The position numbers were made by a program, and so were the translations under genes. Shown in pieces: positions 1 to 64,000 of a stretch of 64,000 nucleotides of DNA (the first letter of the stretch is position 1; every line of letters begins with the position of its first letter). The DNA comes from Octopus vulgaris. Lineage: Eukaryota. The stretch lies in the NCBI GenBank assembly GCA_951406725.2, contig OX597821.1, positions 11,842,001 through 11,906,000 on the forward strand. The letters run 5' to 3'. Below the pieces are notes generated by a model that had not been told where the DNA came from, ran no database searches, and saw only the letters and a list, made by a program, of their open reading frames with translations.

Positions 1-162
1 AAGATGAGTTAACTGTTTTGTTCCTGAACACAAAGCACCACCAATACATACCACCCTAACCGCCCAAATAAAAAGAGTTACCATATGTGAATATACAAAT
101 TCACACATGCAGGCGCACGCATACACACACACACACCCGTGCCTGTATATAGAATTATTAAA

Positions 163-327
163 GGCGCAGGAGTGGCTGTGTGGTAAGTATCTTGCTAACC
201 AACCACATGGTTCCGGGTTCATTCCCACTGCATGGCATCTTGGGCAAGTGTCTTCTGCTATAGCCCCGGGCCGACCAATGCCTTGTGAGTGGATTTGGTA
301 GACGGAAACTGAAAGAAGCATGTCGTA

Positions 328-384
<57 letters not shown>

Positions 385-618
385 TTGTGTGCGTGTGTGT
401 TTGTGAGTTTGTGTTTGTCCCCCTAGCATTGCTTGACAACCGATGCTGGTGTGTTTACGTTATCGTAACTTAGCGGTTCGGCAAAAGAGACCGATAGAAT
501 AAGTACTGGGCTTACAAAGAATAAGTCCCGGGATCGATTTGCTCGACTAAAGGCGGTGCTCCAGCATGGCCGCAGTCCAATGACTGAAACAAATAAAAGA
601 GTAAAAGTGTAAAAGAGT
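163..618 (+). mobile_element. tRNA-derived SINE (family A, CORE-like) with internal (TA)n
   Basis: A-box-like TGGCTGTGTGGT, B-box-like GGTTCATTCCC, CORE-like TTGGGCAAGTG, internal (TA)n, conserved tail ending ...GACTGAAACAAATAAAAGAG. Many near-identical copies occur elsewhere in the window. Confidence 0.9.
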
Positions 619-651
619 ATATATGTGTGTGTGTGTGTGTCTGTGTGTGTG

Positions 652-699
<48 letters not shown>

Positions 700-753
700 T
701 GATATTATTCATTAAATTACATAGAAAGAATTAACTCTAACGTTGCATATATA

Positions 754-2291
754 CAGCCTTGGCCAAAAGTATTAGGCCACCTTAATGTTTTGGAGTTCTG
801 CTACCTCAGTGTCAATGAAATTCGTGCACACCGTGGATTATGGTATATTTCACAAAATGCATTAGTTTTAATATTTGATTGACCCTCCTATAGTATCAAT
901 TACCGCTTTTATATGGTTAGTCTTGAATCAAATATTTTCTAGCAGGTGCTAGGCGCAATTTTACTCCATTCTTCTCTCAACTTTCGGTAGAAGTGCTCTT
1001 TATTTTTAGTTGTTTTGTTCCTGATAGCTTCACCATGAGTTCCCCATAGGTGTTCGATAGGATTTAGATCAGGACTTTGAGCTGGCCAGTGCATGGGAAC
1101 ATTACCCTGTGTCTCAAACCATTGGCGAGTATTCTTTGCTGAATGACATATCCTGCTTTTAGTCATTCATGGATGCAATTTAACAACTGATGGCTCTAAA
1201 ACATCCGATAACATAGAAACATAGGTAGCTGAATTCATCCTTCCCTGACATGAAAACATTTCTCCAGCTCTTCTGGCAGACATGCAGACCCACACCATGA
1301 TAGAAGCATCCCCATGTTTTATGGTCAGTACCAGACATTCAGCCTTAAATGCTTCTCCAACTCTGCGACGCTGAAAAGGTTGCACCAGATGTACCGAAAT
1401 CCTGAGTAAAAGTATGAAAAATGATATTAGCTCCATGCTGGATACTTTTATTTATATATATTTTGGACAACAAACCAATTACATTAAGTTTATATGTTGA
1501 TTGAATACATGTACTATCTTACCACATAGTTACTTTCAACAGCTCATATAAATTTCGACCATTGCTCACTGGTTCAATTGGAGTGGTGTTTGGCCCACTG
1601 AAGACGTTTTTGCATATTCGCTTCCGAAACCCAAAGCTTCTTCCTGGCTTTACAGCTTTTCAGGCCATACTCTACAAGCCTTCTTCTAACAGTTCTGGCT
1701 GATATTTGTGAAGTACCTGCCTCGTTGAAATCTACACAGAGCTCCCACGATGTTTTTCTCCTGTTTTTGAGTGATTGACGGATGACGGATCTGTCATCAG
1801 GAGGTGATGTAAACTTTTTTCTACTTGTTCTTTGTATTGTCTTCACATCTTTTCACATCTTTTCTCTCACTGAAGTGTTTGAGAGCCATTTGCACCGTAC
1901 ATCGAGAACATTTCATCTTCTGAGCAATTTCCCTTTGAGACGTTCCATCTTCATGGTGAGCTACAACTTGACCTCGCTCACACTGACTCACACTCACTCA
2001 ACACCCTTGTTTTAGGCGTTTTACTGTTTATTAACTGTATCTACGACGTAAAACTCTGGAATAATCAAGGAAACATAAGCTAATTTTGGACGTTGGTCTT
2101 ACTCATAATTGGTTGCATATGTACAGAACAGTATAAATGCGGTAATTGTTGCTAGGGCAGGGTCAACTAGATATTAAAATTAATGTATATTGTGAAATAT
2201 ACCATAATCTACCATGTGTACGATTTTCATTATCACTGAGATAGCAGAACTCCAAAACATTGGCTTGGCCTAATACTTTTGGCCAAAGCTA
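754..2291 (-). mobile_element. Decayed Tc1-family DNA transposon with ~160-bp terminal inverted repeats
   Basis: TA then CAGCCTTGGCCAAAAGTATTAGGCCA at 754; inverted copy ends at 2291 (TIRs about 754-915 and 2130-2291). Minus-strand ORF pieces give the Tc3-like HTH (ISARTVRRRL), KHGDASIMVW and WPAQSPDLNPIEHLW. Confidence 0.93.
939..1955 (-). pseudogene. Tc1 DDE transposase pseudogene with a putative intron at 1402-1522
   Basis: Fragments 1574-1846, 1167-1436 and 939-1166 are separated by stops and frameshifts. The first catalytic Asp region reads WSKFI*AVESN. Confidence 0.88.
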
Positions 2292-2323
<32 letters not shown>

Positions 2324-2397
2324 AACAGACTCGGACTTGGACAATACTGGACAGACTGAATCTTAAATATTTCTTATATATACACATATATATAATG

Positions 2398-2436
<39 letters not shown>

Positions 2437-2451
2437 ATATATATGCAGATA

Positions 2452-2498
<47 letters not shown>

Positions 2499-2515
2499 CA
2501 GACATACATACATAC

Positions 2516-2588
<73 letters not shown>

Positions 2589-3561
2589 CAGCAGAGTGAA
2601 TTCTTGCTAGCAATTCAAAAGGTGATATCAGTTAATTATCCAACGTTTACTAAGGGGATATAATTCGGAGGAAATGTGCTTAATATTTCAAACAGTTCGA
2701 TATAGGAGATTCTCCGTTGGCTCCTATTATTCTAAAAAACAATAGTTCTAAGAGAAAATAAATGTAGTAGTTTTAACTAGAAATCAAAATACCACTGCAT
2801 CAGCGTGGTCAAACTCAATTTCATCGTTTTATAATGTGGTTTTAGAAGTACAAACATACGGCACTGCTGACCTTAGTAAAGTAATATGGATTCAAATGTA
2901 ACAGAAACTATGTTACAAAATCAACGCGTCTACAATAGAAGAGGAATAACTATTTAGTTTCTCGTCTAATCTTGATACACACAGCAAACTGAAGTTCGGC
3001 ATTATTACGAAAAGTGAGCAGTATAGGTGAATAAATAGTCTTCAAGAGAAAAATGAAAGCCAACTGGTTTTCTTTCACCGAAAGGTGCTAGACAACAACC
3101 AAGAAATGCATATGGAAAATGAACATTTCATTTCTAATTTCGTTAAATTTAAAATGCTGATATAAATACAAGACTAAAATAAATATCAGGAAATGTAAAT
3201 ATATATTTATATTTATTTAACACAGTTATTATAGACCTGAATAATTATTCTGATAAAATATTAATATAGTTTTATGAATTTTTCTTGTATCTTTCTTCTT
3301 GCATACCAAGATAATATTGAATAGCTATAATCAAACACACTCACTAGCACACACACACACACACACACACACATAACACACACACGCATACACATACACA
3401 GATATACACGCACACGCAAAAACACAGGTACACACACACACTCAAATATAAATATCTACGTATGCATACATAAACAATATATATATATAAATAATTATAT
3501 ATGCGCACCACTTCACATACACACACAATCATACACACGTATATATATATATGCGCATATA

Positions 3562-3654
<93 letters not shown>

Positions 3655-3729
3655 TATATATATATACATATACAACATACATATATATATACATGCATAC
3701 ACACATACGAACATACATACATTCATATA

Positions 3730-3811
<82 letters not shown>

Positions 3812-5358
3812 TATGCCTATATTGTGGGGTTTTGCGTCTTCTTGTGTGTTTGGGTTTCGTATTCTTAACTACTGTGAACGTACGAATGTACGCGTATTTC
3901 CATATGTGCATATGTGTGCTTGTGTCTGCGTATGTCTATAGATGTATGTACATGCGCGTTTTTGGTTATGTGGGTTTTAGTATCAGATAAGGAAATAGTT
4001 TCATTATAGATAATCTGATTGTTACTGGCGATATTCCATTGTTTATACCAGCAATATCGCAATGTTTGTAGCAACCCAGACGTATCGGTTATTTGTAATA
4101 GTCAGATAATTTGGCGTGACGAGATATTAGTTGTGGTATAAAACAGTTTTATATCGCATAGTCTGAAAAACTTGTGATATTCAGATAACTGATAACTTCG
4201 GTTTTTGTATTTTAGGGATATTTTTAATGAACGTAACGAATGTTTTCCAATATGAAATTAAAATGGATCTCGTTCAGTTTCGACGATAACATTTCAGATG
4301 TTCAATAAAATAAATAAACTATCATATAAGCGTGTAAGTAGGTAGCATCAAATAAAGGCATTTAACTTTAACGAAATTCGCGGTCGCGACATCCTCGGTC
4401 AAAATGTAGCAAGGTGGAATCTTTGAATTACAGTAATAGACCATGTGATGGCTTTGCATACGATTTTAACCCTTGAAATCTAGCTCGAACTGAGAATGAA
4501 GTTAAGCAAACTTGCCGAAAATGCCCAGCGGAAAGAGAAAGCGGAGTCAGTTCCACTTTTGAAATCGAAGTGAAAACGAAGTAAAATCAAAACTTTTCAA
4601 CCCACTGGATCGACAACGATTTCTTGATAATATAACGTATTTATTTTGCAGCAATGCGTAATATATCTATAAAGTGTAAATACGAAACACGCGAGAACAC
4701 TTTCATTTTTTCCGTATCTCAGGCTAAATAATTTTTCTTTTTAGTCAAGACTAGAACAGAACATTTCCACCCTACAAATTCACTCCAAGGTAACTCTGCA
4801 GGAGTTGAGTATGTTGCAAGGGTTTTGGACAGGGTCTTCAGTCACAATATTATTTGTACCTACTAGTTACAGAGCCTACGAAAGGGGTCAACCATCACGA
4901 GTATTAATCTTTGTCTTCATAAGGGACAAATTATAATACACAATGACAAACAGTATTTCTTTTTACCAGACCAATATGCTGTATCCTTGAGTAACCTTAG
5001 CCAAGTGCAGACAAATACATGTAGGATAAAACAACACACAACAGAAAGAAATTAAGAGAAACTAAGATTCGACTAGGTGGAAAATGCAATATAATATGTA
5101 AAACATAACCCAAGTGCAAGAGCAAATTAAGACAGACTAATTTAAGTTCTGCCATGTAAAAGAAGGTTCTGACATGTAAAAGAAGGTAGTGGAATGTGTG
5201 ACGGAATGGTACACTGTTATATAAGTAAAGGATACATTTTAAACACAAAGTTTGCAGAAGCGAATATAATCTAAGATAAAATAATGCAAAATTTATTTGC
5301 AACTTCTACGATAGAGTTTGCAGCACCTTACGCTAGTGAATATTTATATATGTAGCTA

Positions 5359-5917
5359 TTGGTTTGTCCGGAAAGTTCGCGCCGATATTTAAAGGAAAGA
5401 AAAAGGTCAGTAAATACTTGCCATTACATTTTTAATCAACCAAACATGAACCATTTTGTTGCACAGTGCGTCTCTATTCTACCTTTAACTTGAAAATACT
5501 CTCTTCCCAGAATTGAGGTGATTTCATGGCAAAGAATTCACCAGGGTATCTTTTTGTGTCATCCAAGGAATTGAAATTTTTACCATTAAGACTATTCTGC
5601 AGAGACCTGAATAAGTAGAAATCCGAAGGAACAATATCTGATGAATATGGAGGGTGGGATAACACATCACAGCCGAGTTGCAGCAATTTTTGTCTGGTTC
5701 CCAAAGCATCAAGTGCCGAAAATGAACTTTCTTATCTTCCAATTTAAAGGGTTACAGAATTAACACAGACTATAGGAACATAAACCTTCTTCCACGAAAA
5801 GCTTGCTTAAACCGTGCTCTAAATGTAGTCAAATCCTATTTTATGGACTCAACCATGTTCTAAAATAAGTCGAAAGTAAGGTACCATAAATCGGTACGAA
5901 CTTTCCGGACAACCCAA
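5359..5917 (-). mobile_element. Internally deleted mariner element (TA...TA)
   Basis: TIRs TTGGTTTGTCCGGAAAGTTCG / CGAACTTTCCGGACAACCCAA are flanked by TA. The N-terminal MEDKKVHFRHLML is joined directly to the C-terminal HPPYSSDIVPSDFYLFRSLQN (HPPYSPDLAPSDY motif). Confidence 0.9.
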
Positions 5918-5922
5918 TATTA

Positions 5923-6028
<106 letters not shown>

Positions 6029-6105
6029 TGGCAAAAACGGTAAGATAACAAAAAAAGAAAGAGACCTCAATATTATGTAAATAGAGGAAATTTATCTATA
6101 AAATA

Positions 6106-6278
6106 ATATGTTACATTTACTCAATAGTCAAGATAATACTGAGTTTCAGATGCCGAAGTGGAAATCCACAACAACATCTCTTCGGTTATCCAGATAACCG
6201 AAGAGATGGTGTTGTGGATTTCCACTTCGGCATCTGAAACTCAGAGTTTTATCTTGACTATCGAGTAATGTAACATAT
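6106..6278. repeat. Near-perfect fold-back (~85-bp arms, 2-nt spacer) carrying a hammerhead-like motif; probable PLE terminal-repeat inversion
   Basis: Arms mirror around CA at 6191-6192. The plus arm reads AGATAA CCGAAGA GATG..CATC T GAAAC TCAGA GTT TTATCT. Confidence 0.75.
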
Positions 6279-6511
6279 ATATATACTTGTATTATTTTCT
6301 AATCGCTGCACCTCCCAACCGGCATTAGTTTGATGGCGTCCTTGAAAGTTTATAGTCCGGCAATGACTGATAGAATAGATATCAGGTTTTAAAAAAATAA
6401 CTGGACTTGATTTGTTCAATTGAGCTTTTCAAGACTTTGACTTGGCATGGCAACAGTTTATTAAATCGAACCCGGAAAATAATAAAATGCGAAAAAATAT
6501 ATATACGAACG

Positions 6512-6545
<34 letters not shown>

Positions 6546-7659
6546 AAGAGAAAGAGAGAGGGGTAGAGGGGGAGAGGGGGAAAGGCCTAGGAGAGATAGA
6601 CAGAGAAAGTGAGAGGGAGAGAGAGGAAGAGCGAGAGAGACAAGGAGAAAGAGAGAGAGAGAGAGTGAGTGAGAGAGAGAAATAAGAAAATGATCTATGT
6701 GTGTTTGCATGTTTTATATTTGTGTATTCCTGTGCAGCTGTTGATCGTCGTTCCAGAATAGTTATGGATGCGCGTAAAAACCCATTTAACTGCTTGTGTT
6801 CTGTTTTTTTTTTCTTTATAGCTTTATGTGGATTATTTCACAATGTTTCATCATTGCTTTCCTTAATTGATTGTTGTTCCATAGTTTGTATCACTATTCG
6901 GCTGTCAAATTTATTCTGCATCATTTGATTTTAAGTTTTCTGTAGCAATGAATGTGTAGAGACAGCAGCTGCAAATGTAGCTAGAATTATTTAGAATGTA
7001 GACCGTAAACAATAGATAATCTATGGCTGCCTATAGCTTAATGTAAAATCGTAGACAAATTCGCAAACTTTGATGCATTAGATATAACTCCGTCACAGAG
7101 ATATTTCGTTTCGATTTCTCTTAGTAGTATGATGCATATTTTCAAGCAAAAGATAAACAACTCAACAGTCTAGTGATGGATTCTGTTTCAAATCTCTGTC
7201 GCTGCTATTTTCAGAAGTGACGAATGCACTTTCATATATTTTCTGTGAAATAAAATTATGAACAATCAATCCTTTTCATGATACTAACGGTAGGGGTACA
7301 GACAATATATAACATACTGGTGTAACTCGTGATGGGTTCATAACCAAAGATGATGGCTTCTGTATTCGGTTTGATTTCCGAGTCGTCTTCTACTTAAATC
7401 ATAAGTATATCTGGGTCATGGCAAAGAAATCTATTACACAAAATCAATGTGGAAGCCTTTTGGAGAAATTGTTCTTCTTTTGAATCGTAGATGGAATACA
7501 TTATCCATTTTAATATCAACAAAAACCGTTGAGAAAATTATGTTGTAGAATATGTAAAGTGTGTTCGGTATAAATTTGATAGTTGGCACAAGAAGGAAAG
7601 AAAATAATATCACATCGAAAAACAAAATAATTTGAAAAATATGGAAAAATATCAGCTAG

Positions 7660-8800
7660 ATTATTACGGGGAGATAACAGTTTACTCAAAGTAGCTGCCC
7701 TCAGTTTCCGCTACTGCCTCAAAGTGGCTCCAGATCCTGGCACAGGTGTTCCTCACTGCGTCCCTAGGAAGGTATTGGAAAAACCTCCATGATCTTGGCT
7801 ACCAGCTCAGCCTTAGTGTTGCAGTCTGAGGGACCTGTAACTCCTCAACTACTCCCCTCTCAGAGTAATCCATCATAATACAGCAGGGTAATTAGGAAGC
7901 CATAATTTAGGGCTTCGGAAGATGTAGAAATTATCCAGTAACCACTTCTCACTCTATTCAGAGATGTGGAAAAGTGCCGTATCCTACTGCCACACATAAT
8001 ACTCTCAAGATGCAACCCCCCTCTCCAACCATGTTTTTACCCCATTCTCCAGCAGCTTCACATACCAGATTGAATTGAGCCTAGGACCCTCTTCGAATAT
8101 GTGGGGCGGCATGACGTCACCCTCGGTACAGACACACAAAAAGACCATCACATTTCGGGGTGAACTTGAATATCATGATATGTGGGGCCTCATATGGATT
8201 GTAGGCAATCACCTGCTGTTCTGTGTGTTGTATCAAATATCTTGGCAATCTTTTCTTTTCATCTGAGAAAAGTCATACCATTCCCGGCACAACAGCATGC
8301 TTTAAGCTGTTCGGAATCTATTTTGTCTTCGTTGAGAGGATTTCCTGGGACTTAGATGTCAGAATTTTGCGCTTGAGCTTATTGTAGATGTTATAATGAA
8401 GATCCTCATGCGGTACCAGTTCCATGGTGCGGACTCCAACACAAGACGAAATTCCCTTCTTCAGATGTTTCATTAACATATCCTGCATCAGTTAAATAAA
8501 TACCGGTGTGCGGACGTATTCAGAACGCCCCAGTGTCCCATTCTACTGGCTACGGCTTCGCACTATCCGTTTTAGTTGTCCTTGTCATGTCTTACAGTAA
8601 TTTTTATGTTTACAGGGCGTTCGGCAGCAGTCATGATGTCGCTACTTTCATACCCGGTGTAATTCATCATGTTACAGGGTATTATTTGTGAAATATTCAA
8701 ATGGCTCCCAGTCCTCCATGTCTGCGATTGTCTCAATTACAACCTTAATCTCTAAGCTCTGCGATGTCGTTGACTGTGCCTTAATACGCTAAACTGTACC
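7660..8800 (-). mobile_element. Highly decayed maT/DD37D-like Tc1-mariner relic
   Basis: Minus-strand remnants (HIFEEGPRLNSIWYVKLLE, YVWQ*DTALFH, LWLPN) parallel the better-preserved copy at 31889-32590. Confidence 0.55.
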
Positions 8801-9049
8801 TAAAAAAAGAAAGAATAAAAATGACCAAATCTAGCCTGAACAGACGATATGTTGTTGAACGTATACGGACGAACATGTCAAATTTTATTCATTCCATCAA
8901 ACATTCTCAAGGTCTTGAAAATGCATGTAGTTGTTTCCGACCCAAAAGTAACTAAATCATATGAAAACAGATAATGATGATGATGAGGAAGAAGGTGTGG
9001 ATGACGATGGTTATAATGATGATGACAACAATGCAAGTAATAATAATAA

Positions 9050-9997
9050 TAGCCCGTTTGATTCCAGGATCGAAAAGAACGAGGAAGAAAAATAATCTCT
9101 TAAAATTTGAAATAAGAAGAATTTAGAGTATGAGAATTGTAGAAGTCGTGCCTTTAATAATTGCTGCATTAGGAACTGTGAGCAAACATATAGACAAATG
9201 GCTGAAGGAGATTGGAAAGGAATACCCTGTAGAGCACCTAAAGAATATTTGTCTCTTAGGGACAGCAAGGATTATCAGAAAGGTTCTAAGCACTTAAGAA
9301 ACTACGGAAAACTTGTAGATACCTAAGATAACAGGAAGTAACCCTTTATCCACATTAACCCTACCAGGAATAAGACCGAAGTTGAGCCAAACCAAACAAC
9401 AACGACAGCAACAACAACGACAATAGTAATATTGATAATAATTGTAACTATTAAAAAAAGTAAAGGGAGAACGAGATCACTGTACAGGCATCGAACTGGA
9501 GGATCAACCTTATGAAAGAGAAAGTGCCTCTGCTGTGCCGCATCTGCAATAGAGTTGATGAAACCATTTCTCGCGAAAGAATGATCTAGACTTGCCGCAA
9601 ACCACTTCAAGTTGTGGCGACAGGATCTGGTAGCGAAAGTGCTACGCTGGAAACTGTGCTAAAAGTAGGGGCTTAAGAGAGGCAAGATGTGGTATGAGCA
9701 CAAACCGTAGAAAGTGGTGGAGTCGGAGACTAGGAAAATCCTCAAAGATTTTCCAATCCAAAGAGATCAGGTGCTAGAGCATAACAGAATGGGCGACATG
9801 TGATATATATTTAATGTGGCATGCCCCTTTGACCACCGAATAGTCAAAATGAAAGATAAATACAACCGTCTTAAGTACGAAATAGCCCGACTATGGAAAA
9901 TGAAGAAGGTGAAGATAGCGCCAATTATTGTTTGGTCCTTGTGAACAGTATCAGAAGGCATCAAGAGGAATGTAAAGAATATTGGAATAGAGTCAAG
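9050..9997 (+). mobile_element. Two R4/Dong-like non-LTR retrotransposon 3' fragments (zinc knuckle and restriction-like endonuclease)
   Basis: 9470-9997 aligns by eye with 53810-54400 (LCRIC..., HFKLWRQDLVAKVLRWKLC). 9050-9320 is a 3' end of a related family. Confidence 0.75.
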
Positions 9998-10118
9998 CCC
10001 CGTGGAGCTTTAGGTGTTTTCGCTCAATAAACACACACAACGCCCGGTCTGGGAATCGAAACAGTGATCCTTCGACCGCGAGTCAGCTACCCTAACCACT
10101 GGGCCATTGCGCCTCCAC
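9997..10118 (-). mobile_element. tRNA-derived SINE family C, head only
   Basis: Reverse complement starts GTGGAGGCGCAATGGCCCAGTGGTTAGGG with B box TTCGATTCCC. The same head occurs at 44356-44741 and 61748-62018. Confidence 0.85.
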
Positions 10119-11367
10119 TAACTACCAAGTGGCAAAACTTATAACGTACTGAAAGGGACCCTGTGAGACACCTGACAGCAGGCTCTGTACATTCTCACAG
10201 AATCTACCTGAGCAAACAAGATCGAACGCTCTGAGAAGTAAAACACCAACAACAACAATGACGACGGCGATGATGATAATTAAGATGATAGTGATGATGA
10301 TGATGATGATGATTTTTTAAAGAAGATGTATGAATATAATATTTTATGAAGTAAGCCTTGTTAAACAGAGTTTTCGCTCTGGTTTCCCGGGATAATATGT
10401 TGAAAACACCTGCTTCTCATGCATACAACCTATTATAGTTAACGTTCATTGTTGATATAGTCGTTATTCCCAATAGATTGCCTAAGTCAATGAATACAAT
10501 ATAAAGTGCTCTCTTCGGGAATAAAACAAAACGCACAAAAGGAATTTAGCATAAGATTTATAGGTGTAAATGCTAGCACAAGATAAATGCTGTACACGAT
10601 AAATCATATACGCCTACAGTTTTAAATATATAATATGCCGATTTATTCACACATGGAATATTCTCTATATTGCTGTCCACATTAATTTAATACTTTTAAG
10701 CATTTTAATGATGCTATTACAAATATATTACGGTCTAAAACCAAAGGAAAGATTTTGAAAATCTAGAAATATACTCTGTTTAAAATGACAGCCTTTGTAT
10801 TATTGCTACTGGTTTTAAAATTCCAGGAAGTTAGTTAATCCTTACCATTGATTCCACTGTTTGACTCTTCATTTAGTTTGTAAACTCGTGGGATTAAGTG
10901 TAACGTTGATTGAGTAGGTTTTTGTAGTAAGACAGCCGAAAGCTAGAACAAATATTATACAGGTATTTTATTCGATGCTCCAACGGTTGACAAAAATGCC
11001 AAATTTGACGATGGTATATTACAAACAGTTATATGAATATTATTCATTGGATTCAATGCCTCGAGCATTTAGAAACCATTACTTGTTAAGTATTTAGCTG
11101 TCTCATACAAACTACATAATTACGTTTATTTCCTCCTTAATCAACGAGAAAATTAAATACGTTAATTATTGCTCGCGTATGAAAGTAATGTATGTTATAA
11201 TTGTAATGTATATGCAAATTCGCAGGAAGAAGAGCAGCATATATAAGAGTCTATGGGACGTTAGACACAGAACGTATGCAACATATACCTAAGTGCATAC
11301 ATACCCCCATATTTGCTTGAATGCATAGGTGTGCATTTACGCATAAATTGAATAACTGAATGTACGA

Positions 11368-11429
<62 letters not shown>

Positions 11430-11649
11430 AAAAGTTAGAGAATGGAGTAGATAAAATCCGAGTTAAATATGATTCATAGTAAGCGGAACCTCGGAAGTAG
11501 TAATTATCGAAACAAAGAGGAGAATGCCAGCTACACTTCAGGCTAAGGATACATTGATTGTATGAAGTTTACATTGTGCTAACTCGCTGGGGTTTCTACC
11601 AAAGTACGTAGGAAGCTCAGTTTGAGAGGAAAACACATTTGTGAAGAAG

Positions 11650-11758
<109 letters not shown>

Positions 11759-12340
11759 ATAAGGAGACGGTAAGATTGTTATGGAGAAGAAGAATACGAG
11801 TAAAGTGGGTTGGGGAAATAAGGTTTGGTATTGAAATTGGTTAAGGAAATGTCTTTATGAATTTAGGCTGGGGTCAATCGCAGGTCTGTTGTAGGATAGA
11901 TAAGTAAACATATTATTTATTTAACCTTTCAGACTGTATCGTTCTCCAGAGAAAGATGTAGAATAGTTGGCTGAAATCCATTCATAATGAATGTAAGAAA
12001 CTGTGAACTTCATACGTGAATAAGATATGATAGGAAAACAGCATGCGAAAGAAGGAAAGAATAATGCAGTAAGAGGAAGCACGCAAATTGATGTGAAAGG
12101 AAAAGGTGATATGAGTTGAAGGGCAATGAAACGGTTTAACGAAACAAGAGGAGGTGAAGAAGTAGAAGGAAAACATTCATTTAAACCGGTCGGTGCAAAA
12201 GGAAACATTTGTTTACGCCTTGAAATATGCATCCATGGAGCGAAGCGATGCTTCACATACATAAATGAGTAATTGTAGGGCCTGTAGTAAAGAAATAGAC
12301 AGAAACTTTTGCTCTTCGAATTTATTTTTCACTGTCAACA

Positions 12341-12376
12341 CTTCCTCGAAGAAGGACACGTGTCCGAAACGTAGAA
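12341..12376 (+). ncRNA. Minimal hammerhead-like motif (variant core) at the end of a probable PLE relic (~11760-12465)
   Basis: TTC CTCGAAGA AGGAC ACGT GTCC GAAAC GTA GAA. Stem II GGAC/GTCC and GAAAC-GTA are present; the core is non-canonical. Confidence 0.5.
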
Positions 12377-13046
12377 CTTTCTACACCACATGGCACGAAC
12401 ATTGTACTAATCTTTATCAATTTTACTACATTGTATACGTCTTACCATCGGACGTCAATGCTACTATATGCATATACAAATGTCCTTTCAAATATATACA
12501 TACATATATACAAATATATATACATACATACAAACACACATATATGCACATATATATATGCATATACTTGCGTGTATATATGTATATATGTGTGTATGTA
12601 TGTATATATGTATGCATCAATATACGGCTGCCTACACAAACGCGTGCGCACACACTAGTACACACACTCACGCATACACACACACACATATATATATAAA
12701 TATAAATATACATATGTGTGTATATATATATATGTGTATATATATACAAATATACATATGATGAACCCACATTCTGGTAGATTAGCGCATGACTATATGA
12801 TATGGCTACTACTGCATAGCCGTACATGAGCGACATTGAAAAAAAAAAACAAAAATCAAAACCGAAGCAACCGAATAAAAGAAAGGAAAGAATGGAAGAA
12901 GAGAGAGAGAGGAGTTAAAGAGCGAGGGGGTCACGAATGGCAAAGAAAGAGCTTTTGACAAACAGACAACCAGTTGCAGCATGTTTAGCCAGCACATTAA
13001 GGAAATTTGTGTTACACTCCCCAAATCAGTAGAAAACACAATGTTC

Positions 13047-13049
13047 TAC

Positions 13050-13128
<79 letters not shown>

Positions 13129-13129
13129 C

Positions 13130-13163
<34 letters not shown>

Positions 13164-13168
13164 CTCTC

Positions 13169-13204
<36 letters not shown>

Positions 13205-13205
13205 C

Positions 13206-13268
<63 letters not shown>

Positions 13269-13290
13269 CCTACCTGTCTATCTGTCTGTC
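13047..13290 (+). repeat. (TATC)n microsatellite
   Basis: Direct tetranucleotide array. Similar arrays at 17215-17372, 57592-58175 and 60865-60925. Confidence 0.97.
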
Positions 13291-13596
13291 TAATGTATTT
13301 GTGTATGTATGTGTGTTTGTGTGTTATTGCATTCCAGTGTGTGGTTTTCTGATGAAGCATATATAAGTATCAGTGAGTTATACGCATAACAAGAAATATT
13401 GCCAGAATATGGAGACTATAAGATGTGCCGAGTCCAGTATTTAATGTATCTATAATGTCTATACACGTATCAGTGTGTTCTGCATGTATTCGTGCTAATG
13501 TATGTATACATACACACATACTTACATACATATGCATATATACATACTTATAAATACACACACGCACGTGCGCGCACACACACTCACATATATAAA

Positions 13597-13629
<33 letters not shown>

Positions 13630-13698
13630 GTACATATGTATATATGCATACATATATATGTATATACATAGGCATACATATATAAATATATATTTATT

Positions 13699-13733
<35 letters not shown>

Positions 13734-13814
13734 GAGATATATGTTTATATATTTTTGTGTATATATATATATATATATGTGTGTGTATGTGTGTGTGTGT
13801 GTATGTATCATGTG

Positions 13815-14580
13815 TTTTGAAGACAGAGAAAAAGATAACTGGTTTAAAACTGTTTATACTTCCTATAAACCTCTTGTCATTAAGTTAAGAAAGCCTCAAT
13901 GATATCTCACTGGTTACAAACAAAAATACCAAAATTACATACAGTTTCTATTCGGATGACTTGAAACTTTATGCAAAAAATATGAATGAGAAGAAAAAGA
14001 ACATTCTCAAAGATGTAGGGGTGGAGTTTGATCAGAACAAACGACGTTATACGGTTGTGAAAAGGGGGAAAGTGTAAACCAGAGTAGCAAAATCTCCATC
14101 AATGATTTGACTGTTTTCATTTTATCTGACGACGAATATTACAGGTATCTAGGGGTCTTACAATGTCCCCCGTAATAAAACACGTGTCACTAAAAATATT
14201 ACACCGAATAAAGAAACTTTGGACTTCAGAACTCTCTGCATTCAATAAAACAGTGGCCCACAATGTGCTTGCAGTGCCAGTATTCATGCCAACATTTGGG
14301 CAGCTTGACTGGTTATTTGATGAGATCAGATGTGAAAATCCCAAAAATACTAACACGCACACATAATTTCCTCATAAGCGGTGAATTAGAACGTGTCTAC
14401 CTAAAACGAAAACAAGGCGGCAGAAGCTTAACATCGATCCAAAATGCCTTTGAATGTCGTATCATATCCCTTCGGCAACATCTTTTAACCACCAAGTGTT
14501 GAAGTGCATCATTTGAGCAAATTTTCATACATGAGGTTCATAACATCATAAAACGGCTCCTTGAGCAACATTCCTTGATA
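13815..14580 (+). mobile_element. R4/Dong-like LINE reverse-transcriptase fragment (decayed)
   Basis: Remnants DDLKLYAK, YRYLG, NVLAVPVFMPTFG and ERVYLKRKQGGRSL match R2/R4-type RT motifs. Confidence 0.75.
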
Positions 14581-14794
14581 ATGTATTTCAGTATTACATG
14601 TCAAAAGGGAAACAATGACATCTGTATTGTAATATGAGATGATACTTCCAGTTTTAATAGGTTTCACTATTAAAACTTTGACTTTCTACACACACATGCA
14701 CATATATATATATATGTATATATCTTAATTACATTTCAATTGCTTTCACTACATCTTTACTGAAACAAGTAAAACAATAAAAAAACTATGCTAT

Positions 14795-14832
14795 TTTAAT
14801 CCCAAGCAAGGCCGGGTATCTCTGCAACTAGA
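14795..14832 (-). mobile_element. Possible Helitron/HINE-like terminus
   Basis: CCCAAGCAAGGCCGGG hairpin followed by ...CTAG. A similar ACTAGCTGGCCC start occurs at ~59216. Confidence 0.3.
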
Positions 14833-15231
14833 CATATAGTTCACTTCGAAAACGTGGTAAGTGAAAGACCCTTGATGATATTGCAGCGTCTAGGATGCTT
14901 AATGTGTGGCGCTGCAATTGAAGCAGTTGTGGAAAACGTTTTTATTAAAAAAAAACTTTGGGATTTGAACATAACTCCACTCTCCTCTTCGTGTACAATT
15001 ATAGATATACTTTTATTTTTTACTTGTTTCAGTCATTTGACTGCAGCCACACTGAAAATAAACTGTTTTTACTTCGAATTTTTATAACTGTGTACTATCT
15101 CATAAGATGAGATTCATCAATGAAACCAGTAAAATTTTCTCAAATAATTTTTAAAATAATGAATATTAAATTCCCTCTTAAATTAAAACGCCTTAGACTT
15201 ACTTCATTGCTATTTCCATACCCATGTTTTG

Positions 15232-15303
<72 letters not shown>

Positions 15304-15596
15304 TAAATTAGAGATAAAACCACTACTAGGCAAATCAAACAGTGAAAATCATAAGCCAATACATAGAAATAAATTAATAAAAAATAAGATAAAATATAGA
15401 ATATAAAAAATATGAAATTCCAAATTAAAGTATTTAAATTAAAGTTAAAATTTTAAAAATTATTTAAATAATTTAAACTTATAAATTTTAAATATATATA
15501 TATATAATTATTTATTATTATTATTTTATTTTATTTTATTTAATTATATAACTATCAAAAAGTATTAAAAGTTTAATATAAGATATTAATATAAAA

Positions 15597-15692
15597 ACAC
15601 TACGATCGTTTCATGCCCGTAACCAATTCGAATAACAATAATTTAAATTCAATTAATAATTCGAATTAGGGTTACAGTCAATCTTCAGGTTA
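15597..15692 (-). ncRNA. Hammerhead-like motif with long stem II in an AT-rich PLE-like end (~15300-15740)
   Basis: Reverse complement: CTGAAGA T TGACTGTAACC...GGTTACGGGCA T GAAAC GATC GTA. Palindromic stem III ACGATCGT; stem I weak. Confidence 0.65.
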
Positions 15693-15788
15693 ATTGTAAT
15701 ATTTTAATAAATAAACAGAAATATTTAAACAATATTTTTAAGATGTATATATATATACGTCTGTCTTTTGTAATAACGTTCGTCAATA

Positions 15789-16040
15789 TCGGGCTATGGT
15801 CGGCCCGAGTCTACAGTAGAATATAATTGCCCAAATTGCCACGCAGTGGACTGAACCCGGAACCATGTGGTTGGGAAGCAAACGTCTTACCACGTACCCA
15901 CGTCTACGGCCACATGGCTCCAGCTTCTTTCCCACCGCATGAGCCCTTGGGCAAGTGTCTTCTGCTATAACATCGGGCAGACCAAAGCTTTGTGAGGGGA
16001 TTTGTTAGACGGAAACTGAAATAAGCCCGTCGTATATATA

Positions 16041-16123
<83 letters not shown>

Positions 16124-16529
16124 CGCAGGAGTGGCTGTGTGGTAAGTAGCTTGTTTACCAACCACATGGTTCCGGGTTCAGTCCCACTGCGTAGCACCGT
16201 GGGCAAGTGTCTTCTACTATAGCCTCGGGCCGACCAAAGCCTTGTGAGTGGATTTGGTAGACGGAAACTGAAAGAAGCCCTTTGTATATATGTATATATA
16301 TATATATGCGTGTGTGTGTTTGTGTGTCTGTGTTTGTCCCCCTAGCATTGCTTGACAACCGATGCTGGTGTGTTTATGTCCCCGTTACTTAGCGGTTCGG
16401 CAAAAGAGACCGATAGAATAAGTACTGGGCTTACAAAAGAATAAGTCCCGGGGTCGAGTTGCTCGATTAAAGGCGGTGCTCCAGCATGCCCGCAGTCAAA
16501 TGAATGAAACAAAGAGAGAAAAAAAGAGA

Positions 16530-16563
<34 letters not shown>

Positions 16564-16738
16564 TTGCCTGTGTGTGTGGGTGGGTGTGAGTGTTTGTGTA
16601 TCTGTGGTTGTTTCCCCATCATTGCTTCACAACCGATGCTGGTGTGCTTACGTCCTCGTAACCAAGTGGTTCGAAAAAAAGACCGATAAAATAACTACTA
16701 GGATTACAAAGAATAAGGTCCGCAACAAATAAAAGAAT
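15789..16738 (+). mobile_element. Cluster of SINE family A: inverted head (15789-15905), older host copy (15905-16033 plus 16540-16738) and nested younger copy (16122-16530)
   Basis: A full SINE starting GGCGCAGGAGTGGCTGTGTGG lies inside the internal (TA)n of a more diverged copy, whose tail resumes after 16540. Confidence 0.85.
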
Positions 16739-17214
16739 ATATATATATATATATTAGTTTGTGTATGAGTGTATGTTTGTGTGTGTGTATAGCTGTATAG
16801 AAGATAAAGCAGACGGCATATTATGTTTCCTAAGAGTTCGGTGTGGTTTCTACTCCCAGCATAAACTCATGGGACAAATGTTAAAAAAGAAAGTGCGTGA
16901 TATTCTAATGCATTTGTCAGTCTAACTTTCTTTAATGATACGTTTTTTATCAAAGGTGGAGATATAAAAGGTAGATATCATCTTGGTAGGATTTGACCTG
17001 AGTTTACAAAAAGATATTACGAACTTGAAGAACGCTCTGCGAATTCAGCAGTACATAATTATGCCCATCAGTGTGCACAAATAAACACATACGTATATAA
17101 AGGCGTATAACATAGGTACATAGTGGTGTATAATCGTGTCTCTCATATACGCATATACATTTTCTTTTATATATCTATCTGTCCATTTCCCTAGCTATAT
17201 ATATAGAGAGAGAG

Positions 17215-17373
<159 letters not shown>

Positions 17374-17409
17374 GAAATGAATAGATAATGGACACATATA
17401 TATATGTAC

Positions 17410-17441
<32 letters not shown>

Positions 17442-18226
17442 GTACATATATTATGTGAATGTTAAAGGTCCGGAAAAGTGTACGAAGCAAACTCATCTCC
17501 ATCCCCTGACGTAACCATTAAGAATATATACTCTTGCATAGAGTACCCCACCACCAAACTCCAACTAATATTCGCATATATAGTTATATAAATGAATGCA
17601 TACATATTGTATAAATAAATATTTACTCACGCACGCACATACACACATATACACACTCATGCGTGCCCACACATGAACGCAAGCCTACACATAGTTTTAA
17701 GCATGTATGTAAGTATGTATGTATGTATGTATGTACATACAAGTACGGCAATTCACATTCCAGATATCGTTATAACTGCACGGCACGCTTACGCTACATA
17801 ATAAGGACAGGGTTACGTTTTAACGAGCCTAATAATGGAATGGAATATATAATAATAAAAACAATATATGCATTAGGAAAGCTGAAAATGTGTGAATAGT
17901 GACAGAGGCCGTTATTTAATGGGAAACGATTCGTAGATGATTGTATGATTGCAGGTCGCAATTAGAGCGGTCATATTTCTTTCACATTAAAATATGTGGG
18001 TTTAATATTTACACAAATGTATTAAGTATATATATATTGCGAATGATGATGAAAGTGTGCCATTCTAAAACGCACACAGGCACATATGTACATAGGCACG
18101 TATACACACAAGTACTCACACGTATATACATACGCATACAAGCACATATAAATGCATATACATACACAAACACATATATATATGATATATATATATGTAT
18201 ATGTATACATATATATATATAAATAA

Positions 18227-18264
<38 letters not shown>

Positions 18265-18282
18265 ATATGAATATTATATATT

Positions 18283-18321
<39 letters not shown>

Positions 18322-18681
18322 CATGTGTATACGTGAGTGTCAGATGTGTGTGTGTGTGTGTATGTACGTATGTATCTTGAACATACATGCCTAAACACAT
18401 TCACAGAAAAATATACATAACGAAATACAAATACTCATATATCCAGACATATTTGCATCTATTCACATGCATGGGTTCATAACATAAATCAGGATTTGAT
18501 GTGTCTTTCATAGTGAAACCATAAAGAAGAATACTTTTTCTATTAATTTTATTGTCCATCGCTGCATCTTCCCACTAACTCATTTGTGTCGAGCTCGCCT
18601 ATATATATATATCTATCTCTCTCTCTATATATATATAGAGAGAGAGATAGATAGATATAGATATATGTATATATATATATG

Positions 18682-20510
<1,829 letters not shown>

Positions 20511-20548
20511 CATATATGCATGTATGTATGTATGTATCTATCTATCTA

Positions 20549-20612
<64 letters not shown>

Positions 20613-21267
20613 TATATTATATTATATTATATATCTATCTATTATCTATCTATGTATCTATCTATGTATCTATCTATCAATCTATCTATCCATCTATCTA
20701 TCTAGCTAGCTATATATCTATCAATCTGTCTATCTATCTATTTATCTCTCTCTCTGTCTCTCTTTATATATATATATATACACATGCGTATATTATATAT
20801 TATAAATATATATATACATAACTATCTAAGCATTCCAATCACGCTCCCCACGTCCTGTACCCATATAATCATGTATATGTGTGTCTTTGTGCGTATATAT
20901 GTATGTATGTATGTACGTATGTATGTATACAAGTGTTCATGTATGTATGCGGGCATTTAAATGTATCATGCTTCTTCTTCATCCCAGATTACTCTCTTTT
21001 ACTCTCCAATTGTAATATCTTACCAACATGCATTTTATTTAATTTCCTTTCGTATAAGCTATATTTCCTTAGGGCGAACGCACTGTGATAGTTTCGAAAT
21101 GGTGTCTATACTTCCAGTTTATTTAGTTCTATACACACACACACACACACGCACACAAACACACATGCACATATACACACACATATATATACGTATACTT
21201 AAATGTGAAGACAGATATATAAGTATATTAAGTTACGCGTGCAAACAAACCTATAACTGTTTATACA

Positions 21268-21315
<48 letters not shown>

Positions 21316-22140
21316 ATATATGTACATGAACACACATGCATACATACATAGATTCATACATCTGTGCGTACATGAATATATGAATGTAAGTTTATGTATA
21401 ATAAAATAACGGAAATGAGATCCATGGCTATCCATCATACAAAAGCTATAATATTCTTATGTGCAGCGCTTCTATATCTTTTATTCATCTACATTTGCAT
21501 CCAAATTTGCTGTGTCATACATAAACTGTAGCCGTAAAAATTACTTCGAACTCGTAACGTCTATTTTATCTTTTTTGTAGGGCAAGTCTACTGCCATTGC
21601 TATGGTGACACAATTGTCATTGGCATCATAGCTGCACTCGTTGTTGATGTTGGTGAATGTGGTGGTTGTAATTATGGCATCGGTGATGTCACTGATGTCA
21701 TGAAGAATTTATAGCCTTAGTAGTAGTTCTGGCTAGAGGGGGGGATTATCTTTCTGCTGATTGTTATCCAATGATATGCACTTCCTGCGCATACACTAAC
21801 ACACACATATGCTCATATACGCAGAGAAAAAAAATCCATAAATGCACGCATTTACCCACGCACATAAAAAACATACGAACACTCATGCGTATGTATATCT
21901 ATCTCTCATCTTTTTTTTCCTCCGGTCATTTAAATGCGGCCATGCTGGGACAGCTTTTCAGGAATTTTATTCGAATGAAACGACAACGGTAAAAAATATT
22001 TAAAGCCTGGTACTAATTCCATCGGGATTTTATGGTGGACCTCTACTATACGGGAAGTTAAAGGATCCAACACCGTTTGATAGTCGGTGGTGGTAAACAC
22101 TGCCACAAAGCCACACACACACACACGTATATACATACAT

Positions 22141-22202
<62 letters not shown>

Positions 22203-22420
22203 ACTAATAAATCTCTGAACGAGATATAAACAGTAACTGCTCGACAACGTAAGGGGGATCAGCCATCTGAATGTGACTAGGGACAGGGCGGGGTGGTGAG
22301 GGTGTTACTGATGCTTTTAGCCCCAGGCGATCATCAACGTCACCAGAAGGGCTGACACCATATCAGTGTCCTTGTTTGCCTGTAAAGGGAGGTCATCCTC
22401 CCTCGAAGATACGGATACTA

Positions 22421-22463
22421 CATACGGACCGGTTTCGAGGTCATTGCCTCTTATCAACGTATG
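22421..22463 (-). ncRNA. Minimal type I hammerhead ribozyme (U3-A8 core)
   Basis: Reverse complement: CATACG TTGATAA GAGG CAATGA CCTC GAAAC CG GTC CGTATG. 6-bp stem I, 4-bp stem II, palindromic stem III, GUC cleavage triplet. Confidence 0.85.
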
Positions 22464-22751
22464 GTAAGCACCGCTCTTCGCTGAAGGATTCCCTCTACAG
22501 GCAATATATATAAGGTTTTTCACAGTAACTACTGTCACTGATGTAGAAAAACTGTCTGAAAACAATAATAAATCTCTGAACGAGATATAAACAGTAACTG
22601 CTCGACAACGTAAGGGTGTTACTGATGCTTTTAGCCCCAGGCGATCATATTCTTTTCAGACAGTTTTTCTACATCAGTGACAGTAGTTACTGTGAAAAAC
22701 CTTATATATGTTGCCTGTAGAGGGAATCCTTCAGCGAAGAGCGGTCCTTAC

Positions 22752-22794
22752 CATGCGTTGATAAGAGGCAATGACCTCGAAACCGGTCCGTATG
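22752..22794 (+). ncRNA. Minimal type I hammerhead ribozyme (U3-A8 core), inverted copy
   Basis: CATGCG TTGATAA GAGG CAATGA CCTC GAAAC CG GTC CGTATG. One G-U in stem I; predicted cleavage after 22788. Confidence 0.85.
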
Positions 22795-22966
22795 TAGTAT
22801 TCGTATCTTCGAGGGAGGATGACCTCTCTTTGCAGGCAAACAAAGACACTGAGATGGTGTTAGCCCTTCTGGTGACGTTGATGATCGCCTGGGGCTAAAA
22901 GCATCAGTAACACCCCCACCACCCCGCCCTGTCCTTAGCCACATTCAGATGGCTGATCCCCCTTAC

Positions 22967-23308
<342 letters not shown>

Positions 23309-23324
23309 CATATATATATACTCA

Positions 23325-23390
<66 letters not shown>

Positions 23391-23395
<5 letters not shown>

Positions 23396-24550
23396 GGAGT
23401 TTACGAAAAAAACAACAAAAGACGAAGACAGGTGGTGTACAAAACAAAAGATGTATTAGTATAACGCTGAGGAATAGAAGTCTTTTACGTTTGGAGCCTA
23501 CACAGAAAAGAAGGAAAGACAATATGTGTGTAGTGGCTAACGATCTATCATGGCGTCTGACTCGGACAGAAGGGTCACACCGGAGAAGGAAAATAGGGGA
23601 GGTAACAAAGTGAAGAGGAACCCCCAACACGAAGGTGCGTGTGTGTATAAGAGTGTATGTATGTGCGTGTGAAAGAAGGCTGGTGGTCTGGACGTGTGCG
23701 TGTATGTATGTGTAGGTGTGAAAATGTGGGGATGGGTGTGTGGGTGGTTGTGTGGGCGGTGTGTCGTGATGTGATGTGTAATGTTGTATTGTGTAGTATG
23801 GTGTGGTGTGATGTTGTTGGAAGGTGGGGGAGGCGGGAGTAGGGAAAGCACGGGTGGAGTGTGAGTTCGGCTGAGGGTTGGGATAGATTTGGGGTTTGTT
23901 GGTACGCTGAGGGTGGGGGTAGAGGCGGGATATGTAGGGGAGGGTGAGTGGGATAGCATAGGGGATGGGAAAGATAGGGAAGGTGGAGTGGGGATGTGTA
24001 GGGGTGGGTGGGCTTATGGGGGGAAGGTGGGTGAGCGAGGAGAGAGAGGAGGAGAGAAGAGGGAAAGAAAGTAAGAGACGAGAGAGAAAGAGAGAAGAGA
24101 GAGAAAGAGAGTAAGAGAGAAAGAGAGTAAGGGAGAAGAGGGAAAGAGAATAGGGATGAAGAGAAGTAAGAGTCGGGCAAAAGAGGAGAGTTGGGTGAGA
24201 AGAAGGAGAAGGGAGGGGAGGAGAGAAGATGAGTGAGGGAGCAGAAAGAAAGAGAGAAGAGAGAAACAGTGTAAGGGAGAAGAGGGAAAGAGAGTAGAGG
24301 TGAAAAGTTGTAGAAGTGAGGAGAAGTATGAGTCGGGGGGGGAGATTAGATGAAGAGGGGAGGAGAGCTGAGACCAAATGGCGTAAAAGAGCGAAGAGAG
24401 AAGAGTAATCCCTGTTCACGGCGCAAACGGCAGTCCGGATGGCCTCTGTGCAAGGACAATCCGAACACAGGGAGGTGTTGCAAGGAGTGACCTGTGGAGC
24501 GGAAATGGCATGAGACCGGGGTGTCATTGCCGAGGCGGATGTCTCGGAGG
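23391..24550 (-). mobile_element. 5'-truncated Penelope-like element (Neptune type) 3' end in (TA)n
   Basis: Frame 24346-24550 gives LRDIRLGNDTPVSCHFRSTGH...REQGLLFSLRSFTPFGLS, the GIY-YIG C-terminus, homologous to 33560-33769. It is followed by a pyrimidine-rich tail and a decayed hammerhead near 23480-23505. Confidence 0.85.
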
Positions 24551-24574
24551 TATATATATATATATACATACAAA

Positions 24575-24740
24575 CCAGAGACAGGTTTCTTTCAGTTTCT
24601 GCCTACAAAATCCACTCACAAGTCATTCATTATCCATAGTCTATAGAAGAAGACGTATGCGTATAGTACCATATGGTTGTACCGAACACGGAGTAATATG
24701 GTTTAGAACTCTGTGGCTGAGAAGTGGAAATCTTACCTCA
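24575..24740 (-). mobile_element. Diverged SINE family A head
   Basis: TTTCTTCAGTTTCTGCCTACAAAATCCACTCACAAG is the reverse complement of the family A body. Confidence 0.65.
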
Positions 24741-24781
24741 CACACACACTCACACATATATATGTTTATAAATATATATAT

Positions 24782-24847
<66 letters not shown>

Positions 24848-24869
24848 GTATATTTATTTTATAGAAGGG

Positions 24870-24918
24870 GCTTCTACAGGACTAGAACTGTTTCATTCCG
24901 ATGAAATCTTCAGGAAGC
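24870..24918 (-). ncRNA. Type I hammerhead ribozyme
   Basis: Reverse complement: GCTTC CTGAAGA TTTC ATCG GAAT GAAAC AG TTCTAGTC CT GTA GAAGC. 5-bp stem I, 4-bp stem III, GUA triplet. Confidence 0.82.
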
Positions 24919-25595
24919 TGGCTGTCAAAATAAGTTCTGGTATATATACATTTAGGCAGATTTAATGGGGTGGTAGTGGGGGACGTTTTTGGGTAGGTTG
25001 GTATTTAGGAGATAAACGGGGCACAAGCTATTGTTCTTAGGGGAGTGGTCAAAAGGTCATGAGAAGAATCAGTGAGAAGAATCAGTGAGAAAATAAATAA
25101 ATGAATAAATAGAATAATTGAATAGAAACAGATATCTGGGATGGGTTTTTTTTAGAAGACAATTGCTTTTTGGTGGTCAAGAGGAGGTAGGCAGTTTGTT
25201 ATTGTTAAGTTGAGGGAATAAATAGATAAATATACATGAAAAAACATATAAAATAAATATACATACAAACACACATACATACACATGCGAATATACATAT
25301 ATATACATACATACGCACATATATATATACATACAAACACATACATACATATATACAAATATACATACACACACATATATATATACATATATATATTTAA
25401 TGAAATGGATAAATGAATTATCTTCTTACGGATTATTCAAAATTTAACCGATACCTGTGTAGCAAAAATCCAACCTGAAAAAACACGGTTGAGGTTACGA
25501 CCATGGGGTTTCGCCCCCGTGCTTTAGCGCGGGTATATATTTAGTGAAGGGAAGAAATGGAGCCTAACGAAGATTCTACAAAATTCCTTTTAATT

Positions 25596-25681
25596 ATTTT
25601 CTACACATGTTTCAAAGGCTGCAAATTCCCAAATTCGGATTGAATAAGGAGACCATTCTGCAGCTTTCTCTTCAGGAAAAT
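25596..25681 (-). ncRNA. Type I hammerhead ribozyme with extended stem II
   Basis: Reverse complement: ATTTTC CTGAAGA GAAAGCTGCAGA...TTTGCAGCCTTT GAAAC ATGT GTA GAAAAT. 6-bp stem I. Confidence 0.82.
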
Positions 25682-25961
25682 CCAGGAATTTAAAATCTCA
25701 AAACAAATGCGCAGGAAGCTTTTCGAACAAAACGCTCCCTAGGGGCCCATGGTCTCCTTATTCAATCCGAATTTGGGAATTTGCAGCCTTTGAAACATGT
25801 GTAGAAAATAATTAAAATGAATTTTGTAGAATCTTCGTTCGGCTCCATTTCTTCCCTTCACTAAATATACATATACATATATATACATATATATACACAT
25901 ACATATACATATGCATACATACACCTACATACACGAATACACACGCACATACATATATATA

Positions 25962-26011
<50 letters not shown>

Positions 26012-26147
26012 TACAAATACACATATGCATACATACAGAAATATACCCACGTTCATATAAACATATACATAAATACATACATGCATATACATATATACAT
26101 ATACACATATACATACATACATACACACATATAAATACACACACATG

Positions 26148-26207
<60 letters not shown>

Positions 26208-26514
26208 AACATATACATATGTAAATACATACATATAAATATATACTCATGTACACACATACCTACATAAGTACATACACACACATACAAACATATGCAT
26301 ATATACATATATATATATATATATATACATCTACATATACACGCGCATACATACATATGCACATATATACACATACACACGTATACACGCATCCTAAGAA
26401 CAATAGCTTGTGCCCTGTTTATCTCTTAAATACCAACCTACCCAAAAACGTCCCCCCCACCACCCCATTAAATCTGCCTAAATGTACATATACCAGAACT
26501 TATTTTGACAGCCA

Positions 26515-26563
26515 GCTTCCTGAACATTTCATCGGAATGAAACAGTTCTAGTCCTGTAGAAGC
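26515..26563 (+). ncRNA. Hammerhead copy with core G8>C change (probably inactive)
   Basis: Same as 24870-24918 but the core reads CTGAACA. Confidence 0.7.
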
Positions 26564-26659
26564 TCCTTCTATAAAATAAATTACTTTACTCTGCTATGTA
26601 TTGAGTACCTTATTTACTGTGGTTAACCCCGACTCAACCCGGGACCTACATATATATAT

Positions 26660-28340
26660 ATATATATATATATTAATAAATAAAACATATGCATATATAT
26701 AAACATATATGTACGTACCTACCTTTACATGTACATATACACGCATATATGAGTACAGGACACCAAAAAGACGTCGAATACAATGAGAAACGAAAACATA
26801 GACACAAACCCAAGGAACTGGACATTTTTTTAAACAACAAAAAATAGTGTACATGACAAATAACACAAGGAAAAAAACCCTTCTTCAGTCGCCATGGTTT
26901 CATCTACTCTACGTTTCGATATATATATATCCTCTTCACTTCGCTTCTCCTGCACTATTTCGACACATCAGTCGCCTTTCCCGACTTTTCGGTCAGCATT
27001 CATCGCTCCACTCTCAACACCTCCATCGACTACACATATACCAACTCACACTTATACCTCAGACATTTTTAGTAATCTATGTATGATTACTATATATGAT
27101 TATACTATGTAAGATTAGTATAGATTACTAAAAATCTTCGTTGCAAACTTGGAATGAAATTCTCCCTACTTTCTTTTTTTTTTTGTTATTCTCCTATACT
27201 AAATAGTATAAAATCTATGTCCCTAAAGAAACTACTCAGTTCACCTTCATTACCTCACTTCCATTTCTTAATATATCATTAACCTAGGATATTTTTACCT
27301 AACTAATTAGCCTTTCTCCGCGGGTAGTAAATATTATGTCTAACATTCTATATTTTAATTCATTAATAACATTTCAGTATCTACTAAATCTGAATAATTT
27401 ACTCTTCTTAATTACTTCTCTTCATAAAAATAAATCACCTTTTACTAAACCTATGAAAACCTTTCTTCTTGATTACTCCTCTTCCAGTTTTCCTATTATA
27501 TATTTTTGACCCCTAATACAGTCACCTGATTAATAAGACTTTTGTCCTCGGTTAATGTGCATTATGGCCACTCATAATAAGCGATAGATTTTACTCCAAA
27601 ATTAATAAATATTAGATTTATAATTTCTCCTTTAATCCAACGTAACAAAATATTCAAAACCTACCAGCTAAATATAAAGTATATTGATGTATATAAATAT
27701 AAAAGAATCTCTGTATTCTCTATATGTGCTCACTTTGACTATTTGACATTGACCTAGTTTTCCTAATACAAAATCTGTTTGCCAAATAGTAGTAAACGGC
27801 CTCTGTAGGATTACAACCCTCTCTCTCTATCTCAATTTCTTTATATAGAACTTTGACATCTATTTCATCCCTATTTCTATAAATAGAAAATCTTTCTTTT
27901 CTCCTTTCAATTGATCATTCTTCTCAAACATTCTAGCAGTTCAAAACAACTGAATGTTCTGAATATTCTTCAGTCAGTTGATAAACTCTACTACCCTTAA
28001 TGTTCTTAAAATTTAAATCGACATATTTGTCTATATATCTACCTTCTCTATAATGTTATCAATTGATATAAAAATTATGTATTAATGGAAAACATCTATT
28101 AATGACTGATGATTGCTCAGCATTTTAAAATTGTTGTAATACTTACAACATTTAATAAAATGATGTAGCGTGAAACGATCGTACCAAATTACCGAAGTTA
28201 TTCATGTTGCTTATTTTGATTATAATCACCCCATGGATTTATATGCATAACACCTTACAAAATCCTGGTCCATCTAACTTAAGTACCATATTCATTTGAA
28301 TCTAAATTTTGCTGAACTTATGTATATTTTTTAAATTTTA
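26660..28340. mobile_element. Highly decayed PLE relic(s)
   Basis: Minus-strand YIG-KTGR-like remnant near 27480-27510, a plus-strand hammerhead at 28101-28190, and a PLE-like end near 26660-26920. Confidence 0.4.
28101..28190 (+). ncRNA. Hammerhead-like motif with long stem II
   Basis: CTGATGA T TGCT..CATTTTA..TGTTGTAA TAC TTACAACA..TAAAATG..AGCG T GAAAC GATC GTA. Same design as 15597-15692. Confidence 0.68.
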
Positions 28341-28636
28341 TCTAGTTTCAGCTCACGAGCTGCGGCGATGCTGGGGCACCGCCATTTGAAAGAATAATAT
28401 ATATATATAAGAAATATTGAATTTCTAAATCTCTCGTAGAGACATGTACGGTGGTGGGGCGATAGAATGGTTGTATACTGTCAATCTAACAAGAACGTGA
28501 CAGTAGGGGGTACACCACCGTTGTATAGCCCTAGGAGGCATCGAACGCCTCCTGACAGCTACGACACATTTTTTCCCTGTGTTCTTATATACATCTATGA
28601 AGGGGAGACAAACATCCCCGGCCGTCGGAACTGCAT

Positions 28637-28680
28637 CTAGTGACACCGTGTTTCAGGATCATTGTCCTTCATCGGCCTAG
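28637..28680 (-). ncRNA. Minimal type I hammerhead ribozyme (variant)
   Basis: Reverse complement: CTAGG CCGATGA AGGA CAATGA TCCT GAAAC ACGGT GTC ACTAG. Same CAATGA loop II as the 22.4/22.8-kb hammerheads. Confidence 0.75.
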
Positions 28681-28710
28681 AGTAGCAGACACCGGTCGGA
28701 TGGTGATATT

Positions 28711-30411
28711 ATATCTTTATTATGGGCACGATGGCCCTAATGCAGACGGGACATTACAAGACGGGACGTGGGGTACATAAAGTAAAAAATAAAATATGAA
28801 ATGAAGATGATTTATGTGTAATGAGTTAGATGGAACGGCTTACGAGCCCCCCAACTCGCAGTTCCGTTTAAAATACAATTGTACATTTTACAATTACATA
28901 TATTCCAGTTCAAAATACAATTTTACATTTTACAATCTTACAATTTACAATTTTGCATTTTAACATTACATATATTCCAGTTCTTTTATATTGGACGTTC
29001 GTCCGTCATATCAATTACATCTGGTCTATCATATTTGGCAAATTGTCATACCGTACATATTGCGCTACATAAATAGCATTAAATATCTTTTTCAATTTTG
29101 TGAATGTCTCTTTTTCTATAACTACGCCTTTCACATCGTCACCATACAGTTTTGGGTGCAACTTCACCCTGATCAATCCTTTCCTACCTACAAGTCTGTT
29201 TTCCACTTCTGTGTCTTTGATATACATCACGAATGCCTTCAGGTTTTTTCCTGCAGGTCTTCTTCCCTTTTTACAAGCTTCCAACTGCTCTTTCACTTTT
29301 GTCTCCCATTCTTGGTCAGCCTCTGCCATTGTCTGCTCTCTCGCCTTCTCTTTTACTTCCTTTTCTTTGCACGTTCTCTCTTCTTTTTCTTCTGTTATCT
29401 TGCTTTTGATTTTTTTTCTTTTTTAGAACTTTCGGTGGTGATTCCACCCTTGTTCTCTTCCTATCTTCTGTTCTTTCCTCCTCTGTACTTGCACGTTCTT
29501 CTTCCACATCCATAATTAGCTGCTCCTCCGTTTGCGCCTTTACACTCCTTCGTTACAGCCTCCGGTGCTATCGTTTTCTCCAGCGGGCACACATCCTTCA
29601 TGTCGCCTCTTAATTTACAATTATAGCAGACTGGGAGTCTTCCCTCTACCACGACTCTAAGCCGTGTCTCATCAGGGAAGACCAACTCCTCCGGGATGTT
29701 GTACAGGTCTGGCACGGTTATATGTGCCAGAACCTGCACCGCATATCCCCACCATTTAACTTCTGTTGAATTCTCCACCTTCAACACCTCCACACTTTCC
29801 TTGCAGTTGAAAACTACTGCCGCTAATATCCTCTCCATGTTAAGTTCGGGCGAAATCCTACTAATTCTTATTCTGACTGCCCTCTTTCCGCAGTAACTTG
29901 GTAATAAAGTCCAACTTTCCGATTTCAGAATTCTTGTCGCATTCTTCCTTGCTTCATTTTCATTTTTAAAGTGTACCACCACTGTGGCATATTTCCTTCC
30001 TCTGTTGAAAAAGGTAGGTTCACCCTCAATTCCTTTCAGACATTTCTCTATTTCTTCCGTCTCTGCAACTTCTATTTTTCTTGACGCCACACACCATGTC
30101 CTGTACGTTATCATACGTTTCTCCGCGTTGTTTTCTTCTTCTTCGGACGGTGTGACTCTCACGCAGTCACCCTCCCTCTTCAAACTGTCGAAATATTTTT
30201 CTAAAGTCTTCTTCTCGACTACCACTTCTTCCATTTCTAGTTCACTCGCAACCACGCCTCTGCCTGCTGCTCTCGCGTAAGTCTGGTCTTGCATTTTCAA
30301 AATTTCAAAATAAAATCCACCACGTCCTCCAGCAACGAACTCGAACTCACAACCTCTTCACAATGACGCACTCGAAACAAACACACCAGAATAACGACTC
30401 CAAAAAAAATA
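28711..30411 (-). mobile_element. ORF1-only non-LTR retroelement (HAL1/Tx1-L1-like), 1701 bp, with 17-bp TSD
   Basis: TSD GGTCGGATGGTGATATT (28694-28710) / GGTCGGCTGGTGATATT (30412-30428). T-rich 5' end, a single gag-like ORF, AATAAAGA near the 3' end, and no RT or endonuclease. Confidence 0.82.
29015..30294 (-). pseudogene. L1/Tx1-type ORF1 (gag-like, zinc knuckle), about 425 codons, two frameshifts
   Basis: Three successive frames: 29461-30300, 29316-29513 and 29015-29329. RVVVEGRLPVCYNCKLRGDMKDVCP is a CX2CX4(H>D)X4C knuckle, preceded by an RRM-like region and followed by a charged tail. Confidence 0.8.
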
Positions 30412-30870
30412 GGTCGGCTGGTGATATTTGCCTCGACTTCATAATTGTATATATGTATACTCAGTGAAGTTTATTCACTGATTATCAAAATAAGAAATAT
30501 TGCATTTCTAAATCTCTCGTAGAGACATGTACGGTGGTGGGGCGATAGAATGGTTGTATACTGTCAATCTAACAAGAACGTGACAGTAGGGGGTACACCA
30601 CCGTTGTATAGCCCTAGGAGGCATCGAACGCCTCCTGACAGCTTCGACACATTTTTTCCCTGTGTCCTTATATACATAAAATGTGTCGAAGCTGTCAGGA
30701 GGCGTTCGATGCCTCCTAGGGCTATACAACGGTGGTGTACACCCTACTGTCACGTTCTTGTTAGATTGACAGTATAAAACCATTCTATATATGTGTATAT
30801 ATATATGTGCCAATGCAATTACATAAAGCATAAAAATTATAGATCTCTTAGAAAAGAATACAAAATTTCT

Positions 30871-31022
30871 TAACTCGACAGCTGTTTCCGGAAATTCCAA
30901 ATTACATAATAATCGTAATGTTCGTAATTTGTAGATGGGATGTACAAAATGTATTGGTTATGCAGCCATTAAGTAATTACAGAGCGTTATTAATATAAAA
31001 CTGGTTTCCTTCATCAGGTGAA
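30871..31022 (-). ncRNA. Hammerhead-like motif with ~120-nt stem II region
   Basis: Reverse complement: CTGATGA AGGAAACCA ... TGGAATTTCC G GAAAC AGCT GTC. Palindromic stem III; stem I poor. Confidence 0.5.
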
Positions 31023-31837
31023 AATTGGAAAACCCAGTTCATACAGTAGTGCAAGATTGAAGGGGGAATGGGGAAAAAATGAGAAGAATATATTGGTTCT
31101 TGCGAACGTTAACGATCCGGAAATACCGATCATTATGCTTATTACGTAATGTCGCCTCAATATTCAGTATATTTATCGTGTAAGTTAATACGTGTATATA
31201 TATATATATATAATATTATACACACACATACATCCCTATTTAGGTATGTATGTAGTGAGTGTGGTAGATATGCAGATAAGCAGAAATATAAAGATATACA
31301 TATTTCATTTTATCTGCATCACTGTCACTCTCTTTCTATCACTGTCTATACACACTCACACACACACATACAAACACACACAGCCACACACATACAAGCA
31401 CACCCACACATTTATTCCCACCTACAAATATATACACACTAATAATCTCACGCACATTTGCATTTATACGTATATCTTGCTTTTTACGAGAATTTTATTG
31501 TGGAGTTATAAATTATAACAAACTGATAGTCTAGACTTGCAGTTGCCGTAGTGGTGCAATGATAGCAATAGATATATGTTGGTCGAATCATCTGACATAA
31601 CCGTCAGCCTAAACATGCTGATAAGATATTTTACGTGATGGCTGACGCTGTAGAAATTACGGAAATGTATTTTGCAGCAGTTTATGGTTTCTGATGTGTT
31701 CCCGTTAAACGTAATTTTTGCTGTCTCTAGAGAATATGTGAAATGTGACAGGACATTAACTGCTTGTGAAGGCATATTCCGCCACACTTGTGATCTTGTA
31801 TACACGTAAATACATATATTTACGTGTATATATAATC

Positions 31838-32590
31838 TCGCATGCGCGAAATTAAAAATATAAAATAGCGACAATTTTCTCATCATCTATTGAGAAAATT
31901 GTCGCTATTTTATATTTTTAATTTCGCGCATGCGCATTTTTGCTTTTAAATTCGTCAACTACACAAAATAGGAGGGCCTGTGAGAAAAACACCATTTCGC
32001 AATTCACTCTGCCACAAATTTAGAAACGACATGTTGTACTGCTTGGCATTCGTGCCGGCAGCTCTAATACGAACATTACAAAGTGTTTGAGTGTCAATCG
32101 TGAAGGCTTGCCGTTTCCCCAAAATATGTACCTATAACGATAAAAAAATCAAACATCCAGTCAACATCATGATGCTTAGAGTGATGGCGACGTTAGACCT
32201 TCATTCCTCTTCCCACATGGCCTCAGACTCAACCCGGAGGCCTACATCAAGTTCCTGGAGGAGGTAGTGCTGCCCTGGTTCAAGGCCGTTGATACTGGTA
32301 GGCCCTATGTTTAGCAACAGGGCTCTATTCCATGCCACACACGCAGGAGGACCCACTCATGGCTGTCAGATAAGTTCTGCAACCACATCACTCCTAATAT
32401 CTGGTTACCTAACTTCCTAGAATGCAATCCCTTTGATTATTAGGTGTGGGGCGCAGTTCAGCGAGAAGCAACAAAACTCCTTGTAACAACAACCATCAAC
32501 TGACAGCAAGGGTTATGGCAGCATTCACCAACTTAAACAAAGAGAGCGTTCAGAAAAGTTGCGGGAGATTCCGAAGTCGTTTGGAGGCTT
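31838..32590 (+). mobile_element. maT/DD37D-like transposon relic preceded by a ~45-bp-arm palindrome
   Basis: Remnants PHGLRLNPEAYIKFLEEVVLPW, YV*QQGSIPCH and IWLPNFLECNPFDY*VWG (WPPNSPDCNPLDY type). Palindrome at 31840-31934. Confidence 0.75.
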
Positions 32591-33034
32591 ATAGACACCG
32601 AGATACACGCACACACGCGCACACACACATACACGCCCGCACATATGATTATATTCAGAAAGAGAGAGGGTGGAGAGAAAGAATCGAAGTGAGTAATTGA
32701 CAGAATGAAGAAGAAGAGCATACAAAGACAGAAAAGATGCATACATTTCTAGATGTAAATCGAATTACGGTTTAATGGATAGGATTTAATGATTGGGAAT
32801 GTATATTATCAATATAATCGGTTAAAGTGAGATAACTTTTTCCACATCGAGATTTTTCGCAATCTATAGACATCATACGGCTAGAACCACGTGTGTTTAT
32901 TGATATCTGTAACGATTATGGATGTTTCAATATTCTCCGTTCCTTCTCTTCACACCTATACTCAAACGTGTGCATGTATAAATGTGTGTGGCGTCTGTGT
33001 ACGTGTGCGTGTATATATATATATATATATATAT

Positions 33035-33769
33035 CTGGCCCGCATGTTCAGACTCCGAGGTTACCCACCCACACTCCTCTCTGATGCCCCCACCCGCGCC
33101 CGTCGCATCGACCGCACTACCGCCTTGTCTCCTTCCCCCCGCCCACCCCCCAACCGCACCCCCTTCCCCCTCCTTTTCCACCCCTCTACCCTACCCCTTC
33201 GTCGCAAGATACTACGTGCCTTCCGTCGCCTCCAGCTTGATCCCACCACCCGCCCCATTTTCCCTAACCCACCCCTGTCCTCTTTCAAACGAGCCCGCAA
33301 TCTGCGTGACCTCCTGGTCCACAGCACCCTCTCCCCTTCCCCCTCAGCCCCACACGGATCATTCCCTTGCTCTAGATCCCGCTGCAACACTTGCCCCTTC
33401 ATCACCAACACCACCGCTGTCACCGGCTCCAACCTGCATACTGTACGCATTAGGCACTCTTTTACGTGCACCTCGTCTGGCCTTATTTACTGCATTAAAT
33501 GCAACCTATGCGGGATGCTGTATGTAGGTCAGACGGGACGCCGGTTGTCCGACCGTTTCACTGAACACTTGAGGGACGTTCGCCTACACTCTTTTTCTCC
33601 CGTCGCACGCCACTTCCGCTCGGCCGGCCATTCCCGAGATGACATCTCAGTGTTTGGTCTCGCCCCCCACAATGGTCGCCCACTTTCCAGGCTCCACTTG
33701 GAGCAACGCTACATCTTCACCCTACAAACTACCACCCCACACGGACTTAACACAGCCCCCTCCTCTTGA
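33035..33769 (+). CDS. PLE RT C-terminus, Cys-rich linker and GIY-YIG endonuclease (5'-truncated, open frame)
   Basis: FRLRGYP, FKRARNLRDLLVHS, CSRSRCNTC, LIYCIKCNLCGMLYVGQTGRRLSDRFTEH, EQRYIFTLQTTTPHGLN. The ORF-track start at 32891 is read-through from flank. Confidence 0.9.
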   Translation: MARMFRLRGYPPTLLSDAPTRARRIDRTTALSPSPRPPPNRTPFPLLFHPSTLPLRRKILRAFRRLQLDPTTRPIFPNPPLSSFKRARNLRDLLVHSTLSPSPSAPHGSFPCSRSRCNTCPFITNTTAVTGSNLHTVRIRHSFTCTSSGLIYCIKCNLCGMLYVGQTGRRLSDRFTEHLRDVRLHSFSPVARHFRSAGHSRDDISVFGLAPHNGRPLSRLHLEQRYIFTLQTTTPHGLNTAPSS

Positions 33770-36654
33770 GACCGTTTTTTTTTTTTTTTTTTTTTTTTTC
33801 CGGACACACCACCCACACACACCCACCCACCTACCTCCCACCCACCTACCTACCTCCCACACGCCTGTTCACACACACACATACGTAGACCCATCTACGT
33901 ACATACATTCACACATTTAATCACACACACTTACAGACACACATGCACATACACACACACATACATACACACACGCATACATACTTACACACACACACAC
34001 ACACAGACATACATACACACATACACACACACATACATACGCACATACATACACACACACTCACACACACACACCGCACGTACATACCTCACACACACAC
34101 ACATGCACACATACATGTAGGCACATACATACATACATACCCACACATGCACACCCGTACACTGAATGCACACACACATACACCTTTTTGCATCCAGGCA
34201 GCCCCCCCTCTTTTCTGCTTTCCGGTTTTGGCTGATGGATCCTCGGTTCCCGCGTAGCGGGGCGTTCGAGGGCCTTTGCGCTCGCGCGCCTTGGCGCGCG
34301 CTGGGGGCTCGGTCGGCCCCTTTGGGCTTGCGTTGCACTGCTTGTGCGTTGTGTGCGTGAGCGCGCTTCGTGTGTGTGGGCTTGCTTCGGATGTGCGCTT
34401 GCGTATGTTTGCATACATACCCACACACTCGCATGCATCCCTACCCACATACATACACGCACACCTACTCACACACACACATACACACACACACATACCC
34501 GCACACACACACACATACATACATACACACACATACACACTTCAGACATACACACACACAGACATACACCCATACACCCACACTCACACGCATACACACA
34601 CACACATACACACGCACACGTACACATACACACACACACACACCCACATACATACATTACACTTGTATACGCACACACTTACATTCATACACACACACAC
34701 CTACACAGCCATACCCTCACTCAGACACACACATCTACCTACACACACACAAACACACACTGACACACACCCATACATAGATACATCTACACACTCACGC
34801 CTACACACATACATACACACATACATAAACACACACACATACACATACACACACATACGCACACACGCATATACTTATACACATGCACACACACACATAC
34901 ATACACCCATATACATACACACACACATACCTACATACTCCTATACGCACATACATACACACAGACATACACACATACACACTCACACAAACATACACAC
35001 ACACATACTTACACACACACTCACCTGCACGCGCACACACATGCATGACAAACACTCATACACTCACACTCACATACGCACACACCAACATAAACACGCA
35101 CACGCACACACACACCTACACTCCCACACACATACACACGCACCTACATACACACACGCACGCATACACACGCATACACACATACATTACACACGTACAC
35201 ACACACCTACATACACATGCACACACACACACACACAAACATGCACGGACACACCCAGACATACATACATACACCTATATACACACGCCTACACACCTAC
35301 ATACACACACATATACACACGCCCACACAGCTACATACACACACATACATACACACATACACGGACACACCCATACATACTTACATACATACACCTATAC
35401 ACACACGCCTACACACCTACACACACATATGCACACACACACACATGTACGCACATACACACACATATACGCACACACATATATACCCACACACATGCAC
35501 ACACACACACATATGCACATACATGCACGCATGCACACGCGCACACCTACACGCATACACACACACACACGCACGTACACATACATACATACACACACGC
35601 ATACATACACCCATACACATACATGCATCCTACACACACATACATACACACTCACACATACATACACACACACGCACTCACTCACACACCTGTATGTTCG
35701 CGCACACACATGCACATACACACACTTCCCCACACCCACACGTACATACATACACACTCATACACACATACACACACACACACACACACGGACATACATC
35801 TATGCACACACATATATACACACATACTCACATACATTCATCGGACACACTGCCACCCAGACATACACACAGACACACTCACACATCCACACGCACACAT
35901 ACGTACGCGCACACTCGCAGGCTCGCGCACACACGCGTTTGCGCCGGTTCGCGCACGCATGCGCCCGCATGCACCTCGCCCTTGGATCCGACGAGACCTC
36001 CCGCCCGTTCCTGGGATGTCGCTTGTCGTTGGGTTTTCCCACGCCCGTCTCCGCGGGACCACTCCTCCATCTTCCCCTCCGCTGGAGTCCTTTTCCTAAA
36101 CCCCCCCCCCCTTTTTTTTCGTTACACACACGCGCACACATATACACACATTGCTTAAACATATACATCACTCTTACACACATTCAATCTACTCGCCACT
36201 AATACTACCACGACACTGGACACACACACACACTACTACTCAACACACGCTGGCACGCTACATACGCCCCCACCCCTTCCCCTCCCTCCCTTCCTCCTTC
36301 CTCCCTTTTCTCACTACTGACCTTTGTCTGCTATGCTGCTGCTATGCTGACCACCGTCTCGCCCTACCTCACACGCCTACACACAGACGCACACACTAAC
36401 ACATACATATATTTTTTGTTTTTTTACCTCGCCTCACACACACACATACACACACGCACACGCACACACTCACACATACACACACATCTGTTGCGTTACC
36501 AACCTTGTCTCCACTCTTTTGCCTTTAAAAACCCACTTTGCTCTTGTTATCGTAAACATCCGCCTTTCACCATGTGCTTCTGCTAACACCAGCCGTTTTT
36601 TTCTCTATCTCCGTTGCCCGCTCCGGGATCTTTCTTTCCTCTCTTCCTTCTTTA

Positions 36655-36690
36655 TGTTTCCGACGAAGAGCTCCGCTCGAAACGTCATAC
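36655..36690 (+). ncRNA. Minimal PLE hammerhead motif
   Basis: CCGACGA AGAGC TCC GCTC GAAAC GTC, about 100 bp before the element end. Confidence 0.65.
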
Positions 36691-36825
36691 CTCCCTGCTT
36701 CCATTTCCTGAGCGCCTATTAATAATAATACTGTAATTGTTCCCTTGTTGTTGTTTTTTTGTTTCCCGTTTGGATTAAAATTATATATATATATATATAT
36801 ATATAAATATATATAGGTATATGTA

Positions 36826-36878
<53 letters not shown>

Positions 36879-36935
36879 GTATATATGTGTTGATATATAT
36901 AAATATGTGTGTGTGTGTGTATGTATATATATATG

Positions 36936-36989
<54 letters not shown>

Positions 36990-37479
36990 GTGTGTATATA
37001 GATACAAATATGTGTGTGTGTGCGTGTGTGTGTGTGTTTATTTCTATCTAGCTATATGTATACATTCACAAGTATATGTAGAATAATATAGATATAAATA
37101 TATACGTTTGTATAAGCATATGCATACATACATATGTATATATGTGCAGAAATGTCAATAAATATGATATTATAAACGAATATTACAGATAATGATAATC
37201 TATATATTTATTTTGACCCGCTATAATCACATTCCACTGACTATCGATTACAGCAAATATTGTCGATAGGGTGGACATCACTTTTGATGAGTTTCTTATA
37301 TGCAATAGATTTAGTGCGATATCATTCCGCTACAGCCACCATGAACACCATCACAAAAATAAACACTACCAACATCACCTACGATTATCGGTTTCAACAA
37401 CCTCAAACACCAGTGCTAGCCTCCATCTACCACCATACCATTGAGACTAGAATTGCCGCTACCATTAATGATATTGATT

Positions 37480-38066
37480 TCAAATTTTGGCACAATGCCA
37501 GCAAATTAAGCGGAGGTGTTCATTTGAAATTATCGATTCCGGCGTTGTACTTATTTTATTGAATTGAAACGATACAAAGGAAAAGTCGACCATCTCGGAT
37601 TTTCGACTCAGAATGTAAAGACGGGCGAAACACTGCTAAGCATTTTGCTCGGCGCACTAACGATTCTTTTCTACTTTAGGCACAATGCTCGCAATTTTTG
37701 TAGAGCGCGGTGGGACAGTCGATTAGATCGACCCCAGTACGCGACTGGTACTTAATTTATCGACCCCGAAAGAATGAAAGGCAAAGTCGACATCGGTGGA
37801 ATTTGAACTCAGAACGTAGTGGCAGACGAAATACCTATTTCTTTACTACCCACAAGGGGCTAAACACAGAGAGGACAAACAAGGACAGACAAACGGATTA
37901 AGTCTATTATATCGACCCCAGTGCGTAACTGGTACTTATGTAACTGACCCCGAAGGGATAAAAGGCAAAGTCGACCTCGGCGGAATTTGAACTCAGAACG
38001 TAGCGGCAGAGGAAATACCGCTGAGCATTTCTCCCGGTGTGCTAACGTTTCTGCGAGTTCGCCGCC
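37480..38066 (-). mobile_element. SINE family B: dimeric copy plus an older adjacent copy
   Basis: Repeated AAGGCAAAGTCGAC(C/A)TCGG(C/T)GGAATTTGAACTCAGAACG units; the head ends GTTCGCCGCC at ~38066. Confidence 0.85.
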
Positions 38067-38217
38067 CTACCACTATTAACAATCCTTTCTAGGATAGGTA
38101 CAACGTCTGACACTTTGAAGGAAGGGGCTGATCATTTACATCGACATTTAAAGGGTAATTTGAAATTATAACGTAAGCATTTCGCCCGGCATGTTACGGA
38201 CTAGGCTAGTTCTCTGT

Positions 38218-39653
<1,436 letters not shown>

Positions 39654-40189
39654 CTCTACTATATGTACAAGGCTTGGAAATCCGTAATTTTGGCACAAGG
39701 CCGACAGATTTAAGAGGAGGAAGCGAATAGATTCCATTGATCCCAGCACTTAGCTCGTACTTATTTTATCGATACTGAAAAGATGCAAATGCAAAAAAGG
39801 CTTCGATGATATTTGTACTCAGGAAGTTAAGCTGGACGAGATGCCACGAAGCAAATTTTCCCATGTGCTAAACAGTCTCCAAGCAGCAGCTGACCATTGG
39901 GATCAACATGATCCACTTAGCCCACTCTTTTCTTGTGTGTATGTATGTATCTCTTCCCGATACCCCCTCTCTCTCTCTCTCTCTCTCTTTGTACCTTTAT
40001 GTATCGGTATTTAATATTAATCTGTAGCTACCATTTACCAGTATAGCTACTGCGTTGTTTTACCATCTCAGCTCGAGAAAATCAACAGACCATCGTTATC
40101 ATCATAACCACTTCTACAATGACAACAACCATTTATCCCCCTCCTCCTCCTCATAGTACCACTACTACTACTACTACTACTACTTGTCT

Positions 40190-41170
40190 ATTTATGTTAT
40201 AGTCTGAAACTCCTGGTGAATCCTCCTCACCAGGCTCCCAGTCTCCATTCTGAAAATTAGATGAACCGTACCACTGTGAAACGGGGTTCGCTGCCGGCTG
40301 CTCCCATCGGAACCTGTTGTCGTTGTCCTGCCAACATATATGTCTATCTCTCTAAGTCGCTTTGCTTCTTATGTCAGTGAGAAGCAGCCCCTTCATGGAA
40401 TAAGAATGTGGTGATCAATTCCTACCTTTTCATATTTGCACATTGCTTTGCATTCGGAACACCGGCTTCAATGCTTGCTGCTGGTTTTACTGCTTCTTTT
40501 CAGTTATCCTGCATAGAAAGCATTCGACAACTACTCCCGTTCCGTGAGTCTCGGGCGGATTCTCTTCCCTGAAAGATCAGTATAGTGTCTTTTAGTTGAC
40601 ATCTTCTATGTGATAAAACTCTAAAATTTATCCATCATCGCGAAGAAACTTGAGGATTTGAATTGTATGTTCATAGTCACGTTGCCTAATTACAAGTAAC
40701 ACACTTTGTTGTCAGTGAAAACATGTTCATACTGCTGTACAAAATCTTCCACGAGCGCTAGAAGCTACATCTACATAGAAGTTTTTAAAGGTGGCCATCT
40801 TCTTCTCGGCCCCAAATACTCATTATACCTGGTTACGGTTTCTTAATACCGCAATATCTGAGCTAATGCACTTGACTCGTTACGCATTTCGAAAATAACA
40901 ATACACAGCATATCATCCGACTTAATTCTCGCGCTGAAGTATATTTCTTTCCATCTTATCTGAGAAAGTTACCTTTTTCGTTCTTTGGAGAGCAGAAGGA
41001 AACTTCTGTGGCTTTAATGAAATATTGGCAGGTAAATTTACTTTTCACTCATGCTTCAGGATTAGTTTCTAATACTGAGAACACAGCTCTGTGTACGAAG
41101 TATTACCTTCCTCTTGTTCTCTGAATGAAAATTTCCACAGCAAGCGCCTTTCATTTAAAACTACGCTTGC
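40190..41170 (-). mobile_element. Possible decayed LINE (APE endonuclease region)
   Basis: Only weak, stop-ridden motif remnants on the minus strand. Confidence 0.25.
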
Positions 41171-41584
41171 CTACAATGAAGTCACGCGCGTGCATTGGTA
41201 AAAAAATATTTTATGAGGATGGGCCTGTACATATGTACCAAACGTTAATGTTGTTGTGAAAGGCATTGTTTTCAATGCGATTATTTGAGTTGCTCTCTTG
41301 TATTCTTTATTATTTCCTCCCATTTATTACTACAAGGATATCGCTATGTTTAAAACTGTTCCTTTACATCTTGATTTATTCAGGAAGCCATATTGCTCAT
41401 TTCAATATTTGTATTTGATTTTTTCCCCTTTTATTTTTGGGTATTGTTATACTGAATAACAAGGCGCTCGTATTCTAAGGAATTTACTCGATGATAAAAT
41501 GGAATATTATTTTTTTTTAAATGCCTTAACCTATACCTTCATAGGGTAAATGTCCAAACTTTCTACGGTTAAGTTTCAGAAGAA

Positions 41585-41634
<50 letters not shown>

Positions 41635-41689
41635 CACACATATATATATATATATAAACACATATATATATATATATATAACACACACA

Positions 41690-41767
<78 letters not shown>

Positions 41768-41822
41768 CAAATTCTTTTTTATTCCATTAATGCAGATTGT
41801 ATTTTAAATAGTAAATACTACC

Positions 41823-41945
<123 letters not shown>

Positions 41946-42294
41946 GTAGTAGCAGCAGTAGTAGTTGTAGCAACAGCAGCAGCAGTAGCAGCAACAGCAG
42001 CAGCAGCAGTAGTAGTAGTAGTTGTAGTAACAGCAACAACAATAATAATGGGTACGAGGCCAACGATTCCGGGAGCGGGCTAAGTCGATTAGAGCGACCT
42101 GAGTATTCAACTGGTACTTTTATTTCATCACCGCACGAAAGCATGAAAACCAAAGTCGACCTCGGTGGAATTTGAACTGAGAATGATAAGCCGGATGAAA
42201 TGCTGCTAAGCATTTTGCCCTTCGTGCTAACGATTCTACCTACTAATCACCTCTGTAATAATGCTAATGATAATAATATTAATTATAAAAGAAT

Positions 42295-42716
42295 AGGAGA
42301 CCTCAGGACAAACTCGTGGTTAAAGAACTCGCTTATGACCAAGAAGTCTGATATAAAATTCCTACGGTGCAATTTACTGGATTGACCACCAGCATAGGAT
42401 AACCTGTCTTACTTTAGTATCGATAGGCTTTTTTGATCTATGGGGAACAATCTATGCAGAGACTGTGTCCGTGTACGACCTCACTTACAAATCCATAGTG
42501 CCTTAATGATGATAAATCAGAGCCCATGCCGCATCGGCTGTCTCTCGTTCTAGTGTGAGCTGCGTAACCCTAATAGGAACCAAACACGGATCGACATGTT
42601 TGCTTTCGTTTAAACTTTAACAATATTGGGTTGAAAGTCTCTTTCAGGTAGGACAAATACTTGTCATGATCCTTCCTACACTGCGTGGTAATGGTTCTGC
42701 CAGCTAGTTCGCTGCT

Positions 42717-42758
<42 letters not shown>

Positions 42759-43300
42759 CAGTAGTAGTTGTTGTTGTTGTTGTAGTGATGTTGGTGGTGG
42801 CGGTGGCGGTGGTTATGTTGATGAAAATCATATTTATTTCAAAGGTACTGGGGAAGAAATGTAGTTGCTTACATGGGAGAATGAAGAAACAACTTCAGGA
42901 TTACCTGAGTGGAGGAGTGAGACCCAATTGGATGACGAGAGGTAAAAGAGTACGCTTTATGAGAGACAGAAGCAAAGGCAATATAGCAAGTTTTTATTGA
43001 GTAATCAGTTGCTTACCATTGATGTGGAAGCTTTTAACAAGGTGAGTTAAGGGTAAATAGGCCTTTTTTGATCTATGGTGAATAATCTATGCAGATGCTG
43101 TGTCCCCGTTGGACCTACTTAAAATCCTTTAGTGTCTCAATGATGACAAATCAGAGTTTACACAGGATCTGTCGTCTCTCATTCCAATAAAGGCCGCGTC
43201 ACCCCGAGAGGAACCAATGATAGGCCGAAAGGTTTACTCCTGTTTCAAATCGTCATTAAAATATTGGGTTTAAGGTCACCTACAACAAGACAAACGCTTT
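42295..43300 (+). repeat. Two diverged copies of an old SINE-like repeat (~42425-42640 and ~43058-43280), with an R4-like RT fragment (42845-43022) between them
   Basis: Both copies read TAGGC(C)TTTTTTGATCTATGG...AATCTATGCAGA...AATGATGAYAAATCAGAG...AATATTGGGTT. The middle fragment reads PNWMTRGK...CLPLMWKLLT. Confidence 0.7.
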
Positions 43301-43746
43301 TGACGACTCACCATACCAACGGCTAGCAACTACTATTGAAATCAAGAAACAGAAATTGACCAAGGAAGCAATAAACATGTTATTGAGGCTTATTACACTA
43401 CGATGTATTATTCATAAGGAGTTTTATAAACTGAGCAAATACGTCAACGATTCATAATATTTGACTAAACATAAATGGTAATAAGCCTGTGAATTCACGC
43501 AGAAATATCAGAAAAAAGTGTAATAACAAGGAGAATGATAAGGCTATAAATTTCAATTACAGATATATTCAACCTAACTAGGTTCTGTACAGTTTCCGTC
43601 TAGCATGTGTCACTCAAAAATAGAAGGCGGACGAAGCTACAGAGAAGGATATAGATATTCTGTGTAAGAAATTGAAGCCTAAATATGGTGACTGCAAAGT
43701 GAAATTGTTTGCACTCTGCAATACTGAACTAACGTACTCATATATT

Positions 43747-43785
<39 letters not shown>

Positions 43786-43839
43786 CTACTCGGAAATGGA
43801 TGAATGGTGTTCAATCAAATAATATATATATATATATAA

Positions 43840-44300
43840 ATGAGTTTAATTCGCAAACAAGATAAAAAATGGAAAACAAGACAAGTAGTATAACGAACGA
43901 CCCTTCATCAGTGGTCGGCTGTCTATCTACTCCTCATTTCGAGCATTGAATGACAATATGAATCTGCGAAGACAGTTGCTCCCATAAATACCAAAATATA
44001 ATTTTGGATTTATGGAGTGTCAGAGTTGGGAACAACAGGACAGTGGAGACATACAAGGAAACCGAACACAAACACCTGAACGAGAGTAAAATATGGAACG
44101 CTGGAGAAATATTTTCTTTGACAAGAGAGATATATAGGATATCTACAGGTTTTAGGAAAGCCCCGAAAGGAAAGAATGATGATCACGCAAGGAAAGGAAA
44201 GGTGGACGGTGGTCTTTGGGAGTAACGAGATAGAGTAAAGAGAGACCAACTGTCTTCGAAGACTCATAATGTCGTTCAATGCTTGAAATGAGTAGATCTA
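43840..44300 (-). mobile_element. Interspersed repeat (same family as 19810-20510) with a short inverted end
   Basis: 44248-44300 is an inverted copy of ~43925-43978; flanked by (TA)n. Confidence 0.7.
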
Positions 44301-44307
44301 TTTATAC

Positions 44308-44355
<48 letters not shown>

Positions 44356-44358
<3 letters not shown>

Positions 44359-44738
44359 AAGCACTCCGTCGGTTACGACGATGAGGGTTCCTGTTGATCC
44401 GAATCAACGGAACAGCCTGCTCGTGAAATTAACGTGTAAGTGGCTGAGCACTCCACAGACACGTGTACCCTTAACGTAGTTATCGGGTAGATTCAGCGTG
44501 ACACAGAGAGTGACAAGGACGGCCCTTTGAAATACAGGTACAACAGAAACAGGAAGTAAGAGTGAGAGAAAGTTGCGGTGAAAGAGTACAGCAGGGATCA
44601 CCACCATCCCCTGCCGGAGCCTCGTGGAGCTTTTAGATGTTTTCGCTCAATAAACACTCACAACGCCCGGTCTGGGAATCAAAACCGCGATCCTATGATC
44701 GCGAGTCCGCTGCCCTAACCACTGGGCCATTGCGCCTC

Positions 44739-44741
<3 letters not shown>
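44356..44741 (-). mobile_element. tRNA-derived SINE family C, full length
   Basis: Head GTGGAGGCGCAATGGCCCAGTGGTTAGGGCAGCGGAC at the right end; (TA)n on both sides. Confidence 0.88.
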
Positions 44742-44779
<38 letters not shown>

Positions 44780-44784
44780 AGAGA

Positions 44785-44819
<35 letters not shown>

Positions 44820-45279
44820 GGTGACAGAATGATAGAGAGGGAGATAAATAGTTATTGTCTGAATACTTATATTTGAAGTTATATATCGATAAATTTGAAA
44901 GGAGATTTGAATGCCACGAGAGATATTTTAATAAAAGAATATATTATTATTTTTCAGTTCTTGTTTTATTGGATATTTCAGTTTCAGAAGGCCTTCTTTA
45001 ACGATTACAATGGAACATAGTGATAGAAGAAAGTAAGAAAAAAGAAATTGAAAGATTAAAAAAATATGAAATATTAAAAAAAATAATTCAGAAACCAAAA
45101 GAGTCAATAATATCAACTGCAGTCTGTCAATCCCATAACATAAAATAAACTTTTGAGAAAATCGTCAACACATTACAGAAGAAGAAAGAAGTATCACTTG
45201 ATTTTAGTGGAATAAAAAGAGATAAACAATGCCTTTGAGAACTATTGAAAACAGCAGATATTATATATATACGTGTGTA

Positions 45280-45311
<32 letters not shown>

Positions 45312-45596
45312 TCTGTGAATGTGTAGGAGTCTTCACTTCATAAATGACAGTGCTATAACTCCTTTGTAACCGTCTTTACTAACATAATTTAAACGTTGAA
45401 TATTCGGAGTGGACGTAGGCGTTTCATGCTGTAGGAAACGAAGTCCGATATTGAAACACTTCTCTGCATAGTTCAGTCCTACTCTGTGCCATCTTGGGTA
45501 AATGGATTCTACAATCAATAACCACGGGACGACAGAATATCTAATTAGTCGATTTGGTTGCCGGAAACTGAAAGAACATAACGTGTACAAAATATC

Positions 45597-45687
45597 ACCT
45601 TGGGCAAGTGTCTTCTACTATAACCTCGGGCCGACCAAAGTCTTGTGAGTTGATTTGGTAGACGGAAACTGAAAGAAGCCCGTCGTA

Positions 45688-45730
<43 letters not shown>

Positions 45731-45928
45731 ATTTGTTTGTGTGTCTGTATTTGTCCCTCCAACATCGCTTGACAACCGATGCTGGTGTGTTTACGTCCCC
45801 GTAACTTAGCGGTTCGGCCCCAAAAAAAATAGAATAAGTACTAGGCTTCCAAAGAATAAGTACTGGGGTCGATTTGCTCGACTAACGGCGGTGCTCCTTG
45901 ACTGAATCAAATAAAAGAGTAAAAGAGT
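45597..45928 (+). mobile_element. SINE family A, 5'-truncated
   Basis: CCTTGGGCAAGTGTCTTCTACTATA...(TA)n...GCGGTGCTCC...TAAAAGAG. Confidence 0.88.
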
Positions 45929-46386
45929 ATACCCCAGTAACTTAGCGACTCGGCAAAACGAAACTATAGAATACTTATCAGAGTTTAAAAGAAGGTACCG
46001 GGATCAATTAGACAGAGTAAAACACTTTAAAGGACTCTGACGAAAGGAGAATAATTAAGAGATGAAATTTAATATTTACCCTTTCTGTCCCGGCTTTGTA
46101 TTTCCTCTACAACAACCGTTTTATATAATACACGCGAGATTCAATTATATAAATTTGATTGCAGTAACAATGCGGATTTTAATAAAACCCTCAAATTCAT
46201 ACATCACAAGGCGTCGGCTAACAAGAAAAGAAAAAAAGATAAAAAGGAAAAATATAATCTGATTTGGATGTCTGAAAGATAATATTTTCAAGATTTCATC
46301 TCTGGCTCCAGAATCTTCTTTGATTTATATACGTATGCCTACATACATAGATACATAAATACATACATACATACACACATACATAC

Positions 46387-46436
<50 letters not shown>

Positions 46437-46986
46437 AGAGAGAGAGAGAGAGAGAAAGAGAAAGATAGATACATAGATAGATAGGTAGATAGATAGATAG
46501 ATAAATAGATAGATAGATAGAAAGAAAGTTAGATAAGTAGATAAGAGATATATATTCACATATGCATATATACGTATTCACACGTATACAGAGGTTGATA
46601 GATAGACATAATTATATGCAAGTGGTTAAATGTGTTTGTGTGTGTGAATGTATTTGGGTGTGTGCATGTAAATATGTTTGTATAAAGTGTTTAGAGAAAT
46701 TGCACACCATCTATTAAGATCGAAATATTATTGAATTTAGATGGAATATTAAAAGATACGTTTTTATTAAAAATACCAATGCTGCAATTTCTCGTAAATA
46801 TCATGCATCGCAATGTTTCCAAAAAGTCTCACAGATTATGGAGTTATCTTTAAATTTTGATAGAAAAAGTCTGGGCCTTCTTTGCTTAACGGCCTACATT
46901 TTGGCATGAGTCTAGATTTTCTCGGACGCAAAAAAATGTTATAATACACACATACAAGATAACACATACACACACTGCAATACACG

Positions 46987-47058
<72 letters not shown>

Positions 47059-47896
47059 CACATGTCTATATATATGTATGTATAAGCGAATATATATATA
47101 TAGAGAGAGAGATATATATACGTATATATATATATATATATATATATATACGTATATGCATATACGTTTATACATATAAGCGCATATATATGTATAGGTG
47201 CTTGTAGTTATCGACATAAATGTATAATATTCTCCGCGCAGTAATTTTTCCGACAATATATTGATAGAGTTAAAAGCACACTTAAACACCATAAGAAGGA
47301 ATATTTAATAAAAACTATTTCAATTCTTTATTTCTGTCTTATTTATTTATTTCTTTTATCGGATAATATTTCGAACACGGGAGAGCCTTTTTCAAGACTT
47401 ACAGCGAAACAGAAATGGCGAAAGAAGAAAACGAAATCAAAAGAAAAAGAAAAACTTAAAGATAGAGGGACTAAAATATCAGCTACTGACTGTCTGTCGA
47501 ATATATATCATCAAAGGACCCTCTGAAGTTGAAATATTATCCAATAAATAATACAATACATATATATATATAATTCTGTTTTATTAAATCCGTATTGTTA
47601 TTTCTTTCGAGTATTTGTTCAACTTACTGTGTAGATCTGTATGAGAATTTGTATCTGCAGACAAACACGCACACACATACACACACACGCGCGCGCGCAC
47701 ACACACACACAAACACACACACGCACACACACACACACACACACAAGCGCATGGTCACACACACACGCGCACATAGGCACACACACTTGCACACAGACAT
47801 ACACGCACACGGCCACAATCACATACATACATGCATTAATATGTATGCATACACATATAAGTAATTATGTGTGTATATGTATATATATATGTATAT

Positions 47897-48373
47897 GGCG
47901 GCGAGCTGGTAGAAACTTTAGCGCGCCGGGTGAAATGCTTAGCGGTATTTCGTCTGTAAGGTGGCGAGCTGGCAGAAACATTAGCACGCTGGGCGAAATG
48001 CGTGGCCGTATTTCGTCTGCCGCTACGTTCTGAGTTCAAATTCCCCCGAGGTCGACTTTGCCTTTCATCCTTTCGGGGTCGATAAATTAAGTACCGGTTA
48101 CGCACTGGGGTCAATGTAATCGACTTAATATGTTTGTCTGTCCTTGTTTGTCCCCGCTGTGTTTAGCCCCTTGTGGGTAGTAAAGAAATAGGTATTTCGT
48201 CTGTCGTTACGTTCTGAGTTCAAATTCCGCCGTGGTCGACTTTGCCTTTCATCCTTTCGGGGTCGATAAATAAAAGTACCAGTTTCGCACTGGCGATCGA
48301 TGTAATCTACTTAATCCCTTTGTCTGTCCTTGTTTGTCCCCTCTATGTTTAGACCCTTGTGGGCAGTAAAGAA

Positions 48374-48375
<2 letters not shown>
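47897..48375 (+). mobile_element. SINE family B: duplicated head plus dimeric body
   Basis: Heads at 47897 and ~47960; the body repeats from GTATTTCGTCTG at ~48192. Confidence 0.88.
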
Positions 48376-48405
<30 letters not shown>

Positions 48406-48410
48406 GGATA

Positions 48411-48441
<31 letters not shown>

Positions 48442-48681
48442 GTATGTGTGTGTGTGTGTGTATGTGAGCGCGCGTGGGTGTATTTGAATAGACATAGGTT
48501 TACTGATATTAACAGGAACTGAACTCAAATCTTGAGTATATACACAATTATTATTATCATTATCCGGAAATTTTACGGACCGACTCAACGACCAAGAGTG
48601 TAGAGGTGCCTATACACCGGTAATTCTGCCACCATGCACCTACGAATTTTCGTTCACTCATATTTGAACATAAATTCTCTC

Positions 48682-48769
<88 letters not shown>

Positions 48770-48772
<3 letters not shown>

Positions 48773-49240
48773 GTAAATGATACAATATATAATTTTTTAA
48801 AATACACATTGTTTCCTTCTTTATGAACAGAGCATTTTACTCCCGACTTCCATCTGCCCGGGAGCTTGCCATTTGCAAAGAAACTCTGAAAAAGAAGTTG
48901 CACTGGATTTGCATAAGATACTTTACTTGAGAAAGATTGCTGAGAATCTATCGGATTCCGTGGCTGAGTTTGCGTCTATGCCATCTATTGCCAGTATTAC
49001 ATCCTCTTGGTGTAATCATCTCTCATTGCCCCTAAACCCCTTTCTACATTTTTAGTGGTAAACGATTCTACAGGTTTGTTAAGCTGCATGTGCAGTAAGG
49101 GTGAAATGAAAGCACTTTGATAGTCCATTCAGCGTTTCACTTCTGACAATAGGACAGCTGTGAGGTCGTCATCTCTTTAGAGGAGTGAACCTAACAAGCA
49201 AAAGAAGGAGGCAGTTTCTTTAGAATAACTAAAGCCACAC
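48770..49240 (-). mobile_element. Decayed mariner remnant
   Basis: FFANGKLPGRWKSGVKCSVHKEGNNVY resembles the mariner C-terminus (GI.KL..RW.KC....G.Y). Confidence 0.45.
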
Positions 49241-49280
49241 ACACGCACAGAAACGTGTGCGCGCGTGTCAGTGTTTTTGT

Positions 49281-49612
49281 ATAGGGAGAATTCACAAAAA
49301 TAAAAGACGAAGACAGGTGGTGTAGACAACAAACAGATTTATTTGTATAACGACCGAGAAATGAAAAAATCTTTAATATTTCGAGCCTACGCTCTCCTAC
49401 AGAAAGGAACGCAGAAAGAAATAATGAGAGAAAATAAGGAAAGAAAATAAAGAGAGGAGTGGCTGTGTGGTAAGTAGCTTGCTAACAAACCACATCGTTC
49501 CGGGTTCAGTCCCACTGCGTGGCATCTTGGTCAAGTGTCTTCTACTATAGCCCCGGGCCGTCCAATGCCTTGTGAGTGGATTTGGTAGACGGAAACTGAA
49601 AGAAGCCTGTCG

Positions 49613-49687
<75 letters not shown>

Positions 49688-49852
49688 ATATAAAGGCGGC
49701 GCTCCAGCATGGCCGCAGTCAAATGACTGAAACAAGTAAAAGAGTAAGAGTAGAGAAAATAAGGAGAGAAAATAAAGAGGGAAAATAGAAACAAAATAAA
49801 GAAAAAATAAAGAATGTGTAGTGAGTAGTAGCTAGCGATCAGTCATGGCGAA
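49281..49852 (-). mobile_element. PLE terminal repeat (same family as the 23391 end), interrupted by SINE A at 49455-49750
   Basis: AAAAGACGAAGACAGGTGGTGTA is shared with 23417-23440. Hammerhead-like rc CTTT CTGTAGG AGAGC GTAG GCTC GAAAT ATT AAAG at 49371-49406. Confidence 0.75.
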
Positions 49853-49930
49853 TGTATATCCATCCATCCATCCATCCATCCATCCATCCATACATACATA
49901 CATACATACATACATACATACATACATACA

Positions 49931-49961
<31 letters not shown>

Positions 49962-50493
49962 GCAATGGGAATTGTCGATGTTTTATTTACACGTTGAGCA
50001 TTCAACACGCATGGAGATAAGATTTTTAACTGCCCTTCTCCCTCTCACTATGTCTGTCTATGCTTATATACATAATTTTCCGATATCGACCCAACGCCAA
50101 GTCAGAAGTGTGTTGAACTGTGAATGAAGAAACATGGCTTCTTCTTTCACTTTAACTATTTTGAAATATTGTGTACCTTGAATTATGACTTGATGTGGGT
50201 GACTGAAGGTAAACATATTTTATAGGTATGCATATATGTTTTTTTACAAAATAATGAGTATACAGCTGAAGATATAGTATGGACTAAATTTAAATTTAAA
50301 TTAATTTTTAAAAATTGATTTACTTAGTTTGTACATTCAACATTAGACTAGTCATGTATTAACCACGCTAACCTGAAATTAGACTTAATTCATCTCGGCG
50401 GTCTTACATCATTTTGTATCAAGGAGGATTGTCGATGCTTTATTTAAATATTGATCATTCAACACGCATGGAGATAAGTTTTTTTACGGTTCT

Positions 50494-50592
<99 letters not shown>

Positions 50593-50739
50593 GTACACAT
50601 GCTACCGATGTATGTGCGCCAATCAGAGTTTAGGCATAAGCAATGTCTTGATCAGTTAAAATAAGTTTGCGACATATTTCAACTGCTAAAAGCCAGATTC
50701 ACTGCAGTTACCGGTGAGAGAACTTTCTCTTGTGGGAAA

Positions 50740-51180
50740 AAGATGTACAAGCTCCATATCTGTCTACTGTCATCAATCTGGATTCCCAGACATCGAGGTT
50801 TCTGGCTTGTTCGCTGGGGAATACTTAAGAGAAGTAAAGAAAATCTTTCTCTAGCGTTAGATATTTTACCCTTGTATTGGTCTAACGACCTTCAGTGTTT
50901 GTTTTTGTTCGGTTTCTTTGTATGTCTCCACTGTCCTGTTTCGTTCCCAACTTTGACCCTCCATAAATACCGAATTTTATTTTGGTATTTATGGGAGCAA
51001 CTGCATTCGAAGATTCATATTGTCGTTCAGTGCTCGAAATGAGGAGTAGAGAGACAGCCGACAACTGATGAAGGGTCGTTCTTTATGCTACTTGTCCTGT
51101 TTTCCATTTGTTTCTCGCGTTCTTTGCGTATTGAACTCATTTGTTTTCGTATTTCATATTGTTTTTTTACTCATATTGTT
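50740..51180 (+). mobile_element. Interspersed repeat (same family as 19810-20510)
   Basis: GGTATTTATGGGAGCAACTG...GCTCGAAATGAGGAGTAGA...CTGATGAAGGGTCGTT is shared. Confidence 0.7.
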
Positions 51181-52180
51181 TCATACGCATATACGAATAT
51201 ATATATGTGTGTATATATATATATATATTTGCATATATATATTATTTATATATATGTGTATATACATGTATATATATATGTGTGTGTATGTATTTATGTG
51301 TATGCATGTATGTGTGCGTATATATGTATGCATGCATACTCATATAGCTACATTACGATATTTCCCAAACGTCAAAAGTTAAAATAGAATATAATAGCGA
51401 ATTAAATTTTAGAATACAGCTAAATTAATTGTGCGTAAAATAATTGAAAACAAAAATTATTCATTAAGTGCAAAGCGTTTAACAAGTTGCTCAGTAGTCA
51501 TCTACGCAAGAGAAATATATTTTTTCATATTTGCTATATTTGAAAAACGCAGGGTTAGCCAGTTATAGAGCAGAGAAGCACTAAAGGTATGTGGGACTTT
51601 AATATACAATCGCCCAGAGTAACCAACTATAAGCGACTGGAAATCATATTTGCGATCAATGTCCCTAAACATACATTATTGATATTTCAGAACCTGATGA
51701 TCTTCACTTAGAGTTAAAGAATTAAAGCGAATTACCAACTATGCATTCTTGAAGGTGGAATTAGAAAGAATGTGGAACGTCACTGCTGAATTTATTCTTG
51801 TTGGCGGAAAGTTAAGGAGGTCCATCACAATGAGACTGCTGCAATTTTTGAGGAACTTAAATTTGTATATCATATCGGCAAGTCGATAACATTGTTTTTA
51901 GTAGCACACTAGTTCTCTATTGATCTCGGAGATAAGAATAACGTTAACTTCGGTGGTATTTCTATTCAAATTGTAATGTAATGGAATATAAGTGACAAAT
52001 AATTTTCCTCAATTTTCCGATGCACTGAAGAAATAAACGTTGAGATATGTGGTGAAGAGCACAATCAATTGTCAAACATTCAGAGATTATGGCAAGAAAC
52101 GCGATAAGGGAATGATCTCAAAAGACGAATGCAATGAAGCCATTTTGTTAGCCCGAGTATCAGTGACTGCATATGGCAAT

Positions 52181-52207
52181 GAAGAAGAAGAAGAAGAAGA
52201 AGAAGAA

Positions 52208-52240
<33 letters not shown>

Positions 52241-52364
52241 AAAGAAGAAGAAGACATAGAAGAAGAAGAAGAAGAAGAAGACGTAGAAGAAGAAGAAGAA
52301 GAAGAAGAAGAAGAAGAAGAAGAAGAAGAAGAAGAAGAAGAAGAAGAAGAAGAAGAAGAAGAAG
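52181..52364 (+). repeat. (GAA)n microsatellite
   Basis: Direct trinucleotide array. Confidence 0.97.
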
Positions 52365-52484
52365 ATATGGTTGTGATGCATGTGCCTGGTTTACTCTTAC
52401 CAGATGTGTAGTCATGATGGGTATACTGGGCTTCGTATATTTTACCCTAGAGTCACATTGATGGCATGTACTACTCTCTCACTC

Positions 52485-52518
<34 letters not shown>

Positions 52519-54570
52519 GTACCCACGTGGTTGACAAAGGGAAATATATTGCTACGAGGCAAAGATCCTGAAAAAGGAAATGGTGCATCTAACTTTAGAC
52601 CAATAACATATCTTCCGCTAATGTGGAAACTAATGTCACGTGCTTTGGCCGGTGAACTTTACAGATACTTGGAAAAAAGTGGGCTGCTACCCATTGAAAG
52701 AGTCGGGGAACGAAGGACTTGCTCTTAATTGATAATCTAAGAGAGAACATGCAAACCTGATCATAGCGTGGGTTGACTATCGCAAAGTGTACGATATGTT
52801 ACCACACTCCTGGATAATAAGAACAATGGAAATGTATGGAGTAGTAGAGAATATGAGAAGCCTTATATAGAATAGCATGAAACACTGGAAAACGGAATTG
52901 ACAGCAGGGCTGAAATTACTATGAGAGCTGAAAATAAAGTAAGGAATCTTGCAGAGGGACAGTGTGTCCCCACTAATATTCGTGCTGGGAATGATCCCCT
53001 TGAGTAGAATACTGCAGGAAACAAAGTTGGGATATGATCTGGGAAGAAGTAAAGGAAAACTATACGATTTGCTGTTCATGGAAGACATGAAGCTATTCAA
53101 CAACACTGAGGCGGGTGCATGAATAGCCTAGTTCAGTCTGTGCGAATTTTCTCCAATAATATCAAAATGAGTTTGGACTCTCAAAATATGCTACGATGGT
53201 AATGAGACGAGGAAAGTTTGCCAGGACAGAAGACATATAGCTGTGAAATGGTGAGACGATGAAAATAATCCAACCTCAATCCAGTTATAAATACCTGGGA
53301 ATACTTGATGTAGATGTAAACAAACACAATGACATGAAAAAAGGGGAAAAAGAGAGTACCTTCGGTTAGTGAGAAAAACACTGGCTTCAAGCTGAATGCC
53401 AGAAACATAATTTTGGCAATAAACTCACGTCCCAGTGAGCTACAGGAGATGGACAGGAAGTGAAGAAAACTCCTAACGATGCATTGAGCCAATCATCCAT
53501 GTTCTCCTATACAGGAAGAGAGCAACCAGAAAAAAGGGGACTGATAAGTGAGGAAGACTGTTTGTGTATCAAACTCGAGAGCTTAATGAGATACCTAGCC
53601 TGAAGTAAGGAAACCTTGCTACTGACAGTTATGAACGCGAGTGTACTGAAAGCTGAGAAAAAATGAAAAACAAAGAAAGATGAACAAAAGGGACATGAAG
53701 AACTACGCAATAAGGGACTACTCAATCAATTCAATGTAGCCAAGATAGAAAATGCTGGAAAAAATAGGTGGGATTAGCTGATAAAAGGAGCACTTAAAAC
53801 AGACCGAGAGCACTATCCTGGGAGCTCAAAACCAAGCTTTGGCCACAAACAGGATGGTCAATCTTAGGAATGAGCAAGTGGCGCCGCTGTGACGCATCTG
53901 CAATAGCGTGGATGAAATATTTGCCCATATTACGAATGAATGCCCTAGATTTGCCCAAAGCCACTACAAACTGTGGCGACACGACCAGTTAGCGAAAGCG
54001 CTACATTGGAAACTGTGCGAAATTTGGGGGCTAGAAAGAGGTAAGACGTGGTATGAGCACAAACCACAGAGACTGGTGGAGTCGGAGTCTAGCAAAACCC
54101 TCTGGGATTTTCCAGTCCAAATAGATCAGGTGCTAGAGCATAACAGAACGAACCTAGTGGTGTTGGACTAGGTGCACAATATATGCTATATAGTTGAGGT
54201 TGCATTCCGCTTTGACCCATGAATAGTCAAGAAGGAAGATAAAATAATAGACAGATATAACCCTCTCAGATATGAAATAGCCCGGCTATGGAAAATGAAG
54301 AAGGTGAAGACAGTACCAATTACTGGTGGGGCCTTGGTAACTGTATCAGAAGGCACCAAAAGGAATATAAAGGAAATTAGAATAGAGTGCCCAGTAGAAC
54401 TGTTACAATAGTTTTACGACCTTCGCGCGGCCAGAATAATCAGGGAAGTATTTCATAGCTGAAAAGAACGAATAGCATGGTACCGTAGGCTGCAGGTTGT
54501 AAGCCCACTACGCATGCAAGCCTTCAGAAGGTCCAACAAAACCAGTGAAAAAGAGAAAAAAGTAATAATG
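52519..54570 (+). mobile_element. 5'-truncated R4/Dong-like LINE pseudogene (RT, CCHC knuckle, restriction-like endonuclease) next to (AAT)n
   Basis: NFRPITYLPLMWKL, AWVDYRKVYDMLPHSW, GILQRDSVSPL, LLFMEDMKL, YKYLGI, HITNECPRFAQSHYKLWRHDQLAKALHWKLC, LWDFPVQID. Many stops. Confidence 0.9.
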
Positions 54571-55130
54571 TGCAGAAAGACTTTACTTGCCAAGAAAAGA
54601 AGGTGACCGTGGACTCTTACAAGTTGAATTGACTAAAAACATTGCCACAATTGGCCTAAACATTTACTTGAAAAACTGTGATGACAGGATGCTAAAACTT
54701 GTTTTAAAGTATGGAAACAAGAAAGCTGCATACTCAGTAACAAAACTGGCATTCCAAATGTAACAAATCCCAAAATTAGACAGATTTTAAAAAAATGTGC
54801 TCTTTGGAACTACTCATAACCTGCGAAATATATTGTCTATCTAATCCCATTTTAATCCGTGAATAGTCTCAAACGTCCGTTTAAATGTACATAATAGCAA
54901 GCAGCTATTGCTGTCATCTTCAGATCACACTATCATCTTACCAAAAATATTACTCTTACAACAAACATTCTCACGTTTTGACAGACAACAGTACTTTGTG
55001 CAAAGCCAAAAGTATGGCATCCTAGTCATAACACCAACTTAAACTCCCACCTCGCTGTCTCATGAGATCCAAGGATAAGAATTGGAGTCAACTTGTACAA
55101 ATACAAAGCAAAATCCAAACAAATATCAAC
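54570..55130 (+). mobile_element. Further R4/Dong-like 3' fragments
   Basis: KNVLFGTTHNLRNILS and a 3' UTR similar to 39380-39570. Confidence 0.65.
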
Positions 55131-55179
55131 AACAATAACGATATTAATGAAGAAGTAGGAGGGGAAGGATGAGCAAGAG

Positions 55180-55690
55180 GGGGGATTTCATTTGTGAGCC
55201 GCAGGAGCATATATAAGGGGGACATCACTAAGGGAGATAACAATGTGTGCGGGGGATTTATGTACAGTATATAGAGAAAAATGGAAAAGACGAGGAAATG
55301 CGATAAAATTATAAGGTATAAATTATGTGATAAGATGAATGATGCTGTCCTCCTAATGCAGTTGTTTTGATACAAAGAACTCTATAGATCTAGGATTAAC
55401 CTGACCACCAAAGACACAAGCTCTCTTCCCACACTTGCTCTCCAATCTATAGGCACATGGTTAGCAATTTGTACCATAGTTACCCAAATTTCCACAGAAT
55501 GTTTGGAGATAGCACCTCTTTCTTCAGCATCTTTATTCTCAGTGAAATTTAAATATGCCGATAAGAGCTTCACCGAAGAGGAAGGTGTCTTTCTTTATTC
55601 CTTTTTTGCCTCGTCTGCCGCACAACCTCTTTCACCACAGCCACTACACGGGAAAACAATACCTACCCCATCTTCTTAAAGGTGGATGAT
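55180..55690 (-). mobile_element. Possible short Tx1/L1-like non-autonomous remnant
   Basis: 5' GTGAAGAGGTTGTG also occurs in the 5' UTR of the 28711-30411 element. The 3' end loosely resembles 58840-58870. Confidence 0.3.
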
Positions 55691-56399
55691 GGGTGAGTAA
55701 CAATATTAAGCTATTAAAAAATATAACAATAGTTGTAATTAATATCATTAGCCCATTTTGCGGTGGTAATTGTTACTATTTTGTTGATGTCAATGAGGAT
55801 GAAGATCAATAATGATATTGGTATTTGAAGTTGGAAATGTGGTAGAATTGGTGATGATGACTGAGATTGTATTAGTATATTTTTCTCCAACCACGAACAA
55901 GTGACAATGAAGAGTTTCATGCAAAAAATATTGGTGAAAATGAGAAAGAACAACAGGTCAGCGTGTGAGAAAGGAATGTGATAGTCGACTAATATTTGAG
56001 CAAAAATGAAAAGATCATTAGAAGACTAAATGAAAATAGAAATATGAGAGATAAAGGGATGAACCCATATGCATGGATATAGGTGAATGAGTGTGAGCAT
56101 CTTTGAATGTGCAGATGTATGAGTGCGTGTATATGTGAGTGTGTGAGTGAGAGATAGCATATGTGTGTGTGTGTGTGACTATAAGTGGCACTTTTGTGGT
56201 ACGCTGATCAATTCTCATAAGAATATATTTTAAGGTGGGAAGAACAAGATTTGATTTGATTTCAGAGCTTGTCAGATGAAAAGCCGGTCACCCCTGCTGA
56301 CTAGAACTTGAAGTAGAAAACTGATTGGCAATTGTCAGAACTTTTATGATGGATTTAGAATTTTCAGCGGATGGAAATACGGAAGGAAAGATTCAAAAA

Positions 56400-57520
56400 A
56401 AAGAAAAAAGGAAGAGAAAAGCAAAGTGACAGGAATAAGCTCTACAATATAACGGAAGATTAAATGAATTTAGAAGAAATGCGGTACTGTTAGAATTAAA
56501 GAAAAGAAGAATCATAGACACGAAAGAGTCACTTATTAAAGAAATATTTCAAAACCCATATGTAAAAAAAAAATAATGATGTAAAACTTTTGAACATGAA
56601 AGAAGAGGAAAACATTATTTTTCGTCTTATTAGTTAAAAAGATAAAACAAACCAAAAATTTGATATTAGATTAATGAATGATATCAATAGTGAAAGCGAA
56701 AGTAGAAAGAAACTGACACAATTTTTAATTATAAAGGTGAAAAGGTATGGAAATGTAAAAGTATATTGAAAGTGCAAGTACAAGAACGGTGACATTTTGA
56801 GAAGTATTGTGGTAAACGAGGGTGAGAGAACAGCGTCAATGAGTAATCCGACAAAGGTTAGCAGTATTTTCATTCGTAATGGATGAAAGCAGAAATATAA
56901 AAACGAAAATGTAAAATTAAATATGGGGGAGGTTGAAAGGTATTTGCAATATAACGTGACTAGGTGGAAACCACGAAATGCAGATATTCATTTGAGTTAA
57001 GAAAGGAACTGTAAAAAGATGTGGAGAAAGCGGGAAACAGTATTTGAAGTTATGGTTGAATACAGTTGAAATGAGAGACGGAAATATATCATAGAAGGAG
57101 AAATTATAACAGCGTTTGATATAGAAGATGTAGTTATAGGATGTGTAAATAAATATAATTAGAAAGAAAAGAAATCGTGGCAAATAAATTCAATAGAAGA
57201 AAACTGCTGTAAAATGTACTAAAGAAGAGTTAACAATATATTGAAATGTGACGAATAATAGATGAAGGAGAAAACATATAGTTGAAAAACGAAAGAACTG
57301 ATCAAAAAGCAAAATATCAACGTTAATGCAAAGATCAGTAGAAGTAAATGGAGAGTGAGAGAGAAAGAAGAAGTGAAAGGAGTTGAAACAAGGAGAAAAT
57401 AATTAAGAATAAGAAGCGAAATCATTTCAAGTTGTGATGCAAAGAAAAACAACTTTAAAGAGACGAACTAATCAGTGGAAGCGAACAAAAGATGAGTGTG
57501 AAATTTAAACAAAACAAGAT
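56400..57520 (+). mobile_element. Highly decayed PLE-like RT relic
   Basis: A-rich coding-like strand with remnants NPTK and EGEIITAFDIED (SFDV-type RT motif). Confidence 0.35.
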
Positions 57521-57590
57521 AAACTCAACCCAATATTGGCTTATCTATTAGATAGCTTGGCAAATACAGTCCTCGTACATGTAATAGCAC

Positions 57591-57677
<87 letters not shown>

Positions 57678-57869
57678 AATCAATATATCTATCTATCTGT
57701 CTATCTGGCTGTCTGTTTATCTATCTATCCATCCATACAACCATCCGTCCATCCGTCCATCCGTCCATCCATTCATCTCTCTATCTAATTATGTATGTAT
57801 GTATGTATGTATGTATGTATGTATGTATGTATGTATCTATCTATCTGTCTAATTATCTACCTATGTAGG

Positions 57870-57904
<35 letters not shown>

Positions 57905-57909
57905 ATATG

Positions 57910-57964
<55 letters not shown>

Positions 57965-58001
57965 ATATATATATATATCTATCTATCTATCTATCTGTCT
58001 A

Positions 58002-58046
<45 letters not shown>

Positions 58047-58175
58047 TTATCTATCTATCCATCCATACAACCATCCATCCGTCCATCCATCCATTCATTC
58101 ATCTCTCTATCTAATTATGTATGTATGTATCTATCTATCTGTCTAATTATCTATCTATGTAGGTATCTATCTATC

Positions 58176-58871
58176 CGTCGGTTTATCAGCCGAGTCTATC
58201 GTCAATATCGTCACGCCTCCTTCCTTCAAACGGGAAGGAAGAGCTATTTTTATCATACTTGTGGCTATGGCGAAAGAATGTATCTGGTGGACGCGCCTGA
58301 AAGATTAGAGACAAACACTTTCCTCTCTGGTCAATCTCTCATCAACTTCTTCAAGTATCACTTGAAGAGGAAAGTGAGAGTAGAGAGGCAAGTTTTGTCT
58401 AGTGAATGTTTTAAAAAAAGATGGGTGAATGTAGCAAGGATGGCACGTATGAATGACGAAGCCACCTTGACTATAATTCTATGAACCGTAAAAATTAATA
58501 CAGAGAGTTGCTTATTTGCAAAAAAAAAAAGAAATATAATATGTGACTTCATTGACCGAGGTTACCGTGGTCTTTTCCGTAGACTTTTCTTTCCACGGGT
58601 AAACCTCACCTGTCCTCTTCTTTACACTTCATATTGACATTTCTGTGATTACGATCCCTATTGATCAACTTTTTTTCCTTTCCCCTTTTCTTTTTTCCCT
58701 CTCCCCCCCTTTTTTAAAAAAAATTTCCCCTTTTTTGTCCTCTTTCTTTCCTTTTACGATCCCTTTTGATCGAAAACCAACCCCCTTTTTTTTTACCCCC
58801 AAAAGAAAAGCTCTACCTTGTAATTTGTTCTGTCTCTGTGCAGCCCTGTGTGGCTAATAAAGAAACATATC
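58176..58871 (+). mobile_element. Tx1/L1-like LINE 3' fragment in (ATCT)n
   Basis: ORF2 C-terminal-like LINFFKYHLKRKVRVERQVLSSECFKKRWV, a pyrimidine-rich 3' UTR, and an end GGCTAATAAAGAAACATATC. Confidence 0.7.
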
Positions 58872-59426
58872 TAGCTAGCCACTGCTGCTGCTTCTGCTGC
58901 CTCAACTACTACTGTTTCAGCGGCTATTACAACAACTATTAATGATAAAGATTTTTGATTAAGGAACAAGTCCACCACATTTGAGGGAGATGAACGATGC
59001 TATTCATCCCAGTATTGAAATGTAACTTTATTTACCGATCCACAAAGAAGGAAAGGCTAACCAGCCTCACGGTAGGATTTGAATGAGCGTAAAGTACATG
59101 AAGAAATAATGCGAATCACCATTTTTAAATTAGACTGTCATATCAATTTCAGACACTCAGTATAAAGCCTATATACAGGTATTATTTTAGGATTGTCAAG
59201 CCATATTATTTATATACTAGCTGGCCCTGGGCGGTCAAAAATTACTGTTAATTATGGTATTTTATATATAAATAAGGTCTAAAATAAGGAACATAATAAT
59301 CACACATACAAACATTCACATATTTCCCTTATACATGCACACACATACACACAGATACTCAAACAGATTTTAAATGCCGTTTGGGTTTTCTCTTCAGCGC
59401 TGAACGTTCACCATTCCATTTCTATT

Positions 59427-59463
<37 letters not shown>

Positions 59464-59780
59464 CAAATACCTTCTTTTTACATACACAGATTATACTCAC
59501 ACGGACTGGAAACGCTAATTCTTTTTAGCCCCTTCCTTTCTCATTCATATGTTGTGACGGTGAAAAATTGAATGAGCACGACGCTCTCTTTGCCACTTCC
59601 TTTCTCTCGTTGCTTTTAGTTTCTTTGACTCTCTCTCAGTCAGGGCGATTACTCTCACTACTTCTCATTCACTGAATTACTATTTTGTTTCCTCTTCCTT
59701 CCCTTATACTACTCTCTCGCCTACTCCGTCCTTCTTCTACTCTGTGATTTTGGATAACTATACACGCAAACACACACACA

Positions 59781-59838
<58 letters not shown>

Positions 59839-60559
59839 TACACATACAAATATATAAAAAGGCTATTCTCAGTATTATATTAGGAAATAAAACAAATTTG
59901 AACTTAAAGCCTCAAAAGAAATGCCGCTCAAACAATTCTGATAGCGTTCCGTATAAAGGGTTTTCAACTCTGGTATAAAACAGTTATTTTAAAGGGAGGG
60001 TTTAGCCGATTACATCGATCCTATTACATGACTAGCTGCTATTTTATCAAGCCCGAAAGGAAAAGCCAAGTTGAGTTTATCATAATTTTAACTCAGAAGG
60101 TCAAAGCGAAGAAACGCAGCTAAGAATTTTTTCCTCATGTGCTCATGATTCTGAAAGCTTCCTTCTTTTCAATGAAAAAGAATGGTTACAGTTGCCACCA
60201 GTTTTGAGGAGAGAAAATAATATGATTACATTGCCCTCGGTACTTCAGCATTTCTTTGTTTTATCGAATTCAAAAGGGAGATGTGAGTTATTTGGTTTCA
60301 CAAGTTATTTGGTTTCACAAGCCTGAAAAAAGAAATTTCTACGATAACCTGACTTACCAAAAATAATGTGCATCCACGTCCACGCAGATACACACACACT
60401 ACGAACTGCAAAATACTTTATATATACAAATGTTAGATACATGAAAAAATAATAATGTCTTTATATATGCATGAATACACACGCAACACAAACATTCGCA
60501 TTTATATACCTCTAGGAAAATATATATATATGTATGTATATACCGTGTCCCTACCAGTA

Positions 60560-61101
<542 letters not shown>

Positions 61102-61747
61102 GACTTCCAACACTATAGATGCATGTATGTATAGTTATTGGCATGTATGATGACGTATATCTTAATTACAAATTCATTAAAGTATATGAAAAAAAATCTG
61201 AGTTTCATGCCAGGAATACAATGATATTTCGTGTAAAACAAAAAAAAAAACTCAATAAAAAAACATTTCCAATATTTAATATATAATGGATCATGATAAC
61301 CCTTGGGAACAGGAATAGTTATATTCGAGCACAGCTAATATTTCCTTAATTTGAGGATGAATTTCAAGTGTTACAGCGGCATAATTGCGTAGTATGATAA
61401 ATCATTCATAGGGAATCTAACTCTGAGGCGCACCTTATTTCTAGGGTGTAATTTATACAGGTTAATTTTTTTTTTATCTATATACACACAAACAAGCACG
61501 TACACACAAATGCACATTTCTCAAAATGCCATACAGGCGCAAATATGCATGTTTGTATGTATATATGCATCTATCTATCTATCTATCTATCTATATATAT
61601 ATATTTATCTATCTAGATATATATATGTATATATATCTACCCAACTATTCGCCACACACATGTTTAATATGCTCTTTCTGCTGCATGTATTACACGTAAT
61701 CCTAATACCTTGTTACGATGCGAAAGTAAGTATAACGATAAATGTCT

Positions 61748-62018
61748 CCCTTTTCAAGCCTAGCCAGGTTCTTGGGCTCGGTTTCCCAGTTTCTGTGGCG
61801 TAAGTGTTCGCCAGTCCATCGCAGTGTTTCTCAAGAAGCAAGAAGAGAGATTGAGAGAAAGTTGAGGCGAAAGAGTACACCTCCCCCGCCGGAGCCTCAT
61901 GGAGCTTTCAGGTGTTTTCGCTCAATAAATACACAATAAATTCCCGGGCTGGGAATCGAGACCGCGATCCTCCGACCGCGAGTCCACTGCCCTAACCACT
62001 GGGCCATTGCGCCTCCAC
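61748..62018 (-). mobile_element. SINE with family C head but a different, V-domain-like body
   Basis: Head is shared with 44356-44741. The body rc reads CTGCGATGGACTGGCG...AGAAACTGGGAAACCGAGCCC. Confidence 0.78.
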
Positions 62019-62715
62019 TTTAAAGTAAGTATGCTTTAATATATTTTTAGATTAATAGTTTTTTATTATCTATCATTTTGTGTGTAGCCGGCAGTGGCTG
62101 GAACAATCTTTTGAGGGAAGGAAAAATGCATCATGCTATTTCTTGCGGCTCTGTACCTTCTAAATTCAAAACTCTCTGTGGTCAATTTTGACTTTAACCA
62201 TTCCAGTGTTAGTAAAACTAAAACACAATTTAATCACTACCGTCAAACCACCATCCGTTGAAATTTAATTTCTGGACTTGAGTCTACATTACAAACCATT
62301 GAATACGAATTTAGTAACTCATATGGTGAAGGCAGAATAGCGGAAATCCAACGATTAACAGTTCAGATTCGAATGTAATTAACTGATCACTGTAGAATTT
62401 CGTCTTCGAAGAGCATCTTTCTTTGTGTGTCTCAAATCCCCTTACACTGTTGAATTGCTGTGACTCAAGTCCTCTTACAACGTACGTTATGAATAGTTGT
62501 TGTTTAAACGGAGAAATGCTGCAATGGCGATAGACATTAGCGATTAGATATTCCCAGAAAATATTGTAAACGAATTATATGATATTTCTCGTTGAACTAC
62601 GTGCGTCTCATGAATTATTATTCATCTAGAAGATATCAGCGCTCATCAGAAAAAAAATTATTTGTAGTTTCTATAAATATGAACCTCTAATAACTTGTTA
62701 CATCCATCAAATATG

Positions 62716-62762
62716 TATGACTAAGGAGACACTCTGTACGGTCGAAACACCACGGTACCTCT
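62716..62762 (+). ncRNA. Degenerate hammerhead-like motif
   Basis: CTAAGGA GAC ACTCTGTACG GTC GAAAC ACCACG GTA. G5 is changed and stem I is poor. Confidence 0.35.
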
Positions 62763-63267
62763 AAGTTCTTTTTCACCGATGAATTACTTATTCTATGAAC
62801 AAATATAGTATAAAGTGGGTATATGTTCTCCTTTGATGGTAAACAACTGCGACCAGCTATTCAGGTTTGAATCTGCCAAAATGTATTTGAGACGGAAATG
62901 ATATATTAGTATACATGACTTCATTTTCTGTCAAATGAAACCTTACAAAATTGGTCTGCACCATATCATTTACTTGTTTATTTGCTGCGTAATAACTGTG
63001 TTAAGACAGATTATCTAGTTACCAGTCGACGCTGATAGTTACAATTACCAAGAATGGTACCGATGGACAGAATATGAAAGTGATGGGAAGAAAGCACCCC
63101 CTCTCCGCCCCAAAAGATAAATAAATAAAAACGAATATTTTCTTAATACCTAACAAAGCCGTTTTTCTTTCAGAACCTTCAAACTGCGACTTCAATCGGC
63201 TTATTTTCAGAGGCAAGTTAAAAGAAAAAAACGTGGAACGTTAGGTCACAAACGCCAAATTAATTAA

Positions 63268-63750
63268 GTCTTCTTCTTCTTCTTCTTCTTCTTCTTCTTC
63301 TTCTTCTTCTTCTTCTTCTTCTTCTTCTTCTTCTTCTTCTTCTTCTTCTCTTCTTCTTTCTTCTTCTTCTTCTTCTTCTTCTTCTTCTTCTTCTTCTTCT
63401 TCTCCTTCTTCTTTTTCTACGTCTTCTTCTTCTTCTTCTTCTTCTCCTTCTTCTTCTTCTTCTTCTTCTTCTTCTTCTTCTTCAACGTCTTCTTCGTCTT
63501 CTTCTTCTTCTTCTTCTTCTTCTTCTTCTTCTTCTTCTTCTTCTTCTTCTTCTTCTTCTTCTTCTTCTTCTTCTTCTTCTTCTTCTACGTCTTCTTCCCC
63601 TTCCTCTTCCTCTTCTTCTTCTTCTTCTTCTTCAACGTCTTCTTCTTCTTCTTCTTCTTCTTCTTCTTCTTCTTCTTCTTCTTCTTCTTCTTCTTCTTCT
63701 TCTTCTTCTTCTTCTTCAACATCTTCTTCGTCTTCTTCTTCTTCTTCTTT
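63268..63750 (+). repeat. (TTC)n microsatellite, ~480 bp, with interruptions
   Basis: Direct trinucleotide array. Confidence 0.97.
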
Positions 63751-64000
63751 TCGTTCCTCGTGAAGAAGAAGATGATAACAGAAATGATGGCGATAATCAT
63801 GCCAATGGTAATGATGAATATTATGTTGTGGTGGTGTTATTAACCGTGGCGGCGGTGGTTGTGGGGTTGTCGTGGTGGTGGTGTTGGTGGCGGCGGGGGT
63901 GGTTGTGGTGGTAGTGGTGGTGGTAGCGGTAGTGGAAGTAGGGCTGGTGTCGTTTCTGCTGATGACAACGTTAAAGACACCGACAAGGATAAATATGTCG

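Follow-up and report, generated by a model that had tools for sequence, protein, structure and literature searches.

The window, the whole 64-kb stretch of DNA that was analysed, carries a retroelement that encodes only ORF1 and sits at a fixed position in a Penelope-type retrozyme, 12 nt before the retrozyme's hammerhead motif. Tx1-type LINEs that share this site are likely to copy the element in trans, and the element probably relies on the transcription start of the unit. The direct basis for this reading is the recurring site, the empty sites, the interspersed hosts, the conserved ORF1 and the existence of autonomous APE-RT relatives with the same tail design; the steps of the mechanism are those we infer.

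In the window the insert is a 1701-bp element on the minus strand, flanked by direct repeats (28694-28710 and 30412-30428) that are identical at 16 of 17 nt. The preliminary description had taken these as a 17-bp target site duplication bounding the insert; the repeats are present, but the upstream copy is probably encoded in part by the element. As had also been described, the sequence between them (28711-30411) has no RT, a single ORF and an AATAAA signal (28721-28716), and its excision restores a unit of about 365 nt with tandem and inverted parts, namely a 195-nt direct repeat (28400-28594/30483-30677) and a 111-nt inverted arm (30678-30788). The hammerhead does lie close to the target repeat on the same strand, although the spacing to stem I is 12 nt and not the 13 given earlier. 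No second copy of the host unit was found within the window by BLAST, and no hammerhead by motif scan other than that at 28636-28681. The features of the locus are as follows.

28397..28408, no strand: (TA)n microsatellite at the 3′ end of the host unit (from sequence)
28409..28635, minus: remaining host monomer to its fixed 3′ end, including the 53-nt tail (host-unit mapping)
28636..28681, minus: minimal type I hammerhead motif (motif scan, covariation)
28694..28710, minus: downstream target copy, of host genotype (repeat comparison across loci)
28716..28737, minus: 3′ tail, a hairpin with a 4-bp stem followed by AATAAA, likely RT recognition signal (from sequence)
28711..30411, minus: ORF1-only non-LTR element with 5′ UTR, ORF1 and 3′ UTR (matches elsewhere in the genome)
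29015..29422, minus: C-terminal piece of ORF1, out of frame in the window copy (135 aa)
29464..30294, minus: N-terminal piece of ORF1, with two predicted RRM-like domains and one zinc knuckle (277 aa)
30412..30428, minus: upstream copy of the target repeat, the last ~14 nt of which are probably an RNA-encoded head of the element (tracks element subfamily)
30429..30677, minus: upstream partial monomer of the retrozyme-like host unit, holding the presumed promoter (direct repeat with 28400-28594)
30447..30455, minus: TATA-like sequence, ~30 nt before the A at 30425 where transcription presumably begins (ranked first of 9 PWM windows; putative function)
30678..30788, plus: inverted, tail-less host arm, a Penelope-type 5′ inversion (111-nt inverted repeat, 97-98%)

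A perfect 44-bp inverted repeat with an 8-nt loop is also present at 31839-31934 of the window.

The host unit and its insertion site

The host monomer is a short (365 nt), non-coding, tandem repeat with a type I hammerhead motif; non-LTR retrozymes are described as 170-400-nt repeats with type I hammerheads (PMC7229834). With a natural empty monomer as query, 2188 candidates came up at first look, and 40 of them were scored. Mapping of 30 host loci revealed a fixed 3′ end with a one-sided tail, variable 5′ truncation, partial tandems and inverted arms. The inverted arms usually end 53 nt short of the 3′ end of the unit, also in empty units, and most empty units run into (TA)n at their 3′ end, as the window unit does. 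Partial tandems, 5′ inversion, a one-sided tail and a bias to microsatellites are reported hallmarks of Penelope elements (PMC8557442). As the mapped loci show these hallmarks, their structure fits the proposal that animal retrozymes are non-autonomous PLEs derived from PLE pLTRs (bioRxiv 10.64898/2026.07.22.740005). Judged by sequence and structure, the host is a Penelope-type retrozyme unit, with putative self-cleavage. It shares with known non-LTR retrozymes the short type I hammerhead repeats, partial tandems, 5′ inversion and one-sided tail, but its tail is 53 nt long, rather than 30-40 nt, and its hammerhead core carries a fixed U4C, unlike theirs. Two PLE families near filled loci were checked and had no pLTR homologous to the host unit; they have hammerhead-like pLTR motifs of their own. 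A Penelope-like family at L307-L311, with an ORF of 1312 aa and numerous near-identical members, is very young; its pLTR contains a hammerhead-like motif, and its 3′ end falls at either of two positions in (TA)n, some 57 nt from each other.

Each of the 25 close 3′ ends of the element abuts a target repeat. Eighteen are followed by a hammerhead unit, four by another ORF1-only copy and three by the 5′ end of an autonomous LINE (family 2, below); a variant host holds one of these, and a different unit family holds another. An exact-pattern count gave 216 empty sites and 14 filled junctions, with none for reversed controls; these genome counts are lower bounds, and the sample of empty sites is biased to one query. 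Thirteen of the filled junctions hold the ORF1-only family and one a short insert of another kind. Sister subfamilies occupy the equivalent site in other hammerhead-unit families, and the distance from site to hammerhead is nearly constant in three unit families with no BLAST similarity to each other. Among the distant ORF1 relatives, 25 of 40 had unit-like DNA in the locus, and others were in an LTR-like repeat or stacked in front of each other. The earlier proposal that the element is targeted to the retrozyme unit is thus confirmed: the genomic copies were to be compared for unrelated flanks, a sign of chance insertion, and the same target flank recurs instead. At L218:1470-1530 the target holds an insert of another kind, whose end is formed by part of the element's 3′ hairpin in inverted orientation and AATAAAGATAT. 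Some ORF1-only relatives (L320, L332, L335, L026) lie about 30 nt downstream of CCAAT and TATAAAA boxes in the LTR-like repeat.

It had also been suggested that the composite moves as one unit. A unit-ORF1-unit composite would then be mobile, copied by a Penelope-like RT with the hammerhead units serving as pseudo-LTRs, and the window locus does resemble a Penelope insertion in its partial tandem, inversion, tail and (TA)n. Host sequences were compared in a tree of 70 segments (2 of 72 were dropped as too short, and 5 of 49 empty loci gave no segment). Mean distances were 0.058 between filled hosts, 0.051 between filled and empty hosts and 0.045 between empty hosts. The nearest neighbour was empty for 14 of 20 filled segments, which is about the chance value; two of these 20 sites hold a sister subfamily, and one holds a short insert of a different kind. 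Seven arrays, L019 among them, carry an empty site beside a filled one. As filled hosts are interspersed with empty ones and arrays are mixed, insertions are therefore mostly independent events and not copies of a moving composite. Stacked copies belong to different subfamilies, for example with 82% and 89% identity to the window copy; element DNA was found in the inverted arm in none of 27 mapped loci, and most copies are full length with host DNA upstream. Two loci do look otherwise. At L100 a Penelope ORF is fused to a 5′-truncated element and host, and at L067 an inverted host arm is joined to the middle of the element; the nearest neighbours of the window host are the L100 hosts. Because of these fusions and this proximity, co-mobilisation may occasionally occur, but only L100 and L067 resemble it. 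Movement of the composite is very unlikely to explain the window locus, and as the main route it is largely refuted.

The ORF1-only family and its Tx1-type relatives

In the window ORF1 starts at 30294 and is broken into pieces of 277 and 135 aa, the frame being lost near 29539. The C-terminal part is in frame in intact copies (L002, L008, L019, L022, L030). The single zinc-knuckle ORF described earlier therefore stands, as an ORF broken in this copy, but intact relatives are 443-459 aa long and not about 425 aa. The window knuckle reads CX2CX4DX4C, with H in place of D in most relatives. Among the 60 matches listed in a DNA search with the element, about 40 are near full length, with 77-89% identity, and a protein search for ORF1 gave 48-100% identity in its best 150 matches; about 40 close and 40 distant relatives were inspected. 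Copies of the 1.7-kb family stop at the 3′ tail directly after ORF1, so that only ORF1 is encoded.

The deletion test set out in the preliminary description, whether the family has an ORF2 that the window copy has lost, gave the same answer at both levels: no ORF2 was found among the roughly 40 near-full-length close matches, and no intact ORF2 within about 3 kb in any of the 40 distant relatives fetched. The only ORF2 fragment among the latter is at L344, where a 55%-identical ORF1 is fused to the 3′ end of an ORF2. For the N-terminal part of ORF1, dN/dS was 0.08-0.16 in all eight within-family pairs, with dS up to 1.9, and for the C-terminal part it was 0.19-0.52; one of nine pairs was left out, as it compared two other families and was saturated. 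These ratios indicate that ORF1 is under purifying selection. With no intact ORF2 downstream, the element is therefore not a one-off deletion derivative. The broken ORF of the window copy and the L344 fusion would suit a dead remnant of an autonomous Tx1 LINE in which ORF1 has no role, but we give this reading almost no credence in view of the many intact 443-459-aa copies, the selection on ORF1 acting over dS > 1, and the presence of at least three other ORF1-only families in the genome. The ORF1 does align with the ORF1s of autonomous APE-RT families, at only 25-30% identity, which also speaks against such a remnant; by sequence comparison it is homologous to Tx1-type ORF1s. No autonomous element with a nearly identical ORF1 and 5′ UTR was seen among the inspected ones of the best 150 ORF1 matches.

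The ORF1 protein is predicted to bind RNA. Modelled with AlphaFold, an intact relative has a mean pLDDT of 64, rising to about 80-88 in the N-terminal domains, and the model resembles tandem RRM proteins (Foldseek E 1e-4; VIA Z about 8). The predicted order is two RRM-like domains, a single CCHC knuckle, a linker that is disordered and, last, a C-terminal domain. Sequence searches were less informative: the window ORF pieces had no significant Pfam match and an intact copy only a weak zf-CCHC match, a PDB sequence search gave weak zinc-knuckle matches only, leads from the ESM Atlas were limited to CCHC and ZCCHC3-RBD clusters, and a protein search returned a single homologue, from Octopus bimaculoides.

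The earlier comparison with HAL1 is supported as far as coding content goes, there being no ORF2 and a selected ORF1. HAL1 is a non-autonomous non-LTR element derived from mammalian L1 that encodes only ORF1p (PMC5753468). The octopus element likewise encodes ORF1 alone and keeps it by selection, but its ORF1 is of the two-RRM and CCHC type and Tx1-like, its close copies have no poly(A) tail, and its insertion is site-specific. It works like HAL1 but is not classed as HAL1, as its ORF1p is not of the L1 type. ORF1-only elements have thus arisen outside L1 with their protein kept under selection; they provide a natural experiment on the role of ORF1p in cis.

Candidate autonomous partners, LINEs of L1/Tx1 type, were found in two families. 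At L093 and L101, four ORF1-only families stand head to tail before a LINE with ORF1 and APE-RT (family 1), and all elements of these arrays have a similar hairpin-AATAA tail. Family 1 has 86 matches at 97-100% identity among the matches listed, and its target is a repeat that gave 787 exact motif hits. The elements of family 2 measure 5.5 kb and have a 1134-aa ORF2 containing APE, RT and zf-RVT. Pfam identified Exo_endo_phos, RVT_1 and zf-RVT in the autonomous partners, which have both ORF1 and ORF2, as expected of Tx1 elements. The best named match of family 2 was 'Transposon TX1 149 kDa protein' (E 1e-90); human L1 ORF2p matched an autonomous partner with E 2e-62, a value from a different database from the TX1 match. 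The autonomous partners are flanked by 15-20-nt repeats at fixed sites, as in target-specific insertion with target site duplication. Of 20 family 2 loci fetched, ten have a 15-19-nt repeat followed by a hammerhead-type unit (L196 adds one) and three are in U2 arrays; a sub-branch of family 2 is in an 81% variant of the window host in 4 of 12 loci. Autonomous relatives thus hit the equivalent position in three hammerhead-unit families and positions +1 to +14 of U2 snRNA. At L099, two family 2 5′ ends, truncated or interrupted, are in the exact target of the window host, and no intact autonomous copy was found in that exact host variant among exact-pattern matches.

The 3′ end of family 2, TGTAATGTCCC...hairpin...ATAATAAAGA, has a design in common with the window element. 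The proposed autonomous partner sharing the 3′ end was found in part: Tx1-type candidates have the same tail design and targets, but neither autonomous family has the stem sequence of the element's 3′ hairpin. Partners were assigned by tail design and target, not by identity, because of this difference. On these features the ORF1-only element is likely to be inserted in trans by related full-length Tx1-type LINEs.

Head-to-tail arrays with up to four distinct ORF1-only families were observed at L093:1-10000, L101, L091, L096, L098, L104 and L114-L117; some end in an autonomous APE-RT LINE and some exceed 15 kb. A tRNA-like SINE (L119:7100-7500, L120:4647) ends in a GCCCC..GGGYAATAAAG tail, as does autonomous family 1, which suggests on sequence that family 1 is its LINE partner. 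The SINE resembles the octopus OK SINE, and a repeat at 47900-48019 of the window matches its head.

The duplicated target and the presumed transcription start

The two copies of the target repeat behave differently. In all four informative arrays (L002/L007, L008, L010/L020, L012) the downstream repeat was the array's own empty site and the upstream repeat was not; at L013 and L009 the two agree. The form of the upstream repeat is tied to the 5′ UTR type and subfamily of the element, not to the host. About 14 nt of the upstream repeat are therefore probably an RNA-encoded head. Autonomous copies inserted in U2 carry U2 1-14; next to it comes a head left over from a hammerhead-unit target. These sequences are most simply explained by an RNA that begins within the duplicated site and replaces the upstream copy at 5′ joining, in which case the asymmetry of the supposed target site duplication would be a sequence record of that joining. 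An internal promoter would likewise give a fixed head.

In the U2 inserts the presumed RNA start coincides with position +1 of the gene. Family 2 copies at the very 5′ end of U2 snRNA genes (L192:7623-7816, L199:7164-7357) duplicate about -3 to +14. The Keno insertion site lies further inside U2, whereas the octopus site is at +1 to +14. A TATA-like box at -40 to -22 ranked first of nine windows in 9 of 18 targets, about two being expected, in a test with hand-picked, partly related anchors, approximate PWM weights and an AT-rich genome, in which the other nine targets did not rank first. The pLTR of Penelope is reported to contain its start site (PMC8557442). The U2 +1 position and the TATA-like boxes near -30 together suggest that the true target is a transcription start site, and on this sequence evidence the element probably borrows the promoter and start of its host unit. 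Contigs of four runs presumed to be RNA cover parts of host and element; they carry no strand, end or level information and are not counted as evidence here.

A transposition cycle can be proposed on this basis. Pol II would start at the host start site inside the duplicated target, leaving about 14 nt of target at the 5′ end of the RNA. The element's ORF1p, with its two RRM-like domains and knuckle, would package this RNA in cis, and a Tx1-type ORF2p would bind the 3′ hairpin-AATAAA tail, nick a new target and reverse-transcribe. The 5′ head could then anneal to the target and overwrite the upstream repeat copy. As insertion would regenerate the target, elements could stack head to tail.

A broader version, which we offer tentatively and do not favour, is that the Tx1 lineage and its ORF1-only elements target start sites as such, duplicating about -3 to +14 around +1 of unrelated multicopy Pol II promoters (hammerhead retrozymes, U2, LTR-like repeats), and switch targets by means of the old start sequence carried as RNA head. 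If true, this would amount to a promoter-less three-tier chain of parasites (Penelope, retrozyme, Tx1, half-Tx1) with retargetable site choice. A site really defined by transcription start would provide a model for target switching by APE-type LINEs, relevant to tools for site-specific gene insertion.

Several of these features have precedents. Tx1 families are reported to target other repeats (Tx1L in Tx1D, Keno in U2, Tx1-Mar and SINEU in Mariner-N4) and LTR elements (Tx1-8_Crp and Tx1-4_AMi); target-specific Tx1 LINEs form tandem stacks, bring non-autonomous passengers to the target they use themselves, and may rely on the target DNA beside them for transcription (PMC4494074). The octopus families likewise have APE-RT, insert in repeats, stack and carry passengers. 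They differ in that the target is a hammerhead-bearing Penelope-type retrozyme, that the passenger encodes a conserved protein, and that insertion falls on a presumed start site in promoters unrelated to one another. R2 and R1 of 28S rDNA use homology-assisted joining, and co-transcription with the target together with such joining is likewise proposed for the octopus element. R2 is reported to depend on flanking transcription (cited in PMC4494074).

Ribozyme-bearing retrozymes are thereby added to the known targets of site-specific LINEs. We found no report in the literature of Tx1-type or ORF1-only elements targeting retrozymes, and Repbase, Dfam, Bao and Jurka 2010 or supplements may already list the families. 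The O. vulgaris repeat annotation includes L1-Tx1 and Penelope families (PMC13282606), the main text of that article making no mention of ribozyme, HAL1, nested or ORF1. Nested units of this kind will confuse repeat annotation, because they resemble LTR or Penelope elements with a gag-like ORF.

The hammerhead motif

The window hammerhead has the U4C core variant and a stem III of 2-3 bp, and cleavage is predicted between 28642 and 28641, at a distance of 69 nt from the element. Core position 4 is C in all 70 host segments. Stem I has one mismatch private to the window copy, which has an A beside the cleavage site; in 69 of 70 aligned segments this base is C. The hammerhead stem I and the ORF of the window copy are both damaged. 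In 14 related motifs, 97% of 168 cells are paired and 8 of 12 pairs changed on both sides; none of 500 shuffles reached the covariation score, and slid controls paired at 16-56%. This is support for the structure and not proof, because the structure was drawn from the same sequences, which are related. With Rfam no hammerhead scored in the window, in the region or in any of 10 loci, and a further 15 target loci gave no match; by MFE the motif folded no better than shuffles (z about -0.9).

The site might have been selected for the ribozyme. Read-through RNA would then be cut 69 nt past the element, and its defined, target-homologous 3′ end would prime reverse transcription. The near-constant distance to the hammerhead in three dissimilar unit families, the covarying stems and the absence of poly(A) tails from close copies would all fit, yet we judge this explanation unlikely. 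The element has its own AATAAA, stacked copies lie kilobases away from the ribozyme, stem III is short, and U4C is reported to lower hammerhead activity in vitro (PMC3088659). Relatives also thrive in U2, in the LTR-like repeat and in the repeat with 787 hits, where no hammerhead was seen; in the last of these none was found by eye or with Rfam. Because relatives are equally successful in targets with no detected hammerhead, site choice points to the promoter and not to the ribozyme. The hammerhead is probably a bystander, at most a back-up cutter of 3′ ends. R2 frees its 5′ end with an HDV-like ribozyme of its own, whereas in octopus the ribozyme is part of the host and stands on the 3′ side of the element.

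The repeat targeted by family 1 (L247-L256, 787 exact hits of a 30-mer) has a TATA-like box upstream and a B-box-like motif. In a second unit family (L110:5674-5718, L111, L113, L209) the hammerhead core has U3 and A8, which we take to be a compensatory swap of the C3-G8 pair.
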